From: a virus
Lineage: Duplodnaviria; Heunggongvirae; Uroviricota; Caudoviricetes
IMG/VR virus record: IMGVR_UViG_2534682060_000017
Span: 1 to 40,668 of that record
Reading direction: 5' to 3' (one strand)
Length of the DNA: 40,668 nt
Shown: positions 1 through 40,668 of the stretch, one piece after another
Layout: each line of letters opens with the position of its first letter
Numbering within the stretch: position 1 is the stretch's first letter
Notes under the pieces: generated by a model
What the model saw: the letters and a program-made list of their open reading frames with translations, nothing else
The model's database searches: none
Told to the model about the DNA's origin: nothing
Translations under genes and position numbers: made by a program

Positions 1-1020
1 CTACTTACTGACCACAAGCGGCAAATCCAGTGTTGGTGTTATTTTGGTTTTACGATCGTAAATCAACACCTGATTTTCTGTTTTGTGTCCACTGAAAATT
101 TGTTTGTCGCGACTGCTGCCTTCGTAATCTGAAATCCCTTTGGCTTTTATGTCATGGAAGTTGCACCCAAACGGAACGCCGGCTTTTTGCTCGGCTGCAC
201 GTTTAGCCTGATTCCACCAGTTGTTCAGCGTCTTGGCTATTACCTTCCCGCCTTTGGTTGTGTTGATCACATACTCGCATGTGCCGGAAGATACATTTCG
301 GGCTAACTGGATCGCCGTACGTAATCGCGGAGACCATTCCTTGATTTGTTTAGTGCCGGTCTTGTTTTGCTCAATGTAAATCCCTTTCTCCATAATATCC
401 TGCCATTTCAGCTCGAGTACATCACCGAGCCTTGCCGCACAAAGATAGGATATCTCCATTGCAATACGTAACTGTGGAATTGCTTCCGCATATATTGCAG
501 CATACTGTTCATCGGTGATGTAAACAGTACGGGCTTTAAGTGTGAATTTTCTGACTCCTTTGCATGGATTATTTTTCACATACCCACGCTCATATCCCCA
601 TCCGTATACACGGCTCAGACTTGCCAGTTCATGGTTTGCCTGGGTCTTGCTCTCAAGTCCTCGCTTATCCATGAAAATTCTTACCTGTTCAATTTTTACA
701 TTATCAGCAAGCACTTTTCCGAATACTGCCAACAATGCCCTTTGATGTTGCCGATAATCTTTTTGGGTTCGGGGGGCCAGTTCTGTAAATGCAGGGGAGT
801 CCATAAACATGTGCCATAATTTAGCTACTGTCATTATGTTGTGGAGTTTTGCTTTTTCCAGCTCATAATTTTGCCAGACTTTAGCTACGCTGGTTTCCCG
901 CACTCTTCCGAGCCCTATAGTTCTTGTGCTTCCTTCGGGTTTCCATACGTAACTGTAACCATTCGATCTAACACGCGGTGGTAGTGCATTATCTTTTTTG
1001 TTTTTTCTTGGTCTTCCCAT
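1..1020 (-). CDS. int: Phage integrase, tyrosine recombinase family
   Basis: 339-aa ORF complete with stop at 1-3; lambda-Int-like length and C-terminal His/Arg/Tyr-containing region (..SGHKTENQVLIYDRK..); sits at prophage left end next to an excisionase-like gene. Confidence 0.9.
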   Translation of the reverse strand: MGRPRKNKKDNALPPRVRSNGYSYVWKPEGSTRTIGLGRVRETSVAKVWQNYELEKAKLHNIMTVAKLWHMFMDSPAFTELAPRTQKDYRQHQRALLAVFGKVLADNVKIEQVRIFMDKRGLESKTQANHELASLSRVYGWGYERGYVKNNPCKGVRKFTLKARTVYITDEQYAAIYAEAIPQLRIAMEISYLCAARLGDVLELKWQDIMEKGIYIEQNKTGTKQIKEWSPRLRTAIQLARNVSSGTCEYVINTTKGGKVIAKTLNNWWNQAKRAAEQKAGVPFGCNFHDIKAKGISDYEGSSRDKQIFSGHKTENQVLIYDRKTKITPTLDLPLVVSK

Positions 1021-1240
1021 TGTTCAGCGCCTCAAAATCGGGTTCAGCGGAAACCAGTTCAGGTGCTTTTGGCATCGTAGTCAGTCCGTGTGGAATATCC
1101 CTGCGAAGAACTATTGGTTCGTTTTTAGGACCGATTACAAATGGGATACCGTGCAGCCTTAACTGGTGTTGCTGTTTTGTGTATCGCTCGTATTTCGTGA
1201 TCTCTTGAATCTCTGCTGGCGATAGAGTTAATTCGTACAT
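989..1240 (-). CDS. Putative excisionase-like small basic protein
   Basis: 83-aa ORF directly upstream of int and overlapping its start by 32 nt; lysine-rich C-terminus; position typical of xis; no strong RBS seen. Confidence 0.45.
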   Translation of the reverse strand: MYELTLSPAEIQEITKYERYTKQQHQLRLHGIPFVIGPKNEPIVLRRDIPHGLTTMPKAPELVSAEPDFEALNNGKTKKKQKR

Positions 1241-1306
1241 GTGGTCACGTGCCTTACAGCATGACCGCCGCCAATATAATTCGGGGACGGCGATCAGGGT
1301 TGAACA

Positions 1307-3778
1307 TTAAAAATCAACCGGATTCGGGATCAGTTTTTGCCAGATTGCTGAAACGTATTTTGCCTGGTAACGGGCGTCATCAAGTGCATTATGGCGCTCA
1401 CCTTCGAATGGAATAGCCGTTCTGGCATCGAAGTCTATGGCTTTCCCCAGCTCAACGATTGTGCGTACATCGCGATCGTTGTAGTAACGCCACGGGCAGG
1501 GGATCCCCTGCCGTTCGTATGAACGGCGCAAAATCGTGTTGTCGAAGTTGGCTCCATTTCCCCAGACCTGAACAAAAAATTCACCGGAGTTTTCGTCGAT
1601 AAATTCCCGCAATTGTAACAGTGCATCATCTAACGGGATTTCATCGGTCATAATGGCAGATTGCGCTTCGCGTGATTGCTTAAGCCACCATTTAATGGTG
1701 TCCCGATCAATGACTCCGCCAGCAGTTTCCAGATCGATAGTCTTACTAAATTCCGGTCCCATATCTCCGGTTTGCGGATCGAAAAATATTGCACCTATTG
1801 AGATAATCGGGGCATCAGGATTTTTTCCCATGGTTTCAAGGTCGATCATTAGATGGTCACACGTCCTGCTGGTGGATGTGATAACGTGATGACCGTTCAC
1901 CGTAATTAAGGGATCTGCCGTCTCGCCAGTTTCACTATCGCTGGCGTGATCCTGAGCGCTGCCAGCATTCTCTTTGTGTGGATGTTCAGCGCCTTCCATT
2001 TTCTCCGAATCGTCTTCCTGAACTTCAACCTGGTTCTTGTCATCGAATGTTTCCTGGTATGTTGCGTCGCCCATCACCGCACCACAATCAGGGCAGTTGC
2101 CGCCGCCGGTCTGACCGCAGGCGGTGCAGACTTTTTCCGCTTCCTGTTGCGCTACTGGCTCAGGTTGTTTCGTTTCTGGCTCGTTTTGTAACGCATTTGG
2201 GCTGTTTTGTTCCGCTTTCTGGTCGTTCTGTTCCGTTTCTTGCTGGTTCTGATTCACTGAATCGCGGGTTTCAATCCCCTTCACCCATTTCGGATCATTC
2301 GGGTCGCTAATCCCTGCAACAAATTCACCACGTGATACAGCAAGCAACTTATCGGCGTCAGGCTGGCTGATATTGGCTGCCTGCATAATTTTGTTTACTT
2401 CGTCAGCGGTAACTTTTACCGGCTCTGGTTGTGCGGTCGTGTCAGATGCACCAGTATTTTGTTGTGAACCTGAGTATGTACCGTTTTTACGGGCAAAATA
2501 TTCTTCTTTCGTGATTTCAGTAGCCCCTGCAGTCAGCGCCTTATTCAGACCAGAAAGTTTGTTTGCGCGACCATATTTTTCGCCATCCTTATCTGTGAAG
2601 AGGAAGTAGAACGGCCCCTCACGCTCTACAGATGGTTCGACTTCAACTTTGCATTCGGTTTTTTCGTTGTCCGGAATTGCCGTTTCCACTGCATCAGTTT
2701 CTGGTACTGGCGACGAGAGAGTATCAGTTGCGCTCTGATTTGTTCCTTCATCTTCAAACACGCCCTTTGTAGTCAGGTATTCAGTAATGTATTTGTTCAG
2801 TGCCACAGGGTCTTTGTGAATGTCGATCGGACGTTCACGGACAAGGCCAAAAATAGTCTGTCGGTCGTAGCGAAGGGCATCAGGCTGTTTGCGCATTGAT
2901 GCCGAGATACGCTTCCAGTCTTCGCGGTCGTTGTCGATAACTTCATTTTTTGCCCAGCGATGGATGCTGCCGTCAATGTTTCCGGCATCCACATCACCAG
3001 GCCAGAGAGCGTAGGCCAGTTCGTCATCCAGTGTTTTCCATGTCTGCTTGTATTCGCGATGAGTGGCAGCAATGACCGGGCTGATTTTTCCTGTTGAATT
3101 GTCAGTGTACTGTTGATTGGCTCTGGCGCGGGCGAGATCAACAACAGACGTGTATTTTCCGGTTTCCTTGCGTTCACCTTCGCGACGTTTTTTCCAGATG
3201 CGCATCTCTGCCTGAATTTCGGGCCATTTAGCACCAGGAATACATTTATGCTTAACCCACCCAATGGCGTGCAACTTAAGCTCCGGATACATGGCGTTAA
3301 CTTCTGGCATTTTCATCAACGCTTCAACGATATGTCCGTCGAATGTTGCCATGTCTTCCTGCAACAATTCCTGTGCGCTAATAACCATATCAACGGTGAT
3401 GTTTTCACATGTGTCGAACTTAACCAGGACCGCGTTCTGTACTTCAGGGGACAGCTTGTCAAAATTGACGTTCATCGGATCGGATTCTGGCTCGACCGGA
3501 ATAAAGGAAGCGGATTCCTCATCCCAGCAGTTTTCCTGCATATATTCGGTATCCCAGGAGTCGATGGCAGGGCGGGGCATGCCGGGTTTATCCTCGCAAA
3601 CAAGAAATTTATAAGCGCAGTCCTGAGCAGCCGGATATTGCTCCAGGAATTGCCAGGTAAATTTGGCTCGGGCGCGGCGTTCGTCGCCGGCTTCAATGGC
3701 AGTGGCTACAGCGACTGCACCTTCTTCCTTTATTGCCTGTTCGTCCGGAATGGCGGCGCAAATAAAGACTTTACTCAT
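1307..3778 (-). CDS. RecE-like exonuclease (exodeoxyribonuclease VIII-like) with C-terminal DEDDh/DnaQ-like 3'-5' exonuclease domain
   Basis: 823-aa ORF; C-terminus carries DLETMG ... HNALDDARY motifs typical of DEDDh exonucleases; central acidic low-complexity linker; GAGG about 10 nt upstream of ATG. Confidence 0.8.
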   Translation of the reverse strand: MSKVFICAAIPDEQAIKEEGAVAVATAIEAGDERRARAKFTWQFLEQYPAAQDCAYKFLVCEDKPGMPRPAIDSWDTEYMQENCWDEESASFIPVEPESDPMNVNFDKLSPEVQNAVLVKFDTCENITVDMVISAQELLQEDMATFDGHIVEALMKMPEVNAMYPELKLHAIGWVKHKCIPGAKWPEIQAEMRIWKKRREGERKETGKYTSVVDLARARANQQYTDNSTGKISPVIAATHREYKQTWKTLDDELAYALWPGDVDAGNIDGSIHRWAKNEVIDNDREDWKRISASMRKQPDALRYDRQTIFGLVRERPIDIHKDPVALNKYITEYLTTKGVFEDEGTNQSATDTLSSPVPETDAVETAIPDNEKTECKVEVEPSVEREGPFYFLFTDKDGEKYGRANKLSGLNKALTAGATEITKEEYFARKNGTYSGSQQNTGASDTTAQPEPVKVTADEVNKIMQAANISQPDADKLLAVSRGEFVAGISDPNDPKWVKGIETRDSVNQNQQETEQNDQKAEQNSPNALQNEPETKQPEPVAQQEAEKVCTACGQTGGGNCPDCGAVMGDATYQETFDDKNQVEVQEDDSEKMEGAEHPHKENAGSAQDHASDSETGETADPLITVNGHHVITSTSRTCDHLMIDLETMGKNPDAPIISIGAIFFDPQTGDMGPEFSKTIDLETAGGVIDRDTIKWWLKQSREAQSAIMTDEIPLDDALLQLREFIDENSGEFFVQVWGNGANFDNTILRRSYERQGIPCPWRYYNDRDVRTIVELGKAIDFDARTAIPFEGERHNALDDARYQAKYVSAIWQKLIPNPVDF

Positions 3779-3858
3779 TTTGTTTTAACCTCATTACAGA
3801 TTTAAGGGTGAACAAATCCCTGCCATTGCTGGCATATAAAAATGAAACCGGATATTAA

Positions 3859-4062
3859 TTACGGTGCTGTTTTAAGTCCTGCCGGGATTTCGTTATTGTC
3901 CATGCGAATAACTTTATCAACCGGATAACAGTTGCCGGGAATTTTCTGTTCCGCTGCGGCAGCCATGCATTCTTTCATTGAGTCATGTATACCAATAACA
4001 AGATCGACTGGCTCGCCTGTATTAAGAAAAACTGTCAGAACGAGTGCAAATACTGTATTCAT
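3859..4062 (-). CDS. Hypothetical small protein with N-terminal hydrophobic signal-like segment
   Basis: Internal ATG at 4062 preceded by AAGGA RBS (8-nt spacing); N-terminal MNTVFALVLTVFL hydrophobic stretch; translationally adjacent to upstream gene. Confidence 0.45.
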   Translation of the reverse strand: MNTVFALVLTVFLNTGEPVDLVIGIHDSMKECMAAAAEQKIPGNCYPVDKVIRMDNNEIPAGLKTAP

Positions 4063-4064
4063 TG

Positions 4065-4247
4065 TCAGCGTCCTTTTTGCATCAGGCGTAAACGGGCCAG
4101 CATTGAAACAATGCATATTTGATTTAATAGCTCCCGTTCGTGTTTTCTCTTGTTAATGGCATCTTCAGTAAATACAGGGTTACTGATTCTGACACCAATT
4201 TCAAAACAACCTTCAGACGTATTGACGTTTGGTAATAACGTTTCCAT
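4065..4247 (-). CDS. Hypothetical small early-left protein (kil-like position)
   Basis: 60-aa ORF; GAGGA RBS 7 nt upstream of ATG at 4247; position corresponds to kil in Rac/lambda early-left operons; identity not verified. Confidence 0.45.
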   Translation of the reverse strand: METLLPNVNTSEGCFEIGVRISNPVFTEDAINKRKHERELLNQICIVSMLARLRLMQKGR

Positions 4248-4265
4248 TATCGCATCCTCAACAAT

Positions 4266-4423
4266 GAATTTTGTGATGCGGTGCCTGGTGCCTCCAGGTG
4301 ACGTTAACCAGTTAACAATTAACGCCGGATACAGGGAAACCCATAAACCCCCGATACGGGGGAACTAATCGCTTTTTAACTGTTCCGCGTGCGCTTAGCC
4401 GCATTCACCGCATCACAAAATTC
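4266..4423. repeat. Perfect 18-bp inverted repeat pair (GAATTTTGTGATGCGGTG / CACCGCATCACAAAATTC) flanking a 122-bp segment
   Basis: Arms at 4266-4283 and 4406-4423 are exact reverse complements; interior has two GTTAAC palindromes and a CCCCCGATACGGGGG hairpin. Confidence 0.6.
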
Positions 4424-4791
4424 ACTTTAAAAAGGGCGGACATCAGCCAGCAATTAAACTGATGCCGCCAAAGGTCTCACACAAGCCTCAACATGGAGAT
4501 GTTGTGGCGGGGTTGTCACTCAGGCGTATGGTCAACCTGACAACCCGGTGCTACCAGTGGGGGTAAGGATAACCCCGCCATACTTACCGCCGCGCCATTT
4601 CGCGGAGTGCCACAACCGGAAGCGCACGGTCGAAGATACCGGCGACACGCAACAGAGGGAGAAATGACTTCGCCGTGCGCTTTCGTGTTGTGTGCCTGCT
4701 TTTAACCACGTCAGGCGAGGTGGTTCCTGTCATTCCCCAACGACAAGAAATCTGTATAATCTGGATATCCCCAACGATCCAAGGAAATCAT

Positions 4792-4938
4792 ATGACAGAG
4801 CAAAGAGCACAAGCAGGTGGTGGCAATTCGACACATAAAACAGTCTGGGATCACATACCAGAGAAAAACATTCGACCAAAACCATCTCCAGCTCCTTCGG
4901 AGGAGAGGGGGAACAGCAACAACCAAACAAGCAGGTGA
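4792..4938 (+). CDS. Small hydrophilic ORF (48 aa) translationally coupled to the SieB-like gene
   Basis: TATAAT at 4755-4760, AAGGA RBS 6 nt before ATG 4792; stop 7 nt before the downstream start at 4945. Confidence 0.3.
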   Translation: MTEQRAQAGGGNSTHKTVWDHIPEKNIRPKPSPAPSEERGNSNNQTSR

Positions 4939-4944
4939 TGATGT

Positions 4945-5391
4945 ATGGACCGGGATGATATTCTTGACAGAATTTTATATGGCTATTTTCTTGAGCAACT
5001 ATTTTCGGTAGCAACTGGTCGTCTCGATAAACTTCTCTCAGTGGTGAGTATTATCCTCGGTTCATCTGTCATTGGCGGATTCATTCCGGAAATTTCTGGC
5101 GTTTTTATTGTTGTGATCGCAACCGTCCAAACGATTTATGGATTCGGACAAAAGTCAGGTAACGCCATGAGAAAATCCGCAGAATATTTGCAGCTTTTTG
5201 ATGATGCAGAAAAATATTCTGATTCTGAATTGAAAATGCAGTTAAAAATTCTGGAAAAAACGGATGTTCATATTTGGTCATCACTTAAAGATATTGCGAT
5301 CTTAAAAACACAGATCAAAATAGGCGTTTCCATCGAACAACAAGAGAAGCTGCCCACAAAATCTAAATTGATGCGATTTCTTTGTAGTTAG
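4945..5391 (+). CDS. Putative superinfection exclusion membrane protein (SieB-like)
   Basis: 148-aa ORF on opposite strand inside the early-left region, as sieB is in lambda/Rac; long hydrophobic segment LSVVSIILGSSVIGGFIPEISGVFIVVIATV; AGGTGA RBS. Confidence 0.5.
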   Translation: MDRDDILDRILYGYFLEQLFSVATGRLDKLLSVVSIILGSSVIGGFIPEISGVFIVVIATVQTIYGFGQKSGNAMRKSAEYLQLFDDAEKYSDSELKMQLKILEKTDVHIWSSLKDIAILKTQIKIGVSIEQQEKLPTKSKLMRFLCS

Positions 5392-5444
5392 GAATATCCA
5401 GAATGTTAAAGAGCATGCCGGAGATTTATCCGTGTCCGGCGCAT

Positions 5445-5469
5445 GTTCTCCACCTTACCCGTGGAGAAC
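5445..5469. terminator. Hairpin between convergent genes (possible bidirectional terminator)
   Basis: 9-bp perfect stem GTTCTCCAC / GTGGAGAAC with 7-nt loop, between the SieB-like gene end and the minus-strand gene end. Confidence 0.4.
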
Positions 5470-5844
5470 TTAATGATTAATTGATATTTTATAGTTGGCT
5501 TCAACTTTCCCATCTGAAGTGGGATGCTTTAAATCACAGGAATTAATGTTGCACTCAGTAAAATGGTTTTTAAGGGGTTCTATTCGAATCCCTTTCTTTT
5601 CCATCAACAAACCAAACCCCTTGTTAATGATATCCATTAATTCCAGGAAGTATTTTTCAGAGGAATCATGCTTATCAGAGTGCTGCTTCTCTTCGTACAA
5701 CCCGATAAAGGCACGGCGCACGTTACCGGATATATTATCTATGGTTTCTTTTTCTACGGTACTCAGGTCAAGAGTCGCCAGTTGGGAACGAACTATATTC
5801 GCTGCCATTTCCTGGAATTGCATTGGTAAATCTTTAAATTCCAT
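5470..5844 (-). CDS. Hypothetical early-left protein
   Basis: 124-aa ORF; GAGG RBS 6 nt upstream of ATG at 5844; TGATG overlap with upstream gene stop. Confidence 0.5.
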   Translation of the reverse strand: MEFKDLPMQFQEMAANIVRSQLATLDLSTVEKETIDNISGNVRRAFIGLYEEKQHSDKHDSSEKYFLELMDIINKGFGLLMEKKGIRIEPLKNHFTECNINSCDLKHPTSDGKVEANYKISINH

Positions 5845-5855
5845 AGTCAACCTCA

Positions 5856-6008
5856 TCAGTCAGTATTTCTGGCTAACCAGCGACGCGCGCCAGATTCGGT
5901 TTTAAACGTTTTGCTTTTGGTATACGTCATCGCGGTGAATATGCCGTCCTGGTTGGGAAACACGCCGTATACCAGAGATTCGTTGTTGCCAAGATCGATA
6001 GTATCCAT
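5856..6008 (-). CDS. Small Rac-type early protein (YdaF/YdaG-like, 50 aa)
   Basis: ATG at 6008 preceded by GAGG (5-nt spacing); product MDTIDLGNNESLVYGVFPNQDG... resembles small proteins encoded next to racR in Rac prophage (from memory). Confidence 0.5.
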   Translation of the reverse strand: MDTIDLGNNESLVYGVFPNQDGIFTAMTYTKSKTFKTESGARRWLARNTD

Positions 6009-6188
6009 GTTGACCTCATGTCCCCTTAACGCCGGGGTAGCGGAACAAAAACCTGCTGCATAGTTATTAAAGTTGAACCCTGCCGTCATGTTCTTACGCC
6101 TCGGGCTGGCTACTTAACCCCTGACCACTGCCTGGTAACTCGAAGTATTGCCCTGCGTTCTGTGGGGCGGGGTGGGTGGTATGCTGGA

Positions 6189-6217
6189 ACTATAGGTAAT
6201 GCCTAATTGATTGTCAA
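6189..6217 (-). promoter_or_regulatory. Predicted leftward early promoter (pL analogue) with overlapping operator half-sites
   Basis: On minus strand: TTGACA, 17-bp spacer, TATAGT; spacer and flanks contain TTAGGC/GCCTAA motifs shared with the racR-ydaS intergenic operators. Confidence 0.45.
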
Positions 6218-6327
6218 TAGGCTATGCCTAATGTTTTGATCGTAACCTAATAGGTGATGGCGACAGCAGAAAGTGATGGGGGGGTTAAATAACGGAATCT
6301 AGGAGTTTTCCGTCAGACCATATAAGT

Positions 6328-6804
6328 TTAAGTTCCAGTTTTTGTGATGTTCTGGCTTTTCCGTTCAGATTCTAGAGCTTTCAGATACTTACCCACTTTC
6401 ATTTCCATCGCTGCTATGTAGGCGCGAACATCGTGGTCAACCCAATCTGGTTCTGTAGCATTTCCAGATAACAGGAAAGCTACAATCGCTCTTATTTCAT
6501 CAGAGGCTGCTTGATAAAGGTTGTTTATATCTAAAAGTTCACTTTTTGTATCTGAATTGGTGGGGGTTGGTATGGGGTATTCGTTAAGCCCCCAATGCTC
6601 TGGACCAACAACATCAGAAAAGAAACGCCATAATTCTGGAAGTTTATCTTTACTTATAGAGCCTTTCTTAATCCAGTCATAAATTGATGGTGGTTGGACT
6701 TTGAAGTGGCGTGCGACCTCCGCCTTTGATTTGACGGATCCCGATGCGATTTTTTTGTTAATGGCCTGCTCTATCGCTCGGCCTAAGTCTTTACCACTAA
6801 GCAT
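6328..6804 (-). CDS. racR: Rac prophage repressor RacR
   Basis: 158-aa product beginning MLSGKDLGRAIEQAINKK... recognised as RacR; AGGAG RBS; divergent from ydaS/ydaT. Confidence 0.85.
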   Translation of the reverse strand: MLSGKDLGRAIEQAINKKIASGSVKSKAEVARHFKVQPPSIYDWIKKGSISKDKLPELWRFFSDVVGPEHWGLNEYPIPTPTNSDTKSELLDINNLYQAASDEIRAIVAFLLSGNATEPDWVDHDVRAYIAAMEMKVGKYLKALESERKSQNITKTGT

Positions 6805-6849
6805 TGCTTAATATTCTCCTATGCTCATTGCATTAGGCAATCCCTACCT

Positions 6850-6901
6850 TTATCGCATTAGGCATAGCCTATTGACATTTGCGTTAGGCGTCGCCTAATA
6901 T
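6850..6901 (+). promoter_or_regulatory. Predicted rightward early promoter (pR analogue) with palindromic operators
   Basis: TTGACA (6872-6877), 18-bp spacer, TAATAT (6896-6901); spacer contains perfect palindrome TTAGGCGTCGCCTAA; upstream near-palindrome TTAGGCATAGCCTAT. Confidence 0.5.
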
Positions 6902-6927
6902 TTCTGTGTGTTTTTGGAGTTCATTCG

Positions 6928-7224
6928 ATGAAAAAAGAGAACTATTCATTCAAGCAAGCTTGTGCTGTTGTCGGTGGGCAATCAGCAATGGCTAGGCTTT
7001 TAGGTGTATCACCTCCAAGCGTAAATCAATGGATCAAAGGGGTACGTCAATTGCCTGCCGAGAGATGTCCAGCAATTGAACGTGCAACAAGAGGTGAGGT
7101 TCTGTGCGAAGAACTTCGTCCTGATATTGACTGGTCATATTTACGACGTTCGGCATGTTGTTCGCAGAATATGTCAGTGAAGCAACTAAATGACAGTAAC
7201 AAATCCTCATTTGATCATACCTGA
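6928..7224 (+). CDS. ydaS: YdaS-like Cro/HTH-type protein of the RacR-controlled toxic module
   Basis: 98-aa product MKKENYSFKQACAVVGGQSAMARLLGVSPPSVNQWIKG... (HTH); GGAG RBS; divergent from racR. Confidence 0.8.
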   Translation: MKKENYSFKQACAVVGGQSAMARLLGVSPPSVNQWIKGVRQLPAERCPAIERATRGEVLCEELRPDIDWSYLRRSACCSQNMSVKQLNDSNKSSFDHT

Positions 7225-7246
7225 AACATCAAGAGGCAAATGATTC

Positions 7247-7672
7247 ATGAAAATCAAGCATGAACACATCCGCATGGCGATGAATGCCTGGGCGCGTCCT
7301 GATGGCGAAAAAGTTCCAGCAGCTGGAATAACCCAGGCTTATTTTGAGTTGGGTATGACGTTTCCTGAACTGTATGACGATAGCCATCCGGAAGCCCTGG
7401 CTCGCAATACCCAGAAAATTTTCCGCTGGGTAGAGAAAGACACTCCTGATGCGGTTAAAAAAATTCAGGCGTTGTTACCGGCTATCGAAAAAGCAATGCC
7501 ACCTCTGCTGGTGGCCCGGATGCGCAGCCACAGTTCAGTCTATTTTCGGGAGTTGGTGGAGACGCGGGAACGACTGGTGAGAGACGCTGATGATTTTGTC
7601 GCAGTGGCAATCGCCGGTTTCAATCAGATGAATCGTGGTGGCCCGGCAGGAAATGCTGTGGTGATGCACTAA
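7247..7672 (+). CDS. ydaT: YdaT-like protein
   Basis: 141-aa ORF immediately downstream of ydaS; AAGAGG RBS; matches Rac gene order racR-ydaS-ydaT. Confidence 0.8.
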   Translation: MKIKHEHIRMAMNAWARPDGEKVPAAGITQAYFELGMTFPELYDDSHPEALARNTQKIFRWVEKDTPDAVKKIQALLPAIEKAMPPLLVARMRSHSSVYFRELVETRERLVRDADDFVAVAIAGFNQMNRGGPAGNAVVMH

Positions 7673-7695
7673 AAGCACGGTGTTCGGGGTTTTTT

Positions 7696-8658
7696 ATGAG
7701 CAGCAAGCTTCATGGTCTTGTCTGGGAAGGGTGCGCCTTCACCGGCATGATCTTATCCAGGGTGGCAGTAATGGCTCGCCTTGCAGACTACAGCAATGAC
7801 GAAGGTGTGTCATGGCCTGCAGTGGAGACCATTCGTCGTCAGATTGGGGCAAAGAGTGAATCAACGGTTAAAGCGGCGATAGCGGAACTGGAAAAGAACG
7901 GCTGGCTGACGAAGGAGGAGCGTAAGGTCGGTGGGCGTAATGAAAGCAATATCTACCGCCTTAATGTGGAAAAACTCGAAGCAGCAGCTGAGGCGGCGCG
8001 TGAGGCATATAAACCGAAAAGAAAAATTAGCCCGGCAAAAAATGACCCGTTAACAGTTGACCAGTCAAATATTGCCCCCTCAACGATTGACCCGTCAAAT
8101 TTTGATGGTTCAACCGTTTGTAAAAAACAGCCGGTTAGGGGGGCGATGGTTGGCCCCGATCCGTCAGTATTAAAACCTGATCCGTCAGATAAAAGATCTT
8201 TTCGTCCGGAAGCTTCGCAACCGGACCCGCAGACGGCTGAACAGGACTTTTTAACCCGACATCCTGATGCGATTGTGTTTAGTGCAAAAAAACGTCAGTG
8301 GGGAAATCAGGAGGATTTGGCATGCGCACAGTGGATCTGGGGGCGAATCGTGAGTCTTTACGAACAGGCCGCCAGCGATGATGGCGAGATCACCCGACCG
8401 AAAGAACCCAACTGGACAGCATGGGCCAATGACGTGCGCATAATGCGGATGCTGGATGGCAGAACTCACAGACAAATCTGCGAAATGTTTGGTCGGGTAC
8501 AGCGGGATCCATTCTGGGTAAAAAACATCATGAGTCCGTCAAAACTTCGCGATAAATGGGATGAGCTGGTTATCCGTCTGGGGCGTTCGCCTGTACAGCG
8601 TTGTGTGAATCATATTTCTGAACCGGACACCGAAATTCCGCCAGGGTTCAGGGGATAA
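7696..8658 (+). CDS. Putative replication initiation / replisome organiser protein (winged-helix N-terminal domain, YdaU position)
   Basis: 320-aa ORF; N-terminal HTH-like region (..DEGVSWPAVETIRRQIGAKSESTVKAAIAELEKNGWL..) typical of phage replication initiators; position after immunity genes. Confidence 0.55.
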   Translation: MSSKLHGLVWEGCAFTGMILSRVAVMARLADYSNDEGVSWPAVETIRRQIGAKSESTVKAAIAELEKNGWLTKEERKVGGRNESNIYRLNVEKLEAAAEAAREAYKPKRKISPAKNDPLTVDQSNIAPSTIDPSNFDGSTVCKKQPVRGAMVGPDPSVLKPDPSDKRSFRPEASQPDPQTAEQDFLTRHPDAIVFSAKKRQWGNQEDLACAQWIWGRIVSLYEQAASDDGEITRPKEPNWTAWANDVRIMRMLDGRTHRQICEMFGRVQRDPFWVKNIMSPSKLRDKWDELVIRLGRSPVQRCVNHISEPDTEIPPGFRG

Positions 8659-8702
8659 GTTTGGTTTGAGATTGGTAAATGATTTTAACGGGAGAAATTT
8701 TG

Positions 8703-9497
8703 ATGGAAACGTTGATTGATACGTTAAAAGCGATGCAAAAGGTGACGTGCACCGAGCTTGCTGCCAGTTTGGGCATTGAACCTGCAGAGGCGATTAAAAT
8801 GCTGAGGGAGTACGAAGAGCTGGGAGAAGTTGTGTCGGTTAATGGTTACTGGTCTGTTTCAGAACGACAAACGGGCGTGAAAGAAAAAAAAGTAACGGTG
8901 TGTAAAGTGGAAAGAAAATCCCATCCGGTGGTCAGTAGAAAAGAGCGTGAGCCACTGAAACGCTGCGAAATCCTGTCCACACTTGCTCATAGTGGGGCAA
9001 TGACCACCGCTGAGATTGCAATTGCTGTGGGGCGTGCTGATTGCGTCAGGTCGCTGGTTTCTGCGATGGAAAAGCTTTGCCGCGATGGCATGGCGATTAA
9101 GCTGGGACAGGGGAAGGGGTGTAAGTGGATGCTGGTAAAAGAAACCGGGGAAAATTTACCAGCAGAGCCGAAAGTTGTATCGGTAGCGAAAACACCTGGT
9201 AAAGCCTTTTCTCAGTCAGCCGGTGTTGCGTTACCAGTACAGGAAGCGGCAACACAGGAAGAAATTAAAACAGATACTGTGGGGGACATTGTGCAGTCGT
9301 TGCCATCGTTCACCGAAACGCGAGCGAATGGCCTGATTTTACCATCGCTGCATATGGCAAACCGCGAACTGCGCCGGGCGAAAAGTCATGTCCAGAAGTG
9401 GGAGCGAGTCTGCGCCGCGCTGCGGGAGCTGAACAAGCACCGGGATATTGTCCGACAGATTGTTGATTCCTTCAGTCGTATTGTGTCGGAAAAGTGA
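8703..9497 (+). CDS. Hypothetical protein with tandem winged-helix-like regions (not DnaC-like)
   Basis: ATG 8703 with GGGAG RBS; no Walker A motif seen, so not a DnaC-type helicase loader. Confidence 0.5.
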   Translation: METLIDTLKAMQKVTCTELAASLGIEPAEAIKMLREYEELGEVVSVNGYWSVSERQTGVKEKKVTVCKVERKSHPVVSRKEREPLKRCEILSTLAHSGAMTTAEIAIAVGRADCVRSLVSAMEKLCRDGMAIKLGQGKGCKWMLVKETGENLPAEPKVVSVAKTPGKAFSQSAGVALPVQEAATQEEIKTDTVGDIVQSLPSFTETRANGLILPSLHMANRELRRAKSHVQKWERVCAALRELNKHRDIVRQIVDSFSRIVSEK

Positions 9498-9513
9498 TTC
9501 CAGGGGAGGGCTT

Positions 9514-9936
9514 ATGGCAAAAGTATTTACACAGGAAGAGCGGGAAAAAATTAAAGGGCAGATTGTTGATCTCGTACGCCAGAGCGAGCGAGAGACGTTA
9601 CGACAACTGGAAGCTAAAACTGGGGCAACAAGATATCTGATGAGCGTTCTGGCCAGAGAGCTGGTTGCCAGTGGCGATGTATACAACTCTGGTTACGGGT
9701 TATTCCCGTCTGAACAGGCGCGTAAGGACTGGCAAAATGCCCGTAAAAAGCTCTCAAGGGCAAAGCTGAAGAAACCATCTGCGGTTGATCCGGACCTTAT
9801 CTGGTCATTACCTGATGGAGAAATACGTCGCTACGACAGGCATCATAATATAATTTGTAGTGAGTGCCGTAAAAGCGAAGTTATGCAGCGCATATTGTCG
9901 TTTTATCAGGGGGATTCTCAGTATTTATTGAAGTGA
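9514..9936 (+). CDS. Hypothetical protein with C-terminal His/Cys cluster
   Basis: ATG 9514 with AGGGGAGGG RBS; 141 aa; C-terminal HHNIICSEC motif suggests a metal-binding site. Confidence 0.5.
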   Translation: MAKVFTQEEREKIKGQIVDLVRQSERETLRQLEAKTGATRYLMSVLARELVASGDVYNSGYGLFPSEQARKDWQNARKKLSRAKLKKPSAVDPDLIWSLPDGEIRRYDRHHNIICSECRKSEVMQRILSFYQGDSQYLLK

Positions 9937-10376
9937 AGAGACTAAAGAGCATTAATACATATGTGAATTGAAATTTTCATGGTACAGGGGAGAGCTAGCG
10001 TGGTTGTCCGCTTTGTGCTAGAGGTGGATATTGAGGGGGATCAGAGGATATTTAAAATGGATGGTCCGTTTTACAGATGTACTTACATAATCACTGCCTA
10101 GTTGCTTCCTTTATGCCACGCTTTTATGCCCCAAAGATAGGTGTTGATGATAGCGGTAGTCGGTTCGGTGTAATACAACTGCTCGGTTACCGTAATCACT
10201 AATGGTGCCTGAGATTGCTTCTACGTAAGGGGGTAAGGAGTTGGCTCTGAGCATGTCAGCAACGAGGCCATAGTCTGCTGACTTCGGGGGGGGCATTCAG
10301 GAGCAGAATGAACAGATGGGGCGGGATTGGCTAATAATATTACCCATGGCGAATGTTAGCGACATGATCATATTCA

Positions 10377-10412
10377 GGTCATCAGCGGTCATCAGCGGTC
10401 ATCCGTGTCATC
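10377..10412. repeat. Tandem direct repeats of a 10-bp unit (GGTCATCAGC x2, then GGTCATCCGT, GTCATC)
   Basis: Read directly in the sequence about 240 bp upstream of the 834-aa gene; possible iteron-like protein-binding site. Confidence 0.6.
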
Positions 10413-10654
10413 TAGGGCTCTATCCTGACAGAAAACTATCCGGCACACTGCGTGAAAAATCAGAGTAAATGATACCTTCAGAGCATACAGGAGAAAGTCG
10501 ACGCTTTTCAAACGTGTGCCTTAAGAATTAGAGGATAATATAACAAAAATGAAATTTAGGATAACATCAGACTTGACATAGCTAGGTTATTGTAACTAAA
10601 TGCGGTAAAACTAATCAGAAAAATTTTCGTTATTTTTTATAGAGAGAATAATCT

Positions 10655-13159
10655 ATGGAGAAAACATTTATTTCGGAAATATTATCAGCTTATCATCATT
10701 TACAATTAGAAAATGCAAATGAAGCAGCCACAAGACTAAAAGTGATAGATCGGGTATTAAAGGAAGTCTTGATGTGGACTGATAGTGATATAAAACCAGA
10801 AGAGCATGTGACTGAAGATGGTTTGACAACTTATGCTGATTATATACTAAAAACAGCTAATATTGCTCTTGTTGTTGAAGCTAAAAAGGCAGGGCCAAGC
10901 TTTAGTACAATTCCAGGAAAAAGAAAAATAAAGCTAAGTAATAGTTTTTTACAAAGTGATCTTGGTGAAGCGATAATACAAGCTAGAGATTACGCCAGGA
11001 AATTTGGTATAGATTATGCTGTCGCTACGAATGGAAATGTATGGGCATGTTTTGCAGCTCAGAGGCATGACAATGTCAAATTTAATGATTCAATAGCGCT
11101 TGTGTTCTGGTCGTTAGAAGATTGCTTAAATGATAATTATCAAGAATTCTATGATTTACTTAGTCGTGAAAATGTTATATCAGGAAGTCTAGAAACAGCA
11201 CTTTTAGGTCGCGTCGAAAATCAAATAGAATTTAGAAAATTAAGAAATTTTTATTCGCAACAAAACAGAACACAGACAAATAATCCAATATATCATTTGA
11301 TTGCTGATGAATTAAGGTTGGCTTTTTCTGATTCTATACTTTACTTGGATGAAGACTCCTTTGATAAATGTTATGTTTCAACACCAGAAACTATGAGATT
11401 CGATAGTAAAATTAGAATGAATATAGGTAGGCGTTCAAGTGTGCTGAATGGTGAAGTACTAAAAGGGCTTAATGATAAAGATACAAAAAGAATAGTTGAT
11501 AAGTTTCAGGTTAAAGGGAAGAAAAAAATAAAAGTCAGGAATGACAAACCTCTCGCGATCTTGTTACTTGGGACTGTAGGTGCAGGTAAAACAACATTTC
11601 TTCATTACATGAGAAAGGTTAGAATAAAAGAGTTTTTTTCAAATCAATGTGATATCTTGACGCCGCATTGGGTTCATATAGACTTTCTAGATAATCCATC
11701 AGAAAGTTCAATAGTCGATTTTATTTATAAATCAATTCTGGAATATATCAATAAGCATCCTGTTTTGAGTAATAAGGATTTTGTATTTGATGCATTTCGA
11801 GAAGATATTGAGGCGATAAAATCAGGACCTCTTTTTTTATTGAGTGAGGATCAAAAAAATACCAGAATCTCGGATTTTTTATATGAACAATATAAAAAGA
11901 TAAAACCTTATGTTGATAAAATAATAAGTCGCGTTACAAAAGAGACATCTTTTTTTCTTGTTATTGATAACGTTGATCAGATCGAGTTTGATGATATCCA
12001 GTCCCGGATATTTACCGAGTCATTTTCAATTTCCAGAGCGCTTTCATTAAATTTAGTACTTTCATTGAGGCAGTCTACATTTATCAAACATAAAAACTCA
12101 CCTGCTATAGATGCTTTCGATTTTGAAGTTATACAAATAGATCCACCGAGAATAAGTAGTGTGATTGCAAAACGCTTTGCACTAGTAAAGTATATGACAA
12201 GTAATAAAAGTGGAAATTTTATTGCAGAAAATGGCGCTAAAGTTGTATTGGATGATATATCACAATTAGTCGATATTATTAGTGGGTCTGTGCTGGGAAG
12301 TGAGATTGGAACACGTATTGAAGTTCTTGCTACGGATGATGTTCGATTAGCATTACGTATGACTCGTGAGTTCTTAGAAAGAGGGTATACGAGTCCAGGT
12401 AAAGCAGTACAAATTTTCAGAGAACAAGGAAGATATCTTCTTCCACGTCATGAGGCATTTAGAGCTATATTACTGGGTACTGAGTTGACTTATAGCGAGT
12501 CAACGTCGACTATTGCGAACCCGTTTGATTCGAATTTAGCTGTGACACAAATGCAATTATTGAGGCTGTACATTCTTAATGTTATCGTTTCGTATGCAAG
12601 CGATCCCGGATTCAGACAAATCGATGGTTCGGTAATAACTGAAAAGTTAAGGTTAATTGGTATAGGTGACTCTTTCACGCATCGAGTTCTCGTTGATTTA
12701 TGCAATAAAAGGTTTTTGTTCACCGTAAATCACGGAGATCCAACAGCTTCATCAAGTTTCATTCCTTCTCGGCTGGGGGGGTATATTGCAAAAGAACTTA
12801 TTAGTAATTTCACGTTTATAGAGTGTATGCTTTATGATACATATATTGCTGATGCTAAGGTATGGAGTAGATTAAGAGATCTGAGTGCTAGAATTGAGTC
12901 TGAAAGAGATGTAATAAAAAGGATCACAATGCGTGTAAGTCGAGCAAAAACTTTCTATTATCAAATGGAAAAACTTATTTCACCGCTTTGTTCCGAAGCT
13001 ATTATAAGAGGGTTGCCTTCACAATGGTGTTCTAACCCTCTTCAGGAGCGTTTACCTGAGTTAAGAAAAGAACTAAGAAGAGTTCTTAATTCTGCAAAAA
13101 AAACATATCAACCGAAACAGGATGATTCGTCTAAGTATTTCCTTGATGAAACGGTTTAA
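10655..13159 (+). CDS. Candidate anti-phage defence protein: N-terminal HsdR-N/Mrr-like PD-(D/E)xK nuclease domain fused to P-loop NTPase (Walker A GTVGAGKTT, Walker B FFLVIDNVD) and C-terminal helical domain
   Basis: 834-aa ORF, markedly AT-rich versus flanking phage genes; N-terminus ATRLKVIDRVL..LMW ... ADYIL ... VVEAKK fits the HsdR-N/Mrr D...ExK pattern; Walker A at aa 306-314, hhhhDN Walker B at about aa 433-439; flanked by AT-rich non-coding DNA. Confidence 0.85.
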   Translation: MEKTFISEILSAYHHLQLENANEAATRLKVIDRVLKEVLMWTDSDIKPEEHVTEDGLTTYADYILKTANIALVVEAKKAGPSFSTIPGKRKIKLSNSFLQSDLGEAIIQARDYARKFGIDYAVATNGNVWACFAAQRHDNVKFNDSIALVFWSLEDCLNDNYQEFYDLLSRENVISGSLETALLGRVENQIEFRKLRNFYSQQNRTQTNNPIYHLIADELRLAFSDSILYLDEDSFDKCYVSTPETMRFDSKIRMNIGRRSSVLNGEVLKGLNDKDTKRIVDKFQVKGKKKIKVRNDKPLAILLLGTVGAGKTTFLHYMRKVRIKEFFSNQCDILTPHWVHIDFLDNPSESSIVDFIYKSILEYINKHPVLSNKDFVFDAFREDIEAIKSGPLFLLSEDQKNTRISDFLYEQYKKIKPYVDKIISRVTKETSFFLVIDNVDQIEFDDIQSRIFTESFSISRALSLNLVLSLRQSTFIKHKNSPAIDAFDFEVIQIDPPRISSVIAKRFALVKYMTSNKSGNFIAENGAKVVLDDISQLVDIISGSVLGSEIGTRIEVLATDDVRLALRMTREFLERGYTSPGKAVQIFREQGRYLLPRHEAFRAILLGTELTYSESTSTIANPFDSNLAVTQMQLLRLYILNVIVSYASDPGFRQIDGSVITEKLRLIGIGDSFTHRVLVDLCNKRFLFTVNHGDPTASSSFIPSRLGGYIAKELISNFTFIECMLYDTYIADAKVWSRLRDLSARIESERDVIKRITMRVSRAKTFYYQMEKLISPLCSEAIIRGLPSQWCSNPLQERLPELRKELRRVLNSAKKTYQPKQDDSSKYFLDETV

Positions 13160-13162
13160 AAG

Positions 13163-13192
13163 ATGGGGCTAGTATGCCCCATGCTATTATCT
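13163..13192 (+). terminator. Hairpin immediately after the 834-aa gene stop
   Basis: ATGGGGC / GCCCCAT 7-bp stem with 6-nt loop followed by a U-rich stretch. Confidence 0.4.
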
Positions 13193-13879
13193 TACTAAAA
13201 TAAATTTGGAAGTGCTGTTACAATAGATAGAGGCTCATTGTCGAGTCTCTGTTTTAATTAGTTGGTTATTTTATGTTTATTTATTTCGATATCAGATAAA
13301 AAATCAATAAAGACAGCTTTGTTGCTAGTATTTAATTCTGTAGTAATATACGGATAGTTGTTTTCTGATATACCACATATCTTTAATTGTTGGTTTTTGT
13401 CTTAGTTGATTTAAATTCAATCAACCACTCCAGCAACCTAAATATTCCTCCAGTTCCAAACAATGAATATATGATCAGGAGCATAGCACTGCTCTTCATT
13501 AAAAATTTACACTTAGTTTTGAGAAAACTGCTTACGTTATCTTAACTCTGAATTTGTACATCTTAAGAAGTGCTAGTTATATTTAGTTGTTGTGTTCCAT
13601 GTTTTACAGAAAAATCAGAGAAACTGTACTCAATAGTTGCATTTCATCACTGATGAGACCGCCTTGTATTTATCAGGACTGGTGTACGTCCGATACAGAA
13701 AGTTGTCGTGCTGGTCCTCAAATGTGCGCTGGCTATTGCGGGTAATGGCAATTTATTGTCTTGCTATTGTCCTTATGGATCGCCTTTCTGATTGATTTTA
13801 TATTGGCGAGGTAACGGGAGTTAAGTACAATGGCTGCGGGTGCTTGAGGCTATCTGTCTCAGGCATGAACACCAAAGGC

Positions 13880-13960
13880 AGATAGAGAAAAGCCCCAGTT
13901 AACATTACGCGTCCTGCAAGACGCTTAACATTAATCTGAGGCTCAATCTATGAACGGCAA
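13880..13960 (-). ncRNA. Predicted Sok-like antisense RNA region (approximate)
   Basis: Inference from hok/sok architecture: antisense RNA normally overlaps the hok leader/upstream ORF start; possible minus-strand promoter TTGCCT-17-TAACCT near 13955-13985; boundaries uncertain. Confidence 0.25.
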
Positions 13961-14006
13961 ATCTAGGTTAGCCTCTTACGTGCCGAAAGGCAAGGAGAAG
14001 CAGGCT

Positions 14007-14162
14007 ATGAAGCAGCAAAAGGCGATGTTAATCGCCCTGATCGTCATCTGTTTAACCGTCATTGTGACGGCACTGGTAACGAGGAAAGACCTCTGCGAGG
14101 TACGAATCCGAACCGGCCAGACGGAGGTCGCTGTCTTCACAGCTTACGAACCTGAGGAGTAA
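14007..14162 (+). CDS. hok: Hok/Gef family type I toxin
   Basis: Product MKQQKAMLIALIVICLTVIVTALVTRKDLCEVRIRTGQTEVAVFTAYEPEE closely resembles Hok/Gef; in-frame upstream ATG at 13950 gives a mok-like extension; mRNA leader resembles the R1 hok leader. Confidence 0.8.
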   Translation: MKQQKAMLIALIVICLTVIVTALVTRKDLCEVRIRTGQTEVAVFTAYEPEE

Positions 14163-14230
14163 GAGACCTGGCGGGGGAGAAATCCCTCGCCACCTCTGAT
14201 GTGTCAGGCATCCTCAACGCACCCGCACTT

Positions 14231-14251
14231 AACCCGCTTCGGCGGGTTTTT
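14231..14251 (+). terminator. Rho-independent terminator (AACCCGC-TTCG-GCGGGTT + T-run)
   Basis: GC stem, tetraloop, 5 T; also serves as hok mRNA 3' end. Confidence 0.6.
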
Positions 14252-14377
14252 CGTCGCATTATGAGGTTGTAATTTTAGCTACCATTAGACTATCCTAAGG
14301 ATCTCAAACAGATCTATTTTGCATCAAATTTGGTGCATGGCTTTGCCAATAATCGGAAAACAAAAGGACTCATTAGT

Positions 14378-14557
14378 ATGAGCTGCCCACTCAAAAAACA
14401 CACGCGGTTGAGTATTCCGCCTCGCGATAAAAGCGTTGTGGCAGTCCCTCGCCCAGCGATTGATGAAAACTGCGCACATCGTGAACAAGTGAAAAATGCT
14501 TTTGATTTCGGTTTTTCTCGTTATGAGAAAGCCATGGAAGAACTTTCAAAAGTGTAA
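14378..14557 (+). CDS. Putative antitoxin-like small protein upstream of Doc-family toxin
   Basis: 59-aa ORF from ATG 14378 with AAGGA RBS; stop 18 nt before the Doc-like start; identity by position only. Confidence 0.4.
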   Translation: MSCPLKKHTRLSIPPRDKSVVAVPRPAIDENCAHREQVKNAFDFGFSRYEKAMEELSKV

Positions 14558-14575
14558 TGATGGGTATTGTGCTCT

Positions 14576-15061
14576 ATGGCTGAGATTGTTGAAGGAGTGC
14601 ATTACCTTACGGTTGATGATCTTGTTGAAATCAATCGTTCCCTAATTGAATTACAGACGCCAGATGAGCCCGTTGGTGTTCTGAGTCCAGATAACTTAAG
14701 TTCTTCTCAGGCCCGTCCCAGCATGGTTCGATGGTATGAACAGACTAATGACATGTTTGTACTGGCATCGGTATTGATTGAAAGTCTGATTCAGAATCAT
14801 CCGTTTGCTAATGCGAACAAACGAACAGCTATGATGGCTGGTTACGTCTTCTTGTTGTTGAATGGCTATGAGTTAACAGCACCAGGCGATGAAATCGTGG
14901 AAATGGCAGAGGGACTGGCCTGCAAAACCTATACTCGAGAAGATCTCGAGAACTGGTTGTGTTATTGGTCTCGCGCGTATGACAGCCGGGAATTATGTAA
15001 AACAGGCGCAACTATTGTTTTGTATGAAACTATCAAGCTTAGAATAGAACAGCAAAACTAA
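14576..15061 (+). CDS. doc: Fic/Doc family toxin (death-on-curing-like)
   Basis: Contains the Fic/Doc signature HPFANANKR (HxFx(D/N)(A/G)NKR) followed by MMAGYVFLLLNGYEL. Confidence 0.75.
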   Translation: MAEIVEGVHYLTVDDLVEINRSLIELQTPDEPVGVLSPDNLSSSQARPSMVRWYEQTNDMFVLASVLIESLIQNHPFANANKRTAMMAGYVFLLLNGYELTAPGDEIVEMAEGLACKTYTREDLENWLCYWSRAYDSRELCKTGATIVLYETIKLRIEQQN

Positions 15062-15077
15062 AGGCGCTTCCAATGAA

Positions 15078-15106
15078 AACCCGCTTCGGCGGGTTTTGTT
15101 TTTTCC
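15078..15106 (+). terminator. Rho-independent terminator, second copy of AACCCGCTTCGGCGGGTTTT
   Basis: Identical 20-nt hairpin to that at 14231-14251, followed by GTTTTTT. Confidence 0.6.
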
Positions 15107-15176
15107 GGGCATTCTGGTTTACAATCTGCACGCCAGCCTGAACAACTGGCACCTGCTGCGCCAGCAGAGAAAACAG

Positions 15177-15455
15177 ATGGCGCACAAGACCAAATTACAC
15201 AATTCTGATAATTCAGCCGCTTTTGCCAGCAGGCACGGGCGGCGTTCTCATGTATTCAAATCTGACTGGTACCAGCATCCCCCATGCACTGAAGAACAGG
15301 CCGAATGGCTGATTCAGTGTTACGGCAGGCGCGGATACGAGGTTAAGAAAGCCCTCAGCCTCGATTATCGTCACTGGATAATCTCTGTCAGGCTCCCTTA
15401 TTCCGAACGTCCACCGCGTCCATCCCGCACATACCAGCAACGTATCTGGAGGTAA
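15177..15455 (+). CDS. Hypothetical nin-region protein
   Basis: ORF from ATG 15177; basic product; weak RBS. Confidence 0.4.
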   Translation: MAHKTKLHNSDNSAAFASRHGRRSHVFKSDWYQHPPCTEEQAEWLIQCYGRRGYEVKKALSLDYRHWIISVRLPYSERPPRPSRTYQQRIWR

Positions 15456-15456
15456 C

Positions 15457-16506
15457 GTGCGGGTATTACTTCGACCTGTTCTGGTACCGGAACTCGGGCT
15501 GGTGGTCCTTAATCCGGGCCGTGAATCCATGCCGGTATTTTACAATACCCGGGTGTTGGTGGAGCCGGAACCGAAAAACATGCGGGCGCTGCCATCAGGA
15601 GAGGTTCCCGCTGTTCGCCAGCCGCTGGCGCAAGACAAATCGTTACTGCCATTTTTCAGCGATGAGCGGGTGATCCGTGCTGTAGGTGGTGCAGGCGCAC
15701 TGTCTGACTGGCTATTACGTCACGTGAAATCCTGCCAGTGGCCACACGGCGATTATCATCACAGCGAAACCGTCATACATCGTTACGGTACTGGCGCGAT
15801 GGTGTTGTGCTGGCACTGCGACAACCAGCTGCGGGAGCAGACATCTGATTCACTGGAGCAACTTGCTCAGCAGAATCTGGCAGCCTGGATGATTGACGTC
15901 ATACGTCACGCAATGAATGGCACACAAGAGCGGGAATTATCGCTGGCTGAATTATCCTGGTGGGCGGTCTGCAATCAGGTGGCGGACGCGCTACCGGAGG
16001 CAGTATTACGTCGCTCTCTGGGATTACGTGCGGAAAAAATCCACTCGGTGTATCGCGAAAGTGACATCGTACCGGGAGAGCAGAGCGCCACCAGCATACT
16101 GAAGCAGCGCACAAAAAATCTTGCGCCGTTGCCTCATGTCCACCAGCAACAAATCCCGCCACAGGAAAAGACGGTGGTCAGCATTGCCGTTGATCCGGAG
16201 TCTCCTGAATCTTTCATGAGGCGACCTAAACGTCGCCGTTGGGTAAATGAGAAATATACGCGCTGGGTGAAGACACAGCCGTGTGCGTGTTGTGGTCAAC
16301 CAGCCGACGACCCCCATCACCTGATTGGTCACGGTCAGGGTGGAATGGGAACAAAGGCCCACGATATTTTTACGTTACCGTTGTGTCGTAAACATCATAA
16401 CGAGCTTCATGCAGATCCGTTGGCGTTCGAAGAAAAGCATGGTTCTCAGGTTGATTTAATTTTTCGTTTTCTTGATCACGCCTTTGCAACCGGCGTGCTT
16501 GGATAA
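15457..16506 (+). CDS. DUF968-family prophage protein with C-terminal HNH/zinc-finger-like motif
   Basis: 349-aa ORF with GTG start after GGAGG; C-terminus CACCGQPADDPHHLIGHG...CRKHHNELH resembles HNH-type motif; common in nin regions of lambdoid prophages. Confidence 0.7.
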   Translation: MRVLLRPVLVPELGLVVLNPGRESMPVFYNTRVLVEPEPKNMRALPSGEVPAVRQPLAQDKSLLPFFSDERVIRAVGGAGALSDWLLRHVKSCQWPHGDYHHSETVIHRYGTGAMVLCWHCDNQLREQTSDSLEQLAQQNLAAWMIDVIRHAMNGTQERELSLAELSWWAVCNQVADALPEAVLRRSLGLRAEKIHSVYRESDIVPGEQSATSILKQRTKNLAPLPHVHQQQIPPQEKTVVSIAVDPESPESFMRRPKRRRWVNEKYTRWVKTQPCACCGQPADDPHHLIGHGQGGMGTKAHDIFTLPLCRKHHNELHADPLAFEEKHGSQVDLIFRFLDHAFATGVLG

Positions 16507-16518
16507 AAGAGGTTACTG

Positions 16519-16878
16519 ATGGGGATAGAATTTGTTTTGCCTTACCCGCCGACGGTGAATACCTACTGGCGTCGTCGTGGCAGCACATATTTTGTATCAA
16601 AAGCAGGGGAGCGTTATCGCCGGGATGTGGCGCTTATTGTTCGCCAGCAGCGACTGAAATTAAATCTGTCCGGAAGGCTGGCAATAAAAATTATTGCAGA
16701 GCCGCCGGATAAGCGCCGTCGTGACCTGGACAATATTCTGAAAGCACCGCTGGATGCACTGATGCATGCGGGGCTTCTCATAGACGACGAGCAGTTTGAT
16801 GAAATCAATATTGTGCGCGGTCAGCTCGTTCCTGGTGGTCGGTTGGGGATAAAAATCACAGAACTGGAGTGCGCATGA
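16519..16878 (+). CDS. rusA: RusA Holliday junction resolvase
   Basis: 119-aa product with RusA hallmarks (PPTVNTYWRRRG... DKRRRDLDNILKAPLDAL ... GGRLGIKITE); AAGAGG RBS. Confidence 0.85.
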   Translation: MGIEFVLPYPPTVNTYWRRRGSTYFVSKAGERYRRDVALIVRQQRLKLNLSGRLAIKIIAEPPDKRRRDLDNILKAPLDALMHAGLLIDDEQFDEINIVRGQLVPGGRLGIKITELECA

Positions 16879-17540
16879 ATAACCAGTATTTACAGTTTGT
16901 GCGTGAGCAGCTCATTATCGCCACCGCTGATTTGAGTGGGGCAACAAAAGGTCAGCTTGAAGCCTGGCAGGAGAATGCCATGTTCGATACAGGGCGTTAC
17001 AGGCGTAAAAAAATCCGGTACCGAGATGAAGTGACCGGAAAAATGATTACGCGGGATAATCCACCAATCCCGGGGAAACAATCGCTGGCGAAGGGGACGT
17101 CAATTCCTCTGGTCAGTCCGGTTGAGTTTTCGACATCATCGTGGCGGCGGGCTGTTCTGTCTCTTGAAGAACATCATAAAGCCTGGCTGCTGTGGTGTTA
17201 CAGCGGTAGCATTTGCTGGGAGCATCAGATCGCGATAACGCAGTGGGCGTGGACTGAATTTAATGCTCAATCCGGTACCAGAAAAATTGCAGGAAAAACT
17301 CTGGTGCGCCTGAAGACGTTGATCTGGTTGGCGGCGCAGGCGGTAAAAGCTGAGCTTTTTGGTGGGGAAGGTTACGAATACCAGGAACTGGCGTTACTGG
17401 TGGGAGTAACAACCAAAAACTGGTCCAAGACATTTACTGGTCACTGGGTTGCAATGAAACACATTTTTCATCGGCTGGATGGTGAAGCTTTATTGTTGGT
17501 GGAGGGAACACGTTCAAAACAAAAGGCGGCATTTTCATAG
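16875..17540 (+). CDS. Putative late gene antiterminator (Q-like)
   Basis: ATG overlaps rusA stop (ATGA); position between rusA and late promoter/lysis genes; N-terminus reminiscent of Q-type antiterminators; not verified. Confidence 0.55.
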   Translation: MNNQYLQFVREQLIIATADLSGATKGQLEAWQENAMFDTGRYRRKKIRYRDEVTGKMITRDNPPIPGKQSLAKGTSIPLVSPVEFSTSSWRRAVLSLEEHHKAWLLWCYSGSICWEHQIAITQWAWTEFNAQSGTRKIAGKTLVRLKTLIWLAAQAVKAELFGGEGYEYQELALLVGVTTKNWSKTFTGHWVAMKHIFHRLDGEALLLVEGTRSKQKAAFS

Positions 17541-17547
17541 CAAAGTA

Positions 17548-17576
17548 TTGCAAAAGTAGATAAAAAGGCATATATT
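17548..17576 (+). promoter_or_regulatory. Predicted late promoter (pR' analogue)
   Basis: TTGCAA, 17-bp spacer, TATATT, immediately downstream of Q-like gene. Confidence 0.5.
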
Positions 17577-17626
17577 TCGTGTGAATCTGATATTTTGCCG
17601 TTTTTATACGTGATGGCAAAGCTAGT

Positions 17627-17652
17627 AAAACCCGTGACCGAGCGGGTTTTTT
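17627..17652 (+). terminator. tR'-like terminator downstream of late promoter
   Basis: Short stem CCCG / CGGG followed by T8 about 50 nt after the predicted -10. Confidence 0.5.
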
Positions 17653-17795
17653 TTATCCCCAAAAAAATGGCATAGACATTAAACGTGATGATGATTGTGC
17701 CAATACTTTCTCCATCAATGACGCCCCTTGACTGCATGGAATCCAATTTGTTATGTAATATGTGTTGATATTTTTGAGTTGTTAATGGTGTTACT

Positions 17796-18509
17796 ATGGA
17801 TGACAGTGCTCTGCTCAGAAACTCTTCACTTTTTGTTGCTTATATGGGCTGTCTAGGATGGGGAAGCGCTTATTTCTATGGATGGGGTACTTCATTTTAC
17901 TATGGCTTTCCATGGTGGGTTGTCGGGGCTGGTGTCGATGATGTAGCACGAAGTTTGTTTTATGCTGTGACAGTTATCGTTATATTCCTTATTGGATGGG
18001 GAGTTGGTATTGTTTTCTTTTTGGGCATAAAACAAAAGCGCAATATACAAAATTTGAGTTTTATCCGGCTTTTTCTCGCGATATTGCTGCTTTTTATTCC
18101 ACCTGTTCTGGAGTTTTCGGTAATTCATCAGCATGTTGAGCCAGATGTACTGATTTTCTGCATTCTTGCTGCCTTTACAATCACGCTTTTTGTCAGGTTT
18201 GGAAGAAGACTTGTTTCAGTCAAATGTTTTTCGGAAATGTCTTTTATTCGTCATCACCGAATTGAGTTCATGATGGCTGGGTTTATGATTTATTTCTGGG
18301 CATTCTCTCTTATTGCCGGTTGGTACAAACCACAGTTTAAGAGGGAATATCAGGCGATCCACTATGAGAATGTATGGTATTACATTATTGCGCGTTATGA
18401 TGATCGTCTGGTGTTATCGAAATCATACAGGAGTGGGGGTAAGAAATTCGTTATATTTAATAGCGGAAATATTAATGATTTTGAAATTAATACAGTCAGA
18501 GTGCGTTAA
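17796..18509 (+). CDS. AT-rich cargo gene encoding multi-pass membrane protein of unknown function
   Basis: 237-aa ORF with several hydrophobic helices in the N-terminal two thirds and a soluble C-terminal domain; lower GC than phage backbone; sits in the post-Q moron position. Confidence 0.6.
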   Translation: MDDSALLRNSSLFVAYMGCLGWGSAYFYGWGTSFYYGFPWWVVGAGVDDVARSLFYAVTVIVIFLIGWGVGIVFFLGIKQKRNIQNLSFIRLFLAILLLFIPPVLEFSVIHQHVEPDVLIFCILAAFTITLFVRFGRRLVSVKCFSEMSFIRHHRIEFMMAGFMIYFWAFSLIAGWYKPQFKREYQAIHYENVWYYIIARYDDRLVLSKSYRSGGKKFVIFNSGNINDFEINTVRVR

Positions 18510-18682
18510 AATTTCTTGAGTAACAAAGATTTTTACCGCCCGCCATTGAGAGGTTTTTTATGCCAGAAAAATGGTTCGGTACATAAAATGTGCAGGTGGT
18601 TATTAATACCGGTCTTTCAGCTTGCTGGCTTTTTCGACAAGAGTTATTGGTATGTCACGTTAACCAATAAAGAGAAAAAGAC

Positions 18683-18880
18683 ATGCTAAAACAGCAGGAT
18701 ATGACCGAAACAGCCAGAGTGGTGTTTAATGAATTAAGCGTCACTGAACCGGCAACAGTTGGGGAAATTGCGCAGAATACTTACCTTTCACGCGAACGCT
18801 GTCAGTTAATACTGACCCAGCTTGTTATGGCGGGTCTGGCAGATTATCAGTTCGGTTGTTACAGACGCCTTCCGCAGTGA
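18683..18880 (+). CDS. Small hypothetical protein (possible winged-helix DNA-binding)
   Basis: 65-aa ORF with purine-rich RBS; ..ATVGEIAQNTYLSRERCQLILTQLVMAGLA.. looks HTH-like. Confidence 0.4.
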   Translation: MLKQQDMTETARVVFNELSVTEPATVGEIAQNTYLSRERCQLILTQLVMAGLADYQFGCYRRLPQ

Positions 18881-19030
18881 AGGTTTTTTCATTTGTGGTA
18901 ATGGGCGGCTGGTTGGTGTTAGCGGCACCTGCCAGCCATCTGCTCATGCGTTAGGGTCACAAGCAAACCTCAGGCCCATCTGCTTTGCGCAAAAGCGGTA
19001 TGAGCCTATCAGAGAAGTGCTTATTGATCT

Positions 19031-20116
19031 ATGGTTGATACTGTAAAAATATCCAGTTGTGAGTTAATCAACGCTGATTGCCTGGAATTTATCCAGACCT
19101 TACCGGAAAACTCTGTCGATCTGATAGTCACAGACCCGCCATACTTTAAAGTGAAGCCCGAGGGCTGGGATAACCAGTGGAAGGGCGACGATGATTACCT
19201 GAAATGGCTGGATCAGTGTCTGGCTCAGTTCTGGCGGGTACTGAAACCTGCCGGAAGTCTCTACCTGTTCTGTGGTCATCGCCTGGCATCTGACACCGAA
19301 ATCATGATGCGTGAGCGCTTTAATGTGCTGAACCACATTATCTGGGCGAAGCCATCCGGACGCTGGAACGGGTGCAACAAAGAAAGCCTGCGGGCGTATT
19401 TCCCGGCAACAGAGCGCATTCTGTTTGCCGAACATTATCAGGGGCCATACCAGCCAAAAAATGATGGCTATGCGGCAAAGGAGCGCGAGCTTAAACAACA
19501 CGTCATGGCCCCGCTGATTTCTTACTTCCGTGATGCGCGTGAATCACTGGGGATAACGTCCAAACAGATAGCGGAAGCCACCGGAAAGAAAAACATGGTG
19601 TCGCACTGGTTTGGTACCTGTCAGTGGCAGTTACCGAACGAAGCTGATTACAGAAAACTGCAGGCGCTGTTCGCGTGTGTTGCAGAAGAAAAGCACCAGC
19701 GTGGGGAGCTGGCAACGCCACACCAGCAACTGGTCAGCACATACAGTGAACTGAACCGGCAATATGCCAGTCTGCTTGAGGAATACAAATCTCTGCGGCG
19801 TTATTTTTCTGTATCGGCCGCCGTTCCTTATACGGATGTCTGGACGCATAAGCCCGTACAGTATTATCCGGGTAAGCATCCCTGCGAAAAACCGGCGGAT
19901 ATGTTGCGTCAGATAATTTCTGCCAGCAGTCGTCCGGGGGATGTGGTTGCGGATTTTTTTATGGGATCGGGGGCAACAATAAAAGCAGCAATGGGATTGG
20001 GGCGTCGCACGATTGGGGTTGAACTTGAGTCCGGGCGTTTTGAACAAACAGTTGGTGAAATATTGGTGCTGAACGATAAATTGCGAAATGCACAATTAGA
20101 TAAGAACAGGAGCTAA
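19031..20116 (+). CDS. Orphan DNA methyltransferase (DPPY motif; N6-adenine/N4-cytosine beta class)
   Basis: 361-aa ORF with catalytic motif IV DLIVTDPPY near the N-terminus and SAM-binding FMGSGAT near the C-terminus; no adjacent restriction endonuclease gene. Confidence 0.85.
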   Translation: MVDTVKISSCELINADCLEFIQTLPENSVDLIVTDPPYFKVKPEGWDNQWKGDDDYLKWLDQCLAQFWRVLKPAGSLYLFCGHRLASDTEIMMRERFNVLNHIIWAKPSGRWNGCNKESLRAYFPATERILFAEHYQGPYQPKNDGYAAKERELKQHVMAPLISYFRDARESLGITSKQIAEATGKKNMVSHWFGTCQWQLPNEADYRKLQALFACVAEEKHQRGELATPHQQLVSTYSELNRQYASLLEEYKSLRRYFSVSAAVPYTDVWTHKPVQYYPGKHPCEKPADMLRQIISASSRPGDVVADFFMGSGATIKAAMGLGRRTIGVELESGRFEQTVGEILVLNDKLRNAQLDKNRS

Positions 20117-20635
20117 TCCTCGATTAATATCTAAGCCAAGCAGGATGCTTGGAAGTTCTGATATATTCTTATCGTTTTTCGGTATTTAAAACTGATTTTC
20201 GCTGGTTGCGAAAGCACGTGGTCGGGCACTGCGTTCACACATGCAGGAGGGTGTGAAGCCAGCTTTTTTGTGTGTATTCAGATGGCGTTCTGATTCTATA
20301 ACGAGTTACGTGGACATCAGGGATGGAGAGAATAGGAACGCCATCTTAATACATTTTCCCCGTTTATTTGATATATCTTCCGGATAAGGGATTAGGTCTG
20401 GTTTTTTATGTCATTCAATAACGCTCTTCTATACTGTATACAATACTTTATCCTGGCAGTGTGTTTAAAACCTGAACTTATCCTTTGTTTCGTTTATAGA
20501 CAGAAGGGTTAATATCGACTTATCATCAGCAGGATGGCAACAGATGTGTAAGCAGCTGGTCACCAGTTATACTTCAGTGGTACTTCTGAGTGCTTCTCTC
20601 CGTGAAATGATTATCATCCAGATGGCAGGAGTAGA

Positions 20636-20914
20636 GTGAATATTGATGATATTTCCAGGTGCTCCAGCTTGTTGCAGCGTATTGAGGATGTTAATGCTGA
20701 ACGAGCCAGGGCCTTTAGTCGTTTGACAGTTATATTTTCTACCCCTGATCGCCTTTCAGGAAAGAACATTGTTTTATTAAACAGTGATGCCATCCATAAG
20801 GTTTTTGAAGAGTTCATGGCTGCTAATTCAGAATTGCTGGCTCTTGTTGAGGAATACAACGAGATAGCCAGCCGTGTCGGTATGGATGAATTCAACGTCA
20901 TACTTCGTGGATAA
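20636..20914 (+). CDS. Hypothetical protein
   Basis: 92-aa ORF, GTG start with AGGAG RBS 4 nt upstream; followed by terminator hairpin. Confidence 0.35.
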   Translation: MNIDDISRCSSLLQRIEDVNAERARAFSRLTVIFSTPDRLSGKNIVLLNSDAIHKVFEEFMAANSELLALVEEYNEIASRVGMDEFNVILRG

Positions 20915-20937
20915 AAACATGCTTCATATTTTCTGTT

Positions 20938-20961
20938 AGCTCGCTACTGCGAGCTTTTTTG
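20938..20961 (+). terminator. Rho-independent terminator
   Basis: AGCTCGC-TACT-GCGAGCT stem-loop followed by T6. Confidence 0.5.
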
Positions 20962-21272
20962 TATCTGAGCCACATCAGGCGCACATCAAAAACACAGAGC
21001 CTTTCAGGGCGGGGAGGGGGCTCTTGCCGTTACACCGTAATGCAAAATAACAGCATACAAAAGGTATCGGTGATGGTTGTTATTGGTGTGGTTTATTAAA
21101 AAAGTGTAAGAAAATTATGAGCGTTGTAGTTGAACAAAATGGTGAAATTGTATGAGCTCGGCATAATGAAAGTTCTGAAGGTATTGCCTGCACACGCTGT
21201 GTAAAGGACGGCACGCAACTGCGACTCGTTGCCGTCCTTGAGGACGCATTTACTCAGGCTAAAGGCGAGTTG

Positions 21273-21608
21273 CTATGCTGGGATGACGGAAATGGAGTGC
21301 CGAATAGCTGCACTTCCGCCTCCTAAATCAATTGTAATATTCCAGTAACCTGAATGCGGTACATGAAGGTGGGCCGGTAATCTCTGAAAAAAACCGCCAC
21401 CACCGTGATGATGAAAGCTTCTTGCGTTGCGGTAGTTATTAAAGTTTGTATCTGTCATCAGCAAAATATTGCACTGATGAGAGCAGTCAACCACTACCGT
21501 ATCTCCTGCATTTAAATACATTCTTTTATGTAAAAACTGCATGTGATTTCCCTGAACAGAGGTAATCAGCCATCCCTCTTTCTCTATGATGAGCCAGCGT
21601 CCCACCAC
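21273..21608 (-). CDS. Hypothetical protein (uncertain)
   Basis: 111-aa minus-strand ORF between cargo and lysis genes; His/Gly-rich; no clear RBS. Confidence 0.3.
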   Translation of the reverse strand: MVGRWLIIEKEGWLITSVQGNHMQFLHKRMYLNAGDTVVVDCSHQCNILLMTDTNFNNYRNARSFHHHGGGGFFQRLPAHLHVPHSGYWNITIDLGGGSAAIRHSISVIPA

Positions 21609-21741
21609 TGGCGGGCTGAATGCTTAACATATCCAGGGTTCAGAAAACGTTAAACCCTGATAAATATCCATATCTTCAAACGTTAATAAAATGTCAGTTA
21701 CGGGGCCGCTGATGGTCCTTTTTATTTACAGGAGAATAAAT

Positions 21742-22131
21742 ATGTCTGAACCCTTATCCGGTTCCAGCACTGCTGTGGCGCTCGGCGGGGCGACGGTATT
21801 CGGGCTGTTTACCGGGACGGATTTCGGGATTGTGTTTGGCGCGTTTGCCGGGGCGTTGTTTGTGGCCACGATGCCACAGGTGATTTCTGTCTGGCGTGTG
21901 GCGGCGCATTTTCTGGTGTCGTTCATTGTTGGCGTGCTGGGGGCGGATGTCCTTGCGTCCTGGCTGGTCGAAAAATTGAATCTCCACAGCACATCTCTCG
22001 ACGCGCTTTGTGCGGTACTGGTATCGGTGGTGTCGGTGAAGATTCTCTCATTCATCCACCAGCAGGATATCGCATCGCTGGTATCCGGGCTGTTCTCCCG
22101 TCTGCGGGGTGGAGGCGGTAATGTTAAGTAA
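21742..22131 (+). CDS. Putative holin
   Basis: ATG 21742 with GGAG RBS; product has hydrophobic helices and charged C-terminus; directly upstream of endolysin. Confidence 0.6.
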   Translation: MSEPLSGSSTAVALGGATVFGLFTGTDFGIVFGAFAGALFVATMPQVISVWRVAAHFLVSFIVGVLGADVLASWLVEKLNLHSTSLDALCAVLVSVVSVKILSFIHQQDIASLVSGLFSRLRGGGGNVK

Positions 22132-22399
22132 CCTTCCCGGATTACTGAATGTGGTGTTAAGCACGGTTATCGTGCTGACGCTCTTTTTTTATCGTCGTGG
22201 TGAGTCGAGACATAAACCGCTGATGTCGTGGCTGGCCTGGCTGCTGATGCTGCTTTATGCCTTTGCGCCGCTTTGTTATCTGTGTGGTCGCTTTCCACCC
22301 GGTAACTGGCTGGTCGTCCTGATTAACCTGGTGTTCTGCGTGCTGGTGATACGAGCACGCGGGAACGTATCAAAAATCCTTGTATTACGAAGGCGCTGA
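22121..22399 (+). CDS. Second holin/antiholin-like membrane protein
   Basis: ATG 22121 with GGAGG RBS; 92 aa, three predicted TM helices, basic C-terminus; overlaps neighbours. Confidence 0.5.
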   Translation: MLSNLPGLLNVVLSTVIVLTLFFYRRGESRHKPLMSWLAWLLMLLYAFAPLCYLCGRFPPGNWLVVLINLVFCVLVIRARGNVSKILVLRRR

Positions 22400-22400
22400 T

Positions 22401-22946
22401 ATGAAGTCGAAAGATGAAATTTTTGACGAAATTCTGGGAAAAGAGGGCGGTTACGTCAATCACCCGGATGATAAAGGTGGTCCGACTAAATGGGGCATCA
22501 CTGAAAAAGTTGCCCGTGCACACGGTTATCAGGGCGATATGCGTGACCTGACGCGTGGGCAGGCGCTGGAAATACTCGAGGCGGACTACTGGTACGGACC
22601 ACGATTCGACCAGGTTGAGGACCTGTCTCCGGATATTGCCGCAGAGTTGTGCGATACGGGCGTGAACATGGGGCCAACTGTGGCGTCCAGAATGCTTCAG
22701 CGCTGGCTGAACGTTTTCAACCTGCGCGGGAAACTCTATCCGGATATGGATGCTGATGGACGCATCGGGCCGCGTACTCTTAATGCATTACGGGCATATC
22801 TGAAAAATCGCAGCAGGGATGGTGAACTGGTACTGGTGAAAGCCCTGAACTGTACGCAGGGCGAGCGTTATCTGGAGCTGGCAGAGAAACGCGAGGCCAA
22901 TGAGTCGTTTGTCTATGGCTGGATGAAAGAGCGCGTGGTGGTTTAA
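22401..22946 (+). CDS. Endolysin, glycoside hydrolase family 108-like with peptidoglycan-binding domain
   Basis: N-terminal EILGKEGGYVNHPDDKGGPTKWGIT signature of GH108 lysozymes; ATG overlaps upstream gene. Confidence 0.85.
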   Translation: MKSKDEIFDEILGKEGGYVNHPDDKGGPTKWGITEKVARAHGYQGDMRDLTRGQALEILEADYWYGPRFDQVEDLSPDIAAELCDTGVNMGPTVASRMLQRWLNVFNLRGKLYPDMDADGRIGPRTLNALRAYLKNRSRDGELVLVKALNCTQGERYLELAEKREANESFVYGWMKERVVV

Positions 22947-23040
22947 AAACTGACACTGAAGTGCTGAACACCCTCAACTCATGCAGGCTCTTTTCTGGGG
23001 CTACGATGAGCGAAAGTAAGGGGCATAGCATCAGATAGCA

Positions 23041-23080
23041 AAAACCCCGGCTGCGGTAACAGTCCGGGGTTTTCTGTTTC
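23041..23080 (+). terminator. Rho-independent terminator after lysis cassette
   Basis: AACCCCGG ... CCGGGGTT stem followed by TTTCTGTTTC. Confidence 0.55.
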
Positions 23081-23142
23081 TGGCCCTGGGTAAGGCAAAG
23101 GAGAACATGAGGAATTATAAACTAATTCTGTTGAGGTTGACT

Positions 23143-23289
23143 ATGAAAAACGGCCTTGAATTGAAAGCGCCTGTAACTGATGACATCAGCAGAGCGGTGG
23201 CTTTTGCCATTAAGTGGGTGGCGGTCGGTATCGCTGTGTCTCCGATGCTGTATGGGATGGCAAAATTGCTCATTGCTGTGAAATCGTAA
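23143..23289 (+). CDS. Small membrane peptide (49 aa)
   Basis: GAGG RBS 6 nt upstream; hydrophobic segment FAIKWVAVGIAVSPMLYGMAKLLIAV. Confidence 0.35.
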   Translation: MKNGLELKAPVTDDISRAVAFAIKWVAVGIAVSPMLYGMAKLLIAVKS

Positions 23290-23306
23290 GTGGGGCAGGG
23301 GTAAAT

Positions 23307-23441
23307 ATGTCAGATAGCATTATAAAACTGGCGCGAATTCTCTGTGTGGTTGTTGGCCTTTCATTTTCAGCAATGTTGGTTGCCATTTTCATTTCCACCG
23401 CCTGGCGAGTATTGAGCTTATCCGGATTGATTGGTGGATAG
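23307..23441 (+). CDS. Small membrane peptide (44 aa)
   Basis: AGGGGT RBS; single TM-like segment ILCVVVGLSFSAMLVAIFIS. Confidence 0.35.
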   Translation: MSDSIIKLARILCVVVGLSFSAMLVAIFISTAWRVLSLSGLIGG

Positions 23442-23445
23442 TGAG

Positions 23446-23628
23446 ATGAAGCGAAAACACTGGACACACAGAATGCCGCGAACGGCGGCGAAATGGGCAC
23501 TGGTAGCGATACTGGTGCCTTTTTTCCTGGTGGGATGCGTCAGCCTGGATAAGGCGCGCCAGCTTTTCGATACAGCTTCTCAGGTCTGTGAAATTGTCGA
23601 CGGTGTTCGGCAGTGTATGCAGAACTGA
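23446..23628 (+). CDS. Putative small lipoprotein (lipobox LVGC)
   Basis: Signal peptide ..WALVAILVPFFLVGC with lipobox cysteine, two further Cys in mature part; possible spanin or exclusion lipoprotein. Confidence 0.5.
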   Translation: MKRKHWTHRMPRTAAKWALVAILVPFFLVGCVSLDKARQLFDTASQVCEIVDGVRQCMQN

Positions 23629-23715
23629 TCGCCTGTAAGAGCAGAATATTGTTGAATCTAAATTTACTTTGAACAGTGGCCCGGATGGAAAGGGCATCTA
23701 AATAGGAGCAGAAAA

Positions 23716-23925
23716 ATGTTAACTGTAAAAGTCATGTCTCAAAATGGTGGGGAAGAGATCCATTGCGGGCGTAGCATTGGCTATCATCCTGAGCAGCGGA
23801 GTATTGCCGTATCGGGAAAGGATGGGAAAGTCATTCTGAAAGATGGAGATATTGCTTATGTAATGAACCAAAACGCTCAAATAATATCTGTTTATCGGCC
23901 CAATAATAGTCAGAAAAACATTTGA
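23716..23925 (+). CDS. Hypothetical small protein
   Basis: 69-aa ORF with AGGAG-like RBS. Confidence 0.4.
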   Translation: MLTVKVMSQNGGEEIHCGRSIGYHPEQRSIAVSGKDGKVILKDGDIAYVMNQNAQIISVYRPNNSQKNI

Positions 23926-24048
23926 ATTTCGCAAGGCCAAAGTTCAGTGGTGATCGTTATCAACTAATTGAAATAACAAGCTTATGTATGTGTAATTGGT
24001 GATATAGCATGTTAATGCTGAATATCAGCGTCAACATGGAGTTATACA

Positions 24049-24264
24049 ATGGTTTTTAAACACTATTACGTGAACAAAAATGCTCAGAGCAATGGCGATC
24101 ATGAGGTGCATGCTGAGGAATGTTCATATCTTCCTGCTGTAGCTAACCGCGATTACCTTGGTTACTATAGTGATTGTTCTTCGGCGGTAACAGAGGCAAA
24201 GGCCAAAGGATATTCCCGGGTGAATGGTTGCTATTGGTGTGCCAATAAGTGCCACACGTCTTAA
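24049..24264 (+). CDS. Hypothetical Cys/His-rich small protein
   Basis: 71-aa ORF with HEVHAEEC and CYWCANKCH motifs suggesting metal binding; followed by terminator. Confidence 0.4.
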   Translation: MVFKHYYVNKNAQSNGDHEVHAEECSYLPAVANRDYLGYYSDCSSAVTEAKAKGYSRVNGCYWCANKCHTS

Positions 24265-24284
24265 TCAATTGTCAATAAACCATA

Positions 24285-24306
24285 AAGGCCGCTCTGCGGC
24301 CTTTTT
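24285..24306 (+). terminator. Rho-independent terminator
   Basis: AAGGCCGC-TCT-GCGGCCTT followed by T5. Confidence 0.55.
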
Positions 24307-24373
24307 CATGTTAAAAAAGATTGCGGCATTACAGCAGCCCTTCACTCTAAGGGGCTGCTGTAATGTGAGAAAT

Positions 24374-24406
24374 AAAAAACCGGCCCAGCTACACAGAACC
24401 GGCCGG
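24374..24406 (-). terminator. Minus-strand terminator-like hairpin
   Basis: CCGGCC ... GGCCGG stem preceded on plus strand by A6 (T-run on minus strand). Confidence 0.4.
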
Positions 24407-24495
24407 CGAAGACCGCCAATACCACCCATGCATTGATGCAACATACTAATGACAATAGCCGCTATTGATGTAAATGCAATGTTATGCATCGACGA

Positions 24496-24537
24496 AAATA
24501 AAAAACCGGCAGGGGAAATCCATTGAAGACTTGCCGG
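24496..24537 (-). terminator. Minus-strand terminator-like hairpin
   Basis: CCGGCA ... TGCCGG stem preceded on plus strand by AAATAAAAAA. Confidence 0.4.
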
Positions 24538-24699
24538 TGGCAAAAGTTGCCAATGCTTTTATAACCGTAGTCACAGAGTTACGAAGTGCAACACCGAATG
24601 CTGCTGGTATATGGATGAATGGCGTTTCAATGATTTTCATCAATTTATTCATCAGCAATGGTGATAATCACTCTCATTTGTGCGGGTCCTTCCGGTGGG

Positions 24700-24780
24700 G
24701 TGGCCTGCCACGGGGCGGGAGCGTCGCGGAAAAAGGCTAGTTTTTGCATTTCCATGGCGGCGGCAGTATGTTTGGTAATT
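24700..24780. other. Candidate cos site region (cosN/cosB-like)
   Basis: GC-rich CGGGGCGGGAGCGTCGCGG followed by AT-rich tract about 190 bp upstream of the Nu1-like start, mirroring lambda cos spacing; recalled from lambda, not aligned. Confidence 0.3.
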
Positions 24781-24908
24781 TATTGATAATTAAAAGCTAT
24801 TTCTCTTTTCACCTGTACAATATTTTTTTCTCCCTGTCATTAGACCAGTTTGCAATTAATTGAAATATATAAATAAACATGATTTTCACCTGCCAGATGG
24901 AGTTGCTT

Positions 24909-25436
24909 ATGTCAAATGTGAGCGGGATCGGTGATGCTTATTACTGGAGTGTTTTTAAAATCGCCGAGGCCTTTGGGCTTCACCGGGACACAGTAAAAAA
25001 ACGGCTCCTCGCGGCCAACACTCCTGTGGCTGCGACTGTCAGGGGGAACCCCGTTTACGCCCTGCAGCATGTCGGGCCCGCCCTGTTTAGTGTGAAGCAT
25101 GAGGCAGCAGACTCTGTTCATGATCCATCCCGTATGGAGCCGAAAGAGAGAAAGGACTGGTACCAGTCTGAAAATGAAAGGATCAAGCTGGAAAAGGAGC
25201 AGCGAAAACTCATCCCAGTTGATGAAGTAGTCATCGTCTATTCGTCCATGAGAAAGGCTGTCGTCCAGGTTCTGGAGACAATTCCGGATGTTCTTGAACG
25301 CGATTGCGCCCTGACTCCTCAGGCCGTCGGCGTTGTACAGCAGGCCATTGATGACCTGCGATACACTCTTCAGGAAAAATCCTACGAGGCTTGTGCTGCT
25401 GAATTAATTCCTGATGAGGAAGGAGAGAGTCTCTAG
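24909..25436 (+). CDS. Terminase small subunit (Nu1-like)
   Basis: ATG 24909 with GGAG RBS; N-terminal HTH-like region and acidic C-terminus as in lambda Nu1; directly upstream of large terminase. Confidence 0.8.
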   Translation: MSNVSGIGDAYYWSVFKIAEAFGLHRDTVKKRLLAANTPVAATVRGNPVYALQHVGPALFSVKHEAADSVHDPSRMEPKERKDWYQSENERIKLEKEQRKLIPVDEVVIVYSSMRKAVVQVLETIPDVLERDCALTPQAVGVVQQAIDDLRYTLQEKSYEACAAELIPDEEGESL

Positions 25437-25444
25437 GAGGAATA

Positions 25445-27544
25445 ATGGGTTTTTCATCAGCCCGAAATTTGGGAAGGGACATATCGGCAGGATTTTCCCC
25501 ACCACGTCGCATGCCGATTTCGGAGGCTGTTAAAAAATTCATGCGTGTTCCCAAGGGGGCTGGTAACTCGGTGCCATGGGATCCTGAACTGACACCCTAC
25601 ATCATTGAGCCCATGAACTGCCTGGCATCGCGTGAATACGATGCGGTGATTTTTGTTGGTCCTGCGCGAACAGGGAAGACCATTGGTCTGATCGATGGAT
25701 GGATTGTCTATACCATCGTTTGCGATCCTTCGGACATGCTCGTTGTGCAGATGACCGAAGATAAGGCCCGCGAGCATTCGAAAAAGCGCCTCGACAGAAC
25801 GTTCAGAAGCAGTGCGGCGGTAAAGAAAAGAATGAGTCCACGTCGTAACGACAATAATGTCCATGATAAGACGTTCAGGGATGGCTCGTTCCTTAAAATT
25901 GGTTGGCCCTCGGTCAACATTATGTCGTCGTCGGATTACCGGTTTGTCGCCTTAACCGATTACGACCGTTTTCCGGAGAATATCGACAGCGAGGGTGATG
26001 GTTTCTCCCTGGCCTCAAAACGTACCACCACATTTATGTCCGCCGGGATGACTCTGGTGGAGAGCTCGCCGGGACGTGACATCTGCGACAGCAAATGGCG
26101 ACGTAAGTCGCCTCATGAAGCGCCACCGACGACTGGTATTCTTTCCCTTTACAATCGTGGTGACCGCCGCCGCTGGTACTGGCCATGTCCGCACTGCGGT
26201 GAATATTTTCAGCCAGCTATGGATGCCATGACCGGCTACCGTAATGAACCGGATCCCTTTAAAGCCAGTGAGGCGGCGTATCTACTTTGCCCGCACTGCA
26301 GCGGCATTATCACTGCGGAGAAAAAGCGTGAGCTCAATAGTGCAGGAGTCTGGTTGCGTGAAGGTCAGGTCATTGATCGTAACGGCAACGTTTCCGGTGA
26401 ACCGCGCCGCTCCCGTATCGCCAGTTTCTGGATGGAAGGGCCAGCTGCTGCGTATCAGACCTGGGCGCAACTGGTTTACAAATTACTGACTGCAGAACAG
26501 GAGTATGAAGCGACAGGAAGCGAAGAAACACTCAGGGCGGTTATCAACACCGACTGGGGATTGCCTTATCTTCCTCGTGCCAGCATGGAGCAACGAAAAA
26601 GTGAACTGCTTGAGCAGCGGGCAGAGCCAGTTCCTTCCCGCAGTGTGCCGGATGGCGTTAATTTCCTTGTGGCGACAGTGGATGTGCAGGCGGGACGTCA
26701 TCGCCGTTTTGTGGTTCAGGTAACGGGCTATGGCAGCCGTGGCGAACGCTGGATTATTGATCGTTACAACATCACGCAGTCATTGCGCAGTGACTGCGAC
26801 GGGGAGAGCCAGCGAATTGATCCGGCCAGCTATCCGGAAGACTGGGATGTCCTGCTGACGGATGTTTTTCATAAAAGCTGGCCGCTGGCCTCCGATCCTT
26901 CTCAACAAATGCGACTGATGGCAATGGCGGTGGACTCCGGCGGTGAAGACGGGGTCACTGATAATGCCTATAAATTCTGGCGTCGTTGCCGTCGTGATGG
27001 CCTTGGTAAACGTATTTACCTGTTTAAGGGCGACAGCATCCGGCGCGCAAAACTGATCAGCCGTACATTCCCTGATAACACCGGACGAACGGGCCGCCGG
27101 GCGCAGGCCGCAGGTGATGTGCCGCTCTGGCTTCTTCAGACGGATGCCCTGAAAGACCGGGTGAATAACGCGTTATGGCGTGACTCGCCAGGTCCAGGCT
27201 ATGTGCATTTCCCTGACTGGCTGGGGAGCTGGTTTTACGACGAACTGACGTATGAAGAGCGGAGCAGTGACGGGAAATGGAGTAAGCCGGGTCGCGGTGC
27301 CAACGAAGCTTTTGACCTGATGGTGTATGCCGAGGCTCTGGTCATTCTGCATGGATACGAAAAGATCCGCTGGCCGGATGCACCGGAGTGGGCGAGCCGG
27401 GAAACCTGGCTGGAGTGTGTCCAGGACAGTACCGAACCGTCATCCTCACCGGAACCGGTATCCACGCCTGTTAAAAAACAAAAACGGAAGAAAACAGTAA
27501 CTGACGATGTTAACCCCTGGCTGACTTCCGGAGGATGGTTATGA
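25445..27544 (+). CDS. Terminase large subunit (lambda gpA-like)
   Basis: 699-aa ORF with AGGAGG RBS; size and position match gpA-family terminases; N-terminal GPARTGKT Walker A-like motif. Confidence 0.9.
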   Translation: MGFSSARNLGRDISAGFSPPRRMPISEAVKKFMRVPKGAGNSVPWDPELTPYIIEPMNCLASREYDAVIFVGPARTGKTIGLIDGWIVYTIVCDPSDMLVVQMTEDKAREHSKKRLDRTFRSSAAVKKRMSPRRNDNNVHDKTFRDGSFLKIGWPSVNIMSSSDYRFVALTDYDRFPENIDSEGDGFSLASKRTTTFMSAGMTLVESSPGRDICDSKWRRKSPHEAPPTTGILSLYNRGDRRRWYWPCPHCGEYFQPAMDAMTGYRNEPDPFKASEAAYLLCPHCSGIITAEKKRELNSAGVWLREGQVIDRNGNVSGEPRRSRIASFWMEGPAAAYQTWAQLVYKLLTAEQEYEATGSEETLRAVINTDWGLPYLPRASMEQRKSELLEQRAEPVPSRSVPDGVNFLVATVDVQAGRHRRFVVQVTGYGSRGERWIIDRYNITQSLRSDCDGESQRIDPASYPEDWDVLLTDVFHKSWPLASDPSQQMRLMAMAVDSGGEDGVTDNAYKFWRRCRRDGLGKRIYLFKGDSIRRAKLISRTFPDNTGRTGRRAQAAGDVPLWLLQTDALKDRVNNALWRDSPGPGYVHFPDWLGSWFYDELTYEERSSDGKWSKPGRGANEAFDLMVYAEALVILHGYEKIRWPDAPEWASRETWLECVQDSTEPSSSPEPVSTPVKKQKRKKTVTDDVNPWLTSGGWL

Positions 27545-27753
27545 ACCAGAATGATATCGAAGCCATGATTCAGCGTTATATGGAAGCTGAAATGGCGGTG
27601 CTGGACGGAAAATCCGTCACCTTTAATGGTCAGCAGATGACCATGGAAAACTTATCTGAGATCCGGCAGGGACGGCAGGAGTGGGAGCGCCGCCTTGCGG
27701 CTCTGATTACACGACGACGGGGGCATCCCGGGTACCGGCTGGCGAGGTTCTGA
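27541..27753 (+). CDS. Head-tail joining protein (gpW-like)
   Basis: 70-aa product between terminase and portal; ends ..RRRGHPGYRLARF, similar to lambda gpW C-terminus; ATGA overlap with portal start. Confidence 0.7.
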   Translation: MNQNDIEAMIQRYMEAEMAVLDGKSVTFNGQQMTMENLSEIRQGRQEWERRLAALITRRRGHPGYRLARF

Positions 27754-29261
27754 TGGCAATTCTTGATGATGTGATTGGCGTTTTTTCACCAGGATGGAAA
27801 GCGGCAAGGCTGCGTTCCCGTGCGGTGATCCAGGCTTATGAGGCCGTAAAAACGACGCGGACACACAAAGCCCGACGGGAGAACCGAACTGCCGACCAGT
27901 TAAGCCAGTACGGGGCCGTGTCGTTACGTGAGCAGGCCCGTTACCTTGATAACAACCACGATCTGGTTATTGGTGTATTTGACAAGCTGGAAGAACGGGT
28001 GGTGGGGAAAAACGGGATTATTGTCGAGCCACATCCGGTATTACGCAATGGGGCCATTGCCCGTGACCTGGCTGCGGAGATTCGCACCCGATGGAGTGAA
28101 TGGTCTGTCAGCCCGGAAGTCACCGGGCAGTTTACCCGTCCGATGCTGGAACGTCTGATGCTTCGTACCTGGCTGCGCGATGGTGAGGTGTTTGCCCAGA
28201 TGGTTTCCGGGCGCATAAATAGCCTGACGCCTTCTGCCGGTGTTCATTTCTGGCTGGAGGCGCTCGAGCCGGACTTTATTCCCATGACCAGTGATGAGAG
28301 CAACAGGCTGAATCAGGGCGTGTTTGTTGATGACTGGGGGCGTCCCGAAAAATATCTGGTGTATAAAAGCCGTCCCGTATCCGGGCGGCAGATGGAAACC
28401 AAAGAAGTGGATGCAGAGCGAATGCTGCATCTTAAATTTGTTCGCCGTCTGCACCAGATGCGCGGGACGTCTTTATTGTCCGGTGTGCTGATCCGCCTCA
28501 GTGCCCTGAAAGAGTATGAAGATTCTGAGCTGACTGCAGCAAGGATCGCCGCTGCTCTGGGGATGTACATCCGCAAAGGCGACGGGCAGAGCTATGAAAC
28601 GGATGGTAATGGCAGCAAGGAGAATGAACGCGAGCTTACCATTCAGCCTGGCATTATTTACGACGATCTGAAACCCGGCGAAGAAATCGGAATGGTGAAG
28701 TCGGATCGCCCCAATCCTAACCTTGAAACTTTTCGTAATGGTCAGTTGCGTGCCGTGGCGGCGGGCAGTCGTCTGAGTTTTTCCAGTACGGCACGCAACT
28801 ATAACGGCACTTACAGCGCCCAGCGTCAGGAGCTGGTTGAATCCACTGATGGCTACCTGATCCTGCAGGACTGGTTTATTGGTGCCGTCACCCGTCCGAT
28901 GTACCGTGCCTGGCTGAAACAGGCTGTGGCATCCGGTGTTATCAGGCTACCCCGCGATCTTGACCGTTCTTCACTGTATACCGCGGTGTATTCCGGACCG
29001 GTGATGCCGTGGATTGACCCTGTTAAGGAGGCTGAGGCCTGGAAAATCCAGATTCGTGGTGGAGCGGCGACAGAATCAGACTGGGTACGTGCTGGTGGTC
29101 GTAATCCGGATGATGTCAAACGTCGGCGCAAGGCCGAAATTGATGAAAACCGCAAGCTGGATCTGGTATTTGATACCGATCCGGCCAGTGATAAAGGAGG
29201 CAGCAGTGCCGCAACGAAACGACAGGAGCCGCAGCACACCGACGACCAGTCCGAAGAATAA
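27753..29261 (+). CDS. Portal protein (lambda gpB-like)
   Basis: 502-aa ORF after W; size, position and acidic C-terminus consistent with lambda-type portal. Confidence 0.9.
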   Translation: MAILDDVIGVFSPGWKAARLRSRAVIQAYEAVKTTRTHKARRENRTADQLSQYGAVSLREQARYLDNNHDLVIGVFDKLEERVVGKNGIIVEPHPVLRNGAIARDLAAEIRTRWSEWSVSPEVTGQFTRPMLERLMLRTWLRDGEVFAQMVSGRINSLTPSAGVHFWLEALEPDFIPMTSDESNRLNQGVFVDDWGRPEKYLVYKSRPVSGRQMETKEVDAERMLHLKFVRRLHQMRGTSLLSGVLIRLSALKEYEDSELTAARIAAALGMYIRKGDGQSYETDGNGSKENERELTIQPGIIYDDLKPGEEIGMVKSDRPNPNLETFRNGQLRAVAAGSRLSFSSTARNYNGTYSAQRQELVESTDGYLILQDWFIGAVTRPMYRAWLKQAVASGVIRLPRDLDRSSLYTAVYSGPVMPWIDPVKEAEAWKIQIRGGAATESDWVRAGGRNPDDVKRRRKAEIDENRKLDLVFDTDPASDKGGSSAATKRQEPQHTDDQSEE

Positions 29262-29274
29262 TTCCTGGTTCAGG

Positions 29275-31233
29275 ATGCAGGCTGGTCACCAGAGTGACGC
29301 GGATATTTATATTTATGACGAGATTGGTTTCTGGGGTGTTACAGCGAAGCAGTTTATCAGTGATCTGAATGCACTGGGCGATATCACCCACATTAATCTC
29401 CATATTAATTCACCGGGTGGCGATGTCTTTGAAGGCATCGCCATTTTTAATGCGCTGAAAACACATGGTGCGTCCATTACCGTTTATGTCGACGGTGTGG
29501 CGGCGTCAATGGCGTCGGTCATTGCGATGGTGGGAAACCCGGTCATTATGCCGGAAAACACCTTCATGATGATTCATAAACCATTTGGCTTTACGGGCGG
29601 TGATGCGGAGGACATGCGCACCTATGCCGACCTGCTCGATAAAGTTGAGGCGGTTCTGTTACCCGCTTATGCACAGAAAACCGGGAAAACCACCGATGAA
29701 ATTGCTGCCATGCTGGCGGATGAGACCTGGATGTCCGGTGCCGAATGTCTGGCACAGGGATTTGCTGATCAGGTAACGCCAGCCGTTAAGGCAATGGCAT
29801 GTATTCAGTCAAAACGTACAGAGGAATTTAAAAAGATGCCGGAATCCATTCGAAACATGATTACTCCGCCACGCAACAGTGCTCCACGCGTACAGGATGA
29901 TGAACCTGCAGTCTCCCGGACGCCAGTGCAGGCAGCAGCACCCGTGGTGGATGAAAACAGTATCCGTGCGCAGGTACTGGCAGAGCAAAAAGCGCGTGTA
30001 AACGGTATTAATGATCTGTTTGCCATGTTTGGCGGGCGCTATCAGACGCTGCAGGCTCAGTGTCTTGCCGATCCTGAATGTTCGCTGGAGCAGGCCCGCG
30101 AAAAGTTGTTGAACGAGATGGGGCGCGAGTCCACGCCATCCAATAAAAATACCCCGGCTCATATTTATGCCGGTAACGGTAATTTTGTGGGGGACGGGAT
30201 CCGCCAGGCGCTGATGGCGCGTGCCGGATTTGAAAAAACCGAACGTGATAATGTCTACAACGGGATGACCCTGCGTGAATATGCCCGTATGTCACTGACT
30301 GAACGGGGTATTGGGGTTTCCGGTTATAACCCGATGCAGATGGTCGGTGCGGCGTTCACACACAGTACGTCTGACTTCGGTAATATTCTGCTGGATGTTG
30401 CGAACAAAGCCATTCTGCAGGGCTGGGAAGATGCCCCTGAAACCTATGAACAGTGGACGCGGAAAGGTCAGTTGTCTGATTTTAAAATTGCCCATCGTGT
30501 GGGTATGGGGGGCTTCAGTGCTCTGCGTCAGGTGCGTGAAGGGGCGGAATATAAATACGTCACCACCGGAGATAAACAGGCCACTATTGCACTGGCGACC
30601 TATGGTGAGCTGTTCAGTATCACCCGTCAGGCCATTATCAATGATGATCTGAATATGCTGACCGATGTCCCGATGAAACTGGGCCGTGCGGCGAAATCCA
30701 CTATTGCCGATCTGGTTTATGCCATTCTGACGTCTAACCCGAAAATCTCCACAGATAATGTAAGTCTGTTCGATAAAGCGAAACATGCAAACGTACTGGA
30801 GAGCGCTGCAATGGACGTGGCATCGCTGGATAAAGCCCGCCAGTTGATGCGCGTTCAGAAAGAGGGGGAGCGTCATCTGAATATTCGTCCTGCGTTCGTA
30901 CTGGTACCGACGGCGATGGAGTCTGTTGCTAACCAGGTCATTCACTCCTCAAGTGTCAAGGGGGCTGACATTAACGCCGGTATTATTAACCCGGTGAAAG
31001 ATTTTGCGACCGTTATTGCAGAGCCTCGTCTTGATGATAACAGCCAGACCACCTTCTACCTGGCTGCGTCAAAAGGCTCCGATACGATTGAAGTGGCTTA
31101 TCTCAACGGTGTGGATACGCCATATATTGATCAGATGGAGGGCTTCAGTGTGGATGGCGTGACAACGAAAGTGCGTATTGACGCCGGTGTCGCGCCAGTT
31201 GATCACCGCGGTCTGGTGAAATGTACGGCGTAA
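29275..31233 (+). CDS. Fused prohead protease (ClpP/S49-like) - scaffold linker - major capsid protein
   Basis: N-terminal region IYIYDEIGFWG...INSPGGDV...ASMASVIAM matches ClpP-like serine protease; C-terminal 300+ aa capsid-like; one continuous frame; strong terminator after stop. Confidence 0.8.
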   Translation: MQAGHQSDADIYIYDEIGFWGVTAKQFISDLNALGDITHINLHINSPGGDVFEGIAIFNALKTHGASITVYVDGVAASMASVIAMVGNPVIMPENTFMMIHKPFGFTGGDAEDMRTYADLLDKVEAVLLPAYAQKTGKTTDEIAAMLADETWMSGAECLAQGFADQVTPAVKAMACIQSKRTEEFKKMPESIRNMITPPRNSAPRVQDDEPAVSRTPVQAAAPVVDENSIRAQVLAEQKARVNGINDLFAMFGGRYQTLQAQCLADPECSLEQAREKLLNEMGRESTPSNKNTPAHIYAGNGNFVGDGIRQALMARAGFEKTERDNVYNGMTLREYARMSLTERGIGVSGYNPMQMVGAAFTHSTSDFGNILLDVANKAILQGWEDAPETYEQWTRKGQLSDFKIAHRVGMGGFSALRQVREGAEYKYVTTGDKQATIALATYGELFSITRQAIINDDLNMLTDVPMKLGRAAKSTIADLVYAILTSNPKISTDNVSLFDKAKHANVLESAAMDVASLDKARQLMRVQKEGERHLNIRPAFVLVPTAMESVANQVIHSSSVKGADINAGIINPVKDFATVIAEPRLDDNSQTTFYLAASKGSDTIEVAYLNGVDTPYIDQMEGFSVDGVTTKVRIDAGVAPVDHRGLVKCTA

Positions 31234-31256
31234 ACGTCGCAGACAACAACTCTGAT

Positions 31257-31277
31257 GGCCCGTAAGGGCTTTTTTTG
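31257..31277 (+). terminator. Rho-independent terminator after capsid gene
   Basis: GCCC-GTAA-GGGC followed by T7. Confidence 0.55.
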
Positions 31278-31319
31278 TACCTGAAATCAGCCCCTGAACG
31301 GGGCTGTGCGGAGACAGTT

Positions 31320-31643
31320 ATGGCAAAGAATTTTGTAGAAGAAGGAAAAACGGTGGCGATTGTTGCCAGTGCAGCCATCAGCAGCGGAGATCTGGTGCAG
31401 GTGGGTGATGTTTTTGCGGTGGCGCTGACCGATATTCCACAGGGTGAAACAGGCGACGGCCTGACCGAAGGTGTGTTTATGCTGCCTAAGCTGAAAACGG
31501 ATGACATGAAAACGGGTAAGAAGGTTTATCTGAAGTCCGGAAAAGTTCAGCTGACTAACAGCGGCTCTGATCCGCTGGTCGGGGTTGTCTGGGCAGATGC
31601 CGGAACCAGTGCAGAAGAAGTGCCGGTAAAACTCAATGTCTGA
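31320..31643 (+). CDS. DUF2190-like head protein (decoration/stabilisation candidate)
   Basis: 107-aa ORF with GGAGA RBS in the Fi-equivalent position after the capsid gene. Confidence 0.5.
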   Translation: MAKNFVEEGKTVAIVASAAISSGDLVQVGDVFAVALTDIPQGETGDGLTEGVFMLPKLKTDDMKTGKKVYLKSGKVQLTNSGSDPLVGVVWADAGTSAEEVPVKLNV

Positions 31644-31911
31644 TCCCTTTTCCCGGCTGGCAGCGCGTATGGATGCGATCACGGTCAGAAAGATGGGAAA
31701 GACAGCCTCGATTAATGATGTCGATATGACTGTGATCCCGGGAGAAACACTGGCAGAGCTGAATGCTCTGTCCGGACCTGCGGTATCTCTGGTGGTGTTT
31801 TCTTCGGGATACCGCCCACGGCGCGGGGATCGCGTTGTTTATGACAGACAACAATGGACGGTCACACGGCATGAACGCTTTAACGGTAAGCCAATGATCT
31901 TTATTGAGTAA
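31636..31911 (+). CDS. Head-tail connector protein (lambda FII-like)
   Basis: 91-aa ORF overlapping upstream stop; pattern incl. RRGD resembles lambda FII; position before Z. Confidence 0.6.
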   Translation: MSDPFSRLAARMDAITVRKMGKTASINDVDMTVIPGETLAELNALSGPAVSLVVFSSGYRPRRGDRVVYDRQQWTVTRHERFNGKPMIFIE

Positions 31912-31922
31912 AGAGGTGTGGG

Positions 31923-32501
31923 ATGAAGGGGCTTGAGAATGCCATCCGCAATCTGAACAGCCTTGATACCCGTATGGTGCCACAGGCCAGCGCATGGGCG
32001 ATAAACCGTGTGGCACAGAAAGCGGTCTCGGTTGCCACCCGGCAGGTTGCCGGGAATACCGTTGCGGGAGATAACCAGGTGAAAGGGATCCCCCTGAAAC
32101 TGGTACGTCAGCGTGTCCGGGTGTTTAAAGCCAGTCCGTCAGGAAAAATGACGGCCAGGATCCGCGTTAACCGGGGCAATCTGCCCGCCATTAAGCTGGG
32201 GACAGCCCGGGTCAGACTGACCCGGCGTGGTGGAAAACTGCAGTACCGTGGCAGTGTGCTGAAGGTGGGTAAATATCTTTTCCGGGATGCGTTTATTCAG
32301 CAACTGGCGAATGGTCGCTGGCATGTGATGCGGCGTATTGATGGCAAAAATCGTTACCCCATTGATGTGGTGAAAATCCCGCTGTCCGGACCGCTGACAC
32401 AGGCATTTGAAGATGCCCGCGACCGCATCATTGCTGCAGAAATGCCGAAACAGCTGGGGTATGCACTGAAACAACAACTGAGGTTATGGCTGACCCGATG
32501 A
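31923..32501 (+). CDS. Z: Minor tail protein Z
   Basis: 192 aa, same length as lambda gpZ; strong similarity by recall (..NGRWHVMRRIDGKNRYPIDVVKIP..). Confidence 0.85.
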   Translation: MKGLENAIRNLNSLDTRMVPQASAWAINRVAQKAVSVATRQVAGNTVAGDNQVKGIPLKLVRQRVRVFKASPSGKMTARIRVNRGNLPAIKLGTARVRLTRRGGKLQYRGSVLKVGKYLFRDAFIQQLANGRWHVMRRIDGKNRYPIDVVKIPLSGPLTQAFEDARDRIIAAEMPKQLGYALKQQLRLWLTR

Positions 32502-32899
32502 ACCGACATACACAAATCCGCCAGGTCGTACTGGCACGCCTTCGGGAACAGTGTGGAGACAGCGCCACGTTTTTTGACGGGCTTCCGGCATTTGTTGATG
32601 CGCAGGAACTGCCTGCCGTGGCGGTGTGGCTGAGTGATGCTCAGTACACCGGAAAAATGACGGATGAAGATGACTGGCAGGCTGTTCTGCATATTGCTGT
32701 CTTCATCCGGGCACAGGCACCGGATTCAGAGCTGGATATGTGGATGGAGAGCACCATTTTCCCGGCCCTGAATGATGTACCGGCACTTTCCGGACTCATC
32801 GACACCCTGATCCCACTCGGTTTTAACTATCAACGTGATAATGAGATGGCCACCTGGGCGATGGCGGAAATCACGTACCAGATCACGTACACGAATTAA
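32498..32899 (+). CDS. U: Tail terminator protein U
   Basis: Start overlaps Z stop (ATGA); product aligns with lambda gpU (..ATFFDG.P..VD..ELPAVAVWLSDAQYTG.. PDSELDMWMES..). Confidence 0.85.
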   Translation: MNRHTQIRQVVLARLREQCGDSATFFDGLPAFVDAQELPAVAVWLSDAQYTGKMTDEDDWQAVLHIAVFIRAQAPDSELDMWMESTIFPALNDVPALSGLIDTLIPLGFNYQRDNEMATWAMAEITYQITYTN

Positions 32900-32909
32900 G
32901 GAGGTGGTA

Positions 32910-33653
32910 ATGACCACACCAAATCCACTGGCAAAAACGAAAGGTGCGGGAACGACGTTCTGGATGTATACCGGCAAGGGCGATGCGTTTGCGAACCCTT
33001 TATCGGACACTGACTGGCTGCGTCTTGCGATGGTGAAGGATCTGCAACCTGGCGAAATGACCGCTGATGCAGAAGATGACACTTATCTCGATGATGAAGA
33101 TGCAGACTGGAAAACGACAACCCAGGGGCAGAAATCCGTTGGTGATACTTCGGCGACGCTGGCCTGGCGTCCGGGTGACAGCGGGCAGAAAAAACTGGTT
33201 CAGTTGTTCGACTCCGGTGAAGTCTGCGCGTTTCGTATCAAATATCCCAACGGTACTGTTGATGTTTTCCGTGGCTGGCTGAGTTCACTGGGTAAAACCA
33301 TTGCCTCAAAAGACGTGATGACCCGCACCGTGAAAATCAGCGGTGTGGGGCGTCCATATCTGGCAGAGGAGGGCACTGAAACCGTGGGCGTTACCGGGCT
33401 GACGGTGGCACCGGCATCCGCCAGTGTCAATGTGGGAGCAACCACCACGCTGACCTTTACAGTAAAACCTGACGGAGCCAGTGACAAAGCGATCAGTGTG
33501 CATTCGACAGATCCACAGACAGCCACTGTGACCCTGAACGGACTTGTGGCCACGGTGAAAGGCGTGAAGCAGGGCAGTGTCAGCATTGTGGGCATGACTT
33601 CTGACGGCGAGTTTGTGGCAGTGGCTACGGTGGCTGTCAGCGCCGCAGGTTAA
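32910..33653 (+). CDS. V: Major tail protein V with C-terminal Ig-like domain
   Basis: AAGGAGG RBS; strong similarity to lambda gpV (KGAGTT.W.Y.G.GD..ANPLSD.DW.RLA.VKDL.PGE.TA...DD.YLDDEDADW..). Confidence 0.9.
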   Translation: MTTPNPLAKTKGAGTTFWMYTGKGDAFANPLSDTDWLRLAMVKDLQPGEMTADAEDDTYLDDEDADWKTTTQGQKSVGDTSATLAWRPGDSGQKKLVQLFDSGEVCAFRIKYPNGTVDVFRGWLSSLGKTIASKDVMTRTVKISGVGRPYLAEEGTETVGVTGLTVAPASASVNVGATTTLTFTVKPDGASDKAISVHSTDPQTATVTLNGLVATVKGVKQGSVSIVGMTSDGEFVAVATVAVSAAG

Positions 33654-33673
33654 CAGGACGATACTCATCATTT

Positions 33674-33697
33674 GCCCCGGTTATCCGGGGCTTTTTT
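33674..33697 (+). terminator. Hairpin terminator between V and G
   Basis: GCCCCGG-TTAT-CCGGGGC followed by T6. Confidence 0.5.
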
Positions 33698-33713
33698 GCA
33701 GGTGGAGAACATG

Positions 33714-34100
33714 ATGTTTCTGAAACAGGGCACGTTTAATTATGAAAAACAGTCCGTGGTGCTCAGTGAGCTGTCCGGGTTGCAGAGAATTGAATATCTG
33801 GCTTTTCTTCAGCAGCGAACGGCAAAGTTTGATGCCGAAGAGGGAGAACTGCCGGAGGCTGAACGACGGATTGCTTTTCTGCGGATGGGGATGGATATCA
33901 ATGCCTGGCTGGTTTCCCGCTCACTGTGGAATGCGGAACAGTCTCAGGATGTTGAGACGCTTTACGCATCCGTTATTACAACATGGTCGTATGATGCCCT
34001 GGGAGCGGGGGCGGAGATGGTTCTGTCGCTGAGCGGTATGGGAGCCATTGAGAATGCCGGGGATTTTGAGCATGAGGCGCTGACGCCGGAAAAGTCCTGA
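33714..34100 (+). CDS. G: Tail assembly chaperone G
   Basis: Starts MFLKQG.. as lambda gpG starts MFLK..; GGTGGAG RBS; stop at 34098-34100. Confidence 0.8.
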   Translation: MFLKQGTFNYEKQSVVLSELSGLQRIEYLAFLQQRTAKFDAEEGELPEAERRIAFLRMGMDINAWLVSRSLWNAEQSQDVETLYASVITTWSYDALGAGAEMVLSLSGMGAIENAGDFEHEALTPEKS

Positions 34101-34438
34101 TGCGGGAAATGCAGTTTGTCATGCGGCTTGCCCGGGAGTTCCGGCGGGCAGACTGGCGGCGGATGCTGTCGGAAATGTCGGCCACTGAGCTTGGTGAGTG
34201 GGGCGATTATTTCCGGATGCAGAGCTTCAGTGATGTGTGGATGGATGCGCAGTTTGCCTCGCTGAAGGCATTGATCGTGAGAATGGTGTCCGGCAGCAGT
34301 GATGCTGCGGTGGCTGATTTCAGCCTTTTACCGGAAGAGAACGGGATACCGGAGCGAACGGACGAAGAACTGATGCATCTTGGGGAAGGTATTTCCGGAG
34401 GTGTGCGTTATGGACCAGATAGCCAACCTGGTCATTGA
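34076..34438 (+). CDS. T: Tail assembly chaperone T-frame segment (expressed as G-T fusion by -1 frameshift)
   Basis: ORF in -1 frame relative to G, open from 34076; product ..MRLAREFRRADWRRML.. ..GGVRYGPD.. matches lambda gpT; no independent RBS. Confidence 0.7.
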   Translation, partial: GADAGKVLMREMQFVMRLAREFRRADWRRMLSEMSATELGEWGDYFRMQSFSDVWMDAQFASLKALIVRMVSGSSDAAVADFSLLPEENGIPERTDEELMHLGEGISGGVRYGPDSQPGH

Positions 34439-37400
34439 TTTGGGGATTGATGCGGCAGAGTTTAAAAATGAAATTCCCCGTATCAAAAACCTTCTGAATG
34501 GTGCAGCCAGCGATGCAGAACGGTCTTCTGCCCGTATGCAGCGTTTTATGGAGCGTCAGACTCAGGCCGCCCGGCAGACAACGCAGGCGGCTTCTTCGGC
34601 TGCAACAGCCGCATCCGTCCATGCGCAGACGGTGGAGAAGAACGCACAGGCTCATGAACGCATGGCCCGCGAGGTGGAGAAAACCCGCCAGCGCATGGAG
34701 GCGCTGAGCCAGAAAATGCGCGAGGAACAGGCGCAGGCCATGGCTCTGGCGGAGGCTCAGGATAAAGCGGCTGCTGCGTTTTATCGTCAGATTGACAGTG
34801 TGAAACAGGCCAGTGCGGGACTGCAGGAATTACAGCGTATTCAGCAGCAGATCCGACAGGCCAGAAACAGTGGCGGGATTGGTCAGCAGGATTATCTGGC
34901 GCTGATTTCTGAGGTTACGGCGAAAACCCGTGTTCTTACACAGGCTGAGGAAGAGGCTACCCGACAGAAAGTGGCGTTTATCCGTCAGCTTAAAGAGCAG
35001 GCAACCCGCCAGAATCTTTCATCTTCTGAGTTGCTTCGTGCCAGGGCTGCCCAGCTGGGGGTAAGCAGTGCTGCAGAAGTGTATATCCGCAAAATGGAGC
35101 AGGCAGGAAAAGCCACGCATTCGCTGGGTCTGAAAAGTGCAGCGGCCCGCCAGGAGATAGGCGTTCTGATAGGTGAACTGGCCCGCGGCGATTTTGGGGC
35201 GCTGAGGGGATCCGGGATAACGCTGGCTAACCGTGCCGGATGGATAGACACACTGATGTCACCGAAAGGTATGATGCTTGGGGGAGTTATTGGCGGAATT
35301 GCCGCGGCTGTCTATGGTCTGGGTAAAGCCTGGTATGACGGTCAGAAGGAGGGGGAAGAATTTAACCGCCAGCTGACGCTGACGGGGCATTATGCCGGAG
35401 TCACTGCCGGGCAGCTGTGGACGCTCAGTCGTGCTATTTCCGGGAATGGTATCACGCAACATGCTGCAGCCGGTGCGCTGGCACAGGTGGTGGGTAGTGG
35501 CGCATTTCGTGGAAACGATATCGGTATGGTGGCGAGAGCTGCCGCACAGATGGAGCGATCGGTTGGCCAGTCGGTCAGCGATACCATAAATCAGTTTAAG
35601 CGGCTGAAGGATGATCCTGTAAATGCCGCGAAGGCTCTGGACAATGAGCTGCATTTTCTTACCGCCACTCAGCTCGAGCAGATACGTGTCCTTGGGGAAC
35701 AGGGGCGGTCAAGTGATGCTGCCCGGATAGCCATGTCGGCACTGGCAGAGGAAACCGGCCGGCGTACATCGGATATTGATAATAACCTCAATGCGCTGGG
35801 AAGTACGCTACAGACACTGACCGACTGGTGGAATCTTTTCTGGGATGCGGCAATGAACATTGGCCGGGAGGATTCTCTTGATGCGCAGATTGCAGCACTG
35901 CAGGAAAAAATTCAGCGAGCAAAGAAATTTCCGTGGACGAACGCGTCCACCACGGTGGAATACGATCAGCAACAGCTGGATGAGCTGCAAGAGCGAAAGC
36001 GCCAGCAGGATTTGCAGGATGCAAAAGATCAGGCAGAGCGGAATTATCAGGAGCAACAGAAACGCCGTAATGCTGAAAATGCTGCACTGAACCGGATGAA
36101 TGAAACGGAAGCCGCACGACATCAGCGTGAAATTGCGCGTATTAATGCCATGCAGTACGCCGACCAGGCTGTCAGGGATGCGGCGATACAACGTGAAAAT
36201 GAACGTCACGAGAAAGCCCTTGCGTCCGGCAAGAAAAAAACACGCGCCCCCCGTAATGATGAGGCCACCCGGTTATTGCTGCAGTACAGTCAGCAACAGG
36301 CACAGGTGGAAGGGCAGATTGCTGCTGCCAGACAATCAGCAGGCATTTCCACTGAAAAGATGACAGAAGCACATAAACAGCTTCTGGCTCTGCAGCAGCG
36401 CATCAGCGACCTGGACGGGAAAAAACTGACGGCAGATGAAAAGAGTGTTCTGGCCCGTAAAGATGAACTGATTCAGGCACTGACGCTGCTGGATGTAAAA
36501 CAGCAGGAGCTTCAGAAACAGACGGCACTCAACGAGCTGAAGAAAAAAACAATTCAGCTGAGCAGTCAACTGGCTGAAGAAGAGCGCGCTCAGCGTCAGC
36601 AACATGACCTGGATATCGCCACGACAGGGATGGGGGATAAACAGCGTCAGCGATACCAGACACAGTTCAGTCTGCAACAAAAATATCAGCAGAAGCTGGA
36701 ACAGCTGGAGCGTGACAGTAGGCAGAAAGGAACATTCGGCACGGATGAATACCGGAACGCAGAACAAACACTGACAGACAGTCTTAACCGACAACTGAAC
36801 GAAAACAGACGCTACTGGCAGGAGCAGGAATTGATGCAGGCAGACTGGAAAAACGGTGCCATGCGGGCATTTCAGAATTTTACAGAGAATGCGGATAACA
36901 CGGCGGGAACTGTGGAACAGCTGTTTACCTCTGCCTTCAGCGGTATGGGAAATAGTCTGGCAACCTTTGTGACTACCGGCAAGTTCAGCTTCAAGTCTTT
37001 TACTTCATCAGTGCTGTCAGATATGGCGAAAATTTTGGCGCAGGCAACCATGATGAAGGCTGTCAAAGGGATTGGTAGTGCACTGGGGATGGGTTCTGTT
37101 CTCGGCAGCCTTTCCCTTAATGCTGATGGTGGTGTTTATCAGTCTGCCGATTTGAGTCGCTACAGTGGTTCTGTAGTTAACCGTCCGACGTTTTTTGCTT
37201 TTGCAAAAGGCGCGGGTGTGATGGGGGAAGCGGGGCCTGAAGCCATTCTGCCACTGCGTCGTGGTGCCGATGGTAAGCTGGGTGTTGTGGCGGATATTGG
37301 TGGTTCAGGTATCGCGATGTTTGCCCCGCAGTACAACATTGAGATCAATAACGACGGCACGAACGGGCAGATAGGTCCGGCTGCCCTGAAGGTGGTTTAT

Positions 37401-37481
37401 GACCTCGGGAAAAAAGCGGCAGCGGACTTTATGCAACAGCAGGCCCGTGATGGTGGTCAGTTAAGTGGAGCATATCGGTAA
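34410..37481 (+). CDS. H: Tail tape measure protein H
   Basis: 1023-aa ORF, highly alpha-helical/coiled-coil with Gln/Ala/Arg-rich repeats and a glycine-rich C-terminal region; GGAGG RBS. Confidence 0.9.
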   Translation: MDQIANLVIDLGIDAAEFKNEIPRIKNLLNGAASDAERSSARMQRFMERQTQAARQTTQAASSAATAASVHAQTVEKNAQAHERMAREVEKTRQRMEALSQKMREEQAQAMALAEAQDKAAAAFYRQIDSVKQASAGLQELQRIQQQIRQARNSGGIGQQDYLALISEVTAKTRVLTQAEEEATRQKVAFIRQLKEQATRQNLSSSELLRARAAQLGVSSAAEVYIRKMEQAGKATHSLGLKSAAARQEIGVLIGELARGDFGALRGSGITLANRAGWIDTLMSPKGMMLGGVIGGIAAAVYGLGKAWYDGQKEGEEFNRQLTLTGHYAGVTAGQLWTLSRAISGNGITQHAAAGALAQVVGSGAFRGNDIGMVARAAAQMERSVGQSVSDTINQFKRLKDDPVNAAKALDNELHFLTATQLEQIRVLGEQGRSSDAARIAMSALAEETGRRTSDIDNNLNALGSTLQTLTDWWNLFWDAAMNIGREDSLDAQIAALQEKIQRAKKFPWTNASTTVEYDQQQLDELQERKRQQDLQDAKDQAERNYQEQQKRRNAENAALNRMNETEAARHQREIARINAMQYADQAVRDAAIQRENERHEKALASGKKKTRAPRNDEATRLLLQYSQQQAQVEGQIAAARQSAGISTEKMTEAHKQLLALQQRISDLDGKKLTADEKSVLARKDELIQALTLLDVKQQELQKQTALNELKKKTIQLSSQLAEEERAQRQQHDLDIATTGMGDKQRQRYQTQFSLQQKYQQKLEQLERDSRQKGTFGTDEYRNAEQTLTDSLNRQLNENRRYWQEQELMQADWKNGAMRAFQNFTENADNTAGTVEQLFTSAFSGMGNSLATFVTTGKFSFKSFTSSVLSDMAKILAQATMMKAVKGIGSALGMGSVLGSLSLNADGGVYQSADLSRYSGSVVNRPTFFAFAKGAGVMGEAGPEAILPLRRGADGKLGVVADIGGSGIAMFAPQYNIEINNDGTNGQIGPAALKVVYDLGKKAAADFMQQQARDGGQLSGAYR

Positions 37482-37810
37482 TGGAGACGTTTCACTGGAA
37501 AGTACGTCCGGATATGAATGTCGTATCAGAGCCAAAGGTAGTGACAGTGAAGCTTGGCGATGGTTATGAACAACGTCGTGCGGCGGGGCTGAATAACCAG
37601 CTGTCGACTTACAGCGTGACGATACGTGTTCGTAAATGTGAACACCAGTCTTTAAAAGCCTTTCTGGAACAGCACGGTGGCGTCCGTGCATTTCAGTGGA
37701 CGCCACCTTATGACTGGAAGCCGATCAGGGTGGTTTGTCGTAAATGGTCGGCAAGCGTAGGGGCGCTGTGGGTAACCATAACGGCAGATTTTGAACAGGT
37801 CGTGGCATAG
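37481..37810 (+). CDS. M: Minor tail protein M
   Basis: 109 aa as lambda gpM; TAATG overlap with H stop; sequence similarity by recall. Confidence 0.85.
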   Translation: METFHWKVRPDMNVVSEPKVVTVKLGDGYEQRRAAGLNNQLSTYSVTIRVRKCEHQSLKAFLEQHGGVRAFQWTPPYDWKPIRVVCRKWSASVGALWVTITADFEQVVA

Positions 37811-37819
37811 GAGACTCTG

Positions 37820-38518
37820 ATGCAGGACATACAGCAGGAAACACTGAATGAATGCATCCGTGCGGAGCAGTCGGCCTGCCTGGTGCTCTGGGAAATTGAC
37901 CTGACAGAGGTCGGTGGAGAACGTTATTTTTTCTGTAATGAGCAGAACGAAAAAGGTGAGCCGGTCACCTGGCAGGGGCGACAGTATCAGCCGTATCCCA
38001 TTCAGGGGACGGGATTTGAACTGAACGGCAAGGGCAGTGCTGCCCGTCCGACACTGACGGTCTCTAACCTGTACGGTATGGTCACCGGGATGGCGGAAGA
38101 TCTGCAGAGTCTGGTTGGCGGAACGGTGGTCCGGCGTAAGGTTTACGCCCGTTTTCTGGATGCGGTGAACTTCGTCAACGGAAACAGAGACGCCGATCCG
38201 GAGCAGGAGGTGATCAGCCGCTGGCGCATCGAGCAGTGCAGCGAACTGAGCGCGGTGAGTGCCTCCTTTGTACTGTCCACGCCGACGGAAACGGACGGCG
38301 CTGTTTTTCCGGGGCGTATCATGCTGGCCAACACCTGCACCTGGACCTATCGCGGTGATGAGTGCGGTTATCACGGTCCGGCAGTCGCGGATGAATATGA
38401 CCAGCTGACGTCCGATATCACGAAGGATAAATGCAGCAAATGCCTGAGCGGCTGTAAGTTTCGCAATAACGTCGGCAACTTTGGCGGCTTCCTTTCCATT
38501 AACAAACTTTCGCAGTAA
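37820..38518 (+). CDS. L: Minor tail protein L
   Basis: 232 aa as lambda gpL; AGGAG RBS; conserved Cys cluster near C-terminus. Confidence 0.9.
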   Translation: MQDIQQETLNECIRAEQSACLVLWEIDLTEVGGERYFFCNEQNEKGEPVTWQGRQYQPYPIQGTGFELNGKGSAARPTLTVSNLYGMVTGMAEDLQSLVGGTVVRRKVYARFLDAVNFVNGNRDADPEQEVISRWRIEQCSELSAVSASFVLSTPTETDGAVFPGRIMLANTCTWTYRGDECGYHGPAVADEYDQLTSDITKDKCSKCLSGCKFRNNVGNFGGFLSINKLSQ

Positions 38519-38522
38519 ACCC

Positions 38523-39266
38523 ATGACAGAAACAGAATCAGCGATTCTGGCGCACGCCCGGCGATGTGCGCCAGCGGAGTCGTGCGGCTTCGTGGTGAGA
38601 GCGCCGGAGGGGGAAAGATATTTTCCCTGCATGAATATTTCCGGTGAGCCGGAGGGTTATTTCCGGATGTCGCCGGAAGACTGGCTGCAGGCAGAAATGC
38701 AGGGTGAGATTGTGGCGCTGGTCCACAGCCACCCCGGTGGTCTGCCCTGGCTGAGTGAGGCCGACCGGCGGCTGCAGGTGCAGAGTGATTTGCCGTGGTG
38801 GCTGGTCTGCCGGGGGACGATTCATAAGTTCCGCTGTGTGCCGCATCTCACCGGGCGGCGCTTTGAGCACGGGGTGACGGACTGTTACACGCTGTTCCGG
38901 GATGCTTATCATCTGGCGGGGATTGAGATGCCGGATTTTCATCGCGAGGATGACTGGTGGCGTCACGGTCAGAATCTCTATCTTGACAATATGGAGGCAA
39001 CGGGTTTTTACCGTGTCGCACTGACAGAGGCGCAGCCGGGCGACGTGCTGCTGTGCAGCTTTGGTTCATCGGTGCCGAATCATGCTGCCATTTACTGTGG
39101 CGACGGCGAGCTGCTGCACCATATTCCTGAACAACTGAGTAAACGAGAGAGGTACACCGACAAATGGCAGCGACGCACACACTCCCTCTGGCGTCACCAG
39201 GCATGGCACGCATCTGCCTTTACGGGGATTTGCAACGATTTGGCCGCCGCATCGACCTTCGTGTGA
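38523..39266 (+). CDS. K: Tail assembly protein K (MPN/JAB and NlpC/P60-like)
   Basis: ATG 38523 right after L stop; motifs HSHP.G (JAB-like) and later Cys/His region; position as lambda K. Confidence 0.85.
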   Translation: MTETESAILAHARRCAPAESCGFVVRAPEGERYFPCMNISGEPEGYFRMSPEDWLQAEMQGEIVALVHSHPGGLPWLSEADRRLQVQSDLPWWLVCRGTIHKFRCVPHLTGRRFEHGVTDCYTLFRDAYHLAGIEMPDFHREDDWWRHGQNLYLDNMEATGFYRVALTEAQPGDVLLCSFGSSVPNHAAIYCGDGELLHHIPEQLSKRERYTDKWQRRTHSLWRHQAWHASAFTGICNDLAAASTFV

Positions 39267-39811
39267 AAACGGGGGCTGAAGCCATCCGGGCGCTGGCCAC
39301 ACAGCTCCCGGCGTTTCGTCAGAAACTGAGCGATGGCTGGTATCAGATACGGATTGCCGGGCGTGATACAGGTGAAAACGAATTATCAGCCCGTCTGAAT
39401 GAGCCGCTGGAAAATGGTGCCGTGATCCACATCGTACCGCGTCTGGCGGGTGCTAAAAGTGGCGGTATTTTTCAGGCAGTGCTGGGGGCGGCGTTGATTG
39501 CGGTTGCATGGTGGAACCCTGTGGGCTGGCTGGGGGCCGCGGCTGTATCGGGTATGTATGCGGCAGGGGCCAGTATGATCCTGGGCGGTGTGGCGCAGAT
39601 GCTGGCCCCCAAACCCAGAACCCCCCGAACACAGACAACGGATAACGGTAAGCAGAACACCTATTTCTCCTCACTGGATAACATGGTTGCCCAGGGCAAT
39701 GTTCTGCCTGTTCTGTACGGTGAAATGCGCGTGGGGTCACGCGTGGTTTCTCAGGAGATCAGCACGGCAGACGAAGGGGACGGTGGTCAGGTTGTGGTGA
39801 TTGGTCGCTGA
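39164..39811 (+). CDS. I: Tail assembly protein I
   Basis: 215-aa ORF overlapping K 3' end as in lambda; C-terminus ..NGKQNTYFSSLDNMVAQGNVLPVLYGEMRVGSRVVSQEISTADEGDGG.. recognised as gpI. Confidence 0.85.
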   Translation: MAATHTLPLASPGMARICLYGDLQRFGRRIDLRVKTGAEAIRALATQLPAFRQKLSDGWYQIRIAGRDTGENELSARLNEPLENGAVIHIVPRLAGAKSGGIFQAVLGAALIAVAWWNPVGWLGAAAVSGMYAAGASMILGGVAQMLAPKPRTPRTQTTDNGKQNTYFSSLDNMVAQGNVLPVLYGEMRVGSRVVSQEISTADEGDGGQVVVIGR

Positions 39812-39829
39812 TGCAAAATGTTTTATGTG

Positions 39830-39857
39830 AAACCGCCTCCGGGCGGTTTTGTCGTTT
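39830..39857 (+). terminator. Hairpin with T-rich tail between I and J
   Basis: AACCGCC-TCCG-GGCGGTT followed by TTGTCGTTT. Confidence 0.45.
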
Positions 39858-39871
39858 ATGGAGCATGACGA

Positions 39872-40668
39872 ATGGGTAAAGGCAGCAGTAAGGGGCATAC
39901 CCCGCGCGAAGCAAAGGACAACCTGAAGTCCACGCAGTTGCTGAGTGTGATCGATGCCATCAGCGAAGGGCCGGTTGAAGGTCCGGTGGATGGATTAAAA
40001 AGCGTGCTGCTGAACAGTACACCTGTGCTGGACAGTGAGGGGAATACCAATATCTCCGGCGTCACGGTGGTGTTCCGGGCCGGTGAGCAGGAGCAGACAC
40101 CGCCGGAGGGATTTGAATCCTCCGGCTCCGAGACGGTGCTCGGTACGGAAGTGAAATACGACACGCCGATCACCCGGACCATCACGTCGGCAAACATCGA
40201 CCGTCTGCGCTTTACCTTCGGTGTGCAGGCACTGGTGGAAACCACCTCAAAGGGTGACAGGAATCCGTCGGAAGTCCGCCTGCTGGTTCAGATACGACGT
40301 AACGGTGGCTGGGTGACGGAAAAAGCATCACCATTAAGGGCAAAACCACCTCGCAGTATCTGGCCTCGGTGGTGGTGGGTAACCTGCCGCCGCGCCCGTT
40401 CAACATCCGGATGCGCAGGATGACGCCGGACAGCACCACAGACCAGCTGCAGAACAAAACGCTCTGGTCGTCATACACTGAAATCATCGATGTGAAACAG
40501 TGCTACCCGAACACGGCACTGGTTGGCGTACAGGTGGACTCGGAACAGTTCGGCAGTCAGCAGGTGAGCCGTAATTATCATCTGCGCGGGCGCATTCTGC
40601 AGGTGCCGTCGAACTATAACCCGCAGACGCGGCAATACAGCGGTATCTGGGACGGAACGTTTAAACCG
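39872..40668 (+). pseudogene. J: Host specificity/tail tip protein J, 5' part; reading frame interrupted by apparent 1-nt deletion near 40322-40326; continues off window end
   Basis: N-terminal 150 aa match lambda gpJ (MGKGSSKGHTPREAKDNLKSTQLLSVIDAISEGP..); after GGWVTEK the frame runs to a stop at 40423, while the -1 frame from about 40327 encodes DITIKGKTTSQYLASVV.GNLPPRPFNIRMRRMTPD.. matching the gpJ continuation to the window edge. Confidence 0.7.

Follow-up and report, generated by a model that had tools for sequence, protein, structure and literature searches.

A dicF locus with putative RNase III processing helices and a divergent STnc100-like junction RNA in a Qin/Rac-type lambdoid prophage

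Judged by homology, the noncoding segment at positions 4266 to 4680 of the window (the whole stretch of viral DNA analyzed here, 40,668 nucleotides) is a dicF locus together with its processing structures, located in a Qin/Rac-type (Rac/Qin-mosaic) lambdoid prophage. In the explanation that we consider best overall (probability, roughly 0.8), the leftward transcript would carry, in this order, a long hairpin (M1), a structured leader (M2), a DicF-like seed with an intrinsic terminator, and a 164-nt pseudoknotted four-way-junction RNA, and this sense RNA would be processed as in Escherichia coli K-12. The locus is largely known biology, namely dicF and the helices through which RNase III processes it; a few structural details are new. 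The junction RNA is a divergent, long-stemmed relative of the Rfam family STnc100. The prophage products DicF and DicB stop the host cell from dividing and change its metabolism and its susceptibility to phages; in EHEC, DicF also feeds into virulence control. The output levels of DicF and DicB depend on termination and processing within this very segment.

The features are as follows, in the order of leftward transcription (window coordinates).

4612 to 4692 (approximate), minus strand: M1, long imperfect hairpin with core arms at 4673-4685 and 4617-4629 (inverted-repeat search and MFE stem).
4494 to 4611, minus strand: M2, conserved structured leader of the DicF precursor, ~118 nt (alignment A4, pair counts, and model R1, 132.7 bits).
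4434 to 4483, minus strand: DicF-like sRNA, with the terminator hairpin at 4439-4466 and the U-tract at 4429-4433 (Rfam DicF and terminator scan).
4263 to 4426, minus strand: junction RNA, 164 nt, a four-way junction with the inverted repeat as its closing helix; 15 nt separate its end from the dicB AUG.
4406 to 4426, minus strand: 5' arm of the closing helix (helix P1), the right-hand repeat of the original prediction; RNase III would be expected to cut at ~4415/4414, giving the 72-nt DicF 3' end.
4284 to 4405, minus strand: junction core, class-B STnc100-like (Rfam STnc100, alignment A2, RNAalifold, and pair counts).
4390 to 4403, minus strand: H1, helix of the junction core.
4384 to 4387 with 4326 to 4329, minus strand: P2, enclosing a variable insert with the CCCCCGAUACGGGGG hairpin (4348-4362).
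4376 to 4382 with 4309 to 4315, minus strand: pseudoknot (inverted repeat I20 and covariation).
4318 to 4325 with 4301 to 4308, minus strand: H3, helix of the junction core, with its loop at 4309-4317.
4294 to 4298 with 4284 to 4288, minus strand: H4, helix of the junction core.
4263 to 4283, minus strand: 3' arm of the closing helix, the left-hand repeat of the original prediction, ending 15 nt before the dicB AUG.
4065 to 4247, minus strand: dicB (60 amino acids), with the Shine-Dalgarno sequence GAGGA at 4255-4259 and the AUG at 4247 (Pfam DicB, 127.5 bits; annotated as dicB by RefSeq in an identical genome).

Locus identity and genomic context

The gene downstream of the segment, which had been labeled kil-like, is dicB (Pfam PF05358; 127.5 bits). 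Pfam matches were also obtained to DUF1482 (the YdfD family) and DUF1391 (the YdfA family). When aligned with the K-12 Qin RNA from the end of ydfC through dicF to dicB, the minus strand of positions 4240 to 4700 showed 83% identity, with long near-identical blocks at the two arms of the closing helix, in the core motifs and the M1 3' arm, in M2, and around the start of dicB. The dicBF operon of K-12 Qin has the order ydfA, ydfB, ydfC, dicF, dicB, and ydfD, with which the layout of the window agrees, and the order DUF1391, RNA region, dicB, DUF1482, and exonuclease is common to the window and Qin. However, the window has other ORFs and an opposite-strand gene in place of ydfB and ydfC, its immunity module is racR/ydaS/ydaT and not dicA/dicC, and the variable insert of its junction RNA adds an CCCCCGUAUCGGGGG hairpin.

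The stretch from 4200 to 4760 was matched in 4724 of 5426 complete E. coli genomes, and dicB was annotated beneath the match nearly always. An identical copy of the segment was found in E. coli strain 0-4 (NZ_CP076262), in a prophage beside yccA with the order integrase, exonuclease, DUF1482, dicB, a 700-bp gap, an opposite-strand hypothetical gene, a second hypothetical gene, DUF1391, and racR/ydaS/ydaT. The RefSeq annotation of strain 0-4 contains no RNA feature in the 700-bp gap before dicB; the annotation gap is filled once this copy is recognized as a locus of the DicF type in which both RNase III helices are intact.

The original prediction placed the segment in the leader of the leftward operon, antisense to the promoter of a SieB-like gene. 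The promoter scan predicted a sole leftward promoter (6217-6189), and the segment is thus mid-operon, ~1.5 kb downstream. Any promoter for the ORF at 4945 to 5391 would fall outside 4266-4680. That ORF, on the opposite strand, occupies the position of sieB, and it had no Pfam match and no BLASTP similarity to the SieB protein of Rac, so the sequence gives no ground for the SieB-like name. The segment itself was said to lack a convincing ORF, and this holds: the sole recurrent mini-ORF, starting at the AUG of GAAUGCGGC, has 15 to 45 codons and unrelated tails among the homologs, and it was rejected as coding.

The DicF-like sRNA

At the Rfam gathering thresholds, the scan of the window returned only sok. 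An Rfam scan had been suggested as a check of the original prediction, and in permissive form over the region it brought up two families, both under their gathering scores: DicF (RF00039), with 45.4 bits against a gathering score of 48 (E value, 2.1e-8; model positions 1 to 52, full-length), and STnc100 (RF02076) on the minus strand of positions 4270 to 4422, with 35.8 bits against a gathering score of 47 (E value, 7.8e-6; model positions 21 to 154 of 206). With the DicF model, K-12 DicF scores 76.7 bits and the Rac copy scores 39.1 bits. Within the segment, the terminator scan flagged a single terminator-like site, namely the DicF hairpin followed by CUUUUU. A DicF-like RNA is found, as in a dicBF operon, upstream of dicB in Qin synteny and ending at a Rho-independent terminator; the original prediction allowed for an sRNA but had not identified it as DicF.

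In comparison with K-12, the DicF-like RNA has a score slightly under the Rfam cutoff, a hairpin body that agrees with the Rac and Shigella variants, and a different seed without the CUCCG stretch, which in K-12 DicF presumably faces the ftsZ ribosome-binding site. Because the seed is unlike that of K-12 and CUCCG is missing, the targets of the variant may differ from those of K-12 DicF. In a low-power test, the best whole-length duplex of the variant with the ftsZ leader was located off the ribosome-binding site, and shuffles scored equally.

Processing of the dicF-dicB transcript

The nearest described counterpart is the orthologous dicBF operon of K-12 Qin, with dicF and the RNase III site between dicF and dicB (Faubladier et al. 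1990; Balasubramanian et al. 2016; Ragunathan & Vanderpool 2023). In K-12, the 190-nt DicF precursor owes its 5' end to RNase III, and the 53-nt form results from RNase E (PMC10448788); according to PMC5069750 and PMC9438474, RNase III also cuts read-through transcripts, which gives a 72-nt DicF with a 3' end that is 19 nt longer.

Both K-12 sites could be located in the structures described here. Since the promoter scan of K-12 did not find dicBp, the length of the precursor, 190 nt, was used to position the 813/814 cleavage site. Counting 190 nt back from the K-12 DicF 3' end leads to CCGUGCG^CUUCCGG in the 3' arm of M1, an arm that is identical in the window. M1 has a core arm of 13 nt with 92% complementarity, and flanking pairs extend the stem in the MFE fold; it is homologous to the site in K-12 at which RNase III generates the 5' end of the 190-nt precursor, and the cut would be expected at ~4623/4622. 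Counting 72 nt from the K-12 DicF 5' end leads to GAAUUUUGU^GAUG, midway along the closing helix's 5' arm (L002 position 2454); this site was set by the length given in secondary citations of Faubladier et al. 1990 and is accurate to about ±5 nt, a range still within the arm. As the 72-nt end maps into an arm of the closing helix, the inverted repeat is the ortholog of the known RNase III substrate.

By homology to K-12, where these steps are shown, RNase III would cut M1 to create the 5' end of a ~190-nt precursor, RNase E would trim this precursor to the mature sRNA, and the DicF terminator would stop most transcripts (PMC10448788). In read-through transcripts, RNase III would cut the closing helix ~19 nt past the terminator, so that DicF acquires a longer 3' end and the sRNA is parted from the dicB mRNA. 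Paired RNase III cuts usually have a 2-nt stagger, and we infer a partner cut in the 3' arm at ~4273/4272, which would leave a dicB leader of ~25 nt. This cut might also free the dicB ribosome-binding site, so that processing would set the amount of toxic DicB. In partition-function folding, the unpaired probability of the dicB ribosome-binding site was 0.19 to 0.23 in the read-through RNA, where the site is partly paired with the terminator U-tract, versus 0.63 to 0.80 after the modeled cut. In the Rac kilR version, however, the ribosome-binding site was unpaired with a probability of 0.81 before the cut and 0.41 after it. Because no occlusion is predicted for kilR, we grade the translational step as weak and put the activation of dicB translation by processing at somewhat less than even odds.

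The RNase III sites of the lambda N leader and the T7 early region (R1 to R5) likewise consist of an approximately two-turn helix that, within a polycistronic early transcript, closely precedes a ribosome-binding site, and cleavage at such phage sites parts functional RNAs and can alter the translation or stability of downstream genes. In contrast to these sites, the helix described here closes a large, conserved, pseudoknotted junction RNA where they have a simple bulged hairpin, and the RNA released upstream is a regulatory sRNA.

The M2 leader

M2 comprises hairpin Ha (CCGCG/CGCGG), a variable local hairpin Hb, helix Hc (GGGUUGUCA/UGACAACCC), and a candidate pseudoknot (GUAUGG/CCAUAC). The stems that were originally noted around 4505-4580 belong to this region and held up in part: the complementary blocks GGGTTGTCA/TGACAACCC and TGGCGGGGTTGTC/GATAACCCCGCCA are present, but the outer pairing is not kept in the homologs. 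This outer stem (GGCGGGG.../...CCCCGCC; GGCGGGGUU/AACCCCGCC) was 81% paired with zero covariation, 275 of 500 shuffles did equally well, and we rejected it. The inner helix Hc is kept in the homologs and reads GUUGCCA/UGGCAAC in phages P1 and P7. The local hairpin occurs in compensatory variants (CGGGG/CCCCG, CUGGGG/CUCCAG, CCAGGUG/CACCUG, and CAGGGG/CUCCUG), and the candidate pseudoknot is 100% paired and changes to GCAUGG/CCAUGC in a P1-like copy. Overall, the variation in M2 is too low for a firm structural model and its covariation is thin. It stays thin because no more distant homologs came from covariance model R1, which was run over 98 loci and recognized M2 solely in Escherichia/Shigella prophages, P1, P7, and cdtI. 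Apart from the dicF loci, M2 is located just downstream of P1 Pban (the "dicF-like region" of the GenBank record), in P7, and downstream of the cI gene of phage cdtI. The permissive regional scan matched no Rfam family to M2. A tRNA-like identity of M2 was rejected; ARAGORN returned nothing over 4000-5000, and a weak mascRNA match (E value, 7.5) was regarded as noise.

Every distinct M2 variant is followed by a variable linker and then, 20 to 45 nt later, by an intrinsic terminator of varying sequence. This constant arrangement would fit a control of elongation by M2 and/or the junction RNA, as a put-like antiterminator or an attenuator deciding whether transcripts read through the DicF terminator into dicB. 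Like putL and putR of HK022, M2 is a structured RNA in early phage transcripts upstream of terminators; the M2 copies of P1 and cdtI are found just downstream of repressor-controlled early promoters, which is the position of putL in HK022 (PMC9378689), and no N-like gene is evident in the early-left operon of the window. On the other hand, put sites are two-stem elements of ~70 nt with a put consensus immediately after an early promoter, whereas M2, in a comparison made by eye only, resembles HK022 putL and putR neither in sequence nor in their two-stem, V-shaped architecture, and the window M2 is ~1.6 kb from the predicted promoter. K-12 transcripts, moreover, mostly do terminate at DicF (PMC10448788), the covariation of M2 is too thin to define a switch, and an sRNA precursor with a structured 5' domain, a seed, and a terminator explains the architecture equally well. 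We consider control of elongation improbable and favor M2 as the leader of the DicF precursor. M2 with a variable seed and a terminator could serve generally as the scaffold on which a family of DicF-like sRNAs, differing in their targets, is built; we hold this idea tentatively and jointly with the wider STnc100 relationship described below.

The inverted repeat and its junction RNA

The original prediction listed an 18-bp perfect inverted repeat enclosing two GTTAAC sites and a CCCCCGATACGGGGG hairpin, all of which exist. The GTTAAC sites are at 4303-4308 and 4311-4316, and the hairpin is at 4348-4362. The repeat is one base longer than described: the inverted-repeat search gave 19-nt arms (4265-4283 and 4406-4424) that are 100% complementary and 122 nt apart. 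Counting one extra A-U pair and one G·U pair, the helix has 21 bp (4263-4283/4406-4426), of which 19 are consecutive Watson-Crick pairs. In 40 dinucleotide-preserving shuffles of positions 4000 to 5000, the longest perfect inverted repeat had a mean length of 9.0 and a maximum of 11. An RNase III site calls for an uninterrupted or near-uninterrupted helix of ~20 bp or more, and 21 bp is the expected size. The proposal of a regulatory RNA in the leftward early operon was correct insofar as the segment holds an sRNA and an intrinsic terminator. The inverted repeat itself, for which a role as a terminator or antitermination site had been considered, instead closes a four-way-junction RNA and is the equivalent of the RNase III site of K-12; in place of the G+C-rich, short-looped hairpin and U-tract of an intrinsic terminator, its arms are separated by 122 nt and the 3' arm is followed by GUUGAGGAUG.

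Compared with shuffles, the fold of 4240-4500 was highly stable on both the minus strand (z = -6.5) and the plus strand (z = -6.8), so the fold energy alone cannot tell which strand matters. Compensatory changes were seen in 11 of the 19 pairs of the closing helix. Its sequence is wholly different in the Citrobacter, Klebsiella, and IMG/VR copies (lineage examples are AGUGAAUUUUGUGAUGCGGUG, AGCAGGCUUUAAGGUGCGGUG, and CAACAGACCUUGCAAUGCAGUG), yet the length is still 19 to 22 bp; the exceptions, with 9 to 10 bp, are P1 and P7 (9 bp) and one IMG/VR copy. G·U pairs are frequent, with two in the K-12 helix; the opposite strand would have A·C mismatches in their place, so selection acts on the dicB-sense RNA.

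These properties also bear on the idea that the 160-bp unit with its 19-bp inverted repeats arose as a MITE insertion in the dicF-dicB interval. Perfect terminal inverted repeats ~120 bp apart and many copies per genome, in up to 10 places, would fit such an element. However, the flanks (AAAG and TTGT) show no target-site duplication, the context is constant among the class-B copies examined, after a terminator and before a start codon, with the E. coli matches predominantly under annotated dicB, and the arms covary rather than being conserved, with G·U pairs that are valid on one strand only. We rejected the MITE reading as extremely improbable and treat the unit as a domain of the dicF-dicB RNA.

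A test for covariation across related prophages had been suggested along with the original prediction. We used a 22-sequence alignment (A2), with partners slid by 1 to 3 columns and 500 shuffles as controls. RNAalifold predicted five helices, and the pairing of the junction RNA was kept: 94.8% of the cells were paired (33% to 38% in the slid controls), 22 of 40 pairs had compensatory changes on both sides (3 to 8 in the slid controls), and none of the 500 shuffles reached the observed values. In addition, CAGUUAA (4376-4382), located just inside P2, pairs with the apical loop of H3, UUAACUG (4309-4315), to form a pseudoknot, which explains one of the two GTTAAC sites. The two strands covary, being UGGUUAU/AUAACCA in P1 and GACUGAC/GUCAGUC in an IMG/VR copy.

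Relationship to STnc100

The 3' hallmark motif of STnc100, TCACCNGGAGGCACCNGGCAC, occurs once in the window (4281-4301), where none is expected by chance. Among the matches listed, more than 240 loci carry it, spread over many genera of Enterobacterales and IMG/VR contigs. Most of these copies are canonical STnc100 RNAs with scores of 47.8 to 107 bits and closing stems of 5 to 12 bp. A second group, here called class B, carries the signature GUGAAU-GCGGCUAAGCGCACGCGG...GUUAACUGG and includes the copies in the window, K-12 Qin, Rac (upstream of kilR), the Stx phage 75/02 of Shigella (upstream of kil), P1 (upstream of tciA), and P7 (upstream of terB), as well as copies in Citrobacter, Klebsiella, Scandinavium, Pseudescherichia, and IMG/VR. 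The class-B copies that were scored reach 32.5 to 43 bits with the STnc100 model, those of K-12 Qin and Rac included, and one class-B-type copy (L023) reaches 47.8 bits.

The junction RNA has the hallmark motif, the GGUGAAU junction, the multi-helix fold, and the covarying closing stem of the STnc100 fold. With STnc100 and the related PasD sRNAs of EPEC and EHEC prophages, it shares a closing helix of the form GGUG.../...CACC, the GAAU junction, an H1 with a GCG-containing loop, H3, a CCNGG-AGGCA-CCNGG hairpin within an identical 21-nt motif, and a pseudoknot between the junction (J) and the H3 loop. It is nevertheless distinct: class B generally scores under 47, the H1 sequence is different, and the closing helix has 19 to 22 bp instead of 5 to 12 bp. 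Class B is followed by a ribosome-binding site and an ORF in the early-left operon, whereas STnc100 precedes a seed and a terminator and belongs to the late region, close to Q, stx, or esterase genes. All inspected copies of class B have an ORF of 30 or more codons that begins 20 to 67 nt past the motif; these ORFs are dicB, kilR, a 282-amino-acid ORF, and others that are mostly small. The window core does not have the architecture of a stand-alone sRNA, as the dicB AUG comes 15 nt later with no terminator between. Of the 148 canonical STnc100 copies, 81 have a run of at least five T residues within 110 nt downstream, consistent with a terminator of their own. The class-B copies of Escherichia and Shigella are preceded by a DicF-type terminator hairpin and U-tract, while among the copies inspected outside these genera the long helix is present with no DicF upstream. 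The long helix in the absence of DicF, together with the 9-bp helix of P1 and P7, means that formation of the DicF 3' end cannot be all that the element is for.

The junction RNA could itself be the product, with RNase III cutting both arms to free a ~140-nt pseudoknotted RNA that would have a protein partner or a function in trans, like that proposed for the STnc100/PasD sRNAs, and with its place before dicB being secondary. Several observations would agree with this: the fold is kept beyond what RNase III needs (H1, H3, H4, the invariant loops, and the covarying pseudoknot), the long helix occurs without DicF in other genera, many canonical copies have the downstream T-run given above, and the canonical relatives are regarded as sRNAs that associate with Hfq and have targets (bioRxiv 10.64898/2026.05.13.724894). 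The class-B copies, however, lack a terminator or U-tail of their own and are always directly before a start codon, and the K-12 dicBF studies consulted report no freed species (PMC10448788, PMC5069750). This reading seems unlikely to us, at perhaps one chance in a few, and it is compatible with, not exclusive of, the processing of the dicF-dicB transcript that we prefer.

A broader reading, possible but on balance doubtful, is that the inverted-repeat domain represents, in early operons, one branch of a much larger superfamily of phage RNAs (STnc100/PasD) whose unit is a compact four-way junction locked by a covarying pseudoknot. This unit would be used as the 5' domain of terminator-ended sRNAs and, when given a stem of RNase III size, as an excisable cassette before host-killing genes (dicB, kilR, and tciA of P1 or terB of P7). 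If so, the elaborate conserved fold would imply a ligand or protein partner.

In the literature searched, we found nothing that links the K-12 dicF-dicB spacer, the Rac kilR leader, or the ban-operon elements of P1 and P7 to the STnc100 fold, and the 2026 preprint on Pas/STnc100 makes no mention of DicF or dicB (bioRxiv 10.64898/2026.05.13.724894). With respect to the searchable literature, the leader domain of dicF-dicB and kilR in an STnc100 fold, the long-stemmed subclass before host-killing genes, the family-wide pseudoknot, and the M2 module all seem to be new. The STnc100 link ties a 35-year-old processing site to a widespread and functionally unexplained phage RNA family and yields testable mutations.

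The Rfam STnc100 consensus is printed without a pseudoknot interaction. In canonical STnc100 copies, the two pseudoknot strands take the forms AUCAGCA/UGCUGAU, CCAGUCA/UGACUGG, AGGCUAC/GUAGCCU, and ACUGGAUA/UAUCCAGU. Among 168 nonredundant elements, a Watson-Crick run of at least 6 between the two pseudoknot regions was found in 57% of the comparisons within a sequence and in 18% of those between sequences, and the covarying pseudoknot appears to span the whole STnc100 family.

P1, P7, and Rac counterparts

Both the conserved DicF-precursor leader (M2) and the class-B STnc100-like element of the window are present in the ban operon of phages P1 and P7, and a DicF-like hairpin with a class-B element was identified in the Rac prophage:

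L006 (phage P1), 2495-2609, M2 leader; 3842-3961, class-B element
L007 (P7), 1086-1203, M2 leader; 2501-2616, class-B element
L003 (Rac, strain Z247), 4162-4217, DicF-like hairpin; 3974-4160, class-B element

In P1 and P7, the M2 leader lies immediately 3' of the C1-controlled promoter Pban, the class-B element lies directly 5' of tciA/terB, and tRNA genes are located between the two, a layout that parallels the dicBF operon. A tRNA-Sec-like match (46.6 bits; gathering score, 47) was also seen in P7 at 2304-2388, just 5' of the class-B element. In Rac, the class-B element follows the DicF-like hairpin (Rfam, 39.1 bits, below the cut-off) and lies immediately 5' of kilR; the annotation of strain Z247 lists no RNA feature at this site.

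DicF-like RNA and pseudoknot

The following elements were compared across loci:

Window 4434-4483 (-), DicF-like RNA; K-12 Qin (L002) 2383-2435, DicF
Window 4309-4315 with 4376-4382, covarying pseudoknot

The window DicF-like RNA retains the terminator, whereas its 5' seed and loop differ from those of K-12 DicF, and the K-12 CUCCG stretch is absent; therefore, its sequence suggests that its targets may differ from ftsZ.

The pseudoknot joins the apical loop of helix H3 to the strand after helices H1 and P2, and the pairing covaries in the window and in many of the comparison loci L011 to L250. All of the STnc100 family appears to share this interaction, which is missing from the Rfam STnc100 consensus structure line shown by cmscan.

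Several loci carry two or three canonical STnc100 copies a few hundred bases apart (L138 from IMG/VR, with three copies; L063, L090, L148, and L150; and L039/L050/L060 from Pantoea plasmid pAPP145_2), in some cases with ~35 nt between the end of one copy and the start of the next.

Other prophage genes

Window 4945-5391 (+), ORF of 148 aa, opposite in strand to the leftward operon
Window 1307-3778 (-), exonuclease of 823 aa
Window 13838-14012 (+), sok antitoxin RNA (Rfam, 110 bits)

The 148-aa ORF interrupts the leftward operon just 5' of the long hairpin M1 and occupies the sieB position of Rac. The original prediction called it SieB-like, a label not borne out by Pfam, which gave no match, or by any detectable similarity to SieB. 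The exonuclease, previously called recE-like, had no RecE-family Pfam match; at its C-terminus, an Rv2179c-like 3'-5' exoribonuclease domain was matched at 227 bits. The sok match points to a putative toxin-antitoxin locus of the hok/sok type at another site in this prophage.

Follow-up and report, generated by a model that had tools for sequence, protein, structure and literature searches.

Introduction

SieB aborts the lytic growth of superinfecting phages, and P22 protects itself by means of Esc, made in frame, and of the antisense RNA sas. Prophage-expressed exclusion also exists in a two-protein form, the lambda RexA/RexB pair, in which the membrane component is thought to depolarise the infected cell. 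SLATT proteins, in turn, are predicted pore-forming effectors in CBASS, DRT and related immune systems. They are treated as such effectors of defence systems in previous work (PMC9226505; bioRxiv 10.64898/2026.04.29.721553), and the latter, a preprint on DRT10, explicitly names SLATT silencing and activation as an open question.

Here we analyse a locus that shares features with each of these systems. It lies in a 40,668-nt stretch of viral DNA (IMG/VR record IMGVR_UViG_2534682060_000017, hereafter the window), where a gene for a small hydrophilic protein and a gene for a membrane protein are found together. Judged from sequence comparison, the pair is best explained as a self-contained, mobile two-gene cassette of a Rac/Qin-like lambdoid prophage, located in the sieB slot. 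It is probably a new small anti-phage module, acting by exclusion or abortive infection.

Results

Genomic context and promoter region

The window represents an E. coli prophage of the Rac/Qin-like type, and its sequence is 100% identical to an E. coli chromosomal prophage with integrase, exonuclease, dicB and racR-ydaS-ydaT. An earlier inspection of the letters alone (the sequence-only reading) had described a two-gene rightward unit placed antisense within the early-left operon. This description was borne out, as both ORFs lie on the + strand and all flanking genes on the - strand (Table 1). The same reading had likened the arrangement to that of sieB-type exclusion genes, and here, too, the comparison agrees: in K-12 Rac, sieB fills the equivalent position, on the opposite strand and flanked by the kilS sRNA and the DUF1391 gene, and the slot of the cassette is exactly that of sieB in Rac, lambda and P22. 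The window also carries hok/sok.

Table 1. Features of the cassette and its surroundings, in window coordinates.
Feature	Position	Strand	Remarks
dicB	4065-4247	-	flanks the cassette
DicF-like sRNA		-	flanks the cassette
Interleaved complementary element	4694-4723		GCCTG (4694-4698) with CAGGC (4712-4716); CCAC (4706-4709) with GTGG (4720-4723)
Direct repeat, copy 1, TCCCCAACGA	4734-4743	+	at the -35 position
-10 hexamer TATAAT	4755-4760	+	cassette promoter; predicted RNA start at about 4767
Direct repeat, copy 2, TCCCCAACGA	4768-4777	+	very start of the predicted 5' UTR
Shine-Dalgarno AAGGA	4781-4785	+	6 nt before the ATG at 4792
Small gene, 48 aa, MTEQ...HIPEKNIRPKPSPAPS...	4792-4938	+	hydrophilic, proline-rich product; ends TGA TGA
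Shine-Dalgarno-like AGGTGA	4933-4938	+	for the large gene; overlaps the stop codon of the small gene
Large gene, 148 aa	4945-5391	+	inner-membrane protein; N-terminal helix, two-TM hairpin, helical C-terminal domain (predicted)
Two stable hairpins	5417-5440 and 5445-5469 (element 5417-5469)	+	between the convergent 148-aa (+) and 128-aa (-) genes
128-aa ORF	5470-5856	-	convergent with the 148-aa gene
DUF1391 gene		-	flanks the cassette
racR		-	flanks the cassette

The perfect TATAAT reported upstream of the small ORF is present in the sequence. The corresponding -35 is poor (TTCCCC, three of six consensus matches), a consensus promoter scan did not call the site, and with seven copies of TATAAT in the window against 16 expected the motif alone is not beyond chance. 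The observation is lifted above chance because the TATAAT region aligns with the promoter and RNA start of P22 sieB and because the ORF that follows is the sole open frame (see below). The 100 bp upstream of the cassette align with the DNA upstream of sieB in lambda, P22 and Rac, and in this alignment TATAAT coincides with the -10 region of the promoter that the P22 record BK000583 gives for sieB at 29690-29720. The sieB RNA start of that record aligns just 5' of the second direct repeat of the cassette; it is the A immediately 5' of a CCCC equivalent to that in the repeat. The ATG of the small ORF aligns with the sieB ATG of Rac and lambda, and the P22 sieB start lies two aligned columns downstream. 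On the strength of this alignment, the cassette promoter is a homologue of the sieB promoter.

Two further elements accompany it. The direct repeat TCCCCAACGA is exact over 10 nt with a spacing of 34 nt, and both copies are conserved and co-vary between lineages. Further upstream, the interleaved complementary element recurs ahead of sieB in lambda, P22, Rac and one Hafnia phage, and in other phages an element of this type stands before unrelated + strand cargo genes. Minimum-free-energy folding of the element was unexceptional on either strand, and pairing is thus supported by only three compensatory variants, found in Rac, L058 and L007. Relative to the P22 annotation the element precedes the RNA start, and it may act as a minus-strand RNA structure, an operator or an older promoter. 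The element marks the sieB slot. At the other end of the cassette, the hairpin element gave folding z-scores of -3.4 (+ strand) and -2.5 (- strand). A terminator scan made no call at this element and a canonical U-tract is absent 3' of the hairpins, which are a possible cassette terminator.

The small gene and the junction

The AAGGA ribosome-binding site and the 48-aa hydrophilic ORF of the sequence-only reading are both present, the latter with a GRAVY of -1.63. An AAGGA/AGGAG-type motif is retained before the small ORF in the aligned enteric lineages, and a proline-rich ORF of 26-56 aa precedes the large gene in all 13 of the 13 lineages examined, with a stop-to-start distance of 3-18 nt. 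The pairing holds at identities as low as about 23%, and also where the two genes occupy a different prophage slot. The peptides share a conserved core, HIPEKNIR, located 12-20 codons before the stop and followed by a PxPxPxP or polyproline stretch, and their flanks vary in length. Prolines are never adjacent in the window-type peptide (PKPSPAPS); runs of PPP to PPPPPPPP occur in several lineages.

The pattern of variation is that of a coding sequence. Indels are in-frame and most changes fall on third positions, including CGN/AGR switches of arginine codons; pN/pS is about 0.45 at a pS of 0.7-1.0, and selection at the amino-acid level spans the whole core. Across seven divergent lineages with saturated synonymous sites, no frame other than that of the small ORF stays open throughout, and the minus-strand ORFs that overlap it are broken in other lineages. 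The small ORF is not called in the RefSeq/PGAP annotation, and a homology search returned a single matching protein cluster among 5.8 billion proteins. Searches of Pfam, NCBIfam, PHROGs and PADLOC gave no match for the small protein, and no DNA-binding or known antitoxin domain was found in it. Taken together, the conservation data indicate that the small ORF is a genuine, conserved companion gene of the large one. This conclusion bears directly on the idea that the small ORF is a chance untranslated frame in a 5' leader and that the 148-aa gene is the only real one. The missing RefSeq annotation and the single cluster match would fit such a frame, which we nevertheless regard as very improbable: a ribosome-binding site, an open frame and a stop shortly ahead of the large gene recur in 13/13 lineages, the frame remains open although synonymous sites are saturated, in-frame indels occur and the upstream DNA differs, and a random 45-codon frame would stay open with a probability of roughly 0.1 per independent lineage (a rough estimate).

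In six loci (L022-L026 and L048, representing three distinct upstream types) a 118-bp deletion has removed the conserved part of the small ORF. The large ORF is intact in two of the three such loci inspected, so that retention of the large gene does not, in the short term, strictly depend on the small protein.

The gap between the small-ORF stop and the large-gene ATG, previously given as 7 nt, is in fact 6 nt. As the small gene's stop and the large gene's ribosome-binding site overlap, the two cistrons are probably translationally coupled. Folding of the mRNA leader and junction revealed no significant structure that would gate the second start (z = -0.26). A fusion of the two ORFs by readthrough or frameshifting was considered and rejected; the window ORFs are in frame, but a tandem TGA TGA intervenes, and in other lineages the distance between the ORFs differs and in many cases is not divisible by three.

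The large protein

The sequence-only reading had called the 148-aa product of the second ORF a membrane protein. In line with this, hydropathy and an AlphaFold2 model agree on a two-TM hairpin of hydrophobic helices at residues ~30-47 and ~51-67. The model reached a pLDDT of 84 and a pTM of 0.72; an earlier one, built from seven sequences, had a pLDDT of 58 and was too poor for use. The predicted topology is N-in/C-in, with the mass of the protein mostly cytoplasmic and a periplasmic loop of about three residues. About 144 representative clusters make up the unnamed family of this protein; when full length, almost all are ~150-190 aa.

The sequence-only reading had also called this protein SieB-like, and as a statement of homology this fails. 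The Pfam SieB profile (PF14163) gave nothing at E <= 1 for the window protein and nothing at E <= 0.01 for 99 family members, the positive control, Rac SieB, being matched at 1.5e-31. BLASTP against Rac SieB returned E = 0.35, and hhalign of the 99-sequence family against a six-sequence SieB alignment gave a probability of 0.2% and E = 0.3. Conversely, SieB proteins searched for SLATT gave no match. SieB homology was thus rejected by Pfam on the protein, Pfam on the family, BLASTP and hhalign, and the resemblance found instead is to distant SLATT-like two-TM proteins.

This resemblance is remote throughout. A search of Pfam, NCBIfam and PHROGs with the large protein returned only PHROG 6315 (unknown function); there is no NCBIfam or Pfam match for the window protein and hence no match to a SLATT model at the curated cut-off. 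PADLOC matched it to one model only, RTasSLATT, weakly (E = 0.02). Among 99 relatives, sub-threshold matches were obtained to NCBIfam SLATT_4 in 40 (best 1.2e-5), to SLATT_1 in 12 and to SLATT_fungal in two; with PADLOC, RTasSLATT was matched in five and three members and the best CBASS 2TM-effector model in seven. The SLATT matches shown for the relatives are co-linear with the models, and their scores of ~14-15 bits are far below the curated cut-offs of 41-55. In a Foldseek search of BFVD, nine of the top 15 matches were annotated as SLATT, at TM-scores of 0.4-0.69 and with weak E-values (3e-3 to 0.1). The fold search found no solved structure matching the large protein, and a literature search found no paper mentioning the RefSeq protein accessions or the PHROG. 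On the basis of remote similarity in both sequence and predicted structure, the large protein is assigned as a putative distant, divergent member of the SLATT superfamily. No partner of the sort that SLATT effectors normally have beside them (a cyclase or nucleotide-signal enzyme, SLOG, a reverse transcriptase or a deaminase) was present in the neighbourhoods inspected; the constant neighbour of the large gene in the lineages examined is the small proline-rich ORF.

Distribution and mobility

As an accessory pair, the cassette is carried by 89 of 5426 complete E. coli genomes. Its neighbours include differing immunity regions. It also occurs in Salmonella elements of the Cox/integrase type and, in a Sodalis prophage that is one of the 13 lineages, between Q and holin, beside lysis genes and behind unrelated upstream DNA. 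A scan of viral contigs returned only close relatives, of at least 91% identity, and a scan of genome contigs found no relative. The sieB slot itself holds other cargo genes in other phages.

Discussion

Proposed function and alternatives

The reading that we favour, and hold to be somewhat more probable than its negation, is that of a mobile cassette in which a small partner coupled to a SLATT-like effector brings about abortive infection. In this model, a weak sigma-70 promoter would drive a bicistronic mRNA that runs antisense to the early-left operon and from which the 48-residue soluble protein and the N-in/C-in two-helix inner-membrane protein, a putative divergent branch of SLATT, would be made. 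Both proteins would be expressed from the prophage in the lysogen. The membrane protein would be a latent membrane-permeabilising effector, presumably toxic, and the small protein its obligatory partner, keeping the effector inactive or coupling it to a signal. Upon infection by another phage the effector would be released, the cell would lose energy and the infection would be aborted. The outcome would be SieB-like, even though the proteins are unrelated to SieB. Expression in the lysogen, coupling, toxicity, the role of the partner and the anti-phage phenotype are all proposed here by inference. The sequence-only reading had suggested that the small ORF could be a co-factor or regulator of exclusion, and both an exclusion function and a co-factor role are plausible.

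A bolder version of this proposal, which we put forward tentatively and consider possible rather than probable, is that the pair represents an anti-phage system of two genes that is widespread in proteobacterial prophages and has so far gone undescribed, one in which a SLATT-type pore is governed directly by a tiny peptide (a sensor, brake or decoy) and not by a nucleotide messenger or a reverse transcriptase product.

Of the competing explanations, the one that survives best, itself unlikely, treats the small ORF as a regulatory leader peptide only. Its translation, perhaps slowed at prolines, would set the level of the membrane protein, and the peptide itself would be functionless. The overlap of the small-ORF stop with the large-gene ribosome-binding site and the short stop-to-start gap in the lineages examined are consistent with such a leader, as is the retention of the large ORF in deletion variants. 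Polyproline runs pause ribosomes without EF-P, and several lineages contain them; the window-type peptide, however, lacks consecutive prolines, so that EF-P-type pausing is not a conserved feature. Nor was an mRNA structure detected that a paused ribosome could open. Also against a mere leader, the HIPEKNIR core lies 12-20 codons from the stop, the flanks of the peptide vary in length and selection at the amino-acid level covers the whole core.

Improbable as well is a toxin-antitoxin-like addiction or stabilisation module, in which a membrane toxin and a small labile antidote would serve prophage maintenance with no anti-phage role. The layout resembles type II operons in that a small gene lies upstream, and tightly spaced from, a toxic-looking membrane gene; the same window carries hok/sok, and the cassette moves among unrelated mobile elements. 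Yet the small protein has neither a DNA-binding domain nor a family match, the small ORF has been lost where the large ORF is intact, and the cassette sits in the sieB slot behind sieB-type regulatory DNA, a slot that other cargo genes fill in other phages.

We assign a low probability to a role of the membrane protein at the envelope, where it would block the entry of incoming phage DNA, like P22 SieA or T4 Imm, or modulate lysis or membrane functions of the prophage. A small two-TM inner-membrane protein in a prophage 'moron' slot would suit such a role, and in Sodalis the pair adjoins lysis genes. The predicted topology argues against it, as a periplasmic loop of about three residues offers little surface for meeting the DNA-injection machinery and the mass of the protein is mostly cytoplasmic. 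In addition, the nearest detectable relatives are SLATT effectors, which belong to cell-killing or accessory immune modules (PMC9226505). Least probable of all, and refuted for the sequence family by the searches described above, is that the large protein is a SieB homologue and the locus an ordinary sieB plus an upstream ORF: position, orientation and the homologous promoter region are those of sieB, and SieB too has N-terminal hydrophobic segments, but neither the large protein nor its 98 relatives match Pfam SieB.

SLATT proteins are among the commonest predicted membrane effectors of bacterial immunity, and the favoured reading, a SLATT-like effector held by a small partner, would make the cassette a minimal, genetically tractable case, since its SLATT-like protein has a sole constant partner of fewer than 60 residues and occurs in E. 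coli prophages. The gene for this partner escapes annotation pipelines. The classical sieB position appears as a conserved regulatory 'socket' for unrelated exclusion-type genes, which is useful for mining prophage defences; if the two-gene anti-phage reading is true, the sieB slot and its conserved promoter element would constitute a hotspot at which such exclusion genes are swapped as cargo.

Comparison with known systems

With type II toxin-antitoxin and abortive-infection pairs, the cassette shares its mobility and a small upstream gene tightly spaced with one for a potentially toxic product. It differs from these pairs in that its small protein lacks both a DNA-binding domain and any known antitoxin domain, and in that some strains have lost the small gene and kept the large ORF. 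Lambda Rex is likewise a two-protein, prophage-encoded arrangement with a membrane component, and it acts in exclusion, as is proposed for the cassette. The two are unrelated in sequence; RexB contains four TM segments, RexA is a sensor of 279 aa, and rex lies beside cI in the immunity region, unlike the cassette.

With SLATT effectors, the large protein has in common the two-TM hairpin with flanking helices and the carriage by mobile elements and prophages. Unlike them, it matches the family models far below their cut-offs and has a proline-rich protein of 26-56 aa as its constant neighbour, and PADLOC v2.0 contains no system corresponding to the pair.

The sieB loci of P22, lambda and Rac form a further parallel. 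Their product and the large protein show no relationship in sequence or profile, and the cassette comprises two separate cistrons, whereas P22 sieB is annotated in its record as one gene with an internal start for Esc. In both cases, however, a prophage encodes a small inner-membrane protein in antisense orientation from the same early-left slot, behind homologous leader DNA with the GCCTG/CAGGC and CCAC/GTGG element and a direct repeat that flanks the -10.

The two-gene unit and its upstream DNA

The cassette consists of a small proline-rich ORF and a large ORF on the plus strand, whereas all neighbouring genes lie on the minus strand, so that the pair indeed runs opposite to its surroundings. 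The elements listed in the sequence-only reading are all present in the window (see table), with the gap between the small-ORF stop and the next ATG corrected from 7 to 6 nt. K-12 Rac shows the same layout (kilR, kilS sRNA, sieB (+), ydaF (DUF1391), ydaG, racR, ydaS, ydaT), with sieB in place of the window's two ORFs; the sequences are near-identical across the sRNA region and then diverge. The 100 bp directly 5' of the first plus-strand ORF is homologous between the window and the sieB genes of Rac, lambda and P22. The first ATG of the window aligns with that of Rac and lambda sieB, and the P22 start lies 2 aligned columns further downstream. The sieB-type arrangement proposed earlier thus holds for both slot and upstream DNA.

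Taken alone the TATAAT hexamer means little, as the window contains 7 copies against 16 expected, the -35 region is poor and a consensus promoter scan did not call the cassette promoter. The promoter is instead assigned by homology: in P22 record BK000583 precisely this stretch carries the annotated sieB promoter and RNA start, the window TATAAT falls on the P22 -10 region in the alignment, and the P22 RNA start corresponds to about position 4767.

The interleaved element further upstream combines two complementary pairs, GCCTG/CAGGC and CCAC/GTGG, in a pseudoknot-like topology. Compensatory variants are found in Rac (GCCCGG/CCGGGC) and in the compared loci L058 (GGCTG/CAGCC) and L007 (CTAC/GTAG). 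As it is located 5' of the annotated P22 sieB RNA start, the element would work either at the DNA level or within a minus-strand RNA, possibly a sas-like one. An extended -10 of TGnTATACT type stands directly 3' of it in phiES15, L058 and L068. The direct repeats around the -10 look like a duplicated promoter-leader unit; their copies covary across lineages, both reading CCCCTACAG in lambda and P22, TTCCACGCAAAA in L060 and CACCACAACAGC in L062, which suggests recognition by a common factor. In summary, the alignments show a conserved bicistronic unit with putative sieB-type regulatory DNA.

Features of the cassette, its surroundings and related loci (window coordinates unless a locus is named)
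Feature	Position	Strand	Length	Details
Interleaved element	4694-4723			GCCTG...CCAC...CAGGC...GTGG; shared with the sieB upstream DNA of lambda, P22, Rac and a Hafnia phage
Direct repeat	4734-4743 and 4768-4777		10 nt	TCCCCAACGA, exact; 34 nt apart; flanks -10
TATAAT	4755-4760	+
AAGGA	4781-4785	+		6 nt 5' of small-ORF ATG at 4792
Small ORF	start 4792	+	48 aa	hydrophilic; ends TGA TGA, 4936-4941; product MTEQRAQAGGGNSTHKTVWDHIPEKNIRPKPSPAPSEERGNSNNQTSR
Large ORF	4945-5391	+	148 aa
Small ORF, E. coli variant			52 aa	large protein 91% identical; N-terminal half differs, C-terminal half same
Small ORFs, L007-L011, L049			43-50 aa	large protein 60-67% identical; core H[IML]PEK[NDG][IV]R, then PxPxPP or polyproline
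Small ORF, L056			29 aa	MERCVDKYEERHVPLRQKPPVPPKPPKEN
Small ORF, L058			26 aa	...ERPVPPPKPQRKS
Small ORF, L054 (Sodalis)			46 aa	...QPKPVTPPSQ...
Small ORF, L060			56 aa	...GAPPKAPPKK
Small ORF, L062			41 aa	...VEPPKKRPGQS
Small ORF, L069			48 aa	...APRMPAPPPPPNRGGNK
Small ORF, L070			54 aa	...KAPPRENPTPKG
Shigella phage SfIV gp36	L064 1008-1442	+	144 aa	behind sieB-type element; uncharacterised
Klebsiella phage Kp4882-1 gene	L063 1011-1526	+	171 aa	CxxC pairs; behind sieB-type element; uncharacterised
Cronobacter phage phiES15 ORF	L066 990-1277	+	95 aa	unannotated; behind sieB-type element; uncharacterised
DicF-type sRNA and intrinsic terminator	4434-4483	-		Rfam 45.4 bits, gathering score 48; just upstream of dicB
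Two stable hairpins	5417-5469	+		z = -3.4; between convergent 148-aa (+) and 128-aa (-) genes
128-aa ORF	5470-5856	-	128 aa	PHROG 6937, unknown function
sok antitoxin RNA, full-length	13838-14012	+		Rfam RF01794, 110 bits

The small ORF

Conservation marks the small ORF as a real gene and as the constant partner of the large gene, which it precedes in 13/13 lineages. Even where identity of the large protein falls to ~22-36% (L054 to L070), the large gene is preceded at 3-18 nt by the end of a proline-rich ORF, 26-56 aa long. Pairwise pN/pS is ~0.4-0.55 at pS 0.7-1.0, changes in the core are mostly third-position (including CGN/AGR arginine switches), some length differences are in-frame indels (for example a 6-nt PP insertion), and of the six frames this one alone stays open across all seven divergent lineages. 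An untranslated chance ORF is accordingly highly improbable. In a Sodalis glossinidius prophage (L054 2851-3441) the 46-aa ORF and a 146-aa relative lie between the Q antiterminator and the holin, again opposite to their neighbours; since the slot differs and the upstream DNA is unrelated, the pairing is not a by-product of the sieB leader.

The small ORF is unannotated in RefSeq in the five E. coli records inspected, and has a single matching cluster among 5.8 billion proteins. Its conserved part is removed by a 118-bp deletion between 11-bp direct repeats inside the ORF, ACAAGCAGGTG (4809-4819, 4927-4937) in six E. coli prophage loci (L022-L026, L048) of three distinct upstream types. Three of these were inspected: two keep an intact large ORF, and that of L048 is frameshifted.

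The large protein

The large protein had been described as SieB-like, a homology that neither Pfam SieB, BLASTP nor profile comparison supports. Rac SieB, as positive control, matched Pfam SieB at 1.5e-31, whereas the 148-aa protein gave no Pfam match at E <= 1 and none of 99 family members matched Pfam SieB. BLASTP against Rac SieB gave E = 0.35, and profile-profile comparison of the family with a SieB alignment in hhalign a probability of 0.2%. By these three comparisons, identity as a SieB homologue is ruled out at the level of sequence family and has next to no probability. SieB proteins, in turn, did not match SLATT models.

Hydropathy and the structure model place two transmembrane helices at residues ~30-47 and ~51-67, with a loop of 3 residues between them; the N-terminal helix and the 80-residue helical C-terminal part are accordingly both predicted to be cytoplasmic. 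Close relatives come from E. coli and Salmonella and are annotated "hypothetical protein", and an exhaustive profile search yielded 144 representative clusters, nearly all ~150-190 aa at full length. No Pfam family covers the 99 members tested. Among them, NCBIfam SLATT_4 matches 40 (best 1.2e-5), SLATT_1 12 and SLATT_fungal 2; the alignments inspected are co-linear with the models, yet reach ~14-15 bits against curated cut-offs of 41-55. PADLOC models for RT-associated SLATT and the CBASS "2TM effector" match several members (window protein against RTasSLATT, E = 0.02). AlphaFold2 with the 99-sequence alignment gave pLDDT 84 and pTM 0.72, and a Foldseek search of viral predicted structures had SLATT-annotated proteins as 9 of its 15 best matches (TM-scores 0.4-0.69, probability 0.9-1.0, E-values 3e-3 to 0.1); solved structures gave no match. 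Based on these three independent lines (NCBIfam, PADLOC and fold), the large protein is probably a distant member of the SLATT superfamily, and it lies outside every curated SLATT family. SLATT proteins are predicted pore-forming effectors with 2-3 TM helices, or accessory modules, of CBASS, DRT, AbiA and RADAR (PMC9226505; bioRxiv 10.64898/2026.04.29.721553).

Prophage setting and exchange

The 1.2 kb around the cassette is 100% identical to the E. coli UTAK-5 chromosome, where RefSeq annotates a lambdoid prophage in the order integrase, 823-aa exonuclease, DUF1482 protein, dicB, the 148-aa "hypothetical protein" on the opposite strand, a 124-aa hypothetical protein, DUF1391 protein, racR, ydaS and ydaT. 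Pfam confirmed DicB, DUF1482 and DUF1391 in the window. The DicF-type sRNA, just below its gathering score, is missed at default Rfam thresholds; the adjoining stretch (4270-4422, -) has a sub-threshold STnc100 match, and the whole region nearly matches the kilS/kilR upstream region of K-12 Rac. To reach this sRNA and dicB, the early-left transcript has to continue through the hairpins at 5417-5469. The first 60 residues of the 128-aa ORF match several other PHROGs, suggesting that the ydfB/ydfC position of the dicB-type operon has a shared N-terminal module. The sok RNA implies a hok/sok module elsewhere in the prophage.

The immunity region (6328-7672) is of Rac type (racR, ydaS, ydaT). In other E. 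coli prophages the cassette adjoins dicA/dicC-type or other repressors, showing mosaic exchange around it. Its distribution over lambdoid prophages with different immunity regions, Salmonella Cox/integrase elements and other slots shows that the cassette is mobile between them; in E. coli it is rare (89/5426 complete genomes). The sieB-type element also precedes unrelated plus-strand genes in SfIV, Kp4882-1 and phiES15, and a true sieB in a Hafnia phage. By these comparisons the slot acts like a conserved socket whose cargo can be exchanged, and looks like a hotspot of prophage-expressed genes.

Proposed function and relation to known systems

In the alignments the gene for a predicted soluble, proline-rich mini-protein ends a few nucleotides before that for a predicted two-TM SLATT-like protein. 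The cistrons are probably translationally coupled, the small-ORF stop lying inside the ribosome-binding site of the large gene; folding of the mRNA gave no structure masking the second start. On the most likely reading, the cassette would be expressed from the prophage, as sieB is, with the membrane protein as a latent permeabilising effector that the small protein restrains or ties to an infection signal. Superinfection would then lead to membrane failure and aborted infection. With its alternating PxPxPxP or polyproline motif, the small protein may be an extended peptide that docks on the cytoplasmic domain.

A role of the small ORF as pure leader peptide is unlikely: the window peptide has no PP dipeptide, which argues against EF-P-dependent pausing as a conserved feature. 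That the pair forms an addiction module also appears rather unlikely, and a membrane protein that blocks entry or modulates lysis distinctly so. The function of the cassette is wholly inferred, but the system itself is small and conserved, and it lends itself to direct testing in E. coli. PADLOC v2.0 has no system corresponding to the pair, and no paper naming the RefSeq proteins or PHROG 6315, the family of the large protein, was found.

By function and position the nearest known system is sieB, but the cassette has two cistrons, and its proteins are unrelated to those of sieB. At the protein level the SLATT effectors come nearest; unlike the known SLATT systems, the cassette has no nucleotide-signalling or reverse-transcriptase partner, but a tiny peptide partner instead.

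Follow-up and report, generated by a model that had tools for sequence, protein, structure and literature searches.

E. coli K-12 has few transcription factors that are essential, and RacR is one of them; its right-hand operator has been examined closely by several groups. The right unit (pR/OR) of the K-12 Rac prophage is already established experimentally. Its racR-ydaS intergenic region contains three GCCTAA/TTAGGC repeats, gave three complexes in EMSA and was enriched in ChIP-qPCR, and a ydaS reporter was repressed in a RacR-dependent manner (PMC5700373). A single ydaST start site with a -35 TTGACA and a -10 TAATAT, and three racR promoters of which one is leaderless, were described together with DNase I footprints that yielded the consensus (T/A)TAGGC-n3-GCCTA(T/A) and assigned O1 to the ydaST promoter and O3 to the racR ATG; the fragments used for EMSA and footprinting spanned only -186 to +85, counted from the racR start, and YdaS did not repress racR (PMC9638921). 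The ydaS and ydaT genes, taken as a toxic module in the sequence-only reading of the present locus, are now understood to encode Cro-like and CII-like regulators, which replaces that description (PMC5917428, PMC8630535, PMC11879457). A toxin-antitoxin pair had been found unsupported for YdaS/YdaT in an earlier study (PMC5917428), and YdaT is a CII-like activator acting at the YdaT box (PMC11879457).

RacR is octameric by size-exclusion chromatography, and its depletion increased xisR and intR about 100-fold; the authors of that study viewed the octamer as four dimers on four racR-ydaS intergenic sites, termed xisR/intR 'far away from RacR repressor' and proposed no cis element (PMC11014345). 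Genes ydaG, ydaF, kilR, racC and ydaE were up 40- to 70-fold on RacR depletion (PMC6765115), recE, recT and others were derepressed on RacR loss (bioRxiv 10.64898/2026.09.06.749655), and zygotic induction of the Rac recombination genes belongs to classical genetics (PMC5917428). In the RacR papers examined, ydaG and ydaF are named solely among the genes listed as derepressed, and neither a left operator for RacR nor any site downstream of racR is described. A left unit (pL/OL), which is an expected lambdoid feature, thus seems to have been so far unremarked for RacR.

Two other described systems resemble the locus analysed here. Prophage CP-933P, whose repressor is PaaR2 (Jurenas 2021), contains a sibling ydaS/ydaT-type region with a second promoter, PL933P, and operators OL1-3; the -35 and -10 of PL933P are identical to those of PR, and this promoter lies downstream of the repressor operon and is regulated by PaaR2 and YdaS (PMC8630535). 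PaaR2 is octameric like RacR, although it differs from RacR in sequence and in operator consensus (GTTTAGTAA), and the paaA2-parE2 toxin-antitoxin pair lies between repressor and PL in CP-933P, unlike in the present DNA (PMC8630535). In the dicA/dicC/dicBp region of prophage Qin, a promoter under the control of the repressor lies after the repressor gene and drives ydfA (DUF1391), dicF and dicB (PMC10448788).

The whole stretch of DNA analysed here, hereafter the window, is 40,668 nt long and represents a lambdoid prophage that adjoins yccA and has the Rac immunity cassette, while differing from Rac itself. RacR and YdaS encoded in the window are identical to the K-12 proteins (WP_000948459.1 and WP_000712069.1, respectively), and the intergenic racR-ydaS DNA displays 98% identity to that of K-12. 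Among the closest described systems is K-12 Rac (Krishnamurthi 2017, PMC5700373; Wisniewska 2022, PMC9638921), with an identical protein and nearly identical right-hand DNA. Gene racR (6328..6804, minus strand) encodes 158 aa with an N-terminal helix-turn-helix. The Pfam search gave no Peptidase_S24 match for RacR, indicating that it is without a LexA/CI-type S24 autocleavage domain. The S24 domain is frequent in lambdoid repressors but not universal, DicA being likewise devoid of it. Gene ydaS (6928..7224, plus strand), the Cro analogue, belongs to Pfam YdaS_toxin / P22_Cro, and ydaT (7247..7672, plus strand), the CII analogue, to a Pfam family still named YdaT_toxin; the YdaT box ATGATTCATGAAAATCAA lies at 7240-7257, near the ydaT start. 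As in other lambdoid immunity regions, racR and ydaS are divergent and several operators of one consensus lie between them, four TAGGC-N3-GCCTA sites being found within 6798-6897; ydaT comes next.

The 22-mer CATTAGGCATAGCCTATTGACA was present in exactly two copies in the window, at 6856-6877 (plus strand) and at 6212-6233 (minus strand). No third match was found in the window when up to three mismatches were allowed, and none appeared in 100 shuffles. The right copy had been placed exactly by the sequence-only reading; the left copy, which had been given as about 6203-6240, is indeed present with a true span of 6212-6233. The right arm of this inverted repeat consists of OR2 and the -35 TTGACA (6872-6877), and the left arm, perfect over 22 nt, of OL2 and its -35. 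Scanning 5400-7400 for promoters returned just two strong sites, one leftward and one rightward, in agreement with the earlier claim of a TTGACA with a well-spaced -10 in each copy (TAATAT on the right, TATAGT on the left). The leftward promoter displayed TTGACA (6217->6212), a 17-nt spacer and TATAGT (6194->6189) with 11/12 matches, whereas the rightward one displayed TTGACA, an 18-nt spacer and TAATAT (6896-6901) with 10/12 matches. The pL -10 (6189..6194, minus strand), from which a leftward start is predicted at ~6182, is unchanged in the K-12, O157 and O111 alleles, and TAATAT or TACTAT is found at the equivalent place in distant loci. Both units follow a common plan, in which operator 2 and then TTGACA precede an operator 1 that shares 2 nt with the -10. 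In both, operator 2 joins the -35 without a gap, CCTA being directly followed by TTGACA (pL -35 at 6212..6217, minus strand, abutting OL2), and the two clusters are mirror images facing outward from racR.

A pattern scan of the whole window with TAGGC-N3-GCCTA recovered five sites of at least 9/10, starting at 6193, 6218, 6834, 6859 and 6885, all of which fall in two clusters (6193-6230 and 6834-6897). In first-order Markov simulations (n=1000), such sites numbered 0.69 on average and 4 at most, and two of them at most 30 bp apart were encountered in 0/1000 simulations. The 40,668 bases contain eight TTAGGC hexamers, all but one of which are located between 6201 and 6898. The number of hexamers was rejected as a signal, eight being observed against ~15 expected in the window; since the hexamer is not over-represented, the signal lies in its clustering and in its pairing to full sites. 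The TTAGGC/GCCTAA half-sites claimed earlier for both copies do pair as TAGGC-N3-GCCTA palindromes in both clusters.

On the left, OL1 (TAGGTAATGCCTA, 6193..6205, 9/10) occupies the pL spacer and reaches 2 nt into the -10, as a mirror image of OR1; OL2 (TAGGCTATGCCTA, 6218..6230, 10/10) has its centre 25 bp from that of OL1. Compared with the published consensus (T/A)TAGGC-n3-GCCTA(T/A), OL1 with its flanks (aTAGGTAATGCCTAa) scored 9/10 and OL2 with its flanks (aTAGGCTATGCCTAa) 10/10. A possible weak third left site was considered at 6237..6261, where 6237-6249 displayed 6 to 8/10 matches according to the allele and the block 6246-6260 (ACCTAATAGGTGATG) is conserved among Escherichia alleles. 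One homologous locus displayed such a match at its positions 3056-3068, and the site was not found in distant homologous loci. A regular third left operator was dropped, there being just the degenerate match at 6237-6249 and the Escherichia-specific block. On the right, the operator over the racR ATG (TAAGCATTGCTTA, 6798..6810, 8/10) corresponds to the published O3 and overlaps the leaderless racR promoter (PMC9638921); all homologous loci contained it in the corresponding position. It is followed by an OR3-like operator (TAGGCAATCCCTA, 6834..6846, 9/10), by OR2 (TAGGCATAGCCTA, 6859..6871, 10/10), which abuts the pR -35, and by OR1 (TAGGCGTCGCCTA, 6885..6897, 10/10), which lies in the pR spacer, overlaps the -10 TAATAT and corresponds to the published O1 (PMC9638921). 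The perfect palindrome noticed earlier inside the pR spacer, TTAGGCGTCGCCTAA, was located at 6884-6898, overlapping the -10. Operator pairs of OL and of OR are separated by 25-26 bp from centre to centre. The elements footprinted in K-12 Rac are those of the window, namely OR1, the ATG site, the ydaST hexamers and the consensus (PMC9638921). The left unit was also examined for a YdaT box: although similar to a half-site, TTGATT at 6207-6212 is unconserved in O157/O111, and the full pattern matched at 7240-7257 alone.

The left unit is conserved within Escherichia. K-12 was identical to the window over 6184-6239, which includes the -10, OL1, the -35 and OL2, and only five bases differed over 6090-6330. 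The MG1655 counterpart of window 6184-6265 is found at 1424440-1424521 of NZ_CP025268.1. The O157:H7 and O111:H8 alleles displayed 87-89% identity over the region, with substitutions sparing the functional positions. Among the four alleles, one of the 30 half-site and hexamer positions of the left unit varied against 37 of 114 others in the interval from the mosaic junction to the stop codon of racR (Fisher p = 8e-4). In the right unit, variation affected 1/50 functional positions against 23/78 others (Fisher p = 4e-5). This footprinting test is a modest one, since the four sequences form essentially two clades. Both variable functional positions are bases already off consensus; in OL1, the sole variable half-site position among the four alleles was 6197, already non-consensus. 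Variation among alleles in OL2 was limited to the central spacer base, and in OR1 the whole 3-nt spacer was replaced in O157/O111 with both half-sites unchanged. K-12 differs from the window at one spacer base, which indicates that the architecture, and not the perfect 22-nt identity, is the conserved property. Among 5426 complete E. coli genomes, racR was found in 1086, of which 582 contained the K-12-like allele (at least 95% identity). In the same 5426 genomes, the 82-nt left unit gave megablast matches in 592, a number close to one for each K-12-like allele; a query of 82 nt is too short for megablast to detect the O157-like allele, which nevertheless retains the left unit.

Beyond these alleles, 10 further loci or phages displayed the unit made of operator 2, TTGAC, operator 1 and -10, with a single copy on either side of the repressor operon and both copies pointing outward. 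These included E. ruysiae and Escherichia phage vB_EcoS-683R6, Mixta mediterraneensis (62% repressor protein identity), Morganella morganii (57%), Proteus mirabilis (60%) and Klebsiella phage KpF5 (56%), as well as an Achromobacter MAG and Pigmentiphaga daeguensis, in which the repressor displayed 75% identity over its first 77 residues. The Burkholderiales homologues have only the N-terminal domain in common with RacR, and those with a RacR-like N-terminal domain possess a Peptidase_S24 domain (E-values 1e-13 to 4e-15). At the far end of the repressor unit, a second cluster of operators of the same consensus overlaps an outward promoter. In several distant loci the two copies of the unit have diverged outside functional positions. 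The left unit is placed according to where the repressor transcription unit ends, without fixed distance from the repressor gene: the gap from the repressor stop is 64-130 bp in most loci and is longer where extra genes are inserted (~1.2 kb in Pigmentiphaga, ~1.4 kb in KpF5). In KpF5 the gap accommodates a gene of the DUF450 type as well as a clear intrinsic terminator ahead of the left unit, an insertion comparable to that of rexAB and a terminator between cI and OL in lambda. The distance between OL and OR, ~640 bp in the window, ranged among homologues from ~590-641 bp to as much as 2155 bp, and constant helical phasing of OL relative to OR was rejected, these distances displaying none. 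The Klebsiella sp. R390 locus has a degenerate pR, and no left unit was detected within 2.5 kb; it seems to be a case of an entire switch in decay and not a counter-example.

Comparison with sibling prophages delimited the region as an exchangeable cassette. E. coli prophages with other repressors share flanks with the window up to ~6183 and again from ~7240 (ydaT start), and the immunity cassette (pL/OL, racR, OR/pR and ydaS; 6184..7240) therefore spans from just past the predicted pL start through ydaS. It is a heteroimmunity mosaic, swapped between otherwise homologous phages at junctions ~6184 and ~7240. Cassettes with other repressors displayed their own distinct palindromes mirrored at both ends; the two-ended design is therefore general, and specificity moves with the repressor.

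To the left of the cassette lies an operon of Qin type. Its first gene (5856..6008, minus strand) encodes a DUF1391, ydfA-like product (Pfam E = 8e-28) and is followed by an ORF of 128 aa (5470-5856), DicF (4434-4483; 45.4 bits, slightly below the Rfam cut-off of 48 bits) and dicB (4065-4247). Past dicB come genes for a 3'-5' exonuclease, a DUF4224 protein and an integrase; xis and int are counted among the genes of the operon. The window thereby displays the set of a repressor-proximal promoter, DUF1391, DicF and dicB that is typical of the Qin dicBF operon. The Qin repressor DicA and its operators differ, the RacR cassette taking the dicA-dicC position in the window. In K-12 Rac, the left unit lies upstream of ydaG, ydaF, kilR, ydaE, racC and recET, with xisR and intR also leftward. 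The window prophage yielded neither an N gene nor a nut site, and no Rfam match to a nut-like or put-like RNA was found in the pL leader (6005-6185, minus strand). A structured RNA in this leader was dropped, as it folds worse than shuffled sequence (z = +1.7); the leader is C-rich and apparently unstructured, which would fit better with a Rho loading site.

The arrangement recalls lambda, where cI, like racR, belongs to a repressor unit located between two outward early promoters, each overlapped by tandem operators of one consensus. Tandem operators are ~24-26 bp apart in both, with further sites toward the repressor's own promoter, and in both systems the repressor mRNA is leaderless, the repressor forms octamers, and Cro and CII or their analogues are encoded on the right. 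Differences were also apparent. The RacR operator is 13 bp long (TAGGC-N3-GCCTA) versus 17 bp in lambda; the region contains four OR sites and two OL sites, perhaps joined by a weak third; the OL-OR distance is ~0.64 kb versus 2.4 kb; the C-terminal domain of RacR is not of the autocleaving S24 type, unlike that of lambda CI; and YdaS is reported not to repress racR.

Taken together, the window very probably contains a Rac-type lambdoid immunity region in which racR lies between two sigma-70 promoters of one plan, the left one being the predicted early-left promoter. The lambda-like OL/OR arrangement proposed by the sequence-only reading was thus supported, and it proved general for RacR-type immunity regions. 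That reading had also assigned control of ydaS/ydaT to both copies. This holds for the right copy, which is the published ydaST promoter/operator (PMC9638921, PMC5700373), whereas the left copy faces away, into the early-left operon that runs from DUF1391 to int, and could affect ydaST only indirectly, by looping. The published work shows that pR/OR (6834-6901 and the fourth site over the racR ATG) drives ydaS-ydaT and is repressed by RacR. In the mechanism we propose for the left, RacR dimers bound to OL1 and OL2 would block RNA polymerase at pL, within the unit 6189-6230, and the leftward operon would be kept silent by OL-bound RacR, including here DUF1391, DicF, dicB, the exonuclease, xis and int. 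The same block in K-12 Rac would silence ydaG/ydaF, kilR, racC, recET, xisR and intR. Since the left unit lies upstream of these genes, it would explain both the 40- to 100-fold derepression of the left arm and the zygotic induction of Rac. Such derepression could in principle be secondary, for instance via YdaS/YdaT or through prophage excision.

More speculatively, RacR octamers bound at OL and OR would bridge ~640 bp as lambda CI does. It is possible, if somewhat doubtful, that they join OL1-OL2 to OR1-OR2 in a loop of ~0.64 kb enclosing racR and silence both early operons. If so, a single complex would also set racR autoregulation, the published octamer would receive a new reading and RacR control over xisR/intR, kilR and recET would be directly accounted for. 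We consider it improbable that looping is the main role of the left copy, that is, a distal auxiliary operator from which an octamer would reach OR and tighten ydaST repression and racR autoregulation. In favour of such a role, RacR forms octamers in solution (PMC11014345), OL and OR each offer an operator pair with lambda-like spacing and the distance between them is short. However, the left sites sit in a promoter of 11/12 matches whose -35 and -10 are as conserved across genera as the half-sites, and a role in looping alone is insufficient since it would not need these hexamers; the variable OL-OR distances, devoid of constant helical phase, speak against it as well. Looping is compatible with repression of an early-left promoter, as an addition to this explanation and not as a substitute for it.

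Two further explanations concern the left palindromes themselves. In one, the racR transcript would end at them, through termination or a protein roadblock, and they would not be operators of a promoter. No strong intrinsic terminator was found between the racR stop and OL, and the terminator scan flagged TAGGCTATGCCTA followed by ATGTTTTGAT; this hairpin and T-tract are, however, on the plus strand, the wrong one for racR. A better candidate for the racR terminator is the hairpin at 6292-6313, which displays a compensatory A:T to G:C change between alleles. As KpF5 has its clear intrinsic terminator ahead of the left unit, and as the conserved -35 and -10 would be left unaccounted for, a terminator role appears very unlikely. 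Still less credit is given to the left copy being a non-functional duplicate or a recombination scar from exchange of the immunity module, in spite of its position a few bases from the mosaic junction at ~6184 and its perfect 22-nt identity in the window. The unit is kept with repressors of 56-62% identity, and in Burkholderiales where the N-terminal domain alone is shared; copies differ outside functional positions in several homologues, and substitutions spare half-sites and hexamers.

An early-left promoter overlapped by RacR operators, given here with base-level coordinates and identical in K-12, would offer a simple and direct mechanism for RacR-dependent regulation of the left arm, published reports of changes in kilR, recET and xisR/intR naming no cis element. 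As the design is textbook lambdoid, the gain is one of completeness and not a new principle. For prophages like that of the window, it is predicted that RacR controls the cell-division inhibitors DicF and DicB. More widely, the DNA-binding domain of RacR and the set of TAGGC-N3-GCCTA operators may constitute one immunity specificity shared across phages of Enterobacterales, Burkholderiales and probably Pseudomonas, within which the C-terminal domains, RacR-type or SOS-cleavable S24, may be interchangeable.

The integrase end of the prophage lies at the start of the window (1-1020), and in strain TK3896 the prophage adjoins yccA (left flank in comparison locus L001) and not ttcA, where Rac resides. 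The prophage of the window therefore differs from Rac; it is lambdoid and carries the Rac immunity cassette. The right mosaic junction of this cassette coincides with the YdaT box ATGATTCATGAAAATCAA (7240-7257), which is an exact match to the published reference ATGATT-n6-AATCAA (PMC11879457) and covers the ydaT start codon. A RelE/ParE-ParD toxin-antitoxin pair, assigned through the RefSeq annotation of the near-identical TK3896 prophage, lies on the opposite strand (11777-12339) inside the rightward early/late region.

RacR-like repressor loci were encountered in Burkholderiales genomes and Pseudomonas phages (L015 2501-3598, L016 2501-3406, L022 3001-3852 and L023 3001-3861, each in its own coordinates). 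The N-terminal 73-77 residues of these repressors displayed 52-75% identity to RacR, whereas their C-terminal part differed from that of RacR: both Burkholderiales proteins possess a Peptidase_S24 domain (LexA/CI-type; Pfam) and the proteins from Pseudomonas phages carry the annotation 'CI repressor' only. Both flanks of the Burkholderiales loci displayed the same TAGGC-N3-GCCTA operators as RacR. Similar, weaker sites were found on both sides in Pseudomonas phage D14H (intergenic region and 6049-6085), and in phage VW-6S operator sites were present at the intergenic region only. A shared N-terminal part and shared operators, combined with a differing C-terminal part, suggest that RacR and these repressors have a single DNA-binding specificity with swapped C-terminal domains.

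In Klebsiella phage KpF5 (L021 3149-4359), racR is separated from the left promoter/operator by a DUF450 gene together with a clear intrinsic terminator (GCGGGAT...ATCCCGC, then T7); this insertion is a moron, in the place corresponding to lambda rexAB. At the RacR homologue locus of Klebsiella sp. R390 (L013 2400-2510) the rightward promoter is degenerate, with TTTTAT replacing TTGACA, and the left unit was not detected within 2.5 kb; this switch may be decayed or domesticated. The RacR encoded on contig JARKOR010000130.1 (L009, 5.2 kb) shares 100% identity with the E. coli protein; this contig was assigned to 'Candidatus Nanosynbacter sp.', and mis-binning of E. coli DNA into the MAG is almost certain.

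In the window, a hairpin ACGGAA-N10-TTCCGT with a weak T-tail (6292-6313, minus strand) closely follows the racR stop codon and is a candidate racR terminator. O157/O111 alleles changed both partners of one pair (6296 A>G and 6309 T>C) and kept the stem. The predicted pL transcript has a leader (6100-6185, minus strand) that opens with a C-rich, G-poor run, CCACCCACCCCGCCCCACA, folds more poorly than shuffled sequence (z = +1.7) and is common to prophages of other immunity types. It may constitute a Rho loading site, in agreement with the reported contribution of Rho/NusG to kilR silencing (reports cited in PMC12482147).

The leftward operon includes dicB (4065-4247) and the DicF sRNA (4434-4483; 45.4 bits, slightly below the 48-bit Rfam cut-off), with a weak STnc100-like match between them (4270-4422), all on the minus strand. 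In this prophage, a Qin-type dicBF operon of cell-division inhibitors would be under the control of the Rac-type repressor.

Follow-up and report, generated by a model that had tools for sequence, protein, structure and literature searches.

Position and composition of the gene

The window, by which we mean the whole stretch of 40,668 nucleotides that was analysed, contains a complete ORF of 834 amino acids at 10655..13159 on the + strand, beginning with ATG; no second long ORF lies within this interval. Its product has an identical or near-identical match in WP_001349602.1. The gene belongs to a lambdoid prophage, in which it lies between a DUF977 gene and hok/sok, with the replication module (HTH_36, DUF1627 and DUF977) on its left and hok, DUF968, RusA and Q on its right, and these annotated neighbours agree with the preliminary description, which had placed it between the replication module and the nin/Q region. 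The low GC content reported there is also confirmed, the ORF having a GC of 0.343 and a GC3 of 0.24, versus a GC of 0.487 for the whole window and a GC3 of 0.51-0.56 for the backbone genes. That the ORF is not due to chance follows from its full-length homologues in many phyla, across which the motif residues are invariant.

The spacers on either side do have the lengths of about 700 and 790 bp first assigned to them (718 bp counted from the DUF977 stop at 9936, and 790 bp as far as the hok ORF at 13950), but the upstream one is not AT-rich throughout, nor is the downstream one empty. Positions 10031-10500 have a GC of 0.42-0.55, which drops to 0.25-0.30 from 10501 on, so that just the part at about 10501-10654 is AT-rich; the sok RNA (Rfam, 110 bits) occupies 13838-14012. 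The features of the slot are as follows.

10031..10504, no strand: left filler of the slot; ordinary GC, without annotation
10505..10654, + strand: AT-rich leader, transferred together with the ORF and delimited by shared DNA and the drop in GC; putative promoter and 5′ UTR
10655..13159, + strand: the ORF
13163..13182, + strand: terminator-like hairpin ATGGGGC-TAGTAT-GCCCCAT, 4 nt past the stop codon
13183..13565, no strand: right filler of the slot; AT-rich, without annotation

What was transferred is a compact cassette that extends from about 10505 to exactly 13182, with the hairpin at its end. Copies from a plasmid, Enterobacter and Phytobacter share approximately 87% identical DNA with the window, starting on the left at 10505, 10537 or 10623, and all three lose homology exactly at 13182; the hairpin, a putative terminator, marks the right end of the cassette. 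The leader possesses a perfect -35 hexamer (TTGACA, 10573-10578); the -10 is weak, as is the Shine-Dalgarno sequence (AGAGAG) about 9 nt ahead of the ATG. A promoter scan gave no more matches than the shuffled expectation, and the leader is for this reason termed a promoter only provisionally. Both fillers are restricted to the eight E. coli genomes in which the gene occurs, and common prophage sequence (hok/sok) returns at about 13566. A search for att sites, boundary repeats and target-site duplications around the cassette revealed just short, low-identity repeats consistent with chance, while the structured RNAs in the flanks amounted to sok and one sub-threshold isrK-like match.

The slot and its other occupants

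The site had been described as a hotspot for prophage cargo, and known defence genes do occupy the DUF977-hokD slot in other E. coli prophages: PD-T7-1 (7e-157), PDC-S15/FRG (7e-99) or a ThsA-like SIR2 protein (9e-32) together with a CARF-ADA-like deaminase. Most prophages with this replication module lack the gene and have the slot filled by other cargo. A paralogue-level variant (47% identity) sits in this slot too, but is inverted, which indicates independent capture. Two variants, searched separately, were each matched in 8 of 5,426 E. coli genomes.

Copies are carried by lambdoid, Pf-like and PM2-like prophages, by conjugative IncF plasmids (clinical; Klebsiella, Enterobacter and Serratia) and as solitary islets. 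The proposed horizontal acquisition is upheld by this carriage on mobile elements and by the GC of the gene, which is below that of its flanks in all 40 loci (40/40). Septu PtuA, Shedu SduA, PD-Lambda-1, Drt8 or a type I methyltransferase occurs near some loci (135 neighbouring proteins were scanned). Beyond E. coli many copies are surrounded by housekeeping genes, not defence islands, so that the link to known defence genes is a modest one.

Distribution and conservation of the family

At 50% identity the family falls into at least 589 clusters, which are spread over many phyla. Its distribution is rare and patchy, with 46 loci in 185,579 species genomes, and tblastn located the gene in none of 50,697 deposited phage genomes. 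Identity is 45-60% across classes over the full length of the protein. Of 102 representatives, whose median identity to the query is 23%, 100-102 retain the nuclease and ATPase residues, which are invariant down to about 20% identity. The best 150 representatives in a HMMER search display one fixed architecture, with no alternative N- or C-terminal domain among them.

An all-against-all comparison of approximately 36-37 loci detected no conserved neighbour. The gene thus stands alone, as had been supposed, and the same comparison excludes classical restriction-modification, BREX and Tn7-like TnsABC, each a multi-gene system for which a conserved partner was sought in these neighbourhoods. Inactivation of family members by IS elements or frameshifts recurs, and the IS-disrupted copies show that the gene is dispensable.

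None of the databases supplies a name, as the preliminary description anticipated: Pfam, NCBIfam and PADLOC v2 gave sub-threshold P-loop or HSDR_N matches for the window protein, and the PDB gave no family match. PHROG 14719 covers its full length (E 2.9e-301) and is listed with function unknown, and the public names of homologues are generic. WP_001349602 has no citation in the searchable literature, where we also found no description of this nuclease-ATPase architecture in a comparison to which the defence catalogues of 2025-26 did not belong.

Domain organization

A full-length AF2 model (pLDDT 83.7, pTM 0.78) divides the protein into the following regions.

10697..11224, + strand: N-terminal PD-(D/E)xK nuclease of HsdR_N type (residues ~15-190), from the model, motifs and weak profile matches
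11225..11539, + strand: helical linker (residues ~191-295), the part with the lowest model confidence
11540..12145, + strand: AAA+ alpha/beta base (residues ~296-497)
12146..12475, + strand: AAA+ lid, a helical bundle (residues ~498-607), with secondary structure from the model
12476..12769, + strand: conserved loop (N622, "NPFD"), then a winged-helix domain (residues ~608-705)
12770..13156, + strand: C-terminal helical tail (residues ~706-834), from the model

Nuclease domain

The N-terminus had been read as an HsdR-N/Mrr-type PD-(D/E)xK nuclease, and it is indeed of the HsdR_N type with all catalytic residues intact. The key residues are E23, D62, E75-x-K77, Q109...Y113 and T125-N126, and the model contains the alpha-beta-beta-beta-alpha-beta core in the expected order. 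E75-A-K77 is present in the translation as originally given, but the conserved aspartate, first assigned to D61, is placed at D62 by the alignment. Of the 102 divergent representatives, 101 retain E23 and all retain D62, E75, K77 and Q109 (102/102). The Pfam HSDR_N_2 match of the window protein is weak (E 0.0025); precomputed tables give this domain for many homologues, and homologues also match the PADLOC models REase_MTase_IIG (7.6e-6), DrmMI (1.4e-5) and PD_DExK.

Type I HsdR, Type IIG enzymes and DISARM DrmMI belong to the same HSDR_N subfamily and share the motif set E...D...ExK...Q..Y...(T/S)N. The likeness extends to the cleavage domain alone, for the window protein is without the SF2 helicase motor, the methyltransferase domain and the HsdM and HsdS partners; Pfam recognised no ResIII/helicase domain, and no conserved neighbour accompanies the gene as one would for Type I HsdR.

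A nuclease of this type might instead belong to an NTP-dependent, Type IV-like restriction enzyme, whose winged helix would recognise modified or marked foreign DNA and which would cleave that DNA while the host survives, in the manner of a single-chain McrBC or Mrr. The HsdR_N-type domain itself, which we take to be COG4748, and its resemblance to Type IIG and DrmMI are compatible with such an enzyme, as are the lack of a conserved cognate methyltransferase nearby, the annotation of one plasmid homologue as "Predicted type IV restriction endonuclease", and a modelled winged helix, presumptively DNA-binding, that adjoins the ATPase. A weak PADLOC mREase_II match (2.9e-4, 48 aa) is confined to the Walker B region and probably spurious. 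We consider such an enzyme quite unlikely, because no modified-base reader (SRA, PUA/EVE or McrB-N) is recognised and the ATPase is ORC/STAND-like, being neither a McrB-type AAA_5 GTPase nor a helicase translocase. Searches of Pfam and PADLOC for McrBC and other Type IV features returned no AAA_5/McrB, McrC, SRA or PUA-like match.

ATPase, winged helix and tail

The linker has pLDDT values below 50 at residues 260-271 and 283-296 and a mean column conservation of 0.28. The base that follows is the P-loop NTPase of the preliminary description, and the motifs named there are both in place: Walker A (GTVGAGKTT, 306-314) as G306-x-x-G309-x-G311-K312-T313, and Walker B (FFLVIDNVD, 433-441) as D438-N439-x-D441-Q442. 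Behind strand 2 there is a helical insert of about 80 residues (353-430), and R472 occupies the sensor-1 position. The lid contains "IDPP...SKRF" (P498, R507) and an ORC/Cdc6-type sensor-2 motif, D/N562-x-R564-x-A-L, which we take to correspond to the "GDxRxAL" pattern of Cdc6/Orc1; R507 and R564 are each found in 101 of 102 representatives. A base with a strand-2 helical insert, a sensor-2 arginine in the lid and a C-terminal winged helix are together the features of an ORC/Cdc6 AAA+ protein, and structure comparison is congruent with this, Cdc6/Orc1 and TnsC being the best matches and Cdc6/Orc1 scoring clearly above any STAND protein. By sequence and profile, solved relatives gave P-loop-level matches alone (E >= 0.003).

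The C-terminal region was initially thought to be a helical sensor of about 350 residues. It resolves instead into the AAA+ lid, the winged helix and a helical tail of about 115 residues, the last including one 30-residue helix and ending in about 12 disordered residues. Conservation in the tail is 0.28, with D728 and R760 in 95 of 102 representatives, and tail and linker are the most variable regions of the protein. Structure comparison of the tail gave no specific fold match; it is a candidate element for specificity or oligomerisation.

Comparison with Cdc6/Orc1 and transposition proteins

Sequence identity to Cdc6/Orc1 is 10-15%, and the window protein differs in having a Walker B (DNxDQ) and a sensor-1-position arginine that are both STAND-like, a fused nuclease and an extra helical tail. 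As it is bacterial, borne on mobile elements, patchy in distribution and dispensable, it is not a replication initiator.

That initiator role is one form of a wider proposal, in which the gene would serve its mobile element by initiating replication like ORC/Cdc6, by acting in transposition or target selection like TnsA+TnsC, or as an addiction module. The top structural matches, Cdc6/Orc1 and TnsC, are what such a protein would be expected to resemble, and TnsA is likewise a PD-(D/E)xK nuclease. The prophage replication module adjoins the gene; serine resolvases are situated within 1 kb (<=1 kb) in five mainly alphaproteobacterial loci, and rve transposases near two. However, neither a DDE transposase nor any other partner is conserved, and no antitoxin-like partner is present. 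The carriers are unrelated (siphovirus-, inovirus- and corticovirus-like prophages, IncF plasmids and bare islets), each type with its own replication machinery, and the other cargo in most prophages with the same replication module, like the disrupted copies, argues against a service that the element needs. We regard a non-defence role of this kind as very unlikely.

Comparison with Avs and other STAND proteins

The preliminary description compared the protein with Avs/STAND receptors, which combine effector and NTPase with a large variable sensor. An Avs-like receptor would use its winged helix and tail, or its linker, to bind a phage protein, after which STAND oligomerisation would lead to indiscriminate DNA cleavage and abortive infection. 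The order of domains agrees with this, an N-terminal nuclease effector (aa 15-190) being fused ahead of the NTPase (aa 296-607), and an Mrr-type nuclease effector is found in Avs4 (bioRxiv 10.64898/2026.08.25.746987). The NTPase has STAND-like signatures, namely Walker B hhhhDNxDQ, R472, weak Pfam NACHT and nSTAND5 matches, and AAA_16 above threshold in one homologue (L030); variability is greatest in the linker and tail.

Avs proteins possess a large C-terminal sensor, usually TPR-like and of at least 400 aa, whereas neither TPR or WD40 repeats nor any other large sensor is present in the window protein, which extends only about 115 aa past the winged helix. Its 834 aa are about half the length of the solved Avs4 chain (1,540 residues). 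Lee et al. (2026; PMC13581612, PMC12803255) list 198 defence-associated STAND clades, and the defence-associated STAND sensors clustered in PMC13581612 were those at least 400 aa long. No Avs1-5 model of PADLOC v2 matched the window protein or six homologues, and the ATPase is structurally nearer to Cdc6/Orc1, which outscores every STAND protein. Avs proteins are modular, with effectors and sensors swapped, while this family is conserved over its full length and, in its best 150 representatives, fixed in architecture, so that the variable-sensor logic does not hold. An Avs-like receptor is therefore an unlikely reading.

The NACHT module PF05729 does not reach threshold in the window protein. 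KAP (PF07693) did not match it at E up to 1, although precomputed matches exist for several homologues of 47-52% identity; the KAP-family RdrA of RADAR has a partner, the deaminase RdrB, and no fused nuclease, unlike the nuclease fusion described here. BrxC has 1,200-1,300 residues, and BrxC/DUF499 proteins are recognised by a triad of wHTH, alpha+beta and wHTH, contain additional alpha+beta, wHTH, coiled-coil or RRM domains and are encoded in multi-gene operons with PglZ and PglX, whereas the present gene is stand-alone and encodes a PD-(D/E)xK domain. We detected no BREX genes among the neighbours and no match of PADLOC Brx models to the protein or its six scanned homologues.

Proposed function

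Four parts make up the protein: an HsdR_N-type endonuclease, a AAA+ ATPase that is ORC/Cdc6-like and basal to the STAND clade, a winged helix and a short tail of helices. In BREX and related systems, ATPases of the ORC/Cdc6 clade with a wHTH are at work, sometimes as nuclease fusions (PMC12839542), and STAND/ORC ATPases are oligomerisation switches or nucleic-acid sensors (PMC8195603). Judging from its genetic context, the ORF is probably a single-gene system, as yet unnamed, that acts against phages or plasmids. The account that we favour, and to which we would give an even chance, is that of a self-contained, horizontally mobile immunity gene that travels as prophage cargo and encodes an ATP-gated nuclease. 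Points against this account are the absence of the gene from the deposited phage genomes, the lack of any threshold match in PADLOC v2, Pfam or NCBIfam, the modest link to known defence genes, the outcome of the promoter scan, and the uniform architecture without swapping of effectors or sensors, which is unusual for STAND-type immune receptors.

As an immunity protein it would rest as an inactive monomer or low-order oligomer. The AAA+/winged-helix module would then bind a ligand, most likely nucleic acid from a phage or plasmid that enters the cell, in the way that ORC/Cdc6, TnsC and BrxC-type ATPases bind DNA, there being no large protein-sensing repeat domain; the ATP-gated nuclease thus probably senses DNA directly. 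ATP-dependent oligomerisation might gather the N-terminal nuclease domains, leading to the cutting of DNA, and the lysogen, hence the prophage, would be protected from competing phages or plasmids.

A more specific version is that of a single-protein DNA sensor resembling origin recognition, in which the ORC/Cdc6-type ATPase and winged helix would load onto invading DNA and license the fused nuclease. Its cue could be a structure, an end or a replication intermediate, not a sequence or a phage protein, and such proteins could form a distinct class standing apart from Avs, BREX and restriction-modification. We put this forward tentatively, as a somewhat doubtful proposal.

Should the phenotype be confirmed, this would be a new, compact (about 2.7 kb) and widespread single-gene defence family. 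The protein lies at a structural boundary between the DNA-binding initiators of the ORC/Cdc6 type and the STAND immune switches, and could thereby reveal how immune systems came to employ ATPases that sense nucleic acids. Being small and free of repeat sensors, it offers a tractable minimal model of how ATP gates the activation of a nuclease. In Rac/Qin-like prophages the DUF977-hokD slot is a defence hotspot worth mining.

The gene and its prophage

The prophage is lambdoid and Rac/Qin-like, and over the compared stretch the window is 99.7% identical to E. coli EC42405. From the left it carries integrase, exonuclease, CI/Cro and YdaT genes, a replication module (HTH_36, DUF1627, DUF977) and then the ORF; to the right lie hok/sok, a Fic/Doc gene, DUF968, RusA and Q, a DNA methylase, and the lysis, terminase and morphogenesis genes. 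The insertion thus lies, as had been proposed, between the replication module and the Q region. The sole long ORF of the interval (10655-13159, + strand, ATG start) encodes 834 aa and is indeed AT-rich, having a GC content of 0.343 and a GC3 of 0.24, against 0.487 for the whole window and a GC3 of 0.51-0.56 for the backbone genes. The spacers have the lengths reported in the preliminary description, 718 bp upstream and 790 bp downstream. Only the last ~150 bp of the upstream spacer is AT-rich, and the downstream spacer, said to be ORF-poor, holds the sok RNA of a complete hok/sok type I toxin-antitoxin locus. This locus, directly downstream of the cargo slot, forms the conserved right border of the slot and is found in about 4,500 of 5,426 E. 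coli genomes.

13838-14162: hok/sok locus
13838-14012: sok RNA (Rfam match, 110 bits)
13950-14162: Mok/Hok ORF (Pfam HOK_GEF, 3e-23)

Domain architecture and structural relatives

The protein is publicly labeled "hypothetical protein," and distant relatives "P-loop NTPase fold protein" or "HsdR N-terminal domain-containing protein." Pfam gave only sub-threshold matches (NACHT, HSDR_N_2, AAA_16, nSTAND5), NCBIfam nothing useful, and PADLOC v2 no credible match, so that the family remains without a name in these libraries, as first thought. PHROG 14719, a family of unknown function, aligns with the whole protein. In the PDB, searches by sequence and by profile found similarity at the P-loop level only. 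An AlphaFold2 model built from a 97-sequence alignment (pLDDT 83.7, pTM 0.78) was confident, and fold searches with the full-length model were mutually consistent. Foldseek placed archaeal Cdc6/Orc1 and eukaryotic ORC/Cdc6 at the top of the PDB ranking (E 1e-5 to 1e-4), followed by TnsC, RADAR RdrA and CED-4. The model and the alignments together divide the protein into six segments.

Segments of the nuclease-ATPase (residue ranges approximate)
15-190: PD-(D/E)xK nuclease; alpha-beta-beta-beta-alpha-beta core with the HsdR_N motif set (E23, D62, E75-x-K77, Q109...Y113, T125-N126)
191-295: helical linker, low model confidence
296-497: AAA+ base; Walker A G306...K312-T313, Walker B D438-N439-x-D441-Q442, R472 at the sensor-1 position; a helical insert of ~80 aa follows strand 2
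498-607: lid; P498, R507 and the Cdc6-like sensor-2 motif D/N562-x-R564-x-A-L
608-705: conserved loop and winged helix; N622
706-820: helical tail, with the linker the most variable part

The HsdR-N-type nuclease recognized at the outset is therefore present in both motif and modeled fold, and is followed by the expected P-loop NTPase; the conserved aspartate is D62 rather than D61. In homologues this N-terminal domain shows weak PADLOC similarity to the cleavage domains of Type IIG (7.6e-6) and DISARM DrmMI (1.4e-5) enzymes. Where a helical C-terminal sensor of ~350 aa had been supposed, the model gives a lid, a winged helix and a short helical tail. From this segment map and the fold searches, the part following the nuclease is predicted to be a complete Cdc6/Orc1-like unit (base, lid, winged helix) with a short tail. 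Because this module bears a STAND-like Walker B pattern and a STAND-like arginine at the sensor-1 position (R472), the ATPase fits at the ORC/STAND boundary; STAND NTPases are regarded as derived from the Cdc6/Orc clade (PMC8195603).

Family extent and conservation

A word-indexed search returned 396 relatives; among the matches listed, alignments were essentially full-length at 45-93% identity, in Proteobacteria and Melainabacteria. Scanning one genome per species gave 46 loci, which add Spirochaetes, Acidobacteriota, Aminicenantes, Nitrospira, Desulfobacterota, Firmicutes and Planctomycetes. When 1.84 billion representative proteins were searched exhaustively with HMMER, 589, 1,373 and 2,079 representatives were found at E limits of 1e-30, 1e-10 and 1e-3, respectively. 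The best 150 of these matches were colinear proteins, mostly of ~780-880 aa, or shorter matches to one contiguous part of the profile, and no alternative N- or C-terminal domains were seen among them. None of the deposited phage genomes searched encodes the nuclease-ATPase.

In an alignment of 102 full-length representatives (median identity to the query 23%), D62, E75, K77 and Q109 of the nuclease, G306, G311 and K312 of Walker A, and D438, N439 and D441 of Walker B are invariant. E23, R507, R564 and N622 are each kept in 101 and R472 in 100, and conservation is lowest in the linker and tail. Such retention argues that both predicted activities are under strong purifying selection.

The cassette and its slot in E. 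coli

Across the 36 loci with a recognizable main gene there is no conserved neighboring gene, and the unit is therefore a single gene. Copies in plasmids, Enterobacter and Phytobacter are ~87% identical to the window DNA. The shared DNA begins at 10505, 10537 or 10623 and always ends exactly at 13182, the final base of a hairpin (ATGGGGC-TAGTAT-GCCCCAT) lying 4 nt past the stop codon. This common right end and the shared leader point to a transferred cassette of ~2.7 kb comprising leader, ORF and putative terminator.

The E. coli slot runs from ~10030, where the DUF977 gene ends, to the hok/sok locus at ~13566. Four other contents were found in it in other prophages, three of them known or candidate defense genes: PD-T7-1 (E 7e-157), accompanied by hypothetical genes and a fragment of an integrase; a protein with an FRG domain that matches the PADLOC candidate PDC-S15 (E 7e-99); a cluster in strain 361 (L048, 7021-10094); and an alpha/beta hydrolase. 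The strain 361 cluster encodes a TetR regulator, an amidohydrolase (CARF-ADA-like deaminase, E 2.9e-36), a non-canonical NTP pyrophosphatase and a ThsA-like SIR2 protein (E 8.9e-32); it looks like a multi-gene defense system, and may be one without a name. A second family variant (P0089, 47% identity) occupies the same slot beside DUF977 in another Rac-like prophage, and its opposite orientation indicates independent capture. Separate searches of 5,426 complete E. coli genomes gave 8 matching genomes for each variant. Non-coding, unannotated filler segments (10031-10504 and 13183-13565) flank the cassette; both are limited to the 8 E. coli genomes that carry the window's variant and lie outside the DNA common with plasmid or Enterobacter copies.

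Carriers elsewhere

In P. aeruginosa, Pf-like filamentous prophages carry family members at their edge, and a PM2-like prophage of Vibrio has one at its end. Conjugative IncF-type plasmids from Klebsiella, Enterobacter and Serratia bear copies at 93% identity, and in Aeromonas the gene forms a solitary islet, with T6SS genes on one side and thrABC on the other. In Vibrio europaeus (L058) the homologue is flanked by two adjacent, oppositely oriented PM2-like elements with a double-jelly-roll capsid (P2_N/P2_C), almost all of whose genes lack Pfam matches. Resolvases, integrases, transposases or group II introns adjoin the gene at several loci. A serine resolvase (PF00239) lies 77-781 bp from the homologue in L010, L019, L022, L028 and L033, and in this mainly alphaproteobacterial lineage the pattern suggests that the gene travels with a small recombinase.

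The gene is compositionally foreign in every host examined: at all 40 of 40 loci its GC content falls below that of the flanking DNA, by 12.5 points on average. This composition, the mobile carriers and the slot shared with defense genes bear out the horizontal acquisition and prophage cargo site proposed earlier. Septu PtuA, Shedu SduA, PD-Lambda-1, Drt8 or a type I methyltransferase lies at most two genes away in single loci; since many other neighbors are housekeeping genes, the association with defense islands outside E. coli is only modest.

Loss or inactivation of the gene recurs. In E. coli H7 (L061) the ORF is split by IS1A, in two Serratia plasmids (NZ_CP011641.1, NZ_CP029448.1) it is interrupted by IS903B, and split ORFs occur in five species genomes, a pattern that fits a costly or dispensable gene. 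The gene is unlikely to serve the carrier element in replication, transposition or addiction, because the carriers are mutually unrelated, the gene is dispensable and it has no conserved partner.

Proposed function

A nuclease and an ATPase, both predicted to be catalytically competent, are thus fused in a stand-alone gene with a winged-helix domain, which is found in a defense hotspot and on mobile elements. Whatever its mechanism, this is probably a defense or anti-mobile-element gene, and we infer that its product is an ATP-gated immune nuclease. The AAA+/winged-helix module would bind invading DNA, and ATP-dependent assembly would then unite the PD-(D/E)xK domains for cleavage. We give this particular DNA-sensing mechanism an even chance. 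Direct nucleic-acid sensing is favored because there is no large repeat sensor, because the architecture is fixed across the family, and because ORC/Cdc6, TnsC and BrxC, the nearest relatives in structure, are assemblies that bind DNA in an ATP-dependent manner.

The main rival is an Avs-like system in which a phage protein triggers oligomerization and abortive infection. The nuclease-first order and STAND-like signatures speak for it; the sensor is missing, however, and there is neither an Avs HMM match nor modular shuffling. Modification-dependent restriction of Type IV character is possible, but no modified-base reader domain was found in the protein. The defense interpretation of the preliminary description is thus partly supported, the observation itself being confirmed.

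In working logic, nuclease-effector STAND proteins such as Avs4 are nearest to the DNA-sensing nuclease proposed here, and its ATPase/wHTH module resembles those of BrxC and DUF499 of BREX-type systems (PMC12839542). Assignment to known groups failed in each case: to Avs for lack of an HMM match and sensor, to bNACHT because the NACHT match is below threshold, to HsdR for lack of a motor and partner genes, to McrBC for lack of any AAA_5/McrB, McrC, SRA or PUA-like match, and to BrxC on size and the absence of an operon. For the KAP NTPases the picture is mixed: the protein itself shows no PF07693 match up to E = 1, and several homologues at 47-52% identity have a precomputed one. The prophage screen of Brenes & Laub (2025) or the 198 defense-associated STAND clades of Lee et al. 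(2026; PMC13581612) could already include the family. As a candidate it is clean, widespread and readily testable; its ORC/Cdc6-like core is unusual and its overall logic familiar.

Other features of the prophage

Several further features were recorded in the window.

4945-5391 (+) and 5470-5856 (-): two ORFs without Pfam matches, in a low-GC patch of the early-left region (4945-5856; GC 0.384 at 5001-5500)
14171-14252: sub-threshold isrK-like Rfam match
14330-14557: 75-aa ORF without Pfam match
14567-15061: Fic/Doc-family protein (PF02661 at 6.9e-12; motif HPFANANKRTA)
17796-18509: 237-aa AT-rich cargo ORF (regional GC 0.37-0.40)
19031-20116: orphan N6/N4 DNA methyltransferase of the late region (PF01555 at 1.5e-42)

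The 75-aa ORF and the Fic/Doc gene may form a Phd/Doc-like toxin-antitoxin pair; the prophage as found in MS 119-7 lacks both (14330-15061). Elsewhere the methyltransferase shows no linkage to the nuclease-ATPase. The 237-aa ORF has no Pfam match and its relatives are annotated as hypothetical; it lies just downstream of the antiterminator Q, the classic "moron" position.

Follow-up and report, generated by a model that had tools for sequence, protein, structure and literature searches.

A probable mosaic junction between a cargo gene and hok/sok in an E. coli lambdoid prophage, with a disrupted copy of a conserved 29-codon reading frame

The DNA analysed here (the window, 40,668 nucleotides; IMG/VR record IMGVR_UViG_2534682060_000017) belongs to a lambdoid prophage of E. 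coli that resembles Rac and Qin. The order annotated in strain MS 119-7 (NZ_CP146653) is dicB, a cI-like repressor, a Cro/CI-family regulator, a YdaT family gene, a replisome organiser, DUF977, an 834-aa hypothetical protein, hokD, DUF968, RusA and Q. The spacer under study (13160–13949) runs from the stop codon of the 834-aa ORF (13157–13159) to the ATG of mok (13950). Its 790 bp are found at 100% identity in four complete RefSeq genomes and at 98.5–99.9% identity in four others. As the first-pass annotation had reported, neither strand contains an ORF of 60 aa or more between 13160 and 13949; the longest one, whatever the type of start codon, has 52 aa. The description of the region as AT-rich fits its left half (GC 0.306 for 13160–13564) but not its right half (0.391 for 13565–13802, then 0.483 for 13803–13949, to be compared with 0.487 for the whole window). 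Four parts can be distinguished:

13163–13182, plus strand: part 1, terminator-like hairpin T1, the 3′ end of a mobile 834-aa gene cassette (terminator scan and end of homology); ATGGGGC-tagtat-GCCCCAT, with GCTATTATCT instead of a U-tract
13183 to about 13520, no strand assigned: part 2, orphan AT-rich DNA (GC 0.31; about 0.30 for 13183–13520), found only together with this 834-aa cargo module
about 13521 to 13802, plus strand: part 3, diverged copy of a module that lies upstream of hok, with a broken 29-aa small ORF (sORF) (alignment)
13803–13949: part 4, hok promoter and hok mRNA leader, with a putative Sok-like RNA on the minus strand (Rfam, promoter scan and fold)

The individual features discussed below are the following:

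13225–13259, plus strand: T2, terminator-like hairpin AGAUAGAGGCUC-auuguc-GAGUCUCUGUUU followed by UAAUU (fold; putative function)
13383–13499, minus strand: 38-aa ORF of the first-pass annotation, judged to be a chance ORF
13521–13707, plus strand: diverged copy of the region that precedes the sORF (alignment; left limit fuzzy, 13526–13586 depending on the allele compared)
13698–13702, plus strand: presumably inactivated Shine–Dalgarno (SD) sequence, GAAAG instead of the GGAGG-type sequence of about 160 copies (private substitutions at 13699 and 13701)
13708–13795, plus strand: sORF copy read as a pseudogene, with a GTG start (13708), a 2-bp deletion after 13741 and the original TGA stop at 13793–13795 (alignment)
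13803–13831, plus strand: hok promoter-like site TTGGCG-17-TACAAT (promoter scan; also in phage Tritos)
13838–14252, plus strand: hok mRNA (Rfam, Pfam and RefSeq hokD annotation)
13886–13958, minus strand: putative Sok-like antisense RNA, with a single-stranded 5′ tail and a long hairpin, UUUUCUCU (fold)

The scarcity of ORFs had been regarded as unusual for compact phage DNA, and neither of two comparisons bears this out. When the 790 bp were shuffled 2000 times with preservation of dinucleotides, 58% of the shuffled sequences also lacked an ORF of 60 aa or more. In addition, other prophages carry different cargo at the same site, which is located between the DUF977 replication-region gene and hok: Drt2 with RipA and a minus-strand gene, an AAA_13 ATPase (798 aa), a 269-aa protein, or an FRG-domain protein (444 aa). 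The distance between cargo and hokD coding sequence is 620–800 bp in each case, so that long ‘empty’ intervals are usual at this locus. The cargo thus differs by prophage and is mostly defence-like. In the window, homology to the prophage backbone ends at 10018–10046 on the left and resumes at 13526–13586 on the right. The island between these limits (approximately 10047–13520) consists of a cassette common to plasmids (10389–13182) flanked on each side by about 340 bp of orphan DNA; the gap on the far side of the 834-aa gene measures 709 bp. The island has the characteristics of a moron, i.e. a terminator hairpin of its own, a GC content of 0.30–0.37 against 0.49, and a variable site. It resembles phage morons and the cargo or defence hot spots of prophages (P2/P4; E. 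coli defence islands) in its fixed backbone site, variable cargo, terminator hairpin at the end of the cassette and AT-rich foreign DNA. It differs from known defence hot spots in that its 834-aa gene is no more than a candidate for defence, with no significant PADLOC match and a match to PHROG 14719, a family that bears no function label. A full-text literature search for a description of this lambdoid site returned general hot-spot papers only.

The 834-aa protein is one of a large family whose members are stand-alone proteins of approximately 815–860 aa. It gives sub-threshold HSDR_N-like and P-loop/NACHT-like signals, and a sequence search of the PDB gave P-loop noise only. Its closest relatives (91–94% identity at the amino acid level, 86–87% at the DNA level) are found on IncFII-type plasmids and in Enterobacter and Phytobacter. 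The plasmid copy (93% identical) precedes a convergent CAP12-PCTIR TIR gene, and the other relatives have other neighbours. We considered the orphan DNA as a possible remnant of that TIR gene and rejected this origin, as tblastn comparisons of 13100–13900 with its product and with four further proteins encoded next to relatives of the 834-aa gene yielded E = 0.4 at best. In all comparisons with the plasmid, Enterobacter and Phytobacter copies, DNA homology stops at 13182, which is the last base of T1. The stem of T1 is conserved in those copies while its loop varies, and TTTATA comes next; in the window this T-rich run is replaced by GCTATTATCT because the joint sits directly after the stem. 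Searches for terminal direct or inverted repeats around the cargo gave short chance matches only.

To the right of this joint lies the orphan DNA. It was detected in eight E. coli genomes, three IMG/VR contigs and two metagenome contigs, all of which carry the 834-aa/hok module. A sensitive blastn search of phages gave no match; a search for distant DNA similarity in E. coli genomes and phages, as well as exact-word scans of metagenome and IMG/VR contigs, returned copies of the 834-aa/hok module only. No known copy of the orphan falls below 98.5% identity, and conservation is therefore unusable as a test. No tandem repeats were found in it. Its plus strand has a slightly more stable fold than shuffled sequences (z = −2.3), because of a local hairpin, T2 (13225–13254, then UUUUAAUU); the fold of 13150–13275, which includes it, has z = −3.5, and none of 200 shuffles was as good. 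T2 may replace the U-tract that T1 has lost.

Two alternatives were considered for the orphan DNA. According to the first, 13183–13520 is a small regulatory RNA, or a promoter, acting on the defence gene or on the sORF and hok. Promoters are frequent in AT-rich DNA acquired by E. coli, promoter-like hexamers do occur at 13295–13268 (minus strand) and 13555–13583 (plus strand), and T1 and T2 could delimit short transcripts. The number of promoter-like sites is nevertheless that of shuffled sequences (4 found for 3.4 expected), the minus strand of the orphan shows no better folding than shuffled sequences (z = −0.18), no Rfam family matches it at E ≤ 1, and homologous sequence from elsewhere, on which conservation could be assessed, is lacking. 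We therefore regard such a role as very unlikely. No functional link was found between the spacer and the defence candidate, for which an accessory RNA or peptide had initially been envisaged.

The second alternative, which is compatible with our main reading, sees in the orphan the decayed remnant of an earlier cargo gene of the hot spot, predating the 834-aa cassette. In other prophages a minus-strand cargo gene starts where the orphan is found here, 170–330 bp to the left of the conserved hok module; moreover, the orphan lies outside the cassette shared with plasmids and contains a stretch of 47 open codons in minus frame 1. We nevertheless hold such an origin to be doubtful: there are stops in all six frames, the translations of the orphan have no homologue among 5.8 billion proteins, and the neighbour proteins of related loci (TIR, DUF87, FRG and a 69-aa protein), when compared with 13100–13900 by tblastn, all gave E > 0.4. 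The orphan DNA is best considered as junction filler, most likely contributing nothing beyond a second terminator-like hairpin.

The first-pass annotation had drawn attention to a 38-aa minus-strand ORF in the orphan, as a hydrophobic peptide reminiscent of type I toxins or of small membrane regulators. The ORF is present at 13383–13499 and its translation is exactly the one originally given; the absence of a recognisable ribosome-binding site was also borne out, the 15 nt 5′ of its ATG (GUGUAAAUUUUUA-AUG) holding no SD motif, including at positions −5 to −12. It is open in all eight carrier genomes, both variant alleles included, the N-terminal half of the peptide is hydrophobic, and there is a weak match to a PHROG family (phrog_32121, E = 0.06), other family matches being at most weak and sub-threshold. 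These points favour the reading in which the ORF encodes a genuine membrane peptide of small size, whether a type I toxin or an accessory to the 834-aa defence candidate. Yet an ATG-initiated ORF of at least 38 aa occurs in 81% of the 2000 dinucleotide-preserving shuffles of the 790 bp, and an ORF at least as hydrophobic in 45% of them; when only the 382-bp AT-rich part is considered, an ATG ORF of 38 aa or more is expected with P = 0.27. Neither length nor hydrophobicity thus exceeds chance expectation, and the GRAVY value of the peptide is just 0.30, compared with 1.81 for the product of the 29-aa sORF described below. No identical sequence exists in a collection of 15 billion proteins, and a concatenated query made of the ORF and the longest open minus-strand stretch found no homologue among 5.8 billion proteins. 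The DNA that bears the ORF is missing downstream of every other copy of the 834-aa gene, homology ending there at 13182. Both substitutions observed within the ORF, in two variant genomes, are non-synonymous (I27V and W25L), which gives no sign of purifying selection. We judge it to be a chance ORF, and its being a genuine peptide appears extremely unlikely.

From 13547 or 13565 to 13949 the spacer is 88–92% identical to many prophages, Tritos, Evi and mEp460 being among the many lambdoid phages and prophages with an aligned module. In these, the module contains an intact 29-codon ORF, MLVLKCALAIAAVMAIYCLAVVLMDRLSD, with a GTG start, an AGGAGG SD 5 nt upstream and a frame of the pattern MLVLKCALAI..DRLSD; it is preceded by a conserved region of about 170 bp and ends 8 nt 5′ of the −35 hexamer of hok. 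Of 5,426 complete E. coli genomes, 1,711 (~32%) carry the module; PGAP leaves the sORF unannotated in them, and a few GenBank records label it ‘hypothetical’ or ‘membrane protein’. Two pattern scans of IMG/VR yielded about 160 copies representing about 20 protein alleles, all of 29 codons except for a single 31-codon copy. The predicted peptide has a GRAVY of 1.81, one predicted transmembrane stretch and a C-terminus that is short and charged (DRLSD). Searches of Pfam, NCBIfam and PHROG gave no family for it, and a literature search with the peptide string returned no paper.

Could this block be regulatory DNA of the adjacent hok promoter rather than a gene, in which case the window would contain a variant regulatory region and not a pseudogene? 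The proximity to the −35 hexamer and the absence of PGAP annotation would fit such an explanation, as would one comparison with dN/dS above 1 (1.8 versus phage HannyBb, on six changes only). However, several observations argue for a coding function. Frame and length are kept throughout the ~160 copies and ~20 alleles, with the one exception mentioned. The SD is of the GGAGG type in all copies (GGAGG, GGAGA or GGGGG) and is retained where the sequence of the spacer differs (GGAGGTTGTC, GGAGATTTAT, GGGAGGTCATC). Amino acid replacements are conservative (V/I, A/T, A/V and D/E), and dN/dS is about 0.15–0.26 in the informative comparisons, for example 0.20 with the Shigella copy and 0.15 with allele L109. 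The Shigella copy, located on the virulence plasmid pINV about 290 bp upstream of icsP/sopA and followed by a truncated hok leader, shows 78–79% DNA identity; its start codon has switched from GTG to ATG, and its SD and 29-codon frame are intact, with 9 synonymous and 7 non-synonymous changes. Furthermore, hok loci of the 933W type work without the sORF block, homology to them beginning at the hok promoter. A purely regulatory block is for these reasons unlikely, and we retain the coding interpretation. As to the expression of the sORF, no conserved sigma-70 site passed the promoter scanner; the best candidate found by eye is TTGAAT-17-CATATT in the Tritos allele, whose −35 element is not conserved between alleles. 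On the minus strand, TTAACT-18-TAAAAT (13824 to 13795) is a candidate promoter from which an antisense partner of the sORF might be transcribed. Folded as a whole, the RNA of the conserved sORF region does not surpass shuffled sequences (z = −0.46).

E. coli possesses several small hydrophobic type I toxins or membrane proteins of 19–35 aa, among them TisB, ZorO, ShoB, Ldr and Ibs. The product of the sORF is like them in its size (29 aa), its single predicted transmembrane stretch, its GRAVY of 1.81, its location in prophages and its proximity to a type I toxin locus. It is unlike them in having no similarity to a Pfam, NCBIfam or PHROG family, in being known here from sequence alone and in having an inactivated copy in the window.

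The window copy shares with the family its position beside the hok promoter and the flanking homology, and lacks the intact frame and the SD. Because the 2-bp deletion after 13741 shifts the frame, the product would be an out-of-frame peptide of 27 aa (MLVLKCALAIAGNGNLLSCYCPYGSPF); the mutated SD and this frameshift together lead us to regard the copy as a pseudogene. All copies linked to the 834-aa cargo share the two lesions. Divergence from the nearest allele is 22% in the region upstream of the sORF, 6.6% in the sORF and 0.6% in the hok leader. The upstream region is the most divergent of those sampled, with 17 private changes in 160 columns, which lean from GC to AT (11 versus 6). From this alignment, the block from about 13521 to 13802 is best read as a pseudogene within a decaying block; recombination with an unsampled allele could explain, or contribute to, the high divergence of 13521–13707. 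An ORF of 52 aa starting with TTG (13637–13795) spans the frameshift, ends in the C-terminal 17 residues of the sORF peptide and could be expressed. The suggestion that the spacer might hold the decayed remnant of a second gene thus proved right in substance, in the form of a frameshifted copy, devoid of SD, of the 29-aa sORF at 13708–13795 (plus strand); ORF, strand and place are all different from those proposed. Likewise, the alignment with related prophages that had been recommended identified the right part as a decayed copy of a conserved module upstream of hok, and for the orphan it found only DNA that accompanies the 834-aa/hok module.

The right end of the spacer is part of a hok/sok locus. 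The 3′ part of the region had been assigned to the hok mRNA leader, and this is confirmed by a match to Rfam RF01794 (sok), which extends over 13838–14012 with 110 bits (gathering score 59, E = 9e-26); the leader itself covers only the last 112 nt of the spacer, from 13838. The Rfam match begins 7 nt after the end of the −10 hexamer of the hok promoter-like site. The product of 13950–14162 matches Pfam HOK_GEF (PF01848, 3e-23); hok occupies 14007–14162 (equivalent to RefSeq hokD) and is overlapped by the upstream mok frame. As read from the sequence, the tac element GGGUGCUUGAGG (13838–13849) pairs with the fbi element CCUCAACGCACCC (14212–14224) with one bulged base, and a terminator, AACCCGC-uucg-GCGGGUUUUU, is located at 14231–14251. 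A sub-threshold isrK-like Rfam match was rejected, being merely this 3′ terminator of hok. The locus has several features of a type I toxin–antitoxin system of the hok/sok kind, namely the Rfam leader, a Hok/Gef ORF with mok, and tac/fbi with a 3′ terminator. An antisense Sok-like RNA is probably transcribed from the minus strand: the fold of this RNA (13958 to 13886) has z = −5.4, with none of 200 shuffles as good, and TTGCCT-17-TAACCT (13993 to 13965, minus strand) is what we take to be its promoter, by analogy with sok of plasmid R1.

When compared with hok/sok of plasmid R1 and with hokD/hokW of chromosomes and prophages, the locus is similar in all these elements: hok promoter and leader in the right 147 bp of the spacer, putative antisense hairpin, mok/hok, tac/fbi and terminator. 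It is not hok/sok itself, which is unexceptional, that separates loci of the window type from 933W-type and plasmid hok loci, but the addition of the conserved 29-aa sORF module directly upstream.

We consider it very likely that the spacer is a mosaic rather than a single element, and that it represents a joint created by recombination where a prophage cargo (moron/defence) hot spot ends on the right. About 340 bp of AT-rich orphan DNA would have arrived with the 834-aa cargo. T1 would terminate and delimit the imported cassette, which may encode a nuclease/NTPase, and together with T2 it would stop transcription leaving the 834-aa gene. Further to the right, a module that normally would encode a 29-aa single-helix membrane peptide appears to have been silenced by loss of its ribosome-binding site and by the 2-bp frameshift, and hok/sok would work as in other prophages. 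With an orphan presumed to be functionless and a silenced sORF, activity is predicted only for the left-hand terminators and for hok/sok at the right end. As originally described, the spacer is an ordinary mosaic junction. The sole novel item is the intact 29-aa sORF family, which belongs with the small hydrophobic peptides of prophages. One may go further and propose that this peptide is a functional membrane peptide which works as a unit with prophage hok/sok, perhaps as an additional small toxin or by modulating either Hok or the transcription that enters hok. Its gene would also mark where a lambdoid defence hot spot ends on the right, and the window would be a lineage that has lost this partner and kept hok/sok intact. 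We offer the proposal tentatively, with more doubt than confidence.

The spacer illustrates how a prophage hot spot takes up a cargo gene and how the DNA at the junction decays. It also calls for caution, in that hydrophobic mini-ORFs in AT-rich DNA are not to be taken for toxins. A conserved 29-codon sORF missed by standard annotation adjoins hok/sok in about one-third of complete E. coli genomes and, on the virulence plasmid of Shigella, is found upstream of icsP. If expressed, it would be an extra small membrane protein in a much-studied toxin–antitoxin neighbourhood, and it may also influence the transcription of hok in prophages.

Directly preceding the hok promoter is a conserved, hydrophobic 29-aa sORF (MLVLKCALAIAAVMAIYCLAVVLMDRLSD) that is equipped with a strong SD. 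It was found in 1,711 of the 5,426 complete E. coli genomes, none of which carries a PGAP annotation for it, and no family was matched when it was compared with Pfam, NCBIfam and PHROG. A remnant of the module formed by this sORF and the hok promoter, 78% identical, was also found on the Shigella virulence plasmid (pINV), about 290 bp upstream of icsP/sopA; there the sORF is intact, with ATG as its start codon, and the hok leader is cut off after about 60 nt. At least 135 pINV-type plasmids from four Shigella species share this allele.

Copies of the sORF and of its module
Window, 13708-13795: 29-aa sORF, pseudogene
L001 (phage Tritos allele), 3148-3237: 29-aa sORF, intact
L010 (comparison prophage), about 4148-4237: 29-aa sORF, intact
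L118 (Shigella flexneri pCP301, AF386526.1), 1502-1787: module remnant, with the sORF at 1601-1690

Other signals were noted around the sORF and hok. In most prophages the conserved module opens with a perfect 9-bp hairpin, GTCCGCTTT-n6/7-AAAGCGGAC (about 2940-2968 in the Tritos allele; consensus of 57 alleles), which has no adjoining U-tract on either strand; its counterpart in the window, at about 13513-13529, is only weak and AT-rich (AGTTTT-gag-AAAACT). On the minus strand, a promoter-like TTAACT-18-TAAAAT (13824 to 13795 in the window, 3263 to 3234 in Tritos) overlaps the hok promoter and is directed into the sORF. This site, which is kept in the window and in Tritos and not on pINV, could drive a putative antisense RNA to the sORF. 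Further downstream, at 14171-14252, an Rfam match to isrK falls below threshold (26 bits versus a gathering score of 50); it coincides with the 3' fbi/terminator region of the hok mRNA and is probably mere terminator similarity.

Beyond hok, homology to the window is lost at 14249-15130 in the otherwise near-identical prophages L002 and L122. The window has two ORFs here (14250-15129), which may constitute a Phd/Doc-like pair in a second cargo slot; several of the remaining prophages that were compared have rem at this place.

ORFs downstream of hok in the window
14330-14557: 75-aa ORF, no Pfam match
14567-15061: 164-aa ORF of the Fic/Doc family (Pfam, 6.9e-12), following the 75-aa ORF

The family of the 834-aa protein upstream of hok (10655-13159 in the window; also L003-L005) is widespread, reaching across Proteobacteria at identities down to 45%, with 396 relatives at E<=0.001 among the candidates scored; the protein also matches PHROG 14719. 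PADLOC gave nothing significant for this protein and no relative of it was found in PDB. On IncFII plasmids, a 93%-identical copy adjoins an integrase gene and a convergent CAP12-PCTIR TIR gene.

A second long gap, of 709 bp, lies to the left of the 834-aa gene (9947-10654). Because backbone homology stops at 10018-10046 and homology to the plasmid-shared cassette begins only at 10389, this gap holds about 340 bp of orphan DNA, the counterpart of the right-hand orphan. Rac/Qin-like prophages have a cargo hot spot between the DUF977 gene and hok (about 10018-13586 in the window; also L009, L010, L011 and the Tritos locus). It is occupied alternatively by Drt2 with RipA, an AAA_13 ATPase, a protein with an FRG domain, an unknown protein of 269 aa or, as in the window, the HsdR_N-like/P-loop protein of 834 aa.

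Follow-up and report, generated by a model that had tools for sequence, protein, structure and literature searches.

Results

A hok/mok/sok locus in a lambdoid prophage

Positions 13803-14251 of the window, by which we mean the whole 40,668-nt stretch of DNA that was analysed, hold a complete hok/mok/sok type I toxin-antitoxin locus, situated within a lambdoid E. coli prophage. From its left end, the prophage carries integrase, exonuclease, repressor and Cro-like genes and replication genes, followed by the Q antiterminator, lysis genes, terminase, portal and tail genes. It looks complete from integrase to tail, with Q, lysis and terminase modules, and its top match is a prophage located beside yccA in strain EC42405 (98.8% identical across 90% of the first 25 kb).

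The locus has the replication module on one side and the DUF968/RusA/Q block on the other; it is a cargo module of the early-right region and belongs to the hokD/hokW subgroup. It is flanked by candidate toxin or defence cargo, namely an 834-aa ORF of P-loop/NACHT-like type and a phd/doc-like pair. The 834-aa NTPase-like gene, which occupies the same cargo slot as the hok locus, is uncharacterised. PADLOC gave no match for Hok, for the phd-like ORF or for a 119-aa ORF of the window, and the 834-aa ORF and Doc had weak matches only.

A hok/sok-like type I locus with a fold-back mRNA had been proposed at this place from the sequence alone, and every family test that we ran at the sequence level agreed with it. 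The span proposed, 13836-14251, proved to be that of the predicted transcript, the promoter (13803-13831) being just outside.

The toxin gene and the mok frame

Two overlapping reading frames, each with its own Shine-Dalgarno sequence, make up the coding part of the locus:

13937-13941, plus strand: mok Shine-Dalgarno sequence GAGGC, with an 8-nt spacer to ATG 13950 (read from the sequence)
13950-14162, plus strand: mok-like ORF, 70 aa, sharing the hok frame and the hok stop codon (from the ORF list)
13992-13997, plus strand: hok Shine-Dalgarno sequence AAGGAG
14007-14162, plus strand: hok toxin gene, HokD allele, 51 aa (Pfam PF01848 and identity to K-12 HokD)

The 51-aa ORF had been assigned to the Hok family, and it matched the Pfam HOK_GEF model (PF01848) with an E-value of 1.2e-23 (82.9 bits, for a cut-off of 22). 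Its product is identical to HokD (RelF) of E. coli K-12 over 51 of 51 residues (100%), and HokD is also the PGAP name for the protein identical to the window toxin. The NCBIfam Hok models scored under their curated cut-offs (48.5 versus 73 bits for the Hok subfamily model); this was not counted against membership, because the Pfam match and the exact identity to HokD are decisive. The residues conserved in the family, C15, T17, L29, C30, E31 and E40, are all there in the window toxin. In a five-way alignment of Hok proteins, C15, T17, T25, R26, L29, E31 and E40 were invariant, together with others, and these correspond, with an offset of one, to the conserved positions of a recent Hok survey (bioRxiv 10.1101/2025.08.07.668861). 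HokD served as a toxic positive control in that preprint. Comparison with functional homologues revealed no inactivating change: judged by its sequence, the window toxin is free of any, being identical to K-12 HokD.

The in-frame upstream extension from ATG 13950, previously described as mok-like, was recovered in the ORF list as a frame of 70 aa. It overlaps hok and has its own Shine-Dalgarno sequence, which aligns with the GAGG of R1 mok; translational coupling of the two frames is predicted. The mok ATG kept a constant position in all 19 alleles of this region among 104 phage contigs (see below). In mokC/hokC of K-12 and mokW/hokW of phage 933W, the two frames have a common stop codon, as in the window; R1 mok and K-12 mokB, by contrast, are read in another frame than hok. 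By sequence comparison, the hokC/hokD/hokW subgroup typically has its mok in frame, and this feature is no anomaly.

The predicted hok transcript

Four features define the predicted mRNA:

13803-13831, plus strand: hok promoter, with -35 TTGGCG (13803-13808), a 17-nt spacer and -10 TACAAT (13826-13831)
13838-14251, plus strand: predicted full-length hok mRNA, 414 nt (from the start of the Rfam hit, the end of the terminator and the fold)
14169-14192, plus strand: 3'-UTR hairpin with a 10-bp stem (present in all folds)
14231-14251, plus strand: intrinsic terminator AACCCGC-UUCG-GCGGGUU followed by UUU (from folding)

In a consensus scan the hok promoter had 9 matches out of 12, and R1-type, hokC and 933W loci share its spacing to the conserved 5' end GGGUGCUUGAGG. 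The position of TTGGCG-17-TACAAT at 13803-13831 places the predicted transcription start at G13838. Over 13838-14251, the full-length RNA folded with an MFE of -173 kcal/mol (z -7.7, against 100 shuffles).

The leader had been noted to resemble the 5' region of R1 hok mRNA. This resemblance was borne out by Rfam, with a hit of RF01794 over the whole model on 13838-14012 (110 bits versus a gathering score of 59, E 2.5e-24), and by alignment, in which all leader landmarks of the window, 933W, phage Tritos, K-12 hokC and an R1-type plasmid lined up. The R1 hok sequence used for comparison is 100% identical to IncF plasmids. Although named "sok", the RF01794 model describes the strand of the hok mRNA and extends from its +1 to the start codon of hok, so that the match attests leader homology and is not a proof of an antisense RNA.

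At the other end, the 3'-UTR hairpin is expected, by analogy with R1 (PMC9841398), to protect the mRNA at its 3' end after processing. The terminator hairpin (7 bp, -11.8 kcal/mol, z -4.3) is common to K-12 hokD. A pattern scan listed neither this terminator (14231-14251) nor the sok promoter, and both were evaluated by other means; the terminator escaped because its stem absorbs two T's, which is a limit of the scan. The hok 3' UTR (14171-14252) also aligned with isrK (Rfam RF01394), an Hfq-binding sRNA of prophages, at 26.4 bits for a gathering threshold of 50. This alignment covers one hairpin and a generic terminator; the sequence is not counted as an isrK member, and an evolutionary link was set aside as unproven.

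Predicted fold-back of the mRNA and RNA switch

The elements of the switch known from R1 were located as follows:

13838-13849, plus strand: tac (translational activator), the mRNA 5' end, GGGUGCUUGAGG (from folds and conservation)
13840-13866, plus strand: metastable 5' hairpin of the nascent RNA, made of tac and the segment directly downstream (from the fold)
13890-13897, plus strand: ucb, upstream complementary box, the anti-Shine-Dalgarno of mok (from folds)
13971-13976, plus strand: dcb, downstream complementary box, GCCUCU (from 3'-truncated folds)
14212-14224, plus strand: fbi, fold-back inhibitory element, CCUCAACGCACCC (from folds, position and covariation by class)

In the R1 model, tac/fbi pairing closes the full-length RNA and ucb hides the mok Shine-Dalgarno sequence; the translatable form obtained after refolding is the form that Sok binds, and a metastable 5' hairpin keeps the RNA untranslated during transcription (PMC9841398). 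In silico, the window RNA reproduced this published switch step by step. The first 29 nt of the nascent RNA formed an 11-bp hairpin (-16.5 kcal/mol, z -4.3). In the full-length fold, both MFE and centroid, 13838-13849 was paired with 14212-14224 (6 + 6 bp, C14218 being bulged) and ucb, at 13891-13897, was paired with 13937-13943, so that the mok Shine-Dalgarno sequence was sequestered. When the RNA was truncated at its 3' end (at 14195, 14200, 14205 or 14209), tac was paired with ucb (G13838-C13896 through U13845-A13890) and the mok Shine-Dalgarno sequence with dcb (G13938-C13975 through G13941-C13972), each in 4 folds out of 4.

These modelled structures are consistent with the original prediction of a fold-back that keeps the full-length mRNA inert. 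The complementarity between the two ends is real (GCGGGTGC at 13836-13843, GCACCCGC at 14219-14226) and, with 12 bp, longer than had been stated; the 3' partner had been given at about 14220, and the 5' one, given at about 13846, was some 9 nt off.

When the 12-nt 5' end was paired with 899 other 90-nt segments of the window, a single one gave a duplex of -21.1 kcal/mol or below; among 2000 shuffled versions of the 3' UTR, two did equally well. Homologues were then compared, using 77 hok loci fetched with one genome per species. Complete flanks and a recognisable 5' end were available for 55 loci. In all of them, the segment that pairs best with this end lay 46-58 nt past the hok stop, in most cases a few nt ahead of a terminator hairpin. 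The fbi of the window, about 50 nt past the stop codon, shares this position with 50 other distinct loci. Across homologous loci, RNAs starting with GGGUGC have a GCACCC partner, and those starting with GGCGC a GCGCC partner. For the GGGUGC class the cognate duplex reached -18.6 kcal/mol versus -12.9 for the cross-class one, and for the GGCGC class -18.0 versus -16.5 or -14.5 kcal/mol.

The proximal tac/fbi helix was kept in 23 distinct homologues, with 87% of cells paired; the distal half was left out of this count, as the bulge makes its alignment ambiguous. At pair 4, C-G was present in 18 of these sequences and U-A in 5, with no mismatch. The number of pairs changed on both sides showed no excess over shuffles (369/500). 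The single compensatory pair is probably one evolutionary event, which makes covariation thin evidence when taken alone. The case for the helix is therefore built on conservation, on energetics, and on the cognate versus non-cognate duplex energies, and not on rich covariation. In 94 distinct phage-contig homologues, tac is invariant. The covariation result is in line with an earlier phylogenetic analysis of the family, cited in PMC9841398.

The predicted Sok antisense RNA and its promoter

On the minus strand, two features were placed:

13993-13965, minus strand: sok promoter, with -35 TTGCCT (13993-13988), a 17-nt spacer and -10 TAACCT (13970-13965) (read from the sequence)
13958 to 13888, minus strand: predicted Sok-like antisense RNA, 71 nt (from its correspondence to the annotated sokW of 933W and from the fold)

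A Sok-like gene had been anticipated on this strand around 13880-13960, and the gene predicted here falls within that range. It is cis-antisense, overlaps the mok start, and comprises a promoter, a tail and a predicted terminator hairpin. The predicted RNA begins with a single-stranded 5' tail of 14 nt, continues into a long hairpin and ends in a U tail (-30 kcal/mol, z -5.6); SokW of 933W folds into the same shape. In the window, the -35 and -10 boxes of the sok promoter are arranged like those of R1 sok (TTGCGC, 17 nt, TATCCT), which led us to place the Sok start near 13958. The promoter has 7 consensus matches out of 12, and it was missed by the consensus scan because its -10, TAACCT, has just 3 out of 6.

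This promoter is identical in sequence to the sokW promoter of 933W/Sp5, and probe YO-597 of the hokW-sokW paper (PMC8621323) is identical to the minus strand of the window at 13995-13966. In Sp5, sokW RNA was detected, mutations in the -10 inactivated the promoter, and sokW counteracted HokW (Takada et al., PMC8621323). We read primer YO-421 of that paper, which alters the -10, as the mutagenesis primer for the promoter-less version.

Relatives and distribution of the locus

The mokW/hokW/sokW locus of 933W/Sp5 (AF125520; Takada et al. 2021, PMC8621323) sits at a comparable place in a lambdoid prophage, and the 933W copy is 92.8% identical to the window over 417 bp. The two have a mok of 70 aa in frame, a hok of 51 aa and a Sok of 71 nt at equivalent coordinates, and their tac, fbi, ucb and sok promoter are identical. 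Both contain an 18-nt extension of the Sok hairpin, whereas R1 and hokC are without it. They differ at the C-terminus of the toxin (...FTAYEPEE in the window versus ...FVDYESEK in HokW), and at about 8 positions in the Sok 5' tail and mok codons 2-5 (GCCGUUCAUAGAUU in the window versus GUUCAGCAUGGAUU in 933W). Unlike the window, 933W lacks the CCCGC/GCGGG terminator directly past fbi.

The K-12 hokD (relF) gene of the cryptic prophage Qin encodes the same toxin (51/51 residues), with DNA 98.8% identical to the window from the hok Shine-Dalgarno sequence to the terminator, fbi included, and synteny downstream with a DUF968/ydfU-like gene. However, it corresponds to 13993-14251 of the window only: the hok promoter, tac, ucb, the mok start and the sok gene are missing, and unlike the window copy it sits behind relBE. 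The window therefore represents the complete form of that locus, a tidy hokD locus of which K-12 keeps just the 3' half.

The hok/mok/sok (parB) locus of R1/IncF has the same set of elements in the same order: promoter, tac, metastable hairpin, ucb, Sok target, mok Shine-Dalgarno sequence, dcb, hok Shine-Dalgarno sequence, hok, 3' hairpin, fbi and terminator. Its Hok is only 41% identical to the window Hok, its mok is in the +1 frame whereas that of the window is in frame, and its 5' end and fbi are GGCGC/GCGCC versus GGGUGC/GCACCC. R1 is plasmid-borne, with a demonstrated role in post-segregational killing, whereas the window locus resides in a prophage. The hokC/mokC/sokC (gef) locus, at a non-prophage site of the E. 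coli chromosome, has an in-frame mok of 69 aa (versus 70 in the window), a Hok 82% identical to that of the window, the same 5' end GGGUGCUUGAGG, and a Sok hairpin made shorter by the absence of the extension. In K-12, IS186 lies alongside hokC and the best 5'/3' duplex is much weaker, which we read as a loss of the fbi region.

DNA similar to 13780-14280 was found in 4943 of 5426 complete E. coli genomes, at a median of two places per genome and a maximum of ten; the gene name given in these genomes, where annotated, is hokD. With the same query, matches were also obtained in plasmids (1598 records) and in phages (110 records), Stx phages among them. In the Hok survey, hok was present in nearly 80% of Enterobacteriaceae genomes and fourfold enriched in prophages (bioRxiv 10.1101/2025.08.07.668861). 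Neither the system nor the kind of place it occupies is new: it is annotated in phage 933W and characterised in the Sakai prophage Sp5, and the locus brings no new biology. That a reading of the bare sequence rightly recognised hok/sok and its fold-back makes it a clean positive control. A preprint on the Pas sRNA cites the hokW paper and holds nothing on the locus itself.

Discussion

Mechanism and role

By homology to R1 hok/sok, and with the in silico folds in its favour, we infer the following course of events. A constitutive promoter at 13803-13831 would produce a stable hok mRNA of 414 nt, whose 5' tac element would be held in a local hairpin as long as the RNA is nascent. In the finished RNA, tac (13838-13849) would pair with fbi (14212-14224) and ucb would cover the mok ribosome site, so that the full-length RNA is proposed to be neither translated nor bound by Sok. 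Slow trimming from the 3' end would take off fbi; tac would then capture ucb, the mok site would open, and translation of mok from 13950 onwards would drive synthesis of the 51-aa membrane toxin. While the short-lived 71-nt Sok is made, its 5' tail would bind the mok initiation region, blocking translation and marking the duplex for RNase III, and the toxin would appear only once sok transcription stops. The dependence of translation on mok and the action of Sok are described in PMC4147584.

The likeliest setting for such a trigger would be prophage induction, or a shut-off of host transcription. After induction, Hok would help to permeabilise the cell and to release phage, as does the 93%-identical hokW-sokW of Sp5. 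The latter is a working toxin-antitoxin pair, for which the production of Sok, its instability, its repression of Hok and the cutting of the duplex by RNase III were shown: after mitomycin C, sokW RNA disappears and HokW rises in the inner membrane, in a RecA-dependent manner, and deletion of hokW-sokW halves phage release and yield (PMC8621323). A role in phage release is most likely for the window copy too, by extrapolation from this one study of one related prophage. Taking mechanism and role jointly, the locus is very probably a complete and apparently functional module of the hokD/hokW subgroup, carried as lambdoid cargo, with an R1-type switch and a function in induction and release.

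The same mechanism might mainly serve another end, either stabilising the prophage by killing cured cells, or aborting infection when a lytic superinfecting phage shuts off transcription. The 933W record labels mokW/hokW "prophage maintenance", R1 hok/sok on a high-copy plasmid lowers the plating of T4 (in the passages of PMC8621323 and PMC4147584 that deal with it), and the locus is found among the candidate toxin or defence cargo described above (the 834-aa ORF and the phd/doc-like pair). However, no PADLOC model matches Hok here, and the sole direct experiment on a prophage copy showed help in phage release and not exclusion. We consider it rather unlikely that either of these is the main role, but both are compatible with the release function, and the readings are not mutually exclusive.

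Alternatively, the locus could be an inert relic which, despite its intact appearance, is silent or fails to kill, as do chromosomal hok loci in laboratory strains, and which now has no role. Chromosomal hok loci tested earlier gave no post-segregational killing and no activation by rifampicin, according to a passage quoting those tests in bioRxiv 10.1101/2025.08.07.668861; moreover, K-12 hokD is a 5'-truncated derivative that retains the equivalent of 13993-14251 only, and the sok and hok promoters of the window are just moderate consensus matches. Yet all regulatory elements are intact, and among 94 distinct phage-contig sequences tac is invariant, ucb and the Sok hairpin nearly so. The toxin has the sequence of a protein of demonstrated toxicity, experiments show that the 93%-identical hokW-sokW functions, and the host prophage appears complete. 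Taken together, these points make a relic improbable.

Finally, a plain gene for a small membrane peptide, without long-range RNA control and with 5'/3' complementarity by chance, is hardly credible: short G+C-rich complements do occur, and one other 90-nt segment of the window pairs equally well, but this reading is effectively refuted by the chance controls (about 1 in 900 segments, 2 in 2000 shuffles), by the homologous position of the partner, 46-58 nt past the stop and before the terminator, by the joint change of both sides between the GGGUGC and GGCGC classes, and by the presence of the pairing in the MFE and centroid structures.

Within the preferred reading, that of a functional module acting at induction, one further effect can be suggested. 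As hok is co-directional with the early-right genes, read-through from these after induction could collide with the convergent sok promoter, and the level of Sok could thereby be lowered.

A hypervariable patch in the Sok tail

The 22-nt patch at 13943-13964, which comprises the 5' tail of Sok together with the start codon of mok and its codons 2-5, was found to be hypervariable. It was compared in 12 distinct hokD-class leaders, then in 94 distinct sequences from 104 phage contigs; its immediate flanks, which the retrieval pattern had fixed, were left out of the comparison. Mean column entropy was 0.71 for the patch, versus 0.00 for tac, 0.03 for ucb, 0.09 for the Sok hairpin and 0.23 for the hok coding sequence. 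The 104 phage contigs contained 19 alleles of the patch, each of 22 nt, with the ATG position fixed. One and the same HokD protein occurs with at least 8 tail alleles, and the co-resident copies L010, L021 and L032 of CP178302.1 carry different ones.

In R1, the Sok tail is said, from the 1994 work of Thisted et al., to be the part that first touches hok mRNA. A diversification of the patch towards non-cross-reacting antitoxins is a reasonable reading of its variability. We tentatively propose, as a possible explanation, that 13943-13964 is a fast-evolving specificity cassette, making the Sok antitoxins of co-resident prophages orthogonal. If so, the Hok of each prophage would respond only to the loss of its own Sok, and selection for non-cross-reaction would help to account for the up to ten related copies that polylysogens tolerate. 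The Hok survey explicitly placed mok and Sok outside its analysis (bioRxiv 10.1101/2025.08.07.668861).

By codon position, variation within the patch was 1.0 at the first, 1.1 at the second and 0.5 at the third. The first and second positions thus vary more than the third, so that the conservation is not one of peptide sequence.

Variation around the mok start codon

A short hypervariable patch (window 13943-13964) spans the 5' tail of the predicted antisense RNA Sok together with the beginning of mok (its ATG and codons 2-5). Among 104 phage contigs, 19 alleles of this patch were found, and its entropy was 0.71, versus 0.00-0.09 for the adjacent RNA elements. In all alleles, both the length of the patch and the position of the ATG were fixed. 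The same HokD toxin was found combined with different patch alleles, indicating reassortment, and copies co-resident with one another carried differing alleles. The patch may be a determinant of Sok specificity.

The mok start also differs in a relative of the hokD class, locus L023 (positions 540-620; MAG scaffold JAGTSE010000010.1), where the mok ATG is displaced by 2 nt. Reading the aligned sequence by eye, mok would there occupy a different frame, with a TGA stop codon that overlaps the start codon (ATG) of hok, so that both layouts of mok-hok coupling appear to be found inside a single subgroup.

Within the toxin gene, the hok Tyr47 codon (UAC) is followed by a G, and the resulting TACG (14145-14148) is the A-to-I editing motif of TadA.

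The hok 3' end and the downstream gene pair

Immediately 3' of hok lies a type II toxin-antitoxin-like pair, resembling phd/doc:

14378-14557, 59-aa ORF upstream of the Doc/Fic gene, without any family match
14576-15061, Doc/Fic-family toxin gene (TIGR01550, 1.5e-37; Pfam Fic, 6.9e-12)

The 20-nt hok terminator, AACCCGCTTCGGCGGGTTTT, is present in two identical copies in direct orientation (14231-14250 and 15078-15097), which lie at a distance of 847 bp and flank the pair on both sides. The cryptic prophage Qin of E. coli K-12 has one copy only. The arrangement resembles the outcome of a cassette insertion or exchange at the hok terminator.

The hok 3' UTR (14171-14252) gave a full-length match to the Rfam family isrK, an Hfq-binding sRNA, at 26.4 bits, below the gathering score of 50 (E 0.003, for a search space of 1.6 kb). 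The match is made up of one hairpin and a generic terminator, and the resemblance is probably not meaningful.

Sequences upstream of hok

On the 5' side of the hok promoter, approximately 235 bp of non-coding DNA (13565-13800) are without annotated feature, and the ORF listing gave none longer than 52 aa. This segment is common to about 600 E. coli genomes, at 86-89% identity.

Further upstream, an 834-aa ORF (10655-13159) has weak similarity only, to P-loop/NACHT and to HSDR_N_2, a restriction-nuclease N-terminal domain; no NCBIfam family matched it. In the nearest genome, the region is annotated as two separate hypothetical CDSs. Together with its 400-bp downstream spacer, the ORF was found in only 8 of the 5426 complete E. 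coli genomes searched. A role as cargo of the defence type is possible for this gene.

Follow-up and report, generated by a model that had tools for sequence, protein, structure and literature searches.

The locus considered here raises the question of why a Fic/Doc toxin gene and its small partner are bracketed by two identical terminator-like hairpins, and whether this identity is the mark of an insertion or duplication. The window (the whole 40,668 nt stretch of DNA analysed) is a lambdoid (lambda-like) Escherichia coli prophage, and the gene pair lies in its early-right (nin-like) region, a site of small accessory modules that precedes ydfU, rusA and Q. In our reading, which draws on the prophage context, the order of the genes and the position of the indel and to which we assign a probability of roughly three in four, a hok/sok locus and an 847 bp moron carrying doc are stacked at this site, each ending in a copy of a stock terminator. 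The features concerned, all on the + strand, are as follows.

13838..14012, + strand, 5' part of a hok/sok type I toxin–antitoxin locus (Rfam RF01794 'sok', 110 bits versus a gathering score of 59, E = 2.5e-24)
13950..14162, + strand, mok reading frame, 70 aa (from the ORF listing)
14007-14162, + strand, hokD, 51 aa, inside the mok frame (PF01848 Hok/Gef, E = 3e-23)
14212..14224, + strand, hok mRNA 3' fold-back element CCTCAACGCACCC, which pairs with the mRNA 5' end at 13839-13849
14231..14250, + strand, hairpin 1 (AACCCGC-UUCG-GCGGGUU followed by U's), predicted intrinsic terminator of the hok mRNA
14251..14377, + strand, 5' region of the Doc cassette (read from the sequence)
14378..14557, + strand, 59 aa ORF, putative antitoxin, PHROG 2208 of unknown function (PHROG match E = 7e-41)
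14576..15061, + strand, Doc-family (Fic/Doc) toxin, 161 aa (TIGR01550, PF02661, PHROG 577)
15078..15097, + strand, hairpin 2, predicted intrinsic terminator of the Doc operon and mosaic joint with the downstream backbone
15177-15455, + strand, 92 aa ORF, PHROG 1212, backbone (context)
15457-16506, + strand, DUF968 ydfU-like gene, backbone (context), followed by RusA and then Q

Two exact copies of the 20-mer AACCCGCTTCGGCGGGTTTT were found, both on the + strand; they occupy 14231-14250 and 15078-15097, and their starts are 847 nt apart. Thus, the first-pass annotation was right in describing identical 20 nt hairpins on either side of the Doc pair, and its second coordinate (15079-15098) was one base off. 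The repeat is exactly 20 nt long (the preceding bases are T versus A, the following bases T versus G), and no third copy was found in the 40.7 kb window even when 3 mismatches were allowed. The 20-mer was not recovered in any of 100 dinucleotide shuffles of the window, a test that underestimates chance recurrence because this 20-mer is a widely reused terminator. Both copies fold into a stem of 7-9 bp with a UUCG loop (-13.9 and -14.3 kcal/mol), and with their GC-rich stem-loop, U-tract and location at the 3' end of a unit, both are predicted Rho-independent (intrinsic) terminators. The U-tract rule of our terminator scan selected copy 2 only, copy 1, despite five T's after its 5 bp core stem, falling outside the rule.

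Hairpin 1 is predicted to terminate the toxin mRNA of the type I hok/sok system. In the minimum-free-energy fold of 13839-14254 the two ends were paired and hairpin 1 was left as a terminal stem-loop (z = -7.3), and in 4470 of 5426 E. coli genomes the homology coming from the hok side reached position 14251 and stopped there. In strain EC42405, hokD is annotated by RefSeq at the corresponding place. We rejected the idea that every hok locus possesses the hairpin, as it is absent from those of phage 933W and plasmid pC21-4, where the sequence is common up to the fold-back element and then diverges. Since this homology stops before the hairpin, the latter is characteristic of the hokD-type prophage locus and not of hok in general.

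Hairpin 2, which begins 16 nt past the doc stop codon, is predicted from its position and distribution to be the Doc operon's own terminator, travelling with doc. All E. coli contexts examined have it after doc, including a locus where the left hairpin has decayed (L006) and three with other downstream partners (L008, L009 and L119). This portability extends to contexts without hok, namely another E. coli prophage (L010), Salmonella phage SW-37 and two Xenorhabdus species, and in Proteus and Providencia doc is followed by a stem with compensated changes (CCCAC...GTGGG). In none of the 13 loci examined from other genera was hok found upstream of doc. Coming from the downstream side, homology begins exactly at 15078 in 2006 genomes.

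The same hairpin was found well outside this locus. The exact 20-mer is present after rpsI, after rpoC and downstream of rnpB in E. coli, hairpin-like matches were detected in all 5426 E. coli genomes at a median of 5 places each, and at least 120 viral contigs with GC contents of 30 to 67% carry the 20-mer, ~80 of them with unrelated flanks. Judged by its sequence, it is a generic stock terminator reused in E. coli and many phages. As it recurs at rpsI, rpoC, rnpB and in ~80 unrelated viral contigs, the identity of the two hairpins is a poor indicator of duplication, and the earlier proposal to take that identity as a sign of insertion or duplication was not borne out: the two hairpins are parts of separate transcription units, the first being the predicted end of the hok mRNA and hairpin 2 accompanying doc also where hok is missing.

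That the Doc module is a cassette was, on the other hand, confirmed by the comparison with related prophages lacking it. In these, including L001 and many IMG/VR loci, hok is followed by one hairpin and then by GTTTTTTCC and the 92 aa ORF, so that the sites with and without the module differ by exactly 847 bp. Such presence/absence polymorphism identifies the 847 bp unit as a genuine optional cassette. A comparison with a second carrier (L007) revealed 3 mismatches across 14175-15106 and ~10% divergence from 15107 onwards, identity thus falling from ~99.7% inside the unit to ~90% just past hairpin 2; the left breakpoint could be placed within 14174-14260. In thousands of genomes homology ends or starts at the hairpin edges, and the junctions with doc were seen in 30 and 15 genomes as against 4470 and 2006 having the flanks. 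Left hairpin copies are decaying in two loci (L002 and L006).

Besides doc, no fewer than three cassettes at the hok site have this hairpin on both sides, namely a lipoprotein-like gene (665 bp), an XRE + Peptidase_M78 pair (1348 bp), and a 216 aa ORF with an HTH-Peptidase_M78 protein (1835 bp). In the lipoprotein cassette, the left copy reads AACCCGCTTCGGCG-TTTTTTCC and may extend into what is the tail of the empty site elsewhere. For the variant boundary of this cassette, both copies examined were at the hok site, the contexts of the other 253 genomes being left out of the comparison. In one variant-boundary lipoprotein copy, hok was displaced by an IS3-family element.

The ubiquity of the 20-mer, in contexts from 30 to 67% GC, would also be expected if hok and doc had independently obtained the same optimal terminator by coincidence or convergence and their adjacency had no mechanistic meaning. 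Doc genes with saturated synonymous sites (pS ~0.8) still bear an identical hairpin, which fits selection for, or convergence on, the structure. However, a median of 5 copies per genome represents a small minority of terminators, so the chance that the next unit carries the same hairpin is low. Moreover, the identity steps and homology ends fall at the hairpin edges, and three further unrelated cassettes at the hok site are bracketed in the same way. Four unrelated cassettes with an identical 20-mer exceed what independent use of a common terminator predicts, a point that also weighs against the stacked-module reading, and hence some hairpin-linked process must operate. We therefore regard pure coincidence as decidedly unlikely.

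A rival reading is target-site duplication, whereby a mobile mechanism targeting hairpins (a structure-specific recombinase or nuclease, or one resembling a transposon or integron) inserted doc into the hok terminator and duplicated the 20 bp target, leaving the right-hand hairpin as a scar. The difference of exactly one hairpin copy plus cassette between the occupied and the empty site, the hairpins flanking four unrelated cassettes at the hok site, and the lipoprotein left copy, which hints that the duplicated stretch exceeds the hairpin, would all agree with such an event. Nevertheless, we consider it very improbable, because the same hairpin follows doc where there is neither hok nor a left copy (L010), as well as in SW-37 and Xenorhabdus, and its compensated variants do so in Proteus and Providencia; the presence of the hairpin or its variants after doc in non-hok contexts indicates that hairpin 2 predates the insertion at hok. 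Target duplications made by transposases are usually 2-14 bp, a range which 20 bp far exceeds. No transposase, integrase or terminal inverted repeats were found in the 847 bp unit, and an identification as a transposable element or integron cassette was rejected on these grounds, the flanking direct repeat being the terminator that doc carries elsewhere too. A plasmid origin was likewise rejected, since searches for close copies of the cassette on plasmids and sequenced phages yielded only a mis-filed Proteus chromosome and Salmonella phage SW-37 (~70% identity).

In the reverse polarity, the long array is ancestral, the 20 bp repeats recombined to delete the cassette precisely, leaving the empty site, and doc was lost many times. 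Direct repeats of this length around 847 bp are typical targets of single-strand annealing or RecA-independent slippage, the empty site has just the single copy that such a deletion would leave, and instability or redundancy of tandem copies would explain the decaying left copies in L002 and L006. We nevertheless consider this reading very unlikely: doc junctions are rare, the GC content of the cassette is unlike that of its neighbours, and its ~99.7% identity between backbones differing by 6-10% indicates recent spread rather than ancient retention.

The stacked-module reading is retained, and under it the second module resembles a phage moron in the sense of Hendrix, Juhala and Cumby (PMC3594210). 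The unit is present or absent among related phages with clean boundaries, ends in a predicted terminator, and has a GC content of 42-45% compared with 53-56% downstream. Between hairpin 1 and the 59 aa ORF the scan detected no sigma-70 promoter, which weighs against the model, but a candidate below the scan threshold (8 of 12 matches) was recognized there, with TTGTAA at 14267-14272, an 18 nt spacer and TATCCT at 14291-14296, an arrangement kept in a diverged O121 variant as TTGTGA, 18 nt and TATGCT; from these sequences we infer the promoter of the Doc cassette. The palindrome TGCATCAAATTTGGTGCA at 14320-14337 is a possible operator, and a Shine-Dalgarno sequence, AAGGA, lies 8 nt before the ATG of the 59 aa ORF. 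Taken as a whole, the 847 bp unit, consisting of the 5' region, two genes and a hairpin, is an optional cassette, probably of the moron type.

Assignment of the larger gene to the Doc family, as made in the first-pass annotation, was upheld by strong matches to TIGR01550 (DOC_P1; 128.5 bits, cut-off 38.65), PF02661 (Fic; 46.6 bits, cut-off 24, E = 6.5e-12) and the Doc-like toxins of PHROG 577 (E = 1.8e-51). The start at 14576 is that of RefSeq, which names the product a death-on-curing family toxin, and an in-frame TTG first occurs at 14567. Among solved structures, the nearest is PDB 9vzc (E = 5e-13), followed by P1 Doc (3k33, E = 5.5e-5). The active-site motif HPFANANKR, likewise noted earlier, is encoded at 14798-14824, is kept in 13 orthologues and aligns with the motif of both P1 Doc and 9vzc, NANKRTA being included in the alignment with the PDB match. 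It is of the Doc type, HxFx(D/N)(A/G)NKR, as opposed to HxFx(D/E)GNGRxxR of Fic. Doc proteins of P1 and Salmonella phosphorylate EF-Tu (Thr382) and thereby cause translation arrest and growth inhibition (PMC9207808, PMC11869752). PADLOC gave only weak matches of Doc to candidate (PDC) defence-system models and no match of the partner, and the pair is therefore not claimed as a recognised defence system.

The partner, described earlier as not obviously Phd-like, turned out not to be detectably so. HMM searches of the small ORF against antitoxin families, which had been suggested along with the original observation, gave no match in Pfam or NCBIfam; BLASTP against P1 Phd returned no alignment, and the PDB sequence search found only a chance ribosomal match (E = 0.86), so that identification as a Phd/YefM antitoxin was rejected. 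The protein has a conserved IPxRDK motif and a C-terminal helix, QVKNAFDFGFSRYEKAMEELSKV. In an AlphaFold2 model of the monomer, residues 1-33 are coil and residues 34-57 form a helix with pLDDT > 90, so that a disordered N-terminus and a single confident C-terminal helix are predicted, and no DNA-binding fold was detected in this model. In the helix, F42, F46, Y49 and L56 share register and distance from the C-terminus with the Phd hot spots F56, F60, L63 and L70 (PMC9207808), a correspondence with p = 0.03 in end-anchored shuffles, but not significant (p = 0.45) when any placement was allowed.

Nevertheless, the layout is that of a type II toxin–antitoxin operon, with a small upstream co-oriented gene, close spacing (a gap of 18 nt separates the stop at 14557 from the doc ATG at 14576) and a conserved pair. 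Of 14 other loci, spread over 10 further genera of Enterobacterales and Orbaceae, 13 have the partner next to doc with the pair intact; it is also intact in the E. coli variants and in Proteus and frameshifted in Salmonella phage SW-37. Profile searches recovered 38 relatives in 1.84 billion proteins (the locus scan and the representative search being run with a 12-sequence alignment), all of them small ORFs except for a 2917 aa protein matching over a short repeated stretch only. In both genes pN is far below pS (0.21-0.27 versus 0.68-0.91 for the 59 aa ORF), indicating purifying selection. As neither a DNA-binding fold nor significant similarity to Phd was found, it is this synteny that points to an antitoxin role, and we propose the 59 aa ORF as a putative Doc antitoxin of an uncharacterised family. 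A literature search found no description of the Doc/PHROG 2208 pair, or of cassette exchange bounded by terminators.

These data can be combined into a model in which small, self-contained accessory modules are stacked at this site, each ended by a strong, compact intrinsic terminator. The first module would be hok/sok, with its mRNA ending at hairpin 1, and the second the 847 bp moron with its 5' control region, the antitoxin-like 59 aa gene, the Doc-family kinase toxin and hairpin 2. The two hairpins would be identical because both are copies of the stock C(UUCG)G-tetraloop terminator, and a module expressed in the lysogen would have to stop transcription before Q. Modules would be gained, lost and swapped with breakpoints at or beside the hairpin, the shared 20 nt possibly offering short homology for crossover or direct-repeat slippage. 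By analogy with its family, Doc may phosphorylate EF-Tu and arrest translation, a labile 59 aa protein may neutralise it through the C-terminal helix, and the outcome would presumably be prophage addiction and/or an abortive-infection-type defence.

It is conceivable, although we hold it unlikely, that the hairpin is the working joint of a lambdoid cassette-exchange system and that the 59 aa protein is at the same time a minimal class of Doc antitoxin. The 20 nt identity could then let promoter-genes-hairpin modules with toxin–antitoxin or defence functions stack, swap and excise precisely upstream of Q, helped perhaps by hairpin-induced replication stalling, template switching or annealing of the Red/RecT type, and the antitoxin class could consist of a single helix with the IPxRDK motif and no DNA-binding domain. 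Such an exchange system, if real, would act like an integron array that needs no integrase. Our verdict on the locus itself is that it is a Doc module of the ordinary kind, annotated before, whose antitoxin family is uncharacterised, which does not overturn the current understanding of Doc toxins or morons. Its significance is rather that PHROG 2208 is the conserved partner of an Enterobacterales Doc subfamily and a candidate minimal, non-Phd Doc antitoxin, and that the hokD-ydfU interval of lambdoid prophages is a variable slot, which is filled in turn by Doc, XRE/ImmA-like pairs, the lipoprotein or rem-like genes, always bounded by one terminator, and which could be mined for more prophage-borne toxin–antitoxin and defence systems. 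A caution for reading sequence alone is that two identical 20 nt hairpins resemble an insertion signature and yet, in this case, are a generic terminator.

Compared with known systems, the pair resembles phd-doc of phage P1 (3K33, 3DD7, 3KH2) in its residence in a temperate phage and in having a short partner gene followed by doc with the HxFx(D/N)(A/G)NKR motif; P1 Doc aligns over residues 49-115 with Doc of this locus, including NANKRTA. Unlike P1 Phd (73 aa), the partner has 59 aa, lacks a Phd/YefM domain or significant similarity and is not predicted to have a folded N-terminal DNA-binding domain, and unlike P1 Doc (126 aa), the toxin has 161 aa with a C-terminal extension of ~35 aa and low identity. 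The upstream module is like hok/sok of plasmid R1 and hokD/relF of the Qin prophage in its mok overlap, sok match and pairing of the 5' and 3' mRNA ends, and the K-12 type hokD-rem-ydfU arrangement occupies the same site; in contrast to this hokD locus, homology of the 933W and plasmid hok loci ends before the hairpin and these have other 3' ends. The hairpins share the identical 20-mer with the rpsI, rpoC and rnpB terminators of E. coli, but these stand in unrelated contexts with no flanking homology.

The variable slot is comparable to the hotspots of P2-like phages and P4 satellites (PMC9122126, PMC13586616), where unrelated small defence or toxin–antitoxin-like systems replace each other rapidly at a fixed backbone position, although phage family and locus differ and the boundaries here are a short terminator hairpin, a type of boundary not mentioned in the text of PMC13586616. 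Finally, the Doc block is like phage morons such as HK97 gene 15 (PMC3594210) in its absence from close relatives, deviating GC content, own predicted terminator, putative promoter and seat between backbone genes, and differs from them in being one of several alternative stacked cassettes, all bounded by the same terminator sequence.

The window is a lambdoid prophage. In one of its variable slots, two copies of a generic terminator enclose a Doc toxin-antitoxin cassette of the moron type. Over a 1.8-kb query region the window is 99.9% identical to the prophage adjoining yccA in bovine E. coli EC42405. The local order is DUF977 gene, AT-rich 834-aa ORF, hok/sok, hairpin 1, 59-aa ORF, Doc, hairpin 2, 92-aa ORF, DUF968 (ydfU-like) gene, RusA and Q, with the following features:

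10655-13159 (+), 834-aa ORF
5' of hairpin 1, hok/sok (Rfam RF01794, 110 bits; Pfam Hok/Gef)
14231-14250 (+), hairpin 1
14378-14557, 59-aa ORF, between the hairpin copies
14576-15061, Doc, 161-aa ORF, between the hairpin copies
15078-15097 (+), hairpin 2
15177-15455 (+), 92-aa ORF, PHROG 1212, function unknown
15457-16506 (+), ydfU gene, DUF968/HNH-like, GTG start

The 834-aa ORF, located between the DUF977 gene and hok/sok, lies in a strongly AT-rich island (GC 30-37% versus ~50% around it). Its matches were all weak (P-loop NTPase, NACHT/STAND and HSDR_N-type; PADLOC mREase_II), and it has the look of a further gene of accessory or defence type; its EC42405 counterpart is annotated as two ORFs with a one-base offset, probably reflecting a frameshift there. 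The stop-codon of the 92-aa ORF (TAA, 15453-15455) lies two bases ahead of the ydfU start, which suggests translational coupling. On its right the slot is anchored by a conserved stretch, TGGTTTACAAT...GCCAGCCTGAACAACTGG, just 5' of the 92-aa ORF.

Searching the window for AACCCGCTTCGGCGGGTTTT gave exactly two occurrences, 847 nt apart, and no third copy with up to three mismatches, nor was any found in 100 shuffles. As the neighbouring bases differ on each side, the repeat is exactly 20 nt long. The first-pass annotation had described two identical hairpins around the gene pair; both were found there, the second one base away from its reported position. Upon folding, both copies gave a UUCG loop closed by a stem of 7-9 bp (−13.9 and −14.3 kcal/mol), and only the second passed a simple terminator scan.

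Comparison with relatives without the module confirmed the cassette. The empty site, present in strain N31 and many IMG/VR prophage contigs, consists of hok, one hairpin, then GTTTTTTCC and the 92-aa ORF, and differs from the window by exactly 847 bp, made up of the 5' region, both genes and a single hairpin. Of 5426 complete E. coli genomes, 125 have the cassette interior, chromosomal in every case; the left junction is of the window type in 30, and 15 have the right junction. A hok 3' end with its hairpin occurs in 4470 E. coli genomes, where homology ends at 14251, and the hairpin plus downstream backbone in 2006, where homology begins exactly at 15078. A second carrier (L007) shows just three mismatches to the window across 14175-15106, with ~6% divergence upstream of 14175 and ~10% from 15107 on, and this step places a mosaic breakpoint at or adjoining hairpin 2. 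The GC content is 42-45% in the cassette versus 53-56% in the downstream genes.

Hairpin identity, in contrast to the presence of an optional cassette, did not bear out the earlier proposal of an insertion or duplication: the Doc pair is indeed part of an 847-bp unit missing from some relatives, but identical hairpins do not demonstrate duplication because Doc carries the hairpin elsewhere, the 20-mer is a stock terminator and other hok loci compared are devoid of it. In SMN013SH2 there is neither hok nor a left hairpin, and the order is still Doc, hairpin, 92-aa ORF; in O121 strains the left hairpin has decayed and both the 5' region and the downstream partner are different; and in three further loci (L008, L009 and L119) Doc plus hairpin is joined to yet other right-hand sequences. 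In loci from other genera, none with hok upstream of Doc, the exact 20-mer follows Doc in two Xenorhabdus species, a 14-nt core in Citrobacter, a compensated stem CCCAC...GTGGG in Proteus and Providencia, and a TCAG loop in Morganella. Salmonella phage SW-37 has a Doc pair of ~72% DNA identity, with TAACCCGCTTCGGCGGGTTTTTT after it; in this locus (L011, 2466-3100) the antitoxin-like ORF and Doc both carry frameshifts and the terminator hairpin is intact, an example of the module decaying in a phage genome.

The E. coli core genome also has the exact 20-mer, which comes after rpsI and rpoC and lies downstream of rnpB. Hairpin-like matches occur in all 5426 E. coli genomes (median five places per genome), and the 20-mer in at least 120 IMG/VR contigs with a GC content of 30-67%, ~80 of the matches listed having entirely unrelated flanks. 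It was not present in the other hok loci compared (933W and one plasmid), whose sequence diverges directly after the fold-back element. The fold of 13839-14254 is the canonical hok mRNA architecture (z = −7.3), in which the 5' end (13839-13849) is predicted to pair with the 3' fold-back element (14212-14224). As this leaves hairpin 1 as the terminal stem-loop, it is the predicted hok terminator and no structure made by the Doc module. In some loci with a cassette behind hok, the left hairpin has decayed, as in AACCCGCTTCGGCGTTTTTT of the lipoprotein cassette (L002:1931-1952) and AACCTACTTCGGCGGTTTTTTTT of the O121 strains (L006:2858-2880). Both have lost the ability to fold (−4.5 and −1.4 kcal/mol), and hence hok transcripts in these loci probably continue through the cassette as far as the right-hand hairpin.

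In a set of 43 hok-type loci, copies of this hairpin also flank at least three further cassettes, unrelated to the Doc unit:

665 bp, lipoprotein-like gene, in 255 genomes
1348 bp, XRE-like 119-aa and Peptidase_M78 (ImmA/IrrE) 158-aa pair
1835 bp, 216-aa ORF and 367-aa HTH_3-Peptidase_M78 protein

The Peptidase_M78 cassettes, seen downstream of hok in L089 (IMGVR_UViG_2619619126_000010) and L022/L033/L122, may be toxin-antitoxin or defence-like modules. The hairpin has hok, Doc, lipoprotein or ImmA cassettes on its left and the 92-aa ORF, Doc, rem, rem-like or other sequences on its right, in many combinations, and some hairpin-linked process still operates at the slot. A dedicated hairpin-targeting element is unlikely to have moved the cassette, since it has neither a recombinase nor an inverted repeat, and hairpin 2 is older than this site. 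We read the hairpin as a boundary common to the modules, one that would insulate those active in the lysogen from Q and whose 20 nt of identity would serve short-homology crossover or slippage between direct repeats.

The 161-aa protein is confidently assigned by sequence to the Doc family. It scores 128.5 bits against TIGR01550 (cut-off 38.65), matches PF02661 and PHROG 577, and aligns through the motif with PDB 9vzc (E = 5e-13) and P1 Doc (E = 5.5e-5); in RefSeq it is already annotated as a death-on-curing family toxin. The HPFANANKR motif reported earlier is encoded at 14798-14824. By analogy with its family, we infer that the protein would phosphorylate EF-Tu.

The 59-aa ORF matches PHROG 2208 (no known function; E = 7e-41), and profile searches matched no Pfam, NCBIfam or PADLOC family, nor was there a PDB match. 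Its family is narrow: 15 clusters were found among 5.8 billion proteins and, at 50% identity, 38 among 1.84 billion, almost all of these 38-121 aa long. Conserved in it are an IPxRDK motif and a C-terminal QVxNAFxxxFxRYEKAxEELSKV. In 13 of 14 loci, drawn from Kluyvera, Serratia, Citrobacter, Hafnia, Rosenbergiella, Morganella, Yersinia, Providencia, Xenorhabdus and one Orbaceae genome, the ORF is followed directly by an intact Doc of 154-164 aa, whose motif is HPFANANKR except in Yersinia pestis (HAFANANKR). For both genes pN was 0.21-0.27 versus a saturated pS of 0.68-0.93. AlphaFold2 (12 sequences, mean pLDDT 78.6) predicted coil for residues 1-33 and a single helix for 34-57 (pLDDT >90). 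From synteny and predicted structure only, we infer a minimal antitoxin that would neutralise Doc through its C-terminal helix.

Upstream of this ORF, the best promoter candidate (TTGTAA, 18-nt spacer, TATCCT; 14267-14296) has 8/12 matches, below the scan threshold, and a similar arrangement is retained in the diverged O121 variant. A near-perfect palindrome, TGCATCAAATTTGGTGCA, lies at 14320-14337, 41-58 nt upstream of the ORF, with a smaller GATCT...AGATC repeat (14300-14314) just 5' of it; in the Kluyvera and Citrobacter orthologues the palindrome is another one, GGATGT...ACATCC, located around −61. All of these are possible operators, even though no DNA-binding fold is predicted for the 59-aa protein.

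The Doc cassette shows the defining features of a phage moron (PMC3594210), except that its promoter is a candidate only. P1 Doc (126 aa) is without the ~35-aa C-terminal extension of the window protein (14950-15061, residues ~126-161, YTREDLENWLCYWSRAYDSRELC...), which is conserved in this Doc subfamily and lies beyond the TIGR01550 model. The partner, noted earlier as not obviously Phd-like, is not detectably so, BLASTP giving no alignment with Phd; its F42/F46/Y49/L56 register is suggestive of the Phd hot spots F56/F60/L63/L70 (PMC9207808), but the shuffle p is 0.03 when end-anchored and 0.45 for any placement. The locus belongs to known kinds, Doc toxin-antitoxin modules and morons, and its only modestly new element is an uncharacterised putative antitoxin family.
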